A stretch of DNA of 32,431 nucleotides from the NCBI GenBank assembly GCA_947626015.1, contig CANQQK010000003.1, positions 1-32,431 on the forward strand. The letters run 5' to 3'. Source of the DNA: an uncultured Bacilli bacterium (lineage in GTDB: Bacteria > Bacillota_I > Bacilli_A > RF39 > UBA660). Numbering within the stretch: the stretch's first letter is position 1; every line of letters starts with the position of its first letter. Position numbers and translations under genes: made by a program. This document shows, one piece after another, positions 1 to 32,431 of the stretch. The notes beneath the pieces were generated by a model that was not told the DNA's origin, searched no databases, and saw only the letters and a list, made by a program, of their open reading frames with translations.

Positions 1-34
1 AAGTATATATATGATAATCATTTATGTTTAGAGG

Positions 35-69
35 AATATCTAGAAAACTAATCTTATTAAGTGTATTAT
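35..69 (+). repeat. Direct repeat copy 1 containing a sigma-A-like promoter (TAGAAA-17-TATTAT)
   Basis: AATATCTAGAAAActaATCTTA (35-56) matches 1070-1091 at 19/22 nt. -35 at 41-46, -10 at 64-69. Confidence 0.55.
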
Positions 70-89
70 ATAGCGTAAGGAGATGTATT

Positions 90-1070
90 ATGAAAAAGAT
101 TATGGTATTATTTTTGACAATATTATTATTGAGTGGATGTGGTGCTAGTGAAGAATCTATAACTACTACAACTAATTCTACCATTAATGCTGATGTGGAA
201 ATTAATTCTAAATTTGATATGCAAAGTTATCTTGGAGATGGTGAAATTATTGATGAAGAAGGCAGTTATGATATTTCTAAACTTGGAAAATATTCCCTTA
301 AATTAAAATATCAAGAAAATGGGAAAGAAAAAGATATTATTTTTAATATCAATGTTGTTGATAAACAAAAACCAGTAATTAAATATGAATCCGAATTGAG
401 TACCAAAGTTGGTAAAAAAATTGATCTTTTAAAAGATGTAACAGTTAGTGATAATTCAAAAGAAAAATTGAATGTTAAAGTTGAAGGTGATTATAACTTT
501 AATAAAGTAGGAACTTATAAATTAAAATATGTTGCTATCGATAGTAGTGATAATAAAGCTGAAGAAAATTTTATTTTAAATGTTACGGATGGAAAGACAT
601 CTACTAAGAAAACTACGACAACTTCTAAAAAGACGACGACTACAAAAACAACAACTGAAAGCCCTATTAGTGAAGAGGATAAAAAAGCTGCTAAGGATGC
701 TTTTAAGGAAATTGTTGAAAAGGAAAATGCTCCGTTGAGTGTTAGTTTTGATAGTAGTGGTGCTAGTATAAGTCAGTTAATATTATCTTCTAATTCAGTT
801 AATATGACCTTTACTTATAAGAGCAATAGCAAGAATGAATTTACTATTTTCCATGGAACGGATAACTATTATATTTGTACGGGAGGTGCTAGTACCTTCT
901 CATTATCTAGTATGAGTTGTAAAGATGGTAGTAAGAGTATTAGTTATAATGATTTTTTAAACAAAGAAGGAGATAGTATTAAATATTATAATGAATTTTT
1001 AGGTTATGCTAAAAACATTTATAATGAATTTAAAAAGACTCCATATGATTTTAAATACCTAACCAAGTAA
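90..1070 (+). CDS. Surface lipoprotein with Ig-like (DUF5011-type) repeat(s) and Thr/Lys-rich linker
   Basis: Start moved to ATG 90 (AAGGAG upstream). Signal peptide MKKIMVLFLTILLLSGC has a lipobox. 'DKQKPVI...VTVSDNS...GDYNFNKVGTYKLKYVAIDSSDNKAEENFILNV' matches the Ig-like repeat pattern. Followed by a KTTTT linker. Confidence 0.75.
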   Translation: MKKIMVLFLTILLLSGCGASEESITTTTNSTINADVEINSKFDMQSYLGDGEIIDEEGSYDISKLGKYSLKLKYQENGKEKDIIFNINVVDKQKPVIKYESELSTKVGKKIDLLKDVTVSDNSKEKLNVKVEGDYNFNKVGTYKLKYVAIDSSDNKAEENFILNVTDGKTSTKKTTTTSKKTTTTKTTTESPISEEDKKAAKDAFKEIVEKENAPLSVSFDSSGASISQLILSSNSVNMTFTYKSNSKNEFTIFHGTDNYYICTGGASTFSLSSMSCKDGSKSISYNDFLNKEGDSIKYYNEFLGYAKNIYNEFKKTPYDFKYLTK

Positions 1071-1104
1071 ATATCTAGAAAAAACATCTTAATTATTATA
1101 TAAT
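1070..1104 (+). repeat. Direct repeat copy 2 containing a sigma-A-like promoter (TAGAAA-17-TATAAT)
   Basis: AATATCTAGAAAAaacATCTTA starts at the last base of the lipoprotein stop codon. -35 at 1076-1081, -10 at 1099-1104. Confidence 0.55.
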
Positions 1105-1124
1105 TTTAATAGAGGTGTAATGCT

Positions 1125-1739
1125 ATGACGACTATCTATTTGATGAGACATTCTAAACCTTTTCAAATGCATCGTGGTATTGAGGATTTTAAAGAAGATC
1201 TATTAACAGCAAGTATTAAGTCACCTTTATCTGTAATAGGTGAAAGATTAGCATCTTCTTCAAGTGCTCATCCAGAATTTACTAATCTCGATGCTGTATG
1301 GTCTAGTAATTATGTTAGAGCAATGTGTACAGCTAAATATTTTGCATATCGTAATAAGATTAAGGTCAATATATCGGATAAGATAGGAGAAAGAGTACAT
1401 GGCATAACTTCATGGGATCAATTACCTGAGGACTATGAGATGCGCCAACTTGCTGATGAGAATTATCGTATTAATGATGGTGAAAATCAAAGAGATGTTC
1501 GTAAGCGTATGTATGAATTTATCATGAGTCTTTTAGATAACTATTATGGTCGAAGAGTACTAGTGGTAAGTCATGCAACAGCGATAACTTTTCTTCTTAC
1601 ATCTTGGTGTGAAGTAAGGGATGGCCATATCTATTATCAAGGTAATGAAATATTTAATGGTAAATGGCATTACTGTGAAACATTTAAGTTAACCTTCTCC
1701 GATAATAATGTTTTATTAAATATTGAACATATCGAATAA
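1125..1739 (+). CDS. Histidine phosphatase (phosphoglycerate mutase-like) family protein
   Basis: N-terminal IYLMRHS (RHG-like), SSNYVRAMCTA and LVVSHA motifs. SD GAGGTG. Confidence 0.85.
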   Translation: MTTIYLMRHSKPFQMHRGIEDFKEDLLTASIKSPLSVIGERLASSSSAHPEFTNLDAVWSSNYVRAMCTAKYFAYRNKIKVNISDKIGERVHGITSWDQLPEDYEMRQLADENYRINDGENQRDVRKRMYEFIMSLLDNYYGRRVLVVSHATAITFLLTSWCEVRDGHIYYQGNEIFNGKWHYCETFKLTFSDNNVLLNIEHIE

Positions 1740-1743
1740 ATTG

Positions 1744-1772
1744 TTGACTTTTTAAATAATAATTAATATAAT
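1744..1772 (+). promoter_or_regulatory. sigma-A promoter of ileS leader
   Basis: TTGACT (1744-1749), 17 bp spacer, TATAAT (1767-1772). Confidence 0.85.
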
Positions 1773-1784
1773 GAACCTTGTAAA

Positions 1785-1991
1785 GCAATTGATGAAGACG
1801 TCAAATATGGGATTTTATAGAGAAACTGTGGTTGGTGGAAACAGGGAAATGAAGATATTTGAAGATCACTTCGGATGCGATTTAGGGATAATCTAAATAC
1901 GTTACTCGCGTTAAGAGAATAAGTGCATGAATAAATCATGAATTAAGGTGGTACCACGGAAATATCCGTCCTTTAATTTATGATTTTTTTT
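1785..1991 (+). ncRNA. T-box riboswitch, Ile specifier (AUC)
   Basis: Stem I has an AGAGA bulge (1819-1823), GGTGGAA loop and specifier ATC (1865-1867). Stem IIA/B CTC-GCGTTAA-GAG. Stem III CATGA/TCATG. T-box AAGGTGGTACCACGG with antiterminator AAGG-TGGTACC-ACGG/CCGT-CCTT. U-tract 1984-1991. Confidence 0.93.
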
Positions 1992-2014
1992 ATTTTATTA
2001 GAAAGGATGTTATT

Positions 2015-5000
2015 ATGAAAAATTTTAAAGAATTAGATCGTCGTAGTGTTCATGAAGTTGAAAGTTCGATCTTAGATGAATGGAAGAAGATGAATATCCT
2101 TGATATGACCATTAAAAATCGTGATGGTAAAAAAGATTGGGTATTCTATGATGGACCAATATATGCTAATGCTAAACCAGGAATCCATCATGTTTTAGCT
2201 AAAGCTATTAAGGATTCTTTTTGTAAATATAAAACGATGCAAGGTTATCGTGTTTTAAGAAAGATTGGTCTTGATACTCATGGCCTACCAATTGAAGTTA
2301 ATGTTGAAAAGAAACTAGGCTTTAAGACGAAAGCTGATATCGAAGCTTTCGGTATTGAAAATTTCTGTAAGGAATGTAATAAAGCAACCGCATTAAATAT
2401 CGATGAAATAAATTTAGTTACAGATATGATGGGACAATTTATCGATTGTGATCATCCTTATGTAACTTGTAGTAATGAATTTATTGAATCTGAATGGTGG
2501 ATTTTAAAAGAAATGGATAAAAAGGGAGTCTTATATCATGGTGATAAAGTATTACCTTATTGTCCTCGTTGTGGTACGGAATTATCTGCTAATGAAGTAT
2601 CTCAAGGTTATGAAAATGTTTCTGTAAATACGGTTATTGTTCCTTTTAAGAGAGTTGATAGTGATGAATATTTCTTAGTATGGACAACAACTCCTTGGAC
2701 ATTACTTGCTAATGTAGCAATCTGTGTTAATCCTAATATGACCTATGTTAAAGTAGAATCTATGGGTTATAAATTTATTATTGCTGAATCTTTAGCTAAC
2801 AAAGTATTAGGTGATGAATTTAAAGTCTTAGATACGTTTGTTGGTACGGATTTAGTTGGTATAAAATATGAACAATTATTACCTTTTGTTAAGGTTGAAG
2901 GTAAAGCATTTGAGGTTATAGCTGATGATTATGTTACTGCTGAAGATGGTACGGGTATTGTTCATATTGCTCCAGCATATGGTGTTGATGATAATCGTGT
3001 ATGTGCTGAAAATGGTATTGCTTTTGTTAATCCAGTTGGTAAGGACGGATGTTATACTGAAGGACCTTGGAAGGGTACATTAGTTACCTCTCCGGACTTA
3101 GAGTTAGATATCATCAAATACTTAAAGGAAAATGATAAATTATTTAAGAAGATTAAGATGAACCATGATTACCCACATTGTTGGCGTTGTCATTCTCCAC
3201 TAATCTATTTCACTAAACCTGCTTGGTATATTAGAACAACCCAATATAAGAAAGAGATTATTGAAGCTAATAAGAGTGTTAATTGGTATCCAGAATTCGT
3301 AGGTACTAAAAGATTCAATAACTGGCTTGAAAATATGGTTGACTGGGGTATCAGTCGTAACCGTTATTGGGGTTGCCCAATGCCTATTTGGATCTGTGAT
3401 GATTGTGGTGAAAAACATGTTATTGGTTCAATAAAAGAATTACAAGATATGTTGATCGAAGATGTTGATGTATCAAAGATGGAATTACATCGTCCATATG
3501 TTGATGATCTTCATCTAAAATGTCCACATTGTAATGGTCGTATGACAAGAGTAATCGATGTAATGGATGTATGGTTCGATTCTGGTGCTATGCCATATGC
3601 TTCCTTCCATTATCCATTTGAAAATAAAGAATTGTTTGAAAGTCAATTCCCAGCTGATTTCATTGCTGAAGGAGTCGATCAAACGCGTGGTTGGTTCAAT
3701 GCTTTAATCTGTATATCAACAATTATTTCTGGTAAATCAAGTTTTAAAAATGTTGTTGTAAATGATATGGTCTTGGATGCTAATGGTAAGAAGATGAGTA
3801 AATCAACAGGTAATGTTGTTGATCCAACCGTTGCTTTAACGCAATATGGTGCTGATAATGTTAGATGGTATATGTTCTATGCCTCTCCGGTATGGACACC
3901 ACTTAAATATGATGAAGCTGGTGTTAAAGAAGTTCATTCTAAATTCTTTAACCCATTTAAGAATACTTATTCATTCTTCCAAATGTATGCTAATATCGAT
4001 CATATCGATATCGATGATTGTAAGGTACCTTACGCTAAACGTGAAGAAATCGATAAATGGTTATTGAGTAAGTATCATAAACTACTAAAGAATGTTACGG
4101 ATGCTTATGAAAAATATGATTTAAATGAAGTCGTTAAACTTATAACTTCATTCGTATCTGAAGATTTATCTAATTGGTATATTCGTCGTAATCGTAATCG
4201 TTTCTGGGCTAGTACTTTAGATAATTCTAAGAAGTCTGTTTATATGACAACCTATGAAGTATTAGTTGGTCTATGTAAGATGTGTGCCCCAATTATTCCA
4301 TATACTACCGAAGAGATATATCGTAATTTAACGGGTGAAAAATCAGTTCATCTTGCTGACTTCCCTAAATATGATAAGAAACTTATCAATGAAGAAGTTG
4401 AAGTTCGTATGGACTTAGTAAGAGATTTAATCTCTACAGGTCGTTATGTTCGTGAAGAAACTAAGATTAAAGTTCGTCAACCAATTGCTGAATGTTTAAT
4501 CGATGGTAAATATGAAAGCATTTTAGGTGACTTAGTAAATCTAATCAAAGAGGAATTAAATGTTAAAAAAGTAACCTATGTTGATGATTTATCTAAGTAT
4601 ATGAACTTTACGATTAAACCTAACTTTAAGATTTGTGGTGCTATCTTAGGATCAAAGATGAAGGAATATCAAAATGCTTTATTAGATCTAAGTAATGAAG
4701 ATATTGAATCAATATTAAAAGAAGAAACGATAACGATCGATTTCGATGGAGGAAGATTAGATATAACTCCTGATATGGTTGATGTTCGTATTGAATCTAA
4801 AGAAGGATTTAATGTTGGTATGGAGAATAATAAATTCATTATTCTTAATACCGAATTAACTCGTGATTTAATCCTTGAAGGATTAGCTAGAGAATTTGTA
4901 TCTAAGGTCCAAAATATGCGTAAGACTTCCGGATTTGAAATTGCTGATCGTATTAAACTTTATTATCAAGGTGATGATGAAGTATTAGAAGCTTTAGATA

Positions 5001-5116
5001 GCTTTAAAGACTATGTCAAAGATGAAACCCTTGCTACTACTTATGAAGTTAAAGATGGTGGGGAAGTCGTTGATATCAATGGTCATGAAGTTAAAGTAAG
5101 TATTGAAAAAGAATAG
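2015..5116 (+). CDS. ileS: Isoleucine--tRNA ligase, type 2 (IleRS2) with GIHH signature
   Basis: DGP..AN..PGIHH, WTTTPWTL editing motif, DWGISRNRYWG (type 2), KMSKS, 1033 aa with type-2 C-terminus. Ile T-box upstream. Confidence 0.97.
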   Translation: MKNFKELDRRSVHEVESSILDEWKKMNILDMTIKNRDGKKDWVFYDGPIYANAKPGIHHVLAKAIKDSFCKYKTMQGYRVLRKIGLDTHGLPIEVNVEKKLGFKTKADIEAFGIENFCKECNKATALNIDEINLVTDMMGQFIDCDHPYVTCSNEFIESEWWILKEMDKKGVLYHGDKVLPYCPRCGTELSANEVSQGYENVSVNTVIVPFKRVDSDEYFLVWTTTPWTLLANVAICVNPNMTYVKVESMGYKFIIAESLANKVLGDEFKVLDTFVGTDLVGIKYEQLLPFVKVEGKAFEVIADDYVTAEDGTGIVHIAPAYGVDDNRVCAENGIAFVNPVGKDGCYTEGPWKGTLVTSPDLELDIIKYLKENDKLFKKIKMNHDYPHCWRCHSPLIYFTKPAWYIRTTQYKKEIIEANKSVNWYPEFVGTKRFNNWLENMVDWGISRNRYWGCPMPIWICDDCGEKHVIGSIKELQDMLIEDVDVSKMELHRPYVDDLHLKCPHCNGRMTRVIDVMDVWFDSGAMPYASFHYPFENKELFESQFPADFIAEGVDQTRGWFNALICISTIISGKSSFKNVVVNDMVLDANGKKMSKSTGNVVDPTVALTQYGADNVRWYMFYASPVWTPLKYDEAGVKEVHSKFFNPFKNTYSFFQMYANIDHIDIDDCKVPYAKREEIDKWLLSKYHKLLKNVTDAYEKYDLNEVVKLITSFVSEDLSNWYIRRNRNRFWASTLDNSKKSVYMTTYEVLVGLCKMCAPIIPYTTEEIYRNLTGEKSVHLADFPKYDKKLINEEVEVRMDLVRDLISTGRYVREETKIKVRQPIAECLIDGKYESILGDLVNLIKEELNVKKVTYVDDLSKYMNFTIKPNFKICGAILGSKMKEYQNALLDLSNEDIESILKEETITIDFDGGRLDITPDMVDVRIESKEGFNVGMENNKFIILNTELTRDLILEGLAREFVSKVQNMRKTSGFEIADRIKLYYQGDDEVLEALDSFKDYVKDETLATTYEVKDGGEVVDINGHEVKVSIEKE

Positions 5117-5118
5117 AT

Positions 5119-5144
5119 AAAAAGGGACGTTTAAGTCTCTTTTT
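5119..5144 (+). terminator. Intrinsic terminator after ileS
   Basis: AAAAAGGGAC-GTTTAA-GTCTCTTTTT hairpin with U-tract. Confidence 0.8.
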
Positions 5145-5169
5145 GTCTTATAATAAAGGTGGTGATGAT

Positions 5170-5907
5170 ATGGCTTTAGATTCCAAGTTATTTGTAACGA
5201 AGATTTTCTTAGATCGTGATCATATCGAAAGTTTTGAAGAGTATCCTTTTAATATCCCGGTTGTTAAGAATTTTGAAAGTATTACTTTAAAGAGTCCGGT
5301 AACCTTTTTCGTAGGTGAAAATGGAATTGGTAAATCAACATTTATCGAAGCTATTGCAGTATCTTTGGGATTAAACCCTGAAGGAGGATCGCAACACTTT
5401 AATTTTAAAACGAGGGAAACTCATTCTAGTTTATCGGATTTTTTACATGTGCAAACATTTAATAAACCATCAACGAAGTTTTTCTTAAGAGCCGAAAGTT
5501 TTTATAATGTTGCTAGTGAAGTCGTAAGGATTGAAGAGGAAAGTCATAGTGGTCTGTATGATGCTTATGGGGGAAATCCTCATGAATGCTCCCATGGGGA
5601 ATCTTTTATCAAACTTGTCCAAAATCGCTTTTTCCCCAATGGACTTTATATCCTTGATGAACCGGAAGCTGCGTTATCACCGCAAAGACAGATGAGTTTA
5701 TTATGTCTTATCAATGATTTGGTGGAAAAGGGAAGTCAATTTATTATTGCTACACATTCACCAATTTTGATATCATATCGTAAAGGAGTAATCCTTGATT
5801 TAGATAATGATTTTAAAGAGACTGCTTATCAAGATACGGAGATCTATCACCTATATAAAATGTATTTAGATGATCCCGATGGTATGCAAAGTCGTCTTTT
5901 TGATTAA
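5170..5907 (+). CDS. Stand-alone ABC/AAA-type ATPase (predicted ATPase, COG3910-like)
   Basis: Walker A GENGIGKST, SHGE signature, Walker B YILDEPE, H-loop ATHS. Start placed at ATG 5170 after GGTGGTGA. Confidence 0.85.
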   Translation: MALDSKLFVTKIFLDRDHIESFEEYPFNIPVVKNFESITLKSPVTFFVGENGIGKSTFIEAIAVSLGLNPEGGSQHFNFKTRETHSSLSDFLHVQTFNKPSTKFFLRAESFYNVASEVVRIEEESHSGLYDAYGGNPHECSHGESFIKLVQNRFFPNGLYILDEPEAALSPQRQMSLLCLINDLVEKGSQFIIATHSPILISYRKGVILDLDNDFKETAYQDTEIYHLYKMYLDDPDGMQSRLFD

Positions 5908-5927
5908 TAATAGATGGGAGTTTTGTT

Positions 5928-6824
5928 ATGGAAAAGAAAATGAGTTCTAGTGTAGTTACTAAGGTTTTATATGAAAACCTAAGAAACTTTTTAAAGGATA
6001 AGAAAAGAATACCTCATATCGTTGATATTTCTATCGGTGATGATTTTGGTGGTGAGATGTATGCCAAGATGAAGAAGAAACGTATTGAAAGTGAAACGGG
6101 TATTGGTTTTCAAAGTGTGCATTTTTCCGACATTGAATTAGGTTCTTTGATCAATTATATTATCGATTTAAATAAGAATGAAGAAGTTGATGGTATCATG
6201 CTTCAATTACCATTACCGGGTGAGTTACATCAATTTGAAAGGATGATTTTGGATTTTATCGATCCCAGTAAAGATGTCGATGGGCTTACAAGTGCATCTC
6301 TAGGTAATCTTGCGAGCGGGAAGGATGGCTTTGTTGCTTGTACTTCCTTGGGTATTGAAACACTACTTAAGAGCTATGATGTACGCCTTGATGGTAGTTT
6401 GGTCGGAATCATCAATCGTACGAATGTTGTTGGTAAACCCCTAGCAGAGATTTTGCTTCGTGATAATGCGACACCGATTATTATGCATTCCCATACGCGT
6501 CATCTAAGTGATGTGACTAAGAACTGTGACATTTTGGTGGCGGCTTTAAACAGACGTGAAAAGATAACGAGTGAATATGTTAAGGATGGCGCCGTCGTTA
6601 TCGATGTTGGTGTTCATAAGAATGAAGAAGGTAAGACGGTTGGGGACGTGTTATATGATGATGTGTATCCGAAAGCCTCTCTTATTACGCCACCAACTGG
6701 TGCTGTTGGTCCAATGACCATTTGTATGCTTGCTTATAATGCGACGAAGAGTTGTTATGGTAGCCCCGTTAATGAATTACTCGATGAAGGTATCGAAGAA
6801 GCTAAGAAGTTAATTTTAAAGTAG
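5928..6824 (+). CDS. folD: Bifunctional methylenetetrahydrofolate dehydrogenase/cyclohydrolase (divergent)
   Basis: YxxxK (YAKMK), DGIMLQLPLP, KDVDG, VIDVG and TPPTGAVGPMT motifs. Confidence 0.9.
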   Translation: MEKKMSSSVVTKVLYENLRNFLKDKKRIPHIVDISIGDDFGGEMYAKMKKKRIESETGIGFQSVHFSDIELGSLINYIIDLNKNEEVDGIMLQLPLPGELHQFERMILDFIDPSKDVDGLTSASLGNLASGKDGFVACTSLGIETLLKSYDVRLDGSLVGIINRTNVVGKPLAEILLRDNATPIIMHSHTRHLSDVTKNCDILVAALNRREKITSEYVKDGAVVIDVGVHKNEEGKTVGDVLYDDVYPKASLITPPTGAVGPMTICMLAYNATKSCYGSPVNELLDEGIEEAKKLILK

Positions 6825-6832
6825 GTGGAAAT

Positions 6833-7312
6833 ATGCGTGGAACTTTTTTATCAGCAATCTATATGCTAATTCATAATGAAGAAGGAAAAATTCTTTTACA
6901 AAGAAGACAAGGAACGAAGTTATGGCCAGGATTTCTTGCTTTGCCTGCCGGTCATGTGGATCCGGGAGAAAATGCTTACGAAGCTTTGGTTAGGGAAGCT
7001 AAGGAAGAACTAGGAATCGAAGTAGCAGTGGAAGATATATGTGATGTCTTCGTCGTTAATCGTCGTAATAGTAAGATTGAACCATATTATGATGTTTATT
7101 TCGATTTGCGTAGTTATCAAGGTGATATTAAGGTGATGGAACCCGAGAAGTGTTCGGCACTTATATGGTGTGATATCGATAACTTACCCGATGATATGAT
7201 CGACTTTGAAAGAAAAGCCATCGAAGAAAATCAAAAAGGTCATAAATTCAGTGTCATCGATGTCGATGTTGACAAGAGTATGTCTTTAAAGAAAGTACCA
7301 AAGAATGAATAA
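6833..7312 (+). CDS. NUDIX hydrolase
   Basis: Nudix box GHVDPGENAYEALVREAKEELGI and EPEKC motif. Confidence 0.92.
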   Translation: MRGTFLSAIYMLIHNEEGKILLQRRQGTKLWPGFLALPAGHVDPGENAYEALVREAKEELGIEVAVEDICDVFVVNRRNSKIEPYYDVYFDLRSYQGDIKVMEPEKCSALIWCDIDNLPDDMIDFERKAIEENQKGHKFSVIDVDVDKSMSLKKVPKNE

Positions 7313-7323
7313 TCATTCTTTTT
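7300..7323 (+). terminator. Intrinsic terminator after NUDIX gene
   Basis: AAAGAATGA-ATAA-TCATTCTTT followed by Ts. Confidence 0.65.
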
Positions 7324-7364
7324 CTTTAACTTTAAATATGCTAAAATTATAGTGAGGTGTTCAT

Positions 7365-8484
7365 ATGAATAATCAAGAATTAATAAGTCATTATGAAAAA
7401 TGCAAAGAACGTCTAGAATCTATTGGGAGGTCACTTTGACATTGCTAGTAAAAGAGAATCTTTAAAAACTCTCGAAGCGGAGTTTAATGACCCCGCATTA
7501 TGGAATAATCCAGAATATGCTAATGAACTAGCAAAGAAGATATCGAATATTAAAAAAGATATATCTAAATATGATACTCTATTATCAAATATCGATATGA
7601 ATATGGATATGTTAAAGATGCCTGATATCGAAGATGAATACCTTAAAGATATCACTTCTTCTTTAGAAAGTATAACCAAAGAGGTTGAAGAGTTAGAAGT
7701 CGAAACCCTTTTAGATGGGGAATTTGATAATCATAATTGCTATTTGGAAATTCATCCCGGAGCTGGTGGTACAGAATCATGTGATTGGTCCGATATGCTT
7801 CTAAGAATGTATACGATGTTTCTTACGAACTTTGGTTATAAGTATCAAGTTATCGACAAGCAGAAGGGTGAAGAAGCTGGTATTAAAAGCGTTATGTTAT
7901 ATGTCGAAGGTGATTATGCTTACGGATATTTAAAGAGTGAGATTGGGGTTCATCGTTTGGTGCGTATTTCTCCATTTGATTCCAATGCTCGTCGTCATAC
8001 TTCCTTTGCTGCGGTCAATGTTACTCCAGAGATAACAGATACTTTAGATATCGTTATCAAGGATGAAGATATTCGTGTCGATGTGTATCGCAGTAGTGGT
8101 AATGGTGGTCAAGGAGTAAATACTACCGATTCGGCAGTAAGAATAACCCACTTACCTAGTGGTATTGTGGTAACCGTTCAAAATGAACGAAGTCAAATAA
8201 AGAATAAAGAGATTGCGTTATCGATCCTTAAGAGTAAACTTAAGAAAATCGAACTCGATAAAAGAAATGCGGAAATCTATTCTTTAAAAGGTAATGATAA
8301 TATTAATTTCGGTAGTCAAATTAGAAATTATGTCTTAGAACCATATAGTTTGGTTAAAGACTTAAGAACTAATTATGAATCCAATATGCCTTTAAAAGTA
8401 TTGGATGGTGATCTCTATCCATTTATTGAAGCATTTTTGAGGTTGAAAGGTGATAAAAATGGCCAAGATAGTAAGAATATTTAA
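7365..8484 (+). CDS. prfB: Peptide chain release factor 2, translated via programmed +1 frameshift (join 7365-7436, 7438-8484)
   Basis: A 24-codon first frame MNNQELISHYEKCKERLESIGRSL ends at CTT TGA C. The second frame has the SPF and GGQ motifs. Confidence 0.96.
7425..7440 (+). promoter_or_regulatory. RF2 autoregulatory frameshift site
   Basis: Internal SD GGGAGG, 3 nt spacer, then CTT TGA C (7434-7440). Confidence 0.96.
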
Positions 8485-9289
8485 TTTGCTTGCTGGATGT
8501 TTAATGGTAGCATTAAGTATCAATTTCATCATCGAACCCGCTGGTTTATTAACAACTGGTTTCGATGGTGTTGCTTTAGCATTACATCATTATAATAATG
8601 TTAGTATTGCTCTTAATCTATTTCTTTTAAACATTATCGTTATTGCTTTTGCATCCTTGGTATCTAAAAATCATCGGGATGTTATCAAGACCTATCTTTT
8701 ACCATCCATTTTGATACCATTATTTATCTTTTTAACATCTTTCTTTACTACTAAGTTTACTATTGAATTACCAGAGATCATGCTAACGATTATCGTTGGT
8801 GGTGTTCTATGTGGTTATGGTTATAGTATGATCTGTAAGGAAGGTTATAGTGCCGGAACAATCTTCTTAATCGAAGAGATGATCTGTCATTTTACCCGTC
8901 TTCATACCAAGATCTATACTTGGGTATTTGATATCATTATGTTAATCCTAGCTAGTTCGATATTCGAATATAAGATCATTTTATATTCATTGATGATTAT
9001 TGCGATTACGAAATATATGATCGTTAGAGCTCGTGTTGGTATTAATGATTCGAAGATGTTTTATGTCATTACATCTAAGGAACATGAGGTTAAAAACTAT
9101 ATCATGCATGATTTAAAATATAAACTTACGGTAATGGATGTTAAAGGTGGTTTTTCTAAAAAGAAGAATCATATCTTCTTGACAGTTATATCTTCAAATG
9201 ATTATTATAAATTAAAGGAAGGTATTAAAGTAATCGATCCGAATGCTTTTATTGCAATAACTTCCACATATGATGTTCTTAATAGATAG
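8459..9289 (+). CDS. YitT/DUF161-DUF2179 family membrane protein
   Basis: Multiple TM segments, 'L.TGFDG' and 'G.SAGT' repeats, and a C-terminal GGFS...IDPNAFI domain. Overlaps the prfB 3' end. Confidence 0.85.
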   Translation: MAKIVRIFNLLAGCLMVALSINFIIEPAGLLTTGFDGVALALHHYNNVSIALNLFLLNIIVIAFASLVSKNHRDVIKTYLLPSILIPLFIFLTSFFTTKFTIELPEIMLTIIVGGVLCGYGYSMICKEGYSAGTIFLIEEMICHFTRLHTKIYTWVFDIIMLILASSIFEYKIILYSLMIIAITKYMIVRARVGINDSKMFYVITSKEHEVKNYIMHDLKYKLTVMDVKGGFSKKKNHIFLTVISSNDYYKLKEGIKVIDPNAFIAITSTYDVLNR

Positions 9290-9298
9290 AGGTGTAAT

Positions 9299-9748
9299 AT
9301 GAAGAGAGTGAGAATATTACTATTAGGTCTCTTATGTGTCCTATTAACAGGATGTGCTGATACTCGTAAAGCTTTAAGTCCTGATGAGTTTAGTGAAACC
9401 TTAAAGGGTTTAGATTATACAGTATTAGATAAGACTGATACCGTTGATTATGCTGATGCTGCTTATTATGTTAATACGGATGATTTTGAATTTGTTTATA
9501 TCAATGGTAAACGTCGTTATGATATCGAAGGTTTATTCGTTGAAGAGTGTAAGAATATGGTAAGTATTATTGGTAGTGAAGAGTATGAAAAAGATCTTCA
9601 TAGTGGTGAAAATTATGCTTATGCTAAGTTTACTACCAAGGATAATTTCTATTATGTATCATGGATTGATGATACCTATATCTATATCAAAGCTTCTATA
9701 AGTGAAAGAGAAGATCTTGAATATATCATTGAAAAGTTAGGATATTAA
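9299..9748 (+). CDS. Lipoprotein of unknown function
   Basis: MKRVRILLLGLLCVLLTGC lipobox. SD GAGGTG. Confidence 0.75.
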   Translation: MKRVRILLLGLLCVLLTGCADTRKALSPDEFSETLKGLDYTVLDKTDTVDYADAAYYVNTDDFEFVYINGKRRYDIEGLFVEECKNMVSIIGSEEYEKDLHSGENYAYAKFTTKDNFYYVSWIDDTYIYIKASISEREDLEYIIEKLGY

Positions 9749-9841
9749 ATCCGCTTTTTTTGTATACTTTAATGTAAAGTTATATTTTATTTACATGTCT
9801 AATTACATATCTTGGTATAATTACAATAGGAGTTGATATCT

Positions 9842-10279
9842 ATGAAGGAAAAGATAGCTTCTTATGATGCTGAACTTAATAATATCAAGTTAGTAGTTGA
9901 TAAATTAGTAACCAAACAAAATGCTGATGTTTTTGATAAAATCTGTAAGATGTGCAATGATTTATTTACCAAGGTTTGTGATTATGATCCTAAGAGTTTA
10001 AATCTCGATGATATAAAGGGTCTTATTGGTATCTTACAAAGACTTTTAGATATCTGTCATAAGCTTAAAGATTATAAGGATTATCTTGTAGGTGTTGTTA
10101 CGCAAAACATCAATGCTCTTAACCAAAATAAGGATGCTATCGTAGCCCAAGGTGATAAAGAAGCTCCAGCACCACCAAGTGCACCAATAACTGCTGTCGA
10201 AGAGGTTAAGCCTGAAGATGTATCATCTGTAGTAACCTTAAAATTAAATAATGATGAAAATTTTAAAAATGCTGCATAA
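9842..10279 (+). CDS. Hypothetical helical protein with Pro/Ala linker and ssrA-like C-terminus
   Basis: SD AGGAG then ATG 9842, extended -10 TGGTATAAT upstream, own terminator. Ends ...NNDENFKNAA. Confidence 0.7.
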   Translation: MKEKIASYDAELNNIKLVVDKLVTKQNADVFDKICKMCNDLFTKVCDYDPKSLNLDDIKGLIGILQRLLDICHKLKDYKDYLVGVVTQNINALNQNKDAIVAQGDKEAPAPPSAPITAVEEVKPEDVSSVVTLKLNNDENFKNAA

Positions 10280-10291
10280 AGCATTTTTTTT
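10265..10291 (+). terminator. Intrinsic terminator
   Basis: AAAAATGC-loop-GCATTTTT followed by Ts. Confidence 0.6.
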
Positions 10292-10361
10292 CATATTTTA
10301 TTCATAAAAATGATATATATTTTTAAATGTAGATGTGATAAAATCTATAATAGGTGAGACT

Positions 10362-11297
10362 ATGGGAGTTAAAATATTTAAAACCCTAGACGAGCAAATC
10401 GAAATCCTAAAGAATAAGGGGCTTGTAATTGACGATGTAGATTATGCTAAAAAAATAATCTTAAGAGAGAATTACTTCTTCCTAATGGGATATCGTCACT
10501 TGTTTATGGATAGTGAGAAAAATAATAAATTTTTCTTACAAGGAACAGCATTCAGAGAACTATATGCCTTATTTTATTTCGATCGTCAATTGCGAAATAT
10601 CTTATTTAAAAATATATTGATCATTGAAAATAATACTAAGAGTATTTTCTCATACACCTTATCACAAAAATATGGTTATCGTGAAAATGATTATTTAAAA
10701 CCTAATAACTATAACCAATCTCCAGAAAAGGTACGACAAGTAAATGACTTGTTAAGAAAGATGAAAAGACAGATTAGAATCAATGGTAATCAACATGAAG
10801 CAACCAAGCATTACATCAATAATTATGGTTATATACCTCTATGGGTTGTTGTAAAAGTATTATCATTTGGTATTGTCAGTGAACTATATAATATTATGAA
10901 ATTTAATGATCAAAAAGAGATTGCTAAGGAATATAACATCGATGTCGATTCTCTTTTGACCTTCTTACCTATATTAGCAAATTATCGTAATCTATGTGCT
11001 CATGAGGATATCCTGTTTGAACATAAAACCCAAAAGGTTATACCTGATAATATCTACCATGATGCTCTAAACATACCTAAGGTTAACAATGAATATATAT
11101 ATGGTAAGGGAGATGTCTTCTCCGTTATGTTAATATTCAAATTTATGTTATCTAAGGATGACTTTAGAATGCTAATGAATGAGATATCATATGAAATCGA
11201 TAAATTAGAAGGTCGTTTACAAACGATAAAGATTGATATGGTTCTTAATCGAATGGGATTTCCAGTGAACTACAAGGTTTTATCTGAAATAGATTAG
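10362..11297 (+). CDS. Abi-like (Abi_2; AbiD/AbiF family) HEPN protein
   Basis: KTLDEQIEILKNKGL...NY, LFYFDRQLR, IPLWVVVKVLSFG and the HEPN RxxxxH motif RNLCAH (10986-11003). ATG 10362 after AGGTGA. Confidence 0.88.
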   Translation: MGVKIFKTLDEQIEILKNKGLVIDDVDYAKKIILRENYFFLMGYRHLFMDSEKNNKFFLQGTAFRELYALFYFDRQLRNILFKNILIIENNTKSIFSYTLSQKYGYRENDYLKPNNYNQSPEKVRQVNDLLRKMKRQIRINGNQHEATKHYINNYGYIPLWVVVKVLSFGIVSELYNIMKFNDQKEIAKEYNIDVDSLLTFLPILANYRNLCAHEDILFEHKTQKVIPDNIYHDALNIPKVNNEYIYGKGDVFSVMLIFKFMLSKDDFRMLMNEISYEIDKLEGRLQTIKIDMVLNRMGFPVNYKVLSEID

Positions 11298-11310
11298 CAA
11301 GGTGGAATTT

Positions 11311-12444
11311 ATGGAAAAGAAAGAAACTAAAAAAGATAATTTTGGAATTAAATTGATGGTTGGAGCTTTAGTTGTCATCCTCGTTGTTGTTGTCATCATG
11401 GATTTAGTAGATAGCTATGTTCCGCTAAAAGATATTCTTACGAAGACAGTTAATTATACTACCCAAAAAGAGGTTACCGTAACCGATGAAGGTATTGCTG
11501 ATGCCGTTGAAAAACTATACGATGCAACGGTTATCGTAAAGATTACCAATGGTGGTAAAGTTATTGGTTGGGGTAGTGGTGTTGTCTATAATAAGGATCA
11601 AAAATATGGATATATCTTTACCAATCACCATGTCGTTGAAGATGCCCGTGACATCGTTATTGAATATACCGATGGTACGGAGACATCTGGTGAGGTTTTA
11701 GGTAGCGATGAATATGCTGATGTGGCGGTTATTAGAGTTGATGTTAATACCATTAAAGCGGTTGCTGAAATTGGTAAGAGTGAAGGATTACGTCCTGGTG
11801 ATACCGTTTTCGCTGTTGGTACGCCAATCGATCTAGCATATAAATTTACCGTTACAAGAGGTATTCTAAGTGGTAAAGATCGTATGGTTGAGATGACGAA
11901 TAATGATCGTTATAATATGTCAGCTAGTGATTCTTGGTATATGAATCTTTTACAAATCGATGCTTCAATAAACTCTGGTAATAGTGGTGGACCACTTGCC
12001 AATTCTAATGGTGAAGTAATCGGTATTACGAATAGTAAATTATCTAGTACTTATTCATCTACAAGTATTGAAAATATTGGTTTTGCTATTCCAATTGAAG
12101 ATGCTTTAAGTGTTGCTGATAAATTGATCAACAATGATGGTAAGATTGAAAGACCCGTTTTAGGTGTCAGTATGGTAACGATCGAAGCAGCTGATTATTA
12201 TGATATCGATTTAAGCTCTGATGTTACTGAAGGTGCTTTAGTCGCCGATGTTACTAAGGGAAGTGTTGCTGATAAAGCCGGACTTAAAAAAGGTGATGTT
12301 ATCATCAAGATGGAAGATTATAAGATTAAGGATTATATGTATCTAAAATATTATCTATATCGTTATGATATAGGAGATACAATTAAAATAACCTATCTTC
12401 GTGATAATAAAGAAAAAGAAGTATCTATTACTTTAAAGGATTAG
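11311..12444 (+). CDS. htrA: HtrA-family membrane-anchored serine protease with PDZ domain
   Basis: N-terminal TM segment. Triad TNHHV / DVAV / INSGNSGGPL. C-terminal PDZ. Confidence 0.93.
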   Translation: MEKKETKKDNFGIKLMVGALVVILVVVVIMDLVDSYVPLKDILTKTVNYTTQKEVTVTDEGIADAVEKLYDATVIVKITNGGKVIGWGSGVVYNKDQKYGYIFTNHHVVEDARDIVIEYTDGTETSGEVLGSDEYADVAVIRVDVNTIKAVAEIGKSEGLRPGDTVFAVGTPIDLAYKFTVTRGILSGKDRMVEMTNNDRYNMSASDSWYMNLLQIDASINSGNSGGPLANSNGEVIGITNSKLSSTYSSTSIENIGFAIPIEDALSVADKLINNDGKIERPVLGVSMVTIEAADYYDIDLSSDVTEGALVADVTKGSVADKAGLKKGDVIIKMEDYKIKDYMYLKYYLYRYDIGDTIKITYLRDNKEKEVSITLKD

Positions 12445-12462
12445 TTATCTAGTCCTTTTTTT
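12435..12462 (+). terminator. Intrinsic terminator after htrA
   Basis: AAAGGATTAG-TTAT-CTAGTCCTTT followed by Ts. Confidence 0.85.
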
Positions 12463-12507
12463 ATTGAAACTTTTAGGTTATAATATCTTTTGAAAAGAGG
12501 GATATTT

Positions 12508-13614
12508 ATGTCATTGAAAGCGGGAATTGTTGGTTTACCTAATGTTGGTAAATCGACACTATTTAATGCCATTACGAAAAAGAATATCTTAGCTGCTAAT
12601 TATCCATTTGCAACTATTGATCCCAATATTGGTGTTGTAACGGTACCTGATAAAAGACTTGATTATTTAAATAAGATGTATGAACCTAAGAGTTTAGTAC
12701 CAACTGCTTATGAATTTATTGATATTGCTGGTCTTGTTAAAGGAGCTAGTACGGGTGAAGGATTAGGTAATAAATTTTTAAGCCATATTCGTGAGGTTGA
12801 TGCGATTGTAGAGGTTGTTCGTTGCTTCGATGATAAGGATATCACCCATGTTGAGGGTGGTGTAGATCCCATTAGAGATATCGAGATCATCAATGTTGAA
12901 CTTATCCTAGCGGATTTAGAGGTTTTACAAAATCGTTTAAATAAGATGGGTAAAAAGGTTACGATGACCAAAGATAAACAAGAACTATTAGAGATCAATA
13001 CCTTAAAGAAAAGTATTGAAGCTTTGGAACGCAATATTCCTTTAAGATTAGTTGACTTCGATGATAGTGAAAGAAATATCTTAAAGAACTTCTCTTTGAT
13101 TACCTATAAACCGATCATCTATGCTGCTAATGTTGGTGAAGATGATATCGCTGTTGGTCGTAATGATTATACGGATAAGGTTAGTGAATATGCCAAGAAT
13201 GAAAATGCTCGTGTCATTACGATGTGTGCTAAGATCGAAGCGGAATTATCTGGTATGAGCGATGAAGACCGAGCATTATTCATGGAAGATTTAGGTATCA
13301 AAAATAGTGGCCTTGATAAACTAATCTTTGCAACCTATGATTTACTAGGATTACAAACCTTCTTTACATCAGGAAGCGATGAATGTCGAGCATGGACCTT
13401 TAAAAAGGGTATGAAAGCTCCGGAATGTGCTGGTATTATTCATACCGATTTCGAAAGAGGTTTTATTAAAGCCGAAGTAATCAGTTATGACGATTTGGTT
13501 CAATATGGTTCGGAATTACGTGTTAAAGAAGCTGGTAAAGTCCGTCTTGAAGGTAAGGATTACGAGATGCAAGATGGTGATATTGTTTACTTTAGATTTA
13601 ATGTTACCAAGTAA
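12508..13614 (+). CDS. ychF: Ribosome-binding ATPase YchF
   Basis: [36 protein letters not shown] and C-terminal TGS domain. Confidence 0.97.
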
Positions 13615-13635
13615 GATAGATTATTCTATCTTTTT
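13613..13635 (+). terminator. Intrinsic terminator after ychF
   Basis: AAGATAGA-TTAT-TCTATCTT followed by Ts. Confidence 0.8.
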
Positions 13636-13670
13636 ATTTCGTAAATATATATTTAGAGGAAACTTATTTG

Positions 13671-13699
13671 TTTACAAAGAAAATATTCGGTGTTATAAT
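13671..13699 (+). promoter_or_regulatory. sigma-A promoter of rpsF-ssb-rpsR
   Basis: TTTACA, 17 bp spacer, extended -10 TGtTATAAT. Confidence 0.8.
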
Positions 13700-13704
13700 A
13701 CGCC

Positions 13705-13760
13705 TAGAGCGAAAGCTCCTTGCTTAGATAAATGCTAAGCCGAATAGACCATAAGGAGGT
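13705..13760 (+). ncRNA. S6:S18 ribosomal protein leader (autoregulatory RNA)
   Basis: CTCCTT (13716-13721) pairs with SD AAGGAG (13753-13758). Inner hairpin GCTTAG/CTAAGC is followed by the CCG motif typical of the S6:S18-binding leader. Lies directly 5' of rpsF. Confidence 0.8.
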
Positions 13761-13766
13761 GTAGAG

Positions 13767-14057
13767 ATGAACAAATACGAAATGATGTTCATAGTTAAAA
13801 CTACTATTGATGAAGGTGCAATTAAAAGTGTTGCTGAGAACCTAAAAGCAGTTATTACTTCTATGAAGGGTGAAATAACTGAAGAAAAAGAAATCGGTAA
13901 TAAGAAGTTAGCTTATCCTATCAATAAAGAAGTAACTGGTTATTATTATGTTATTGATTTCAATGCTAATAAGGAATTAGTTGCTGAACTAGATCGTAAA
14001 GCTAGAATTGATGAAAATATCATTAGACATATGATTATTTCATTAGATGAGGAATAG
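13767..14057 (+). CDS. rpsF: 30S ribosomal protein S6
   Basis: MNKYEMMFI...G.KKLAYPINK...GYY...IRHMII. Confidence 0.97.
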   Translation: MNKYEMMFIVKTTIDEGAIKSVAENLKAVITSMKGEITEEKEIGNKKLAYPINKEVTGYYYVIDFNANKELVAELDRKARIDENIIRHMIISLDEE

Positions 14058-14059
14058 TT

Positions 14060-14515
14060 ATGAATAATGTTTGTTTAGTTGGAAGATTAACAAGAGATCC
14101 TGAGTTAAGAACTACTGCTACTGGTGTTGCTAATTGCCGTTTTTCTATCGCTGTTGATGGAAGACCGGGTGCTAATGGTGAACCCCATACTGATTTTATT
14201 AATATCGTTGTATGGCGTAACCAAGCCGAAAATGTTAGCAAATATTGTAAGAAAGGTTCAATGGTTGGTATCGTTGGACGTATTCAAACAGGTAGCTATC
14301 AAGCTCAAGATGGAACTACAAGATATACTACGGATGTTGTTGCTGACAATGTTCGCTTCTTAAGTAGTAAGAATGGCGGAGGTTCTGAATATAGTGATCC
14401 AATGCCAGATTATAGTATGGGAGATCAAACAAGCCAACCTACTGATTTAGAAGAAGATCCATTTAAAGATTTGGGTTCTGAAGTAGTTTTGAGTGATGAT
14501 GATTTACCATTTTAG
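14060..14515 (+). CDS. ssb: Single-stranded DNA-binding protein
   Basis: LVGRLTRDPELR OB-fold and C-terminal DDDLPF. Confidence 0.97.
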   Translation: MNNVCLVGRLTRDPELRTTATGVANCRFSIAVDGRPGANGEPHTDFINIVVWRNQAENVSKYCKKGSMVGIVGRIQTGSYQAQDGTTRYTTDVVADNVRFLSSKNGGGSEYSDPMPDYSMGDQTSQPTDLEEDPFKDLGSEVVLSDDDLPF

Positions 14516-14529
14516 AAAGGATGAATAAA

Positions 14530-14745
14530 ATGGCTGAATTTTATAGAAAGAAAAAGAAAATTTGTCAAATGTGCGCTGGTAAAAGCGTTGATTATAAAGA
14601 TGTAGCTATTGTTTCTAAATACATTAATGAAAAGGGTAAAATAATGCCTAGACGTATGACCGGAGCATGTGCTAAACATCAAAGACATATTGCTCAACAA
14701 GTTAAGAGAGCACGTTTTATGGCTTTAATACCATTTGTTAAATAA
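14530..14745 (+). CDS. rpsR: 30S ribosomal protein S18 (zinc-binding C+ form)
   Basis: CQMC...DYKD...GKIMPRRMTGACAKHQR. ATG 14530 is better spaced from SD AGAAAGG than ATG 14521. Confidence 0.96.
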   Translation: MAEFYRKKKKICQMCAGKSVDYKDVAIVSKYINEKGKIMPRRMTGACAKHQRHIAQQVKRARFMALIPFVK

Positions 14746-14746
14746 T

Positions 14747-14768
14747 GACACCTTCATGGTGTTTTTTT
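14747..14768 (+). terminator. Intrinsic terminator after rpsR
   Basis: GACACC-TTCAT-GGTGTT followed by Ts. Confidence 0.8.
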
Positions 14769-14837
14769 ATTGCTTCATTTTTAATGCATTGTAGGTTATA
14801 ATTTGATATAATATTTTTTAGAAAGCGAGTGAAAACG

Positions 14838-15275
14838 ATGAAAGTAATTTTGCTTACGGATGTTAAAAAACAAGGTAAAAAGGATCAGATAATTGATGTA
14901 TCTGATGGCTATGCTACTAACTTTTTAATCAATAAAGGTTTAGCAGTACCTTATAATGATACTAATAAAAAGAAATTAGAAAGAGATTTAAATAATCGTG
15001 CTTTAGCAGAAGAGAATTTAATTAAAGAATGTGAAGCATTAAAGAAAAAGTTAGAAAATGTGGTAGTTAAATTTAAAGTAAAAACGGGTAAAGATGGAAG
15101 AATGTTTGGTACGATATCTAGTAAACAAATAGCCGATGAATTAAAAAAGATGGGTTATGATATCGATAAGAAAAAGATTACGTGTGATCATTCCCTTGAT
15201 TCCTTGGGAACACATATCGTAAAGGTAAACTTACATAAAAAGGTTGTGTGTGATTTAAAAGTTATAGCTGAATAG
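14838..15275 (+). CDS. rplI: 50S ribosomal protein L9
   Basis: MKVILLTDVK..GKK...VSDGYA.NFL and G.MFG.IS motifs. Confidence 0.96.
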   Translation: MKVILLTDVKKQGKKDQIIDVSDGYATNFLINKGLAVPYNDTNKKKLERDLNNRALAEENLIKECEALKKKLENVVVKFKVKTGKDGRMFGTISSKQIADELKKMGYDIDKKKITCDHSLDSLGTHIVKVNLHKKVVCDLKVIAE

Positions 15276-15286
15276 AGGAGTAAGTT

Positions 15287-16648
15287 ATGAATGACAGTAG
15301 AAATAATGATCCTAAAAATTTAGAAGCTGAGATGGCTGTCTTAGGATGTGCTTTTTTATCCAAAGATGCTTTAGAAAAGATCAGTGAAGAACTTAGTGCT
15401 GATATGTTTTATGATAAGAAGAATGCAACGATCTTTAATGCCATGAAGGAATTGCAAGGAAGACATGAAACGATTGATGCCACAATCTTAAAAAATGAAA
15501 TTGAAAAGGTAACACCAATCAATGCAGTTGGTGGTGTAGAATATTTAACGGATGTTATCGATTCAGTGGTATCAGCATCAAATGTGGAATCATATATCGA
15601 TATCGTTCGCGAAAAAGCTTTAAGAAGAAAATTGATCAATGTCTGTGAAGGTATTGAAAATACCGCTCGTGATGAGGGTAAGGACACCTTTAATATTATC
15701 GAAAAAGCCGAAAAGGATATCTTCGAAGTTACGAAGACGAGAAAGACTGGAGACTTTAAGACTAGTGCGCAAGTTGTGGCTTCCGCTAATGATCAATTGG
15801 TGGCTTTATCCAAAAGAGGTAGTGATATTACTGGTATTGCGACGGGATTTGTTGATTTCGATCATATGACCAGCGGTTTGCATCCTAATGAGCTGATCAT
15901 TATTGCCGCAAGACCAGCTATGGGTAAAACAGCTTTCGCTTTAAATGTTGCGGTTAATGCTGCTTTATCATCTGGTAAAGGAGTTGCTATCTTCAATCTT
16001 GAGATGGGTGCCGAACAATTGATGTTTCGTATGATTTCTGCTGTTGGTGGTGTTGATGGTAATGTTTTGAAGACTGGTAAACTTACCAATGATGACTGGA
16101 GTCGGGTTAAAGAAGCTATGAGTGAACTAAAGGATGCTCCCCTATACTTCGAAGATACCCCAGGTATTACGATTGGCGAGATTCGTAGCAAATGTCGTAA
16201 ACTTCAAAGTCAAAGTCATAATGGACTAGGGCTAATCGTTATCGACTACCTACAACTTATCAGTGGGGGACCAGGTTATGGCAATAATCGTCAACAAGAG
16301 GTATCCGATATTTCGCGTAGTTTAAAGACGATGGCGATGGAATTAGAGGTTCCTGTTGTCGCTCTAGCACAATTATCACGTAGCGTTGAAGGAAGGGAAA
16401 ACAAACGACCAATCATGTCCGATCTTCGTGAATCTGGTTCTATTGAACAAGATGCCGATATCGTTGCTTTCCTTTATCGTGATGATTACTATAATAAACC
16501 AGCTGGTCAAACCGAAGAGAATCCTATTTCCCTTTCCGAATTGATCATTGCTAAACATCGTAATGGTTCTAACGGAACCGTGGAATTAGTATTCCAAAAG
16601 AATATCAGTAATTTTTCTAATTATGTTAAAAATGTTAAAGAGAATTAG
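15287..16648 (+). CDS. dnaB: Replicative DNA helicase (DnaB family; DnaC in Bacillus nomenclature)
   Basis: AARPAMGKT, IDYLQL, QLSR.VE.R..KRP..SDLRESGSIEQDAD and KHRNG. Confidence 0.97.
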   Translation: MNDSRNNDPKNLEAEMAVLGCAFLSKDALEKISEELSADMFYDKKNATIFNAMKELQGRHETIDATILKNEIEKVTPINAVGGVEYLTDVIDSVVSASNVESYIDIVREKALRRKLINVCEGIENTARDEGKDTFNIIEKAEKDIFEVTKTRKTGDFKTSAQVVASANDQLVALSKRGSDITGIATGFVDFDHMTSGLHPNELIIIAARPAMGKTAFALNVAVNAALSSGKGVAIFNLEMGAEQLMFRMISAVGGVDGNVLKTGKLTNDDWSRVKEAMSELKDAPLYFEDTPGITIGEIRSKCRKLQSQSHNGLGLIVIDYLQLISGGPGYGNNRQQEVSDISRSLKTMAMELEVPVVALAQLSRSVEGRENKRPIMSDLRESGSIEQDADIVAFLYRDDYYNKPAGQTEENPISLSELIIAKHRNGSNGTVELVFQKNISNFSNYVKNVKEN

Positions 16649-16656
16649 GTGATTTA

Positions 16657-18171
16657 ATGAAAGATAAAATATGGGGGTTATTAATATTAGTTATCGTATC
16701 CTTTGTACTCTTCTTTGTTGGTATGGATACGCGTGTACTAGGGGACCCCATTGAAGCTTATCAAGTATACCTTGATGGTGAAAAGATTGGTTTAATATCC
16801 TCTAAAGATGAACTCTTAAGCATGATCGATACCGAACAACAAGAGTTAAAGGAAAAATATCATGCATCTAAGGTTTATCCACCAAATGGACTCGATATTA
16901 GAAAGGTCTATACCTATGACAATGATATCGTAACTGCTAGTTCGATATATGAAGGTATTAAAGATGAAGAACCTTTTACTATTGATGGTTATACGGTAAC
17001 GATTAAATATCGTGATGATGTTTTAAACGAAGATGGTACGAAACGTAATCCCGAAGGGGAAAGAAAGATTTATCTTTTAGATAAATCATTGATAAAAGAT
17101 GCCTTATATAATGTTGCGGTAGCTTTTATTGGTGAAGAAGATGTTGATAATTATAATAAGGGTACCCAAAGTGAAATCGTGGAAACGGGTGAAATTATTA
17201 ATTCCATCTATTTCGATGATACCATTACCGTTAAAAAGGATTTGATCTCTACCGAAGAATATATCTTTAGTGATGTTAGTACTTTATCTAAATATTTATT
17301 ATATGGTACCTTAGATGATCAAAAGACCTATACGACCAAATTAGGTGAAGACTTGCAATCGATTGCAACTGCAAATCACTTAAATATCGAAGAGTTATTG
17401 ATTGCTAATCCACAATATAAGTCTGCAGATGTCTTACTTACCGAAGGTGAAGTTATCAATATTGGTCTAATTAATCCCTTAGTAAATGTCGTTTATCGTA
17501 AGACCGATGTTCGCAATGTTAATATTGCTTATACAACGGAATATGTATCCGATAAAACCAAATTAAAAAACTATAAGGTTGTTACGACGAAAGGACAAAA
17601 TGGTACAAGCCGTATAACCCAAGAGATTCGTTATGTTAATGGGGTTATTCAATCCTTACAGATAACGGAAAACAATGTTATTACACCTGTTATCAATGAG
17701 GTTGTTACGGTTGGTACACGTACTGGCGAAGGTAATACGCATTATGATGTTACCTTAGGTAATGATGAATACTTCTGGCCGACTCTAGTACCATTTATGA
17801 TGTCAACACGTTTTGAATGGCGTTGGGGAAAACATCACGATGGTATCGATATCTTTGGTACCGGTTTTGGTTCACCAATATTTGCGGTTCATGATGGTAT
17901 CGTTTATCGTACGAATTATAATGCCAATACCTCAACTGGTGTGGCTGTCTATATGGACCATGAAAATGGTTACTATACAATCTACATGCATCTATCAAAG
18001 ATCTTGGTTAAAGAAGGTCAAAGAGTTAAGAAAGGTGAACAGATCGCTAAGATGGGTAATACAGGTAATTCTGAAGGTACCCACTTACACTTAGGTGTCT
18101 TCGTTGGTGATCGTCCATACAGTATGAAGTCACAAGCTGTCGATCCTTGTTCAACAATCTTCAAATGTTAG
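16657..18171 (+). CDS. Membrane-anchored M23 peptidoglycan endopeptidase with LysM and G5 domains
   Basis: N-terminal TM segment. LysM (YTTKLGEDLQSIA...LLIANP). G5 (G.NG...YVNG...PVINEVVTVGT). M23 motifs HDGID, YMHL, HLH. Confidence 0.9.
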   Translation: MKDKIWGLLILVIVSFVLFFVGMDTRVLGDPIEAYQVYLDGEKIGLISSKDELLSMIDTEQQELKEKYHASKVYPPNGLDIRKVYTYDNDIVTASSIYEGIKDEEPFTIDGYTVTIKYRDDVLNEDGTKRNPEGERKIYLLDKSLIKDALYNVAVAFIGEEDVDNYNKGTQSEIVETGEIINSIYFDDTITVKKDLISTEEYIFSDVSTLSKYLLYGTLDDQKTYTTKLGEDLQSIATANHLNIEELLIANPQYKSADVLLTEGEVINIGLINPLVNVVYRKTDVRNVNIAYTTEYVSDKTKLKNYKVVTTKGQNGTSRITQEIRYVNGVIQSLQITENNVITPVINEVVTVGTRTGEGNTHYDVTLGNDEYFWPTLVPFMMSTRFEWRWGKHHDGIDIFGTGFGSPIFAVHDGIVYRTNYNANTSTGVAVYMDHENGYYTIYMHLSKILVKEGQRVKKGEQIAKMGNTGNSEGTHLHLGVFVGDRPYSMKSQAVDPCSTIFKC

Positions 18172-18929
18172 TTTCGGTCTTAGCAAGTGGATCCGAAGGT
18201 AATTCCACTTTGATTCAAACCAAACATAAAAAGATCTTGATCGATTTAGGAATGAACAATAAATACATTACCGAGAAACTTGCGGAATTAAATGTTAAAC
18301 CAAGTGAAATCGATTATGTTTTAGTAACGCATACCCATAGTGATCATACAGGTGCTATGAAGACTTTCCTTAAAAATAATCATCCCTATATCTTCTTAGA
18401 TGAAAAGATGATGGTCGATCTAAGTTTCTTAAATGATTATGACAAACTATGTTTTGATGGTGATAAGATGTGCTTTGATGATGTAACGATCGAACCCTTT
18501 AAGACCAGTCATGATGCTCCTGGTAGTAGGGGGTATATCATCGAAGAGGGTTCTTCATCATTCGTCTATATCACGGACACTGGTTATATCAACTATAAGT
18601 TATTCGATAAGTTAAGCAATCGTTCATTATATGTCTTTGAGAGCAATCATGATCCCGAGATGTTGATGCATAGTCGTTATCCAGCATGGCTTCGTAGTCG
18701 TATTGCTAGTGATATGGGACACTTATCCAATGACCAAGCAGGATTTTATCTAAGTAAACTCATTGGACCTAATACCAAAGAGGTTGTCTTAGCTCATCTA
18801 TCTAAGGAAAATAATAATCCTGATCTGGCCTTAAATCGTGTCAGTGAGTGTTTGAAGGAAAACAATGTTGAATTTAAATCCATAATCGTTGCTAAACAAA
18901 AAGAAAGAGTAGATTGTATAGAAGTATGA
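18165..18929 (+). CDS. walJ: Metallo-beta-lactamase-fold hydrolase, YycJ/WalJ family
   Basis: VLASGSEGN, THTHSDH, SHDA, TDTG, ESNHD, GHLSN and LAHLSKENN. ATG 18165 overlaps the upstream stop. Confidence 0.88.
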   Translation: MLVSVLASGSEGNSTLIQTKHKKILIDLGMNNKYITEKLAELNVKPSEIDYVLVTHTHSDHTGAMKTFLKNNHPYIFLDEKMMVDLSFLNDYDKLCFDGDKMCFDDVTIEPFKTSHDAPGSRGYIIEEGSSSFVYITDTGYINYKLFDKLSNRSLYVFESNHDPEMLMHSRYPAWLRSRIASDMGHLSNDQAGFYLSKLIGPNTKEVVLAHLSKENNNPDLALNRVSECLKENNVEFKSIIVAKQKERVDCIEV

Positions 18930-19360
18930 TAAAGCTTATATGTGTGGGAAAAATAAAAGAAGAATATTTATCTTTATTGATAAATGATTATTATAAAAGA
19001 ATAAATAAATATCATAAATTAGAAATAATTGAACTAAAGGATAGCAATATTACCGAAGAAGGTAACTTGATCTTAAAGGCTTTAAAACCTAATGATTACA
19101 TTGTTACTTTAGAGATTGGTGGTAATAACTTATCATCTTTAGAACTTTCTCAAAAGATTGATACTTGGTTAGCAAACTATGCTAATATTACTTTCATTAT
19201 TGGTGGTAGCAATGGTATCGATGAAAGAGTTTTAAAACTTGCTAAGTACCGTCTTTCCTTTGGTAAGAATACCTTCCCTCATGGTTTATTTAGAGGGATT
19301 CTTTTAGAGCAAATATATCGTTCATTTAAAATATTGAACAATGAAACATATCATAAATGA
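18926..19360 (+). CDS. rlmH: 23S rRNA pseudouridine-1915 N3-methyltransferase
   Basis: ICVGKIKE, FIIGGSNG, TFPH, LLEQIYRSFKI...YHK. ATGA overlap with walJ. Confidence 0.95.
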   Translation: MIKLICVGKIKEEYLSLLINDYYKRINKYHKLEIIELKDSNITEEGNLILKALKPNDYIVTLEIGGNNLSSLELSQKIDTWLANYANITFIIGGSNGIDERVLKLAKYRLSFGKNTFPHGLFRGILLEQIYRSFKILNNETYHK

Positions 19361-19369
19361 GGTGAGATC

Positions 19370-20035
19370 GTGATTGGTAATGATTGGGATGAAAAACTTT
19401 CCGTTATTTGGAAGAGCGAAGGATTTAAGAAATTTATGGATATCGTCGATCATGAATATGCAACCAAGACGATCTATCCTTTAAGAGAAAATCTCTTTAA
19501 TGCCTTAAAGTTAACCCCTTATAAAGATGTTAAAGTTGTAATCGTTGGTCAGGATCCTTACCATGGTGAGGGTGAAGCTCATGGGCTTTCCTTCTCCGTG
19601 CAAGAGGGAATAAAGATTCCTCCAAGTCTTAAAAATATCTATAAGGAAATCGCCGATGATTTAGGTATTATTGAACCCAACTCTGGCGATTTAACCAAGT
19701 GGGCCAAAAGAGGAGTACTACTTTTAAATAGTTCTTTAACGGTTGTTAAGGATAGTCCTAATTCCCATAAGGATTTGGGATGGTATCGTTTTACGGATTA
19801 TGTGATTAAGGTTTTAAATGCTAAGGATGAACCCGTTGTCTTTATCCTTTGGGGAAATTTTGCTAAGAGTAAAGCCGTGTTTATTACGAATCCTAAGCAT
19901 TTGGTGATTACCTCACCACATCCTTCACCATTCAGTGCTAATAGTGGTTTCTTTGGTAGTAAACCATTCTCTAAGACCAATGAATTTTTAAAAAAGAATC
20001 ATCTTGAACCTATTGAATGGGATTTAAATAAATAA
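19370..20035 (+). CDS. ung: Uracil-DNA glycosylase (family 1)
   Basis: GQDPYH, GLSFSV, GVLLLN and HPSPFS motifs. Confidence 0.97.
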   Translation: MIGNDWDEKLSVIWKSEGFKKFMDIVDHEYATKTIYPLRENLFNALKLTPYKDVKVVIVGQDPYHGEGEAHGLSFSVQEGIKIPPSLKNIYKEIADDLGIIEPNSGDLTKWAKRGVLLLNSSLTVVKDSPNSHKDLGWYRFTDYVIKVLNAKDEPVVFILWGNFAKSKAVFITNPKHLVITSPHPSPFSANSGFFGSKPFSKTNEFLKKNHLEPIEWDLNK

Positions 20036-20047
20036 TGATGATGGCAT

Positions 20048-20067
20048 AAAAAAAGACCCTAAGGGTC
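20048..20067 (-). terminator. Intrinsic terminator of LemA-like gene
   Basis: GACCC-TTA-GGGTC followed by T7 on the minus strand. Confidence 0.75.
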
Positions 20068-20614
20068 AAATCTTTATACCATCATCTTTTTCATTGAAGA
20101 TTTCTTTAGCTTCGTAAAATGGTTGAGCATAGATACCATGAATGGAAGCAATGATATTACAAGGAAAACTCTTGATCATGGTTACTAAACGGGAATTATA
20201 TTTATTATAAAATGATTTTGCGGCATCGATTTTTGTTTGGGATTCATCAATCTTACGCATGGTTTCCTTAAAATCTTTTTTCTCTTCGATTTTCGGATAA
20301 TCGTTACGAATAACTTCAATTGTTGCTAAGGTAGCCGTAATCTTTTTATCAAAATCATATGAAAGTCCTTTACCTTTTTTAAAACGTTCTAGTTCGGTAA
20401 ACATTGATATGTCCATCTTGGTATTTTTTTCAATAGTTTTCTTACAACTTTGAATCAAATTATAACAGTTATGTAACTCTTCGATGATGATTTTTTCGGC
20501 TTCATCGATTCTTATTTTCGAAAATTGGATTTTGTTATATAATGATATGTAGATAGTAGCAAGAACTGTTACAATGATTATAATTGTTAATAATACGATT
20601 ATGATTGTTTGCAT
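20066..20614 (-). CDS. LemA family protein (divergent)
   Basis: N-terminal TM then YN, 'DYP.I', and 'I.AAK.FYN....L...I.SFP.NIIA' LemA pattern. Extended -10 TGATATAAT upstream. Confidence 0.8.
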   Translation of the reverse strand: MQTIIIVLLTIIIIVTVLATIYISLYNKIQFSKIRIDEAEKIIIEELHNCYNLIQSCKKTIEKNTKMDISMFTELERFKKGKGLSYDFDKKITATLATIEVIRNDYPKIEEKKDFKETMRKIDESQTKIDAAKSFYNKYNSRLVTMIKSFPCNIIASIHGIYAQPFYEAKEIFNEKDDGIKI

Positions 20615-20701
20615 ATTATCACCTAATTCATTATATCACGTATTATATTGATTAGTAAATCAATGAAGTAAGATATTTATTAAAAGAAAAGGAGTGTTTT
20701 T

Positions 20702-21238
20702 GTGAACATTAAAACGATCGTTGTTGGTGATTTAAAAACCAATTGTTATCTTTTAACTAAAGGTAATTATGCCCTTGTTATTGATCCCGGAGCTGAAGGT
20801 AAAAAGATCTTAGATAATATCGATAGTAGTATTAAGGTTGTGGGAATTATTATTACGCATTCCCATGATGATCATACAGGTGCGATGATGGATGTCTTTA
20901 ATAAATATAATTGTCCGATATATACGGGTAATAATATGGTTGATGGTAAATATAATATCGAAAACTTTACCTTTAACGTTATTCATACTCCAGGACATAT
21001 GGATGATTCGATAACAATCTACTTTAAAGAGGAAAAAATTATGTTCGTGGGAGACTTTATCTTTAAAGGTGGTATTGGTAGAACCGATATGACTGGAGCT
21101 AGTCCCTATGATATGAAAGAAAGCATTAAAAAGATCTTAACCTATCCTTTAGATATCACTTTATATCCTGGACATTTTCATTCCACTACTTTAGGTAGTG
21201 AAGTTAATAATCTTAATTATTTTCTTAATATAATTTAA
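20702..21238 (+). CDS. MBL-fold metallo-hydrolase (glyoxalase II-like)
   Basis: TNCY, IDPG, THSHDDH, HTPGH, GD.IF..GIGRTD and YPGH. Confidence 0.9.
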   Translation: MNIKTIVVGDLKTNCYLLTKGNYALVIDPGAEGKKILDNIDSSIKVVGIIITHSHDDHTGAMMDVFNKYNCPIYTGNNMVDGKYNIENFTFNVIHTPGHMDDSITIYFKEEKIMFVGDFIFKGGIGRTDMTGASPYDMKESIKKILTYPLDITLYPGHFHSTTLGSEVNNLNYFLNII

Positions 21239-21557
21239 CGTAATTTATTTTCTCTTCAAATTCTACCCAATTAACGTATATTAAAGGTATTAAATACCAA
21301 TCATTGGTGGATGGGCTCATCATGATTAAGTGATCTTTACCAGCTTCTTCGATGATACCATCATAGATACGATCACGCCAATCATTGCTATCAGGATAAG
21401 CTGCAAAAACCTTAACCTTTTTACCTTTATTAAGTCTTAAGATATTTTCAATATAACTTTGTTCCATGGGCATTACACTATTCGTTTCATTGGATGAATC
21501 TGGATATGATCCCATATTGGTTGGAAATGTTGGATTTGGATAATATGATCCGTTCAA
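21225..21557 (-). CDS. gerQ: Spore coat protein GerQ
   Basis: EQSYIENILRLNKGK...W...GIIEEAGKDH...YL...IY...F.E.I.Y matches the conserved GerQ C-terminal domain. Probable TTG start at 21557 after GAGGTGA (GTG 21566 is an alternative). Confidence 0.88.
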   Translation of the reverse strand: MNGSYYPNPTFPTNMGSYPDSSNETNSVMPMEQSYIENILRLNKGKKVKVFAAYPDSNDWRDRIYDGIIEEAGKDHLIMMSPSTNDWYLIPLIYVNWVEFEEKINYVKLY

Positions 21558-21643
21558 AATAATCACCTCAATTAATATTATGAAAAACCTATTGATTTAT
21601 TCTTAAAGTGTGTTAAGATAAAACTTCAGAAATTGGTGGTTTT

Positions 21644-22441
21644 ATGGCTGATATTAATATTAAACGTATTCAAAGAGAAAGTTATGAAGAAATAAAGTGG
21701 TATTTAGATGCCATTATGCCTTATGTAAATTTTTTAAATGATCTATGTTTTGTGGATTATGAAGGTGTTCGTTATATGATTACCCAAAATGGTTTGGATT
21801 TCATCATCGTTGCTAGTGCAAATGGTGAATTAAATCCTTATCGTCTTCGTATGAATGAAGAGGGTAAAGTAATCGGTTTTTCTACAGAATTATTCGAATA
21901 TGATCTATCATTAGAATTTGATGAAGGTGTCTTTGGTGTAAGAAAGGATTGTCCATTAACTGGTATAACGGAACAATTGGTATATTTTCCTAATGATGGG
22001 GAACTCGATGCAACGAGTATCGATTTCTACCAAATTCATCAACCTAGTCAAACAGGGGTGATTGCATCATATGAATTACCAGGTAAAAATACGGAACTTA
22101 ATTATGGTTTAAATTATAGTTATTATCATCAACCTACTAAATTGGTACTTCTAAAATTAAAGAAAATCCTAGGACTTATTGAACATATGGGTTCGGATAT
22201 TTTCTTTAAGACCGAAGGTAATGATCTATATCGTAAGAATCTCTTATTAGTTCATAATATTTTAATACCAAAACCTTTTGTAGGTTATAAACCAGATATC
22301 TTACTTGAACAAATTAAGAAGAGTGGTTATAAGGTGGAAATTCCTAATGATTTAAAGGGTATGATAAGAGGCGATCATCCTCAAGTTAAAACCTTAGAAT
22401 ATGTATCTAAAACATATGCTGATTATACTAAAGGGCATTAG
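21644..22441 (+). CDS. Hypothetical protein (no recognised family)
   Basis: 265-aa ORF with own promoter-like TTGATT...TGTTAAGAT and a terminator at 22430-22454. Confidence 0.75.
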   Translation: MADINIKRIQRESYEEIKWYLDAIMPYVNFLNDLCFVDYEGVRYMITQNGLDFIIVASANGELNPYRLRMNEEGKVIGFSTELFEYDLSLEFDEGVFGVRKDCPLTGITEQLVYFPNDGELDATSIDFYQIHQPSQTGVIASYELPGKNTELNYGLNYSYYHQPTKLVLLKLKKILGLIEHMGSDIFFKTEGNDLYRKNLLLVHNILIPKPFVGYKPDILLEQIKKSGYKVEIPNDLKGMIRGDHPQVKTLEYVSKTYADYTKGH

Positions 22442-22454
22442 AAATGTCCTTTTT
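22430..22454 (+). terminator. Intrinsic terminator
   Basis: AAAGGGCATT-AGA-AATGTCCTTT followed by Ts. Confidence 0.75.
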
Positions 22455-22513
22455 GTTTGCAAAAAAATCTTTACATTTTGATAAATATGATATAATTATT
22501 TTAGGAGGTTAAT

Positions 22514-23947
22514 ATGAAGACAAAGAAAAAAAATAAATTCTTCGACAAACATCAAGTTTTTAAAGTAGTAGGAATATTTATGATTGTTGCTGCTTTACTT
22601 ACTTGGGTGATGGAAATTGGTCTTTACCAAGGTGGTGAATTTGTTAATGATGAGATGTATCGTGTAGGTTTATCTGATTTCTTAACATATTCAATGTTTG
22701 GTAATTATTATTTTCCAACCCACTTTATAATATTAGTCGTTACTGCTGGATTCTATATGTTCTTAGGATCATTACCAGCATATCAAAAGTTAACGGATAA
22801 TATTGCTAGAAAGTTTAGCAATCATCCAGCTATCTTTGCTATCATAACGATGGTTTTATTAGCTGCCTTTGCTGGTGTAGCAACTGATTATTTTGCTGCT
22901 ATTGCTTTGATACCTTTCTTCATTACTGTTTTGAGTAAGTTAAAGGTTGATAAAGTAGTAGGTGTTGCATCAACATTTGGTGCTACCTTGATTGGTATTC
23001 TAGGAGCTTCATATTCTGGTAAGGTCGTTGGTGAACTTGCTAAGACCACGACAGAATATGGTTTAGGTATCAAATATGGATATCTACCATGGCCAATATT
23101 TATTATATTTGCTGTTAGTTTATTGCTACTAGGATACTTCATCTTTAGAAGATGTCGTAAGGGTTGCGATGAAAAGGATGTCCTTAATGATCTATTTGCT
23201 AAGGAAGCTGTTGAAGGTAGACCTAAGAAAAATGCCAAGAAAGTTAGTACACTTCCACTTGCTATTGTTTTAGGATTACTTGCTTTAAATATCGTTTTAG
23301 GTGTTATTGCTTGGGAAAGCGTATTCAATATTACGGTATTTAAAGATCTATTCACAAATATTACAACCGCTACCTTATTTGGTGAACCAATCTTCCAATA
23401 TATCATTGGTAATGTTATGACGGAATTTGGTACATGGGATCTATTGACGATATCTCTAGTAATGATGATAACGATGTTAATTATTAAGATCGTATACTCT
23501 GTACCATTCGATAAATTAATCGATGAGTTTGTTGAAGGATTCAAGAGAATTGTTCCAACTGTAGGGATCTTATTGATGATCTTTGCTATCATTCTTTATT
23601 CCGGTGCTTACCCAACTATTGGTAATTTCATTCATAGTATTTTATCAATGGGAACGGAAAAACTATATGTCTTTGTTTGTGGAATCGTTAATGGCGTATT
23701 CTCACCAGACTTTAGTTATTCATTACGTTATACGGGTTCAGCATTTACTTCAATGAGTAATCTTGATAATGTAGCATTAGCATTACAAACTGGTAATGGA
23801 TTTGCATCTTTGATTGCTCCTTCTAGTATGATGTTAATGGTTGGACTTTCAATGTTGAAAGTTAAATATACGGAATGGTTCAAATTTATTTGGAAATTCC
23901 TAATACTAGTAGCAGTATTATTAATTGCTGTCTTATTGGTAATATAG
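22514..23947 (+). CDS. YfcC/DcuC-like (ion transporter superfamily) membrane transporter
   Basis: About 12 hydrophobic segments. C-terminal 'ALQTGNGFASLIAPSS...L...KV.Y.EW.KFIWK' resembles YfcC. Confidence 0.7.
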   Translation: MKTKKKNKFFDKHQVFKVVGIFMIVAALLTWVMEIGLYQGGEFVNDEMYRVGLSDFLTYSMFGNYYFPTHFIILVVTAGFYMFLGSLPAYQKLTDNIARKFSNHPAIFAIITMVLLAAFAGVATDYFAAIALIPFFITVLSKLKVDKVVGVASTFGATLIGILGASYSGKVVGELAKTTTEYGLGIKYGYLPWPIFIIFAVSLLLLGYFIFRRCRKGCDEKDVLNDLFAKEAVEGRPKKNAKKVSTLPLAIVLGLLALNIVLGVIAWESVFNITVFKDLFTNITTATLFGEPIFQYIIGNVMTEFGTWDLLTISLVMMITMLIIKIVYSVPFDKLIDEFVEGFKRIVPTVGILLMIFAIILYSGAYPTIGNFIHSILSMGTEKLYVFVCGIVNGVFSPDFSYSLRYTGSAFTSMSNLDNVALALQTGNGFASLIAPSSMMLMVGLSMLKVKYTEWFKFIWKFLILVAVLLIAVLLVI

Positions 23948-23971
23948 AAAACTTGCTTAGCAAGTTTTTTT
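23948..23971 (+). terminator. Intrinsic terminator
   Basis: AAAACTTGC-TTA-GCAAGTTTT followed by Ts. Confidence 0.85.
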
Positions 23972-23972
23972 G

Positions 23973-24001
23973 TTGACTAAAGAAATATTTCGTTATAAAA
24001 T
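23973..24001 (+). promoter_or_regulatory. sigma-A promoter of pheST leader
   Basis: TTGACT, 17 bp spacer, TAAAAT. Confidence 0.75.
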
Positions 24002-24009
24002 ATGTTCAG

Positions 24010-24217
24010 TGATACGGAGATAATGTACTTAGTAAAGATATGATGTATCTATTAGAGAAGGAATATCAAAGGCTGAAAGTATTCCAGATTAAATCATATT
24101 TTGAATTTCATACATAGGAGTATCAATCGTGTAATCGCGTTAAGATAATAAGTGCATGTAAGTCATGAACTAAGGTGGTACCACGGGAATACCCGTCCTT
24201 AGATTCATGGCTTTTTT
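24010..24217 (+). ncRNA. T-box riboswitch, Phe specifier (UUC)
   Basis: Stem I has AGTA/GAA loop E, AGAGA bulge, GGCTGAAA loop and specifier TTC (24107-24109). IIA/B ATC-GCGTTAA-GAT. Stem III CATG/CATG. Antiterminator CTAAGG-TGGTACC-ACGGG/CCCGT-CCTTAG. U-tract 24212-24217. Confidence 0.94.
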
Positions 24218-24237
24218 ATGTTAGAAAGAGGGATATT

Positions 24238-25287
24238 ATGCAAGAATTAGCGGATACAATAAAGACGGATTTATTAAAAGAGATTAAAGATATCGATAAA
24301 GAACAAGATTTAGTAGAATTAAAAGCTAAATATATTGGTAAATCAGGTAGAATTACTGAATTAACGAAGAATATGCGTGATCTTTCGGTTGATGAAAGAA
24401 AAGAGGTTGGTTTAATCTCTAATAAGTTAAAGGAAGAAGCTACGAAGATCATTGAAGATAAGGAAAAAGAGATTCATGATCGTATTCTTAATGAGAAGTT
24501 AAGTAAGGAAGTTATCGATATCAGTTTACCTGCTACTAAGGTTTGTAATGGTGCTCCTAATATCTTAGAGAAGGTTATTGAAGAGGTTGAAGAAACATTT
24601 ATGTCTATGGGATATGATGTTGTTGATGGACCAGAAATTGAAGAGGATAAGTATAACTTTGAGTTATTAAATATTCCTAAGGGACATGCAGCTAGAGATG
24701 CTCAAGATACCTTCTATATTGAAGGCGATGAGATCTTGCTTCGCAGTCAAACATCACCAGTTCAAGTTCGTACGATGCTTAAATATCAAGGTAAGGAACC
24801 AATTCGTATGATATGTCCTGGTAAGACCTATCGTCGTGATGATGATGATGCTACTCACTCACATCAATTCATGCAAATCGAAGGGTTGCTTGTCGATAAG
24901 GATATCTCCTTATGTGATCTAAAGGGAACCTTTGATACGATTGCTAAGAAGTTGTTTGGTCCAGATTGTGTAACACGTTTCCGTCCATCTTATTATCAAT
25001 TTACAGAACCAAGTGTTGAAACCGATATCTCATGTTTTGCTTGTCATGGTAAGGGTTGTGCCCTTTGTAAAAATACCGGATGGATTACCATTAGTGGTGC
25101 CGGTATGGTACATCCAAATGTTTTAAAAAATTGTGGTTATGATCCTAAAGAGTGGAGTGGTTTTGCTTTCGGTTTTGGTGCTGAAAGATGTGCGATGCTT
25201 AAATATGGTATCGATGATATCAGAACATTCTATAATACGGATTTAAGAGAATTAGGGGCTTTTGATCGAAAGGATGGTGAGCAATAA
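24238..25287 (+). CDS. pheS: Phenylalanine--tRNA ligase alpha subunit
   Basis: Start ATG 24238 after AGAGGG. H.ARD.QDTF, LRSQTS, D.THS.QF.Q.EG, FRPSYYQFTEPS, GFAFGFG.ER and CxxC..GC..C insert. Confidence 0.97.
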   Translation: MQELADTIKTDLLKEIKDIDKEQDLVELKAKYIGKSGRITELTKNMRDLSVDERKEVGLISNKLKEEATKIIEDKEKEIHDRILNEKLSKEVIDISLPATKVCNGAPNILEKVIEEVEETFMSMGYDVVDGPEIEEDKYNFELLNIPKGHAARDAQDTFYIEGDEILLRSQTSPVQVRTMLKYQGKEPIRMICPGKTYRRDDDDATHSHQFMQIEGLLVDKDISLCDLKGTFDTIAKKLFGPDCVTRFRPSYYQFTEPSVETDISCFACHGKGCALCKNTGWITISGAGMVHPNVLKNCGYDPKEWSGFAFGFGAERCAMLKYGIDDIRTFYNTDLRELGAFDRKDGEQ

Positions 25288-27653
25288 TGATAAGTTTAAA
25301 TTGGGTTAAAGATTATGTCGATCTTGAAGGTGAAGATTTAAAAGAACTTGCGGTTAAAGTAACCAAGGGTGGTTTAAATGTTGAAGGCGTTATTACGAAC
25401 CATATCGATAATTTGGTCATTGGTAAGATCGTAGAATGTTATCCACATCCGGATAGTGATCACTTAAATATCTGTAAGGTTGATGATGGTAAAGGTATTC
25501 GTCAAATCGTTTGTGGTGCAAGCAATGTTCGTGAAGGTTTAAAGGTTATTGTTGCTTTGCCAGGAGCTATTTTACCAGGCAATGTTGAGATTAAGGCCGG
25601 TAAGATTCGTAATCAAGAATCTAATGGTATGATCTGTGCAATGTTTGAATTAGGTTTGGAAGAGAAGACTGAAGAAACCTATGCTAAAGGTATTACGGAA
25701 CTTGATGATGATGCTCCAATTGGTCAAGACCCACTTGCATATTTAGGTCTTGATGATACGATCTATGATTTAGATAATCATAAACGTCGTAATAATGATG
25801 TTTATTATCATATTGGTTTTGCTTATGAAGTTGCAACGGTTTTAAATAAAAAGGTTAAATTACCAGAAGCTAACTATAAGGAGATTAAAGATAATATTAA
25901 AGATCATTTTAAATTAGATGTTAAAACTCCTAAATGTCCATTCTATATGGCGAAGATGGTTAAAAATGTTAAGGTTGGACCATCTCCAGAATTCATGCAA
26001 AAACGTCTTAAGAGTGCCGGCATGCGTTCAATTAATAATGTTGTTGATATCTCTAACTATGTAATGTTGGAATATGGTCAACCAATGCATTTCTTCGATT
26101 ATGATTCCCTAGGTGGACATGTCTTAGTAAGGGATGCTTTAGAAAATGAAGAGATTATCACTCTTGATGGTAAGACACGTACTTTAACAAGCAATGATAT
26201 CGTTATTACTGATGGTAAGAAACCAGTATGTATCGCTGGGGTTATGGGTGGTGAAAATACCGAAGTAGAAGATACTACAACAACCATCCTTATCGAATCC
26301 GCTATCTTTGATTCTGTATCGATTCGTAATACCGCTAATCGCTTAGATCTAAAGAGTGAAGCATCTATTCGTTATGGTAAAGGTTTAAACTATGAATATA
26401 CGATTGCGGCTATGAATCGTGCTTGCTATCTTCTTGAAAAATATGCTGGTGGTGAAGTATTATCAGGAGAAGTCTTACATGATAAGGTTGATAAGACCTC
26501 TAAGGAACTTGACTTTGTTGGTGATGAAATCAATAAGTTACTAGGAATCAAGATCAGTGATGATGATATTAAAGTAGAACTTGAAAGATTAGATTTCCCT
26601 TATACATATAATAAGGGAACTTTCCATGTTATAATTCCTAATCGTCGTTTAGATGTCGAACCTAATATCAATGATATTGCGGAAGAGATTGGACGTTTCT
26701 ATGGTTATGAGAATTTGGTTTCAACCATTCCTCGTGTACCAATTAGAAGAGGTGAGTATGCACCTGATGTTAAGATTAGAAAAGAGATTTCTAAAAGACT
26801 TCGTACTTTAGGTTTAAATGAAGTTAAAACCTATACTTTAACTAGTCCAGAGATGGCATCAACATTCAAATATGATAATATGGAAAGTATCGTTTTACCA
26901 AAACCAATGAGTGTTGATAAATCCGTTATTAGAACATCAATCTTACCTTCACTACTTAATACATATAACTATAATAAAGCACGTAAGGTTAATGATGTAA
27001 TGATCTACGAGATTGCTAAAACCTATGATAAGGATTATAGTGAAACGATGAAATGTGCTATCTTGATGAAAGGTAATTATATAACGACTAGTTGGTCAAA
27101 TAATACACTTAAATGTGATTTCTATTTGATTAAAGGAATCATTGAAAATGTCTTTGATTTCTTAGGATTTAAAAATCGTTATGAATTCGTTGTTGAAAAA
27201 GATGTTAAGGAATTACATCCAGGTATTGCTGCACGTATCTTATTGGATCGTGAACCAATTGGTATTATTGGTCATCTTCATCCATCCCTATTAAAGGATG
27301 ATATCTATGTTGCTGAATTTGCTATCAATCCATTGATGGCTAAGGTTAAACCAATTAAGTTTAAAGATGCTAATAAATATCCAGAGATGGAAAAAGATGT
27401 TGCTTTCATCGTTGATAATGAAGTAACGAATAAAGAATTAGAAGCTGCTATTAAGAAGAGTGGTGGAAGATTACTTGCTAATATTGAAATCTTTGATATC
27501 TATCGTGATATCGAAGAAGGTAAGAAATCAATGGCTTATAAATTAACATTTAAAGATGATTCTAGAACCCTTTCTGATGAAGAGGTTATGAATGTCTTCA
27601 ATAAGATTATCGATGAAGTATGTCAAAAGATGAATGCTAAGTTAAGAGGATAA
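25287..27653 (+). CDS. pheT: Phenylalanine--tRNA ligase beta subunit
   Basis: HPDSD.L, QIVCGA.N, INNVVDISNYVMLEYGQPMH, R.D......D..EE and C-terminal anticodon-binding domain. Confidence 0.97.
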   Translation: MISLNWVKDYVDLEGEDLKELAVKVTKGGLNVEGVITNHIDNLVIGKIVECYPHPDSDHLNICKVDDGKGIRQIVCGASNVREGLKVIVALPGAILPGNVEIKAGKIRNQESNGMICAMFELGLEEKTEETYAKGITELDDDAPIGQDPLAYLGLDDTIYDLDNHKRRNNDVYYHIGFAYEVATVLNKKVKLPEANYKEIKDNIKDHFKLDVKTPKCPFYMAKMVKNVKVGPSPEFMQKRLKSAGMRSINNVVDISNYVMLEYGQPMHFFDYDSLGGHVLVRDALENEEIITLDGKTRTLTSNDIVITDGKKPVCIAGVMGGENTEVEDTTTTILIESAIFDSVSIRNTANRLDLKSEASIRYGKGLNYEYTIAAMNRACYLLEKYAGGEVLSGEVLHDKVDKTSKELDFVGDEINKLLGIKISDDDIKVELERLDFPYTYNKGTFHVIIPNRRLDVEPNINDIAEEIGRFYGYENLVSTIPRVPIRRGEYAPDVKIRKEISKRLRTLGLNEVKTYTLTSPEMASTFKYDNMESIVLPKPMSVDKSVIRTSILPSLLNTYNYNKARKVNDVMIYEIAKTYDKDYSETMKCAILMKGNYITTSWSNNTLKCDFYLIKGIIENVFDFLGFKNRYEFVVEKDVKELHPGIAARILLDREPIGIIGHLHPSLLKDDIYVAEFAINPLMAKVKPIKFKDANKYPEMEKDVAFIVDNEVTNKELEAAIKKSGGRLLANIEIFDIYRDIEEGKKSMAYKLTFKDDSRTLSDEEVMNVFNKIIDEVCQKMNAKLRG

Positions 27654-27670
27654 ATACATATCCTCTTTTT
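27644..27670 (+). terminator. Intrinsic terminator after pheT
   Basis: AAGAGGATA-AATACA-TATCCTCTT followed by Ts. Confidence 0.8.
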
Positions 27671-27715
27671 CTTTATTGTGTTATAATTGAATTAATCGAC
27701 AGAAGGGATTTTTTT

Positions 27716-29266
27716 ATGGCAAGTATAGATAGACAATTAGTTGATGTAGCAATCGAAGAAATCCAAAGGGTATACGATTTACCTCAAGGTCTTTGTGATG
27801 CCTTAAAGAAAAATATTTTAAAGAGAGTTTTATTATATGAAGGTGTTGATTTACCTGATACTAAAGAGACCAAAGTCATAAAAAATATTGATTCCCTAGT
27901 TTTATTTTTTTTGAATCGTTTATTAAATAATATTCGTGATTATGATATTGAAAAAGATGTTAATGTTAGAGGTAATAAAGGAAGCTATACGAGTTTTTAT
28001 CAACGTTTAGATTTAAAGAGTAAGGAATCCATTGCTAGAATGGTCACTTCAAAGTTACGTGAGAAGGTCGGAACAGTTGATAAATCTTTAGTATTGAATG
28101 CTACTGATAAGGTCTTTGATCATGAAGTAGGTCATGCCTTACAAACCTATTTTACAGGTGCCGTTGGGACCAATGATTTAAAGTTTAAAACTCTTTTAGA
28201 TAATCTTAATCATGAATACCCAAGATATTTTTATAATTATAATGAATTGGGTATGGATTCTCTAACTAAATATCATACGGGATTAAAGGTTATGCGTCGT
28301 AATGATGAAGAATATCAAGCGCGTTCTTTTTATGCTCCAAGTGCTTATACAACCCATTTAGATGAGATCTTCAATGAAGATGAAGCTTTAGAAGTAACAG
28401 GTATTAATACACCCCAATTAAATTATAAATTTGGCCATGTCTTTGATAAAAAGATCTATAACTATGATTCTAGTAATTATCGTATTACTTCTTATGCTAG
28501 AATGATGAAGTTAATCATCGGTAAGGATCAAACCTTTGAAGTTATGTACGTTGATCCGATATCTTTGTATATCACATTTGATAATTTTGAAGAGGAAGCT
28601 CATGATGTTTTTGATATCAATGAAACGAGCAATTTAACCCCAATGATGCGTGTCTTATTAAGACTTGATACAGTAAGAAATAGTAAGATTGATTCTAATG
28701 TTATACCCCAAGCTTATGAATTAGATCTTTTCTTTACTAAATGTTTTAGTCGTACCATTAAAGATCGTCTTAATAATGTTTCATCGATCGATGAATTAGA
28801 TCAATTAGAGGGTGGCGTTAAAGAGTTTAAGGGATGTCTTATGACGTCAGACCATCAAAATCTTTTAACGCATCGTCTATGTGAAAATATGTTAAATGCC
28901 ATTGCTATTCGCAAGAATGCTTTTGTTAATCCGGAATACAAAAGTGATAATGGTGAAGCATATCAAGAATTCGTGCAAATTGGTGATGATATCTGTATGG
29001 CACTCGAAGAAGAGGATGAAGAACGTTATAAAGAATTATGGGAAAAACTTGATACTTGTGAACAACAAATCAGTAAAGTACCAATCAGTGCTTTTAAGAA
29101 ATCTCAAACGGATATGAGTTATGATGAAAAGGTCCAATTTATTCTTGCCAATATGAAGAAAGCTTTAAATAATCGTCGTGGTGATGCTTATCATTATTAT
29201 CGTAGTAATCTAATGCAAATCATGAGTGGTAAAATAATTGACGTTACAACAACACCAAAGTTTTAA
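27716..29266 (+). CDS. Orphan protein with HEXXH zincin-like motif
   Basis: FDHEVGHALQ (28121-28135 = HEVGH) and downstream LDEIFNEDEA (E..NE, possible third ligand). No signal peptide seen. Confidence 0.7.
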   Translation: MASIDRQLVDVAIEEIQRVYDLPQGLCDALKKNILKRVLLYEGVDLPDTKETKVIKNIDSLVLFFLNRLLNNIRDYDIEKDVNVRGNKGSYTSFYQRLDLKSKESIARMVTSKLREKVGTVDKSLVLNATDKVFDHEVGHALQTYFTGAVGTNDLKFKTLLDNLNHEYPRYFYNYNELGMDSLTKYHTGLKVMRRNDEEYQARSFYAPSAYTTHLDEIFNEDEALEVTGINTPQLNYKFGHVFDKKIYNYDSSNYRITSYARMMKLIIGKDQTFEVMYVDPISLYITFDNFEEEAHDVFDINETSNLTPMMRVLLRLDTVRNSKIDSNVIPQAYELDLFFTKCFSRTIKDRLNNVSSIDELDQLEGGVKEFKGCLMTSDHQNLLTHRLCENMLNAIAIRKNAFVNPEYKSDNGEAYQEFVQIGDDICMALEEEDEERYKELWEKLDTCEQQISKVPISAFKKSQTDMSYDEKVQFILANMKKALNNRRGDAYHYYRSNLMQIMSGKIIDVTTTPKF

Positions 29267-29271
29267 AAAGA

Positions 29272-29299
29272 TATAACACATACAATTGTATGTGTTATA
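29272..29299. repeat. Perfect 28-bp palindrome overlapping the pcrA extended -10
   Basis: TATAACACATACAA|TTGTATGTGTTATA. TGtTATAAT at 29293-29301. Confidence 0.9.
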
Positions 29300-29322
29300 A
29301 TTAGGTAGTAAGGATTGATAAT

Positions 29323-31401
29323 ATGAATTATAAAAATGAATTAAATGAACAACAATTGCAAGCCGTAAATCATATCGATGGTCCTTGTTTAGTAATGGCC
29401 GGAGCTGGTAGTGGTAAGACCAAAGTCTTGACCAATCGCATTTGCCACTTGATCGAAAATGGGGTTAGTGATTACCATATCTTAGCTATAACATTTACGA
29501 ATAAAGCTGCTAATGAGATGAAGGAACGTGTTAATAAGATCGTTGATGGTGTAGCATCCTTCATTGGGACCTTCCATTCTTTTGGTTTAAAAATCATTCG
29601 TGAAAATTATCGTGAATGTGGTATGGAAAGAAACTTCACTATTATCGATGGTGAAGATTCCCTAGCTATCATTAAAAAAATTTTAAAAAATAATAATATC
29701 GATCCCAAAAAATTCAGTCCCTATGCTATTCGTAATAAGATATCTTTTATAAAAAATGAGATGTTAAGTGATGCCGAAATGGATCGAGTATTCAATACGG
29801 AATTTGATCGTATGTGTGTTGATATCTATCATAAATATCAAAATATTTTAAAGGATTCTAATGTCTTAGATTTTGATGATTTACTTTGTAAACCAGTTAA
29901 TCTTTTTAGAGAAAGAGAAGATATCTTAGAAAAGTATCAAGAACATTATCAATATATTTTAATCGATGAATATCAAGATACTAACCCCGTACAATATAAG
30001 TTATCTAAATTATTAGCTTCAAAATATCGTAATATCTTTGTCGTTGGTGATATGAATCAAAGTATCTATGCTTTTAGACAAGCTGATTATAAAAATATTA
30101 TTAATTTTGAAAATGATTATCCCGAATGTGAAGTCATTAAATTAGAGGAAAACTATCGTAGTACCAATAATATTTTAAATGCTGCTAATTGTGTTATTAA
30201 AAATAATAAACAAAGAAAAGATTTGCGCCTTTGGAGTCAAAAGGGTGATGGATCGAAGATTAAATACATGCGTAGTTATGATGAAAAGCATGAGGTATCT
30301 TTGGTCTTAAGTGAGATCGATAAACTCTTAGATATGGGATATCAAAGAAAAGATATTGCCATTCTTTATCGAACCAATGGCCAAAGTCGTGTCTTTGAAG
30401 AAGGACTTTTAAATAAAGGTATTCCTTGTAAGGTTGTTGGTGGTTATTACTTCTATAATCGTAAAGAGATTAAGGATTTAATTGCTTATTTAAGACTTAT
30501 CTATAATCCTGATGATGTCCTTAGTTTAACAAGAATTATCAATGTTCCTAAAAGAGGTATTGGGGAAAGTGCTATTAGAAATTTAGAGAGCTTAGTAAAC
30601 ATCAATGGTGGAAGTATGTTTGCTAATTTAAGTACGAAAAAGGAATTAGAATTTAAACATTTAATCGAAGAACTTCGAAGTGATGCCGATAGCATGAGTT
30701 TAACAGAATTAATCGATGCCATCTTGGATAAGAGTGGTATGCGTCAAGAGTTAGAGGGCATGCCATCTTTGGAGAATGAACTACGTTTAGATAACCTTGA
30801 AGAATTTAAATCTATTACGAGTAATTTCGAAGAAAGAGAAGGTAGTGTTGATCTAGGTGACTTCCTAGAGGAGATTAGTTTGATAAGTGATATTGCTATG
30901 CATCATGAGGATGGTAATGAGATTACTTTGATGACCATTCACTCAGCTAAGGGTTTGGAATTTACGGTTGTGTTCCTAGTTGGTATGGAAGAAGGCATCT
31001 TCCCTCATGTTAATTCTATGATGGAAACTGATGGTTTGGAAGAGGAAAGACGTCTATGCTATGTTGGTATTACTAGAGCTAAAGAGATTCTTTATCTTAC
31101 CAATGCTAAAAGAAGAATGCTTTATGGTAAAGATACCATGAATCCACCATCACGTTTTATCGAAGAGATCGATAAGACTTTGATCGAAAGAATCGATACC
31201 ATGAATGATGATAATGTTATCGTTAAAGAAAATATGTATGTTGAAGGTGCTAATGAAGATATCAATAAAGGTGATACTATTCAACATGAAACATATGGTA
31301 TCGGTATTGTTATTCGTTTAGATGGTAATTTTATCGATGTGGCTTTCAAGAGTGGAGTTAAGAAATTGATGAAAAATCATAAGGCAATTAAAAAGCTTTA
31401 A
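29323..31401 (+). CDS. pcrA: ATP-dependent DNA helicase PcrA/UvrD
   Basis: AGAGSGKT, TFTNKAA, DEYQD, VGD..QSIY.FR, NYRS, MTIHSAKGLEF and EEERRLCYVGITRA. Confidence 0.96.
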   Translation: MNYKNELNEQQLQAVNHIDGPCLVMAGAGSGKTKVLTNRICHLIENGVSDYHILAITFTNKAANEMKERVNKIVDGVASFIGTFHSFGLKIIRENYRECGMERNFTIIDGEDSLAIIKKILKNNNIDPKKFSPYAIRNKISFIKNEMLSDAEMDRVFNTEFDRMCVDIYHKYQNILKDSNVLDFDDLLCKPVNLFREREDILEKYQEHYQYILIDEYQDTNPVQYKLSKLLASKYRNIFVVGDMNQSIYAFRQADYKNIINFENDYPECEVIKLEENYRSTNNILNAANCVIKNNKQRKDLRLWSQKGDGSKIKYMRSYDEKHEVSLVLSEIDKLLDMGYQRKDIAILYRTNGQSRVFEEGLLNKGIPCKVVGGYYFYNRKEIKDLIAYLRLIYNPDDVLSLTRIINVPKRGIGESAIRNLESLVNINGGSMFANLSTKKELEFKHLIEELRSDADSMSLTELIDAILDKSGMRQELEGMPSLENELRLDNLEEFKSITSNFEEREGSVDLGDFLEEISLISDIAMHHEDGNEITLMTIHSAKGLEFTVVFLVGMEEGIFPHVNSMMETDGLEEERRLCYVGITRAKEILYLTNAKRRMLYGKDTMNPPSRFIEEIDKTLIERIDTMNDDNVIVKENMYVEGANEDINKGDTIQHETYGIGIVIRLDGNFIDVAFKSGVKKLMKNHKAIKKL

Positions 31402-31425
31402 GAGATAAGAAATTATCTCTTTTTT
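31400..31425 (+). terminator. Intrinsic terminator after pcrA
   Basis: AAGAGATAA-GAAA-TTATCTCTT followed by Ts. Confidence 0.8.
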
Positions 31426-31463
31426 GATGAGTTAAGATGGCTTTTTTGGTATAATAAATATAG

Positions 31464-32431
<968 letters not shown>

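What the first reader, a model, noticed from the sequence alone, without database searches (positions are those of the whole stretch)
1921..1991. ileS T-box uses a non-canonical terminator that encloses the antiterminator and invades Stem III
Established: transcriptional T-boxes switch because the 3' strand of the antiterminator (here CCGUCCUU) alternatively pairs with a downstream complement to form the terminator. Seen: no such complement (GGACGG-like) lies before the U-tract. Instead 1970-1986 (CCUUUAAUUUAUGAUUU) pairs with 1933-1948 (AAAUCAUGAAUUAAGG), 16 bp with one bulged U and one G-U. This extends antiterminator helix A1 through the linker and the 3' strand of Stem III (UCAUG 1936-1940) and ends at U8 (1984-1991). 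Inference: the OFF state keeps the antiterminator folded but unfolds Stem III. Uncharged tRNA-Ile would hold the Stem III/antiterminator discriminator together and stop the helix zipping to the U-tract. I do not know of this expression platform being described.
Basis: partly seen in the sequence, partly recalled or inferred. Interest (0 to 1): 0.88.

Follow-up and report, generated by a model that had tools for sequence, protein, structure and literature searches.

The report
T-box terminator that swallows its antiterminator
The tRNA-sensing switch in front of the isoleucyl-tRNA synthetase gene of this uncultured gut bacterium seems to stop transcription with a hairpin that keeps the usual "go" helices and unzips a neighbouring stem instead, a layout shared by its relatives and not found described in the papers searched.

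Summary
Window 1780-1976 is a T-box leader (RF00230, 116 bits) upstream of ileS. Bases 1933-1948 pair with 1970-1986 and run into a U8 tract. No hairpin abuts that tract if the 5' strand is left out. The predicted terminator keeps helices A1 and A2. It extends A1 through the AA linker and the 3' strand of Stem III.

The topology recurs with different sequences:
- 5 of 10 T-boxes in this genome, including pheST in this window
- all 21 ileS leaders of the genus whose upstream DNA is assembled
- 28 of 65 ileS T-boxes in wider relatives
- 14 of 54 T-box loci from other genera of the family
- 2 of 154 from other families of the class

Own tails pair with own Stem III strands far better than other leaders' tails or shuffled tails do.

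A Shine-Dalgarno sequestrator is possible in the window but is not conserved.

Two reviews, the TBDB paper and preprint, and five literature searches gave only the canonical model. TBDB's terminator search cannot see this topology.

The mechanism, tRNA locking Stem III against strand invasion, is inferred, and no RNA data could be had. I rate it a new variant of a known kind, interest 0.74.

The parts
1744..1772 (+). sigma-70-like promoter (TTGACT, 17 nt spacer, TATAAT); puts the transcript start at about 1779-1780, where the T-box match begins
   Evidence: 11 of 12 consensus matches. A pattern match only.
1780..1976 (+). T-box leader, from Stem I to the 3' strand of the antiterminator
   Evidence: RF00230, 116 bits (gathering score 93), E 2.8e-25, model positions 1-219
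1865..1867 (+). specifier codon AUC (Ile) in the specifier loop, followed by A1868
   Evidence: Read from the cmscan alignment. That this is the codon position in the loop is partly recalled knowledge. The genome has a tRNA-Ile(GAU).
1921..1925 (+). 5' purine string (AAGUG) of the RRRxG-Stem III-AA motif
   Evidence: for the sequence; the motif is as quoted in the review passages
1926..1940 (+). Stem III hairpin (1926-1930 paired with 1936-1940): an ON-state element whose 3' strand is taken by the terminator
   Evidence: Stem III alone -3.6 kcal/mol; it forms in the fold without the tail
1941..1942 (+). conserved AA linker of the discriminator; paired with U1978 and U1977 in the terminator
   Evidence: alignment columns 28/72 are A-U in 40 of 46 rows, columns 29/71 in 33 of 46
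1945..1973 (+). antiterminator: A1 (1945-1948 with 1970-1973), T-box bulge UGGUACC (1949-1955), A2 (1956-1959 with 1966-1969). Predicted to persist in both the ON and the OFF state.
1933..1944 (+). 5' strand of the terminator extension: A-rich loop end, Stem III 3' strand and linker
1975..1986 (+). 3' strand of the terminator extension (the tail); U1974 is bulged
   Evidence: own duplex -9.0 kcal/mol; mononucleotide-shuffled tails, pooled over all 46 leaders, mean -3.7
1984..1991 (+). U8 tract of the intrinsic terminator
2002..2009 (+). Shine-Dalgarno region AAAGGAUG, complementary to 1967-1974 (a possible weak sequestrator, not conserved)
2015..5116 (+). ileS, 1033 aa: class I tRNA synthetase core, anticodon-binding domain and a C-terminal DUF5915 domain
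24008..24203 (+). second T-box leader in the window, upstream of pheS and pheT
   Evidence: 78.7 bits, below the gathering score, E 9.7e-18; pheS and pheT domains
24160..24217 (+). terminator of the pheST T-box, same enclosing topology: 24160-24175 pairs with 24197-24213 around an intact A1/A2, then U6 at 24212-24217

Best explanation
This is a transcriptional T-box riboswitch for tRNA-Ile with a rearranged expression platform. The leader has all the usual tRNA-binding parts: Stem I with an AUC specifier, Stem III with its purine flanks, the UGGU bulge, and helices A1 and A2. The terminator is not built from the 3' strands of A1 and A2. Instead the 12-13 bases transcribed right after A1 pair with the AA linker and the 3' strand of Stem III, so helix A1 is lengthened downward into a hairpin of about 16 pairs that carries A2 on top and ends in U8. 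OFF state (inferred): with no uncharged tRNA latched, the tail zips down from the base of A1, displaces the 5-pair Stem III by strand exchange, and RNA polymerase terminates at 1984-1991. [quoted passage not shown] Stem III's 3' strand and the AA linker are then unavailable, the extension cannot form in time, and polymerase reads into ileS. The competition is between Stem III and the extension, not between antiterminator and terminator. Shown here: the sequence complementarity, its conservation and covariation, its restriction to one lineage, and the matching tRNA. Inferred: termination at the U-tract, dependence on tRNA, and persistence of A1/A2 in the OFF state.
For: T-box identity: (116 bits). 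The downstream gene is ileS. tRNA-Ile(GAU) ends in ACCA, matching UGGU.

The helix is real and better than chance (z -3.65, 0 of 200 shuffles). No alternative hairpin reaches the U-tract.

Energies: Stem III + A1 + A2 is -8.8 kcal/mol; extension + A1 + A2 is -16.4. The extension without A1/A2 is only -6.3.

The same topology with different sequences occurs in 5 of 10 T-box loci of this genome. It occurs in 21 of 21 genus genomes whose ileS upstream region is assembled, as 19 distinct sequences.

On an unfitted MAFFT alignment of 46 distinct leaders:
- 81.0% of cells are paired against 74.9% in shuffles (0 of 500 as high).
- 72 cells have changes on both sides against 24.1 (0 of 500).
- Slid partners give 35-59% paired.

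Own 5' strand with own tail gives -10.8 kcal/mol on average. Other leaders' tails give -5.5 and shuffled tails -3.7. The own tail ranks in the top 3 of 46 for 26 of 46 leaders.

A Stem III hairpin of at least 4 pairs forms in the tail-less fold of 37 of 46 leaders. In all 37 the tail captures at least 4 of its bases in the full-length MFE.

The discriminator motifs are kept in these leaders. The review passages state that Stem III is indispensable for binding the tRNA 3' end.
Against: No transcript ends, no RNA-seq and no biochemistry: no RNA run was listed.

The 46 aligned leaders were picked by a classifier that looks for this helix, so the energy and covariation figures are inflated by selection. 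Only the genus count (21 of 21) and the per-group tallies are free of that selection.

The base of the window's helix is very A-U rich. Its tail duplex (-9.0) is among the weaker ones of the set, so termination may be leaky.

Published work holds that tRNA stacking on helix A1 decides ON against OFF. If A1 is common to both states that logic does not carry over, and nothing here shows that a Stem III latch alone can hold back a 12-pair zipper.

The window's MFE uses a slipped A1 register with one bulge G paired, so 'antiterminator intact' is not exact.

All structures are nearest-neighbour predictions, and the classes were assigned by a heuristic with some unresolved cases.
Confidence: 0.7

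Rival explanations
1. The real switch is translational. The 3' strands of A2 and A1 (1967-1974) pair with the Shine-Dalgarno region (2002-2009) as a sequestrator, as in actinobacterial ileS T-boxes. The hairpin with the U-tract would be incidental or secondary.
For: Eight contiguous pairs are possible. The duplex is -9.2 kcal/mol, and only 3.7% of 429 crude gene-start regions of this genome pair as well with that strand. This would keep the canonical logic of mutually exclusive helices.
Against: As a hairpin with a 27-base loop it is only -6.4 kcal/mol. That is weaker than the ON state (-8.8) and far weaker than the terminator (-16.4). It is not conserved: over 38 distinct enclosing leaders the median background fraction is 0.32, and 9 fall below 0.05. 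The A1 3' strand resembles an anti-SD sequence in any T-box, so some complementarity is expected. A helix followed by a U-tract is present in every one of the 21 genus orthologues.
Confidence: 0.05
2. The hairpin is the terminator, but the OFF state does not keep a native antiterminator. A1 slips or melts and part of the T-box bulge is drawn into the helix, so the switch still works by destroying the tRNA-binding site, as in the bulge-sequestering T-boxes of the same genomes.
For: The window's MFE pairs one bulge G with C1970 and shifts A1 by one base. In the same genome and in the window's closest ileS relatives, other T-boxes have terminators whose 3' strand pairs directly with the A1 5' strand plus the bulge. 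The lineage therefore does use bulge capture.
Against: The slip depends on the extra U in the window and a few close relatives. Most enclosing leaders fold with the 7-base bulge fully open and A1 and A2 in the Rfam register. A1 pairs covary in register: 8 G-C for A-U and 5 A-U for G-C exchanges, with 0 unpaired cells in 46.
Confidence: 0.15
3. The complementarity is a by-product of A+T-rich sequence. The element is a constitutive, leaky attenuator or simply the end of the leader, with no tRNA-dependent choice at this helix.
For: The genome is 31.6% G+C. A-U rich strands pair easily: cross-pairings of unrelated leaders still average -5.5 kcal/mol.
Against: Own pairings are about 5 kcal/mol better than cross-pairings and 7 better than shuffles. 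Changes on both sides are three times the shuffled number. The helix always ends at a U-tract and always starts from A1. The leader keeps every tRNA-binding motif at 116 bits, upstream of the only close IleRS match found in this genome.
Confidence: 0.04

Closest known systems
Canonical transcriptional (class I) T-box riboswitch, e.g. Bacillus subtilis tyrS and glyQS
   Same: Stem I with a specifier codon, Stem III with purine flanks, the UGGN bulge, helices A1 and A2, and an intrinsic terminator with a U-tract that is more stable than the ON fold. It sits upstream of an aminoacyl-tRNA synthetase gene and matches RF00230 above the gathering score.
   Different: In the canonical model the 3' strands of A1 and A2 become the 5' strand of the terminator, so the two folds exclude each other (review passages). 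Here the terminator's 5' strand is the Stem III 3' strand plus the linker plus the A1 5' strand. A1 and A2 are predicted to be present in both states, and the excluded element is Stem III.
Translational (class II) ileS T-box of Mycobacterium tuberculosis and other Actinobacteria
   Same: Same regulated gene and same discriminator. The review passages describe a pre-formed antisequestrator that stays in place while the linker region is dislodged by charged tRNA. That idea is close to 'A1/A2 stay, the Stem III or linker region decides'.
   Different: That system hides the ribosome-binding site and has no terminator. Here a U8 terminator is present and SD pairing is not conserved. The phylum differs, and the window's leader has a full-length Stem I by the Rfam alignment.
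Strand-exchange expression platforms such as the ZTP riboswitch (group 3 in the 2024 JBC review)
   Same: Bases just downstream of an aptamer helix invade that helix to build the terminator. The ligand blocks the invasion by stabilising the helix's tertiary contacts (passage). This is what the T-box here appears to work like.
   Different: The ligand and aptamer differ. There the invaded helix is part of a pseudoknotted small-molecule aptamer. Here it is Stem III of a tRNA-sensing discriminator, and the invasion is nucleated from a helix (A1) that itself binds the ligand's 3' end.
Lineage-specific T-box variants such as the Staphylococcus aureus glyS stem Sa insertion
   Same: A clade-restricted change in the terminator/antiterminator domain of an otherwise standard T-box (abstracts and passages).
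   Different: Stem Sa is an insertion within a canonical mutually exclusive pair of folds. Here nothing is inserted: the pairing partner of the terminator's 3' strand has moved to the other side of the antiterminator.

Membership tests
T-box leader (Rfam RF00230) | Covariance-model score at or above the curated gathering score | tested here: met
   116 bits against a gathering score of 93, full model 1-219
T-box leader (Rfam RF00230) | Specifier codon that matches the amino acid of the regulated gene | tested here: met
   AUC at 1865-1867 followed by a purine (read from the alignment; the codon position in the loop is partly recalled). The gene is ileS.
T-box leader (Rfam RF00230) | 7-base bulge whose UGGN pairs with the NCCA end of the cognate tRNA | tested here: met
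   The bulge is UGGUACC at 1949-1955. The genome's tRNA-Ile(GAU) ends in ACCA.
T-box leader (Rfam RF00230) | Discriminator: RRRxG-Stem III-AA followed by A1, the bulge and A2 | tested here: met
   AAGUG 1921-1925, Stem III 1926-1940, AA 1941-1942, A1/A2 1945-1973. The motif definition is from the passages.
Canonical class I (transcriptional) T-box expression platform | The 3' strands of A1 and A2 form the 5' strand of the terminator, so that terminator and antiterminator exclude each other | tested here: not met
   No complement of 1966-1973 lies before the U-tract. Folding 1949-1991 gives only A2. The only helix abutting U8 uses 1933-1948.
Canonical class I (transcriptional) T-box expression platform | Hairpin followed directly by a U-tract, and more stable than the ON fold | tested here: met
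   U8 at 1984-1991. OFF is -16.4 against ON -8.8 kcal/mol. The TBDB preprint gives -19.5 +/- 7.9 and -7.4 +/- 4.2 for its collection.
Canonical class I (transcriptional) T-box expression platform | tRNA-dependent readthrough of the terminator | not testable with these tools
   No RNA run was listed. In vitro transcription is needed.
Class II (translational) T-box | A sequestrator helix between the antisequestrator's 3' strand and the Shine-Dalgarno sequence, conserved among orthologues, with no terminator | tested here: not met
   Eight pairs are possible in the window but they are not conserved (median background fraction 0.32 over 38 leaders), and a terminator is present.
Strand-exchange expression platform (mechanistic group, not a sequence family) | The downstream strand invades an aptamer helix adjacent to a nucleating helix to form the terminator | tested here: inconclusive
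   The predicted folds fit: the tail captures at least 4 Stem III bases in 37 of 37 leaders that have a predicted Stem III. Kinetics and ligand dependence were not tested.

The most novel reading that the evidence does not exclude
An order of small-genome gut Bacilli (record titles of relatives read 'uncultured Tenericutes' or 'uncultured Bacilli') has rewired the T-box switch so that helix A1 is shared by the ON and OFF states, although published work treats A1's stabilisation by tRNA as the deciding event. Stem III with its purine latch becomes the only switching element. In the same lineage the terminator's 3' strand has moved stepwise along the discriminator: to Stem III, to the A1 5' strand plus bulge, to the A2 5' strand, or to the canonical 3' strands. 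Orthologous ileS leaders have changed type many times. This would be a natural series of expression-platform topologies for one aptamer, and it has escaped at least one database pipeline (TBDB), which looks for terminators only downstream of the bulge.
Probability: 0.45. Interest if true: 0.85.

Novelty: new variant of a known kind. Interest (0 to 1): 0.74.

Why it matters
T-boxes are the textbook case of an RNA that reads another RNA. Their switch is explained by one model: uncharged tRNA stabilises helix A1, and otherwise the A1/A2 3' strands defect to a terminator. A natural, conserved class in which A1 and A2 belong to both states would show that the Stem III latch can carry the regulatory decision alone. 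That role was recognised only in 2019, according to the review passages. Such a class would be a simple system for studying strand invasion against a tertiary latch. It also means that annotation pipelines which look for T-box terminators only 3' of the bulge (TBDB methods) may miss or mislabel a large share of T-boxes in this abundant gut lineage: about a quarter to a half of those examined here. In addition, the orthologous ileS leaders switch between three or four topologies over short evolutionary distances. That makes the clade a good place to study how expression platforms evolve.

Tried and rejected
1. RNA evidence: the look-up of sequencing runs listed no RNA holder. This says nothing about expression.

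3. Papers not held:
- The id that I recalled for Vitreschak 2008.
- Grundy 2002, PMC101844.
- Li 2019, PMC6899168.
- Kreuzer and Henkin 2018, PMC6329474.
- One search failed on a term that was too long.
Supplements were closed, so TBDB's supplementary methods and tables were not seen.

4. First classifiers:
- The version over-called 'bulge' because the bulge paired with upstream bases in the MFE.
- The version mis-called leaders where a short U-run inside or just after the A1 3' strand was taken for the U-tract (for example L169, L288, L210).
- Final tallies come from the third version, which requires at least 5 pairs beyond A1 and tries successive U-tracts.

5. Genome-compaction idea: the enclosing platform is only slightly shorter. 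The median distance from A1 to the U-tract is 12 nt against 15 nt for canonical leaders. That is too small a difference to explain the design.

6. SD-sequestrator reading: tested and set aside.

7. Stem III covariation was not counted on alignment A1, because MAFFT mis-registers its 5' strand. Per-sequence folds were used instead.

8. No covariance model of the new platform was built, and no scan beyond the class or of metagenome contigs was made.

9. The 15 ileS loci without a T-box motif have no RF00230 match within the 700 nt held upstream. Whether a T-box lies further upstream was not checked.

Full report
**Observation**

Window 1780-1976 on the + strand matches the T-box leader model RF00230 over its full length: 116 bits against a gathering score of 93. 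A sigma-70-like promoter lies at 1744-1772 (a pattern match only). The next open frame, 2015-5116, is an isoleucyl-tRNA synthetase with class I core, anticodon-binding and DUF5915 domains.

The Rfam alignment places:
- Stem III at 1926-1930/1936-1940
- the bulge UGGUACC at 1949-1955
- A2 at 1956-1959/1966-1969
- A1 at 1945-1948/1970-1973

1933-1944 pairs with 1975-1986, twelve pairs including one G-U. This continues A1 with U1974 bulged out and runs into U8 at 1984-1991. RNAfold returns this hairpin as the minimum-energy fold of 1921-1993: -19.7 kcal/mol, z -3.65, none of 200 dinucleotide shuffles as good. If everything 5' of the bulge is left out, only the A2 hairpin forms and nothing abuts the U-tract. 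There is therefore no canonical terminator.

**Identity of the switch**

The specifier loop reads AUC at 1865-1867, followed by a purine. The alignment is; the position of the codon in the loop is partly recalled. The genome, 1.15 Mb in 112 contigs, 87% complete and 31.6% G+C, has one tRNA-Ile(GAU). Its 3' end is ACCA, complementary to the UGGU of the bulge. The purine flanks of Stem III (AAGUG before it, AA after it) fit the RRRxG-Stem III-AA motif quoted in the review passages I read. Every tRNA-binding feature of a T-box is thus present.

**Comparative evidence**

The genome has ten RF00230 matches. By the final classifier and by eye:
- Five have the same topology, with the strand just before the U-tract pairing with the Stem III/linker region while A1 and A2 stay closed. 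They lie upstream of ileS, of pheST inside this window (24008-24203, terminator 24160-24217) and of three other genes.
- Two have terminators whose 3' strand pairs with the A1 5' strand plus the bulge.
- One pairs with the end of the bulge plus the A2 5' strand.
- Two look canonical.

ileS was found in 21 of 22 genomes of the genus. In all 21 the linked T-box has the enclosing terminator, as 19 distinct sequences. This count did not depend on choosing leaders by structure.

I aligned 46 distinct enclosing 3' domains with MAFFT, without fitting to any structure. Two false motif hits, L068 and L083, were dropped first. For the window's terminator pairs on this alignment:
- 81.0% of cells are paired against 74.9% in column shuffles (0 of 500 as high).
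- 72 cells have changes on both sides against 24.1 (0 of 500).
- The covariation score is 0.270 against 0.162.
- Sliding the partners by 1-3 columns gives 35-59% paired.

In a cross-pairing test each leader's 5' strand binds its own tail at -10.8 kcal/mol on average. It binds the tails of the other 45 at -5.5 and shuffled own tails at -3.7. The own tail is among the best three of 46 in 26 cases.

In 37 of 46 leaders the fold without the tail contains a Stem III hairpin of at least four pairs. In all 37 the tail takes at least four of its bases in the full-length fold.

The caveat is that these 46 were selected by a classifier that looks for this helix. The energy contrasts are therefore upper estimates.

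**Distribution**

Record titles of the closest public ileS loci read 'uncultured Bacilli', 'uncultured Tenericutes', 'Mycoplasma sp. CAG:877', 'Coprobacillus sp. CAG:605' and 'Candidatus Fimihabitans'. The organism is therefore an uncultured small-genome gut member of the Bacilli.

Final tallies:

| Group | Loci | Enclosing | Bulge-capturing | Canonical | A2 5' strand (extended canonical) | Other |
|---|---|---|---|---|---|---|
| ileS loci of relatives, 75-89% identity | 80 | 28 | 18 | 10 | 9 | 15 without an RF00230 match in the 700 nt held upstream |
| Other genera of the family | 54 | 14 | 4 | 22 | 10 | 3 unresolved, 1 without motif |
| The one other family of the order | 5 | 0 | 2 | 2 | 1 | none |
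| Other families of the class | 154 | 2 | 3 | 123 | 9 | 6 unresolved (5 of them canonical by eye; L155 is a false motif hit), 11 without motif |

The 154 loci from other families came, mixing high- and lower-scoring matches. Both enclosing cases there lie in one 0.9-Mb genome, G018.

The topology is thus common in this order and rare elsewhere among the genomes sampled. Nothing outside the class was examined.

**Rivals**

The duplex is -9.2 kcal/mol, reached by 3.7% of 429 crude gene-start regions. As a hairpin it is only -6.4. Across 38 distinct enclosing leaders the same measure has a median background fraction of 0.32. I take it as the generic resemblance of the A1 3' strand to an anti-SD sequence.

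A slipped or partly bulge-pairing OFF state is possible in the window. It is not the rule in relatives.

Chance complementarity in A+T-rich sequence is answered by the cross-pairing and slide controls.

**Mechanism**

Computed energies are -8.8 kcal/mol for Stem III + A1 + A2 and -16.4 for extension + A1 + A2. The extension without A1/A2 is only -6.3, so the hairpin needs A1/A2 closed to be a good terminator.

The review passages say three things:
- Stem III and its purines are indispensable for binding the tRNA 3' end.
- The purine string latches onto the tRNA-bulge duplex.
- tRNA stacking on helix A1 is treated as the event that decides ON against OFF.

Here A1 is predicted in both states, so the decision must lie elsewhere. 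The only elements that differ between the states are Stem III and the AA linker. My reading has three steps:
1. Stem III forms first.
2. The tail, transcribed immediately after A1 (median 12 nt from A1 to the U-tract), zips down from A1 and displaces Stem III unless uncharged tRNA has latched it.
3. Polymerase either terminates in U8 or passes.

This resembles the strand-exchange platforms described for ZTP riboswitches. All of this is inference from predicted folds and published structures. No transcript data could be had.

**Novelty**

Five full-text searches turned up no description of a T-box terminator that encloses the antiterminator or uses Stem III. The texts I read gave the same result:
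- passages and one section of the 2020 WIREs review
- passages of the 2024 JBC review on expression platforms
- passages of the 2008 BMC Genomics survey
- passages of the 2024 RNA paper on glycyl T-boxes
- passages of the TBDB paper and its preprint

All state or assume the canonical arrangement. [quoted passage not shown] The fallback folds only from the start of the antiterminator. Such a pipeline cannot report this topology.

Older comparative surveys and the 2019 structure papers were not held, and supplements were closed. A prior mention cannot be excluded.

**Evolution**

On a FastTree of the first 300 residues of IleRS (99 rows), the three platform types need at least 15 changes among the 83 rows that have a classified T-box. 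The window's sister group (four loci, 89% identity, support 98) has the bulge-capturing type. Platform type is therefore labile between close orthologues. This is a quick tree with local support values only, and kin are not independent.

**Verdict**

The structural interpretation is supported by conservation and covariation. The mechanism is plausible but untested. It is a new variant of a known kind of riboswitch.

Noticed in passing
window 24008-24217: A second T-box (78.7 bits, below the gathering score) lies upstream of pheS (24238-25287) and pheT (25287-27653). It has the same enclosing terminator: 24160-24175 pairs with 24197-24213, followed by U6.
   Followed up: yes
own genome C1:110-289 (L004) and C17:16211-16388 (L005); ileS loci L070-L073, L097, L106, L107, L113 and others: A second non-canonical T-box platform. 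The strand before the U-tract pairs with the A1 5' strand plus the T-box bulge itself (GGUACC is self-complementary), enclosing A2. It would compete directly with the tRNA 3' end. It was seen in 18 of 80 ileS relatives, including the window's closest ones, and in 3 of 154 loci outside the order (two of these weak).
   Followed up: partly
L042:959-1501 and the equivalent place in L043, L045, L046, L048, L058, L059, L062, L087, L139: In several genomes of the genus and family a CYTH-domain ORF of about 180 aa (Pfam PF01928, E 8e-10 for L042) sits between the Ile T-box and ileS. There the T-box heads a two-gene operon. In the window the T-box abuts ileS directly.
   Followed up: partly
window 1967-1974 and 2002-2009: The A2/A1 3' strands are complementary over 8 bases to the ileS Shine-Dalgarno region. 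This is better than 96% of gene starts in this genome, but it is not conserved in relatives.
   Followed up: yes
own genome C40:1830-2036, minus strand (L007): The T-box upstream of a trpS-like gene has an unusual bulge (UGGCUAA rather than UGGNACC) with a canonical terminator. It scores 84.5 bits.
   Followed up: no
L081, L083, L085, L090, L094, L098, L100, L114, L117, L126, L132, L134, L138, L144, L149: Fifteen of 80 related ileS loci have no RF00230 match (E up to 0.001) in the 700 nt held upstream. In those genomes ileS is either not T-box controlled or the leader lies further away.
   Followed up: partly
window 2015-5116: The IleRS is the long form with a C-terminal DUF5915 domain (1033 aa). 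A histidine-phosphatase-family gene (1125-1739) ends 5 bases before the T-box promoter's -35 element, with no terminator of its own in between.
   Followed up: no

Follow-up and report, generated by a model that had tools for sequence, protein, structure and literature searches.

A predicted terminator helix that encloses the T-box antiterminator and takes up Stem III in the pheS leader of an uncultured Bacilli bacterium

The most stable predicted fold of the pheS leader in the DNA described here, a stretch of 32,431 nucleotides from an uncultured Bacilli bacterium that we refer to as the window, is a helix that encloses the whole of a T-box antiterminator and runs into a U-tract ahead of pheS-pheT. 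We refer to this arrangement as the "enclosing" design. With a probability of roughly 0.6, we read the leader as a transcriptional T-box riboswitch with a non-canonical platform, in which a terminator made by the extension of antiterminator helix A1 competes with Stem III and in which uncharged tRNA would act by latching Stem III. The features of the leader and its surroundings, together with the second leader of the window to which it is compared, are as follows.

22514 to 23947: upstream gene (ORF list)
23948 to 23971, + strand: terminator-like hairpin and U-run closing the upstream ORF, read as AAAACUUGC-UUA-GCAAGUUUU and then U's
23973 to 24001, + strand: promoter-like site of the pheS leader (TTGACT, 17 nt, TAAAAT), 10 of 12 matches, by consensus only
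24008 to 24203, + strand: Phe-specific T-box leader (RF00230, 78.7 bits, E 1.4e-17, model positions 1-219)
24107 to 24109, + strand: Phe specifier UUC in the specifier loop of Stem I, with A24110 next to it (Rfam alignment and sequence)
24150 to 24154, + strand: purine flank on the 5' side of Stem III, AAGUG, matching RRRxG (sequence; motif according to sections of PMC7583486)
24155 to 24167, + strand: Stem III, with CAUG at 24155-24158, loop UAAGU and CAUG at 24164-24167 (Rfam alignment, folds)
24168 to 24169, + strand: conserved AA 3' of Stem III (invariant alignment columns)
24170 to 24175, + strand: antiterminator helix A1, 5' strand CUAAGG (Rfam alignment, folds)
24176 to 24182, + strand: T-box bulge UGGUACC (alignment; single-stranded in the ON and OFF folds)
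24183 to 24196, + strand: antiterminator helix A2, ACGGG-AAUA-CCCGU (alignment; present in the ON and OFF folds)
24197 to 24202, + strand: antiterminator helix A1, 3' strand CCUUAG (alignment, folds)
24204 to 24213, + strand: invading strand UUCAUGGCUU, pairing with 24160-24169 (sequence, folds)
24212 to 24217, + strand: U6 tract of the predicted intrinsic terminator (sequence)
24226 to 24233, + strand: Shine-Dalgarno-like AAGAGGGA, 4 nt ahead of the ATG (sequence)
24238 to 25287, + strand: pheS, phenylalanine--tRNA ligase alpha (TIGR00468, 322.5 bits, cut-off 237.45)
25287 to 27653, + strand: pheT, phenylalanine--tRNA ligase beta (TIGR00472, 776 bits, cut-off 402.65)
1780 to 1991, + strand: ileS T-box leader of the enclosing design, specifier AUC, T-box at 1780-1976 (RF00230, 116 bits)
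1933 to 1948, + strand: ileS extension, pairing with 1970-1986, with U8 at 1984-1991 (folds)

As read from the sequence, the hairpin that closes the upstream ORF would set the pheS leader apart from upstream transcription, and the promoter-like site lies 7 nt ahead of the start of the T-box match. The ileS leader exceeds the RF00230 gathering score of 93 and the pheS leader does not reach it, because the model positions of Stem II are deleted there; Stem II is absent from its Rfam alignment, in which a IIA-like hairpin, CGUGUAAUCGCG, is aligned. Most T-boxes other than those for glycine have Stem II together with a IIA/B pseudoknot. We file the pheS leader as a T-box because of its E-value, the full-length match, the specifier, the T-box sequence and the discriminator motif. 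The specifier context is GAA-U-UUC-A at 24103-24110, with a purine after a codon that fits the downstream pheS-pheT genes, and the genome encodes tRNA-Phe(gaa). The discriminator motif RRRxG-Stem III-AA reads AAGUG-CAUG/UAAGU/CAUG-AA at 24150-24169, and is followed at 24170-24202 by A1, a 7-nt bulge (UGGN plus ACC) and A2 in the form CUAAGG / UGGUACC / ACGGG-AAUA-CCCGU / CCUUAG, in which the UGGU of the bulge is predicted to pair with the tRNA 3' ACCA. The ATG of pheS at 24238 is only 20 nt past the U-tract; a GTG at 24175 was rejected as the start of pheS, being a mechanical ORF start that falls inside the leader.

In the enclosing helix 16 pairs join AAGUCAUGAACUAAGG (24160-24175) to CCUUAGAUUCAUGGCUU (24197-24213), one of them a G-U (U24163-G24210); A24203 is bulged, and the first two U's of the U6 tract pair with A24161 and A24160. 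The helix surrounds A1 (24170-24175/24197-24202), the UGGUACC bulge and A2, and the lower stem that it adds is made of the AA at 24168-24169, the Stem III 3' strand at 24164-24167 and a part of the Stem III loop, all set against 24204-24213. The two A residues are unpaired in the fold that has Stem III and the antiterminator (ON), and are paired with U24205 and U24204 in the extended fold (OFF). RNAfold gives the enclosing helix as the minimum free energy (MFE) structure of 24140-24220, at -26.0 kcal/mol, and none of 200 dinucleotide shuffles of the segment folds as well (mean -14.5, sd 2.5, z -4.51). A 16-pair lower helix around A2 with U6 directly after it has the predicted form of an intrinsic terminator, that is, a stable hairpin followed at once by a U-tract. 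A reading of the window made from its letters and ORFs, referred to below as the sequence-only reading, had described this helix with its bulged A, its one G-U and its U6, and is correct in coordinates, letters and pairs; the enclosing helix in the pheS leader is confirmed as an observation.

The counterpart in the ileS leader (1915-1995; the gene 3' of the leader is ileS, TIGR00392 at 928 bits) folds in RNAfold to -20.0 kcal/mol, with a z of -3.39 and again 0 of 200 shuffles as good. The four pairs that had been equated between the two leaders, namely U1943-A1976 with C24170-G24202, G1940-U1979 with G24167-C24206, U1936-A1983 with U24163-G24210 and A1935-U1984 with G24162-C24211, are all correctly matched, and two of them change on both sides while the other two change on one.

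T-box leaders were sorted into three designs by a classifier, anchored on the end of the Rfam match, that takes the MFE partner of the last 10 nt ahead of the U-tract and records its position relative to the UGG bulge. In the enclosing design the partner lies upstream of A1; in what we call class B it is the A1 5' strand plus the bulge; and in the canonical design it is A2 or the 3' strands. The last of these is the textbook platform, for which sections of PMC7583486 describe a downstream hairpin whose 5' strand comes from the A1 and A2 3' strands. The predicted pheS terminator does not take its 5' strand from the A1/A2 3' strand, and both A1 and A2 are kept in its OFF MFE structure. The earlier statement that the leader has no canonical terminator complement was borne out when folding was confined to the segment that runs from the 5' strand of A2 to the U-tract, at a threshold of -10 kcal/mol: a hairpin of -10 kcal/mol or better in this segment is present in 0 of 64 enclosing leaders versus 98 of 113 canonical ones, and the downstream-only folds average -4.0 kcal/mol (n=64) versus -13.8 (n=113). 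The enclosing helix is the sole terminator-like structure in the pheS and ileS leaders. A simple terminator scan of 23800-24400, confined to loops of 3-8 nt, returned 0 sites, and because of that loop limit it is blind to a helix that encloses another hairpin. The U-tract starts 9-14 nt past the A1 3' strand in the 33 enclosing leaders measured. Translational sequestration was considered as a role for the helix and dropped, given that the Shine-Dalgarno at 24226-24233 is in no predicted pairing and that a U-tract follows the helix.

The sequence-only reading had proposed that the energy of Stem III plus antiterminator be compared with that of the extended helix. For pheS the former, computed as an ON fold with the strand after A1 held single-stranded, is -13.0 kcal/mol, versus -26.0 for the latter. 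The mean difference, OFF minus ON, is -9.7 kcal/mol in enclosing leaders (sd 3.0, n=64), -8.4 in class B (n=27) and -11.4 in canonical leaders (sd 3.3, n=113), and the energy gap of the enclosing design is of the usual size for T-boxes. When the nascent pheS RNA is folded at increasing lengths, the MFE structure is Stem III plus antiterminator for ends as far as 24207, and from 24211 onwards it is the extended helix. The Stem III region is weaker in enclosing leaders (-2.8 kcal/mol) than in canonical ones (-4.7). The RRRxG-stem-AA motif is present in 57 of the 64 enclosing leaders, and in every one of the 63 that have Stem III its 3' strand is paired with the post-A1 strand in the OFF fold; the conserved AA forms A-U pairs in 51 and 48 of 62 leaders (alignment columns 32-77 and 33-76), or about 80%. 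In hisS-type leaders Stem III has only 3 bp, and in 6 of the 64 enclosing leaders the region has no hairpin (-0.5 kcal/mol or weaker); in both of these groups Stem III is predicted to be marginal as a competitor.

Covariation of the extension was assessed in a MAFFT alignment (alignment A1) of 62 enclosing leaders from which the leader L105, discussed below, had been removed, as it had from the energy sets; like the alignment, those sets consist of leaders that the MFE-based classifier had picked for this helix. Paired cells amount to 93.7%, versus 78.0% in column shuffles, though such percentages are partly circular because the leaders were chosen by an MFE-based classifier for the same helix. 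None of 500 shuffles reaches 93.7%, and changes on both sides of a pair occur in 199 cells versus 58.5 in the shuffles, results that are inflated because many of the leaders are related. A double change is seen in 15 of the 20 pairs, and pairing drops to 41-49% on shifting the partner strand by 1-3 columns. A column of the extension has as many as four standard pair types (at columns 26-84, for example, AU 21, UA 19, GC 12 and CG 5), and RNAalifold predicts the extension unaided, with a compensatory change in 15 of 18 pairs. Among 57 non-redundant leaders, the extension duplex has -7.2 kcal/mol with its own partner, -3.2 with the partners of other leaders and -2.7 with its own 3' strand shuffled. 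Support that is independent of the way in which the leaders were selected comes from how frequent the design is, from the variety of pair types and from the fact that no other terminator is present.

The genome from which the window comes (1.15 Mb in 112 contigs, 87% complete) has 10 T-box matches, of which five are enclosing (ileS, pheS, metG, hisS and a HAD-IA hydrolase gene), two are class B (serS and proS) and three are canonical (valS, trpS and one at a contig end). Across seven genomes of the genus the raw classifier divided 64 T-boxes into 32 enclosing, 17 class B and 15 canonical. One of the 32, L105, proved to be a mis-call in which the U-tract pattern began inside the terminator 3' strand; it refolds as canonical, and the corrected counts for the same 64 are 31, 17 and 16. 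A single genome from another family of the order has no enclosing leader among six (3 class B, 3 canonical), and six genomes from other families of the Bacilli have 70 T-boxes, which comprise 64 canonical, 1 class B, 2 enclosing (both in one 0.9-Mb genome) and 3 that stayed unclassified, having U4 tracts only. One T-box of genome G016 is left out of these counts.

Two wider surveys bear on how far the design extends. A T-box stands before pheS in 71 of the best 80 PheS-encoding loci of a species-representative collection, which are 66-79% identical in PheS and come from metagenome-assembled genomes of uncultured Bacilli, Tenericutes or Firmicutes; 33 of these leaders are enclosing, 32 canonical and 6 class B (the classifier gave 31, 31 and 6 and left 3 open, which by eye are two enclosing and one canonical). 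At E<=1e-9, R1, a covariance model of the enclosing 3' domain, matches within the order 139 of 151 genomes (82 of 87 genera), counts that are indicative only, as R1 also scores a canonical leader. The model was tried as a discriminator and rejected: enclosing leaders mostly score at least 63 bits and others at most 55, yet the canonical leader L149 scores 70.5, because of which R1 was used as a prefilter only. Outside the family, R1 has matches at E<=1e-12 in 7 of 137 sampled genomes of the class, and all 8 of those matches fold as enclosing. The enclosing design is the most frequent of the three in the family and sporadic elsewhere in the Bacilli, and it is never the sole design.

Within the genus the design follows the gene. 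When the downstream proteins were clustered so that designs could be compared by orthologue, the leaders of pheS (6/6), ileS (6/6), hisS (7/7), metG (3/3) and the HAD-hydrolase gene (4/4) were enclosing without exception, and those of proS (3/3) and serS (2/2) were all class B. Mixed sets were seen for valS (3 canonical, 1 class B) and for trpS (3 canonical plus the mis-called L105, itself canonical). In other families of the Bacilli the orthologues are mostly canonical: pheS has 4 canonical, 1 enclosing and 1 class B, metG has 6 canonical and 1 class B, hisS has 3 canonical and serS has 6 canonical. Some leaders share a recent ancestry, since the 3' domains of pheS and metG in the genome of the window are near-identical.

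These distributions bear directly on the proposal, made in the sequence-only reading from the pheS and ileS leaders, that the helix marks a lineage-wide T-box subclass under selection. The survey of other aaRS T-boxes that it had called for finds the enclosing design in 5 of 10 leaders of the same genome and 31 of 64 in the genus, and the gene-wise conservation of the back-pairing and the compensatory changes speak for a subclass of this kind. The 17 class B and 16 canonical leaders of the same genomes show that it is not lineage-wide, and the 7 of 137 outside genomes that it is not exclusive to the lineage. Canonical terminators in the clade, which had been named as evidence that would go against the proposal, do occur (16 of 64 leaders in the genus, 32 of 71 in the pheS survey). 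The back-pairing is still conserved gene by gene, and therefore the core claim survives. The proposal is partly supported: the helix exists, is under selection and is common, but the design goes with particular genes instead of the whole lineage and also occurs outside it.

How such a leader might work can be drawn from the strands that the two folds share. Because the A1 extension pairs with the AA and with the 3' half of Stem III, Stem III and the extension are mutually exclusive; both states would contain A1, the UGGUACC bulge and A2, so that the antiterminator helix would not be the switching element. Stem III would form first in the course of transcription. If uncharged tRNA were bound, it would engage the purine latch and hold Stem III closed; the latch would remove the AA as a toehold, the invading strand could not zip down A1, and the polymerase would pass the U-tract and read pheS-pheT. 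With charged tRNA or with none the latch would not be engaged, and the weak Stem III would be displaced by branch migration until the extended helix was complete; A1 would thereby be lengthened by 10 pairs to give a long hairpin ending in U6, at which transcription would stop before pheS-pheT. The latch is proposed to block the extension because of what the invading strand needs, namely the AA, the proximal A1 end and the Stem III 3' strand. According to sections of PMC7583486, the tRNA 3' end is not bound unless Stem III and its purines (the 3' AA among them) are present, and the last step, once the helices have annealed, is the latching of the purine string onto the duplex of tRNA and bulge; a SAXS model described in part of PMC5570125 has Stem III stacked on the proximal A1 end, which is the end that the extension would occupy. 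Termination at the U-tract, its dependence on tRNA and the step at which latch and toehold exclude each other are the parts of this reading that we infer. Two features count against it, namely that the stems are A+U-rich and that the T-box bulge is open in the OFF fold, so that tRNA could in principle bind the terminator form.

In an alternative that we consider unlikely, though the least so of the three weighed here, the extended helix would be the terminator, the displacement of Stem III would be passive, and tRNA would block termination in some other way, for example through the bulk of the tRNA-A1 stack at the polymerase or through slower folding. With the bulge, A1 and A2 intact in both folds there is a tRNA contact site that does not depend on Stem III, and the six of 64 leaders with a very weak Stem III hairpin or none would be accommodated. 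Against such a route, the strand that the extension occupies coincides with the 3' strand of Stem III in 63 of 63 leaders, and in about 80% the conserved AA is paired as well. The route also agrees poorly with the sections of PMC7583486 in which the antiterminator shows no appreciable tRNA binding when Stem III is missing, and with the parts of that paper and of PMC5570125 that place the stacked tRNA on the bulge side of A1, away from the proximal end.

Less probable again is that the helix acts after transcription, for instance by stabilising the 5' end of the RNA or by marking a site for processing, or that it belongs to a decaying T-box with a leaky constitutive terminator in reduced genomes. 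The genomes are indeed small (0.6-2.0 Mb), and a leader without Stem II whose score stays under the gathering threshold of Rfam might be taken for a relic; the only RNA run found contains 0.08 of the sampled words, in contigs, a form in which transcript ends are not visible. These readings are difficult to reconcile with a T-box core, a specifier and a Stem III motif that are all conserved, with essential aaRS genes that keep the design in every orthologue examined in the genus, with an OFF-ON gap similar in size to that of canonical T-boxes, with a U-tract that sits, as in an intrinsic terminator, 9-14 nt past the A1 3' strand in 33 leaders, and with a Shine-Dalgarno region that is in no predicted pairing. 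Back-pairing that arose without selection, by chance in A+U-rich low-complexity sequence or through recent duplication of a leader, as the roughly 35% G+C of the leaders in the window and the near-identical pheS and metG 3' domains might suggest, is very improbable in view of the 0 of 200 shuffles that fold as well, the four or more standard pair types at several columns of the extension, the fall to 41-49% pairing on a slide of 1-3 columns, the retention of the design across pheS leaders whose PheS proteins are 66-79% identical, and the want of any other terminator in these leaders. The reading in which the A1 extension competes with a latched Stem III explains the reuse of the Stem III strand and the missing second terminator better than each of these alternatives.

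A broader proposal, to which we would give a little less than even odds, is that the small-genome gut Bacilli have a widespread class of T-boxes that senses charging only through the Stem III purine latch, with the antiterminator present in both ON and OFF states and with a switch between Stem III and the A1 extension that is triggered at the AA. In the same lineage there would be a second non-canonical class, without Stem III, in which the UGGN bulge is the partner of the terminator strand, so that this strand and the tRNA 3' end compete directly for it. If this were true, the sharing of a strand between terminator and antiterminator, which is the textbook rule, would be only one solution out of three or more.

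The sensing parts of the pheS leader are those of a T-box. Like the canonical type represented by B. subtilis tyrS and glyQS (RF00230), it has a Stem I with a specifier codon, a Stem IIA/B-like element, RRRxG-Stem III-AA and A1/UGGNACC/A2, and a more stable alternative hairpin with a U-tract stands ahead of an aaRS operon. Unlike that type, the pheS/ileS design keeps A1 and A2, makes its terminator by lengthening A1 downward and destroys Stem III in doing so, and the pheS leader is without Stem II. The discriminator architecture is also common to the actinobacterial translational T-boxes, such as that of Mycobacterium tuberculosis ileS. Sections of PMC10907184 describe a pre-formed antisequestrator there and a charged tRNA that dislodges a linker beside Stem III and so starts the alternative pairing, which, as far as those sections go, is conceptually close to the Stem III-latch trigger proposed here for pheS. 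The translational T-boxes sequester a Shine-Dalgarno sequence and have no U-tract, whereas pheS has a U-tract and a Shine-Dalgarno sequence that is in no predicted alternative pairing. Among lineage variants, the staphylococcal glyS T-box with its stem Sa and others (excerpts of PMC9177973, PMC4574755 and PMC11404447) likewise combine a lineage-restricted, remodelled terminator/antiterminator domain with an otherwise standard leader. Stem Sa, however, is an insertion, and in those excerpts terminator and antiterminator apparently still share a strand; the pheS design has no insertion, and the partner of its terminator 3' strand has moved upstream of the antiterminator.

A full-text literature search, the scope of which stopped short of the main comparative surveys and the TBDB supplements, returned no case of a terminator with the antiterminator inside it or with Stem III as one of its parts, and no platform like the enclosing design is described in the excerpts of PMC7583486, PMC5570125, PMC7778990, PMC2494555, PMC10907184 and PMC11404447. 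The platform variant seems to be undescribed, although an earlier mention may exist. T-boxes are the textbook RNA sensor of tRNA charging, and the mechanistic accounts consulted all describe one platform logic, in which the terminator recaptures the antiterminator 3' strand. A conserved natural enclosing design would show that this logic is not obligatory, with the antiterminator surviving and Stem III serving as the strand donor. Leaders of about 210 nt with a 10-nt invading strand might also be simple templates for toehold-style displacement in co-transcriptional switching. Annotation is affected as well, in that tools which seek a canonical terminator or apply the RF00230 gathering threshold misjudge such leaders, and this in a large uncultured gut group in which the enclosing design accounts for roughly half of the aaRS T-boxes.

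The class B leaders of serS and proS resemble the enclosing ones in being compact, in lacking a canonical terminator, in having their U-tract 8-16 nt past the A1 3' strand and in belonging to the same lineage. They differ in that the partners of their terminator 3' strand are the 5' strand of A1 and the UGGUACC bulge itself, and in that Stem III is absent from their Rfam alignment.

A further arrangement of the 3' domain, to which we refer as the third design, is represented in the genome from which the window derives by two T-boxes that lie outside the window:

Contig C1, 110-303 (locus L004): serS T-box, third design
Contig C17, 16211-16400 (locus L005): proS T-box, third design

In the predicted folds of these leaders, the strand that precedes the U-tract pairs with the 5' strand of the antiterminator helix A1 and with the UGGUACC bulge, through 13 pairs in serS and 11 in proS. 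A strand so placed would therefore be in direct competition with the tRNA 3' end. In the Rfam alignment the Stem III model positions (19 for serS and 17 for proS) are replaced by 1 nt, and both leaders therefore appear to be devoid of Stem III, an element that, according to a recent paper (PMC11404447), occurs in every T-box identified so far. Of the 64 T-boxes of the genus, 17 follow the third design; the corresponding counts are 3 of 6 for a different family within the order, 1 of 70 for other families of the Bacilli and 6 of 71 for pheS leaders.

The enclosing design, in which the terminator helix lengthens A1 downward with the 3' strand of Stem III, was found in additional leaders of the same genome:

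Contig C27, 3950-4036 (locus L006): 3' domain of the metG leader
Contig C16, 11928-12100 (locus L010): T-box of the enclosing design, a weak match (44.6 bits)
Locus L010, 1697-2323: gene for a HAD-IA family hydrolase, downstream of this T-box

The 3' domain of the pheS leader (window 24150-24217) is nearly identical to that of the metG leader. The similarity extends to the invading strand and to the position of a bulge, which is an A in pheS and a G in metG, and it suggests duplication of a leader followed by a change of specifier. The arrangement of T-box and HAD-IA hydrolase gene is kept in all four of the genus genomes that have the cluster.

For the ileS leader, RNAfold predicts a terminator form (window 1945-1975) in which A1 is shifted by one register, U1974 is not bulged and G1950 of the UGG bulge pairs with C1970; through this last pair the tRNA-binding bulge would be partly occluded. 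The downstream gene is as follows:

Window, 2015-5116: ileS, encoding a long form of IleRS (1033 aa)

The NCBIfam models for MupA and MupB can be aligned with this protein from end to end, at 920 and 885 bits, respectively, far under the 1900-bit cut-offs of both models. The protein passes the general ileS model. We read it as an IleRS of the type-2 kind and make no claim of resistance.

In the mechanical ORF list, pheS (window 24175-25287) begins at a GTG within the T-box bulge region. The plausible start is instead the ATG at position 24238, which is preceded by AAGAGGGA at a distance of 4 nt. The Phe T-box is devoid of Stem II (window 24126-24150): in its Rfam alignment, the Stem II model positions are deleted and a IIA-like hairpin alone is left. 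A review (PMC7583486) accounts for natural loss of Stem II in glycine T-boxes only.
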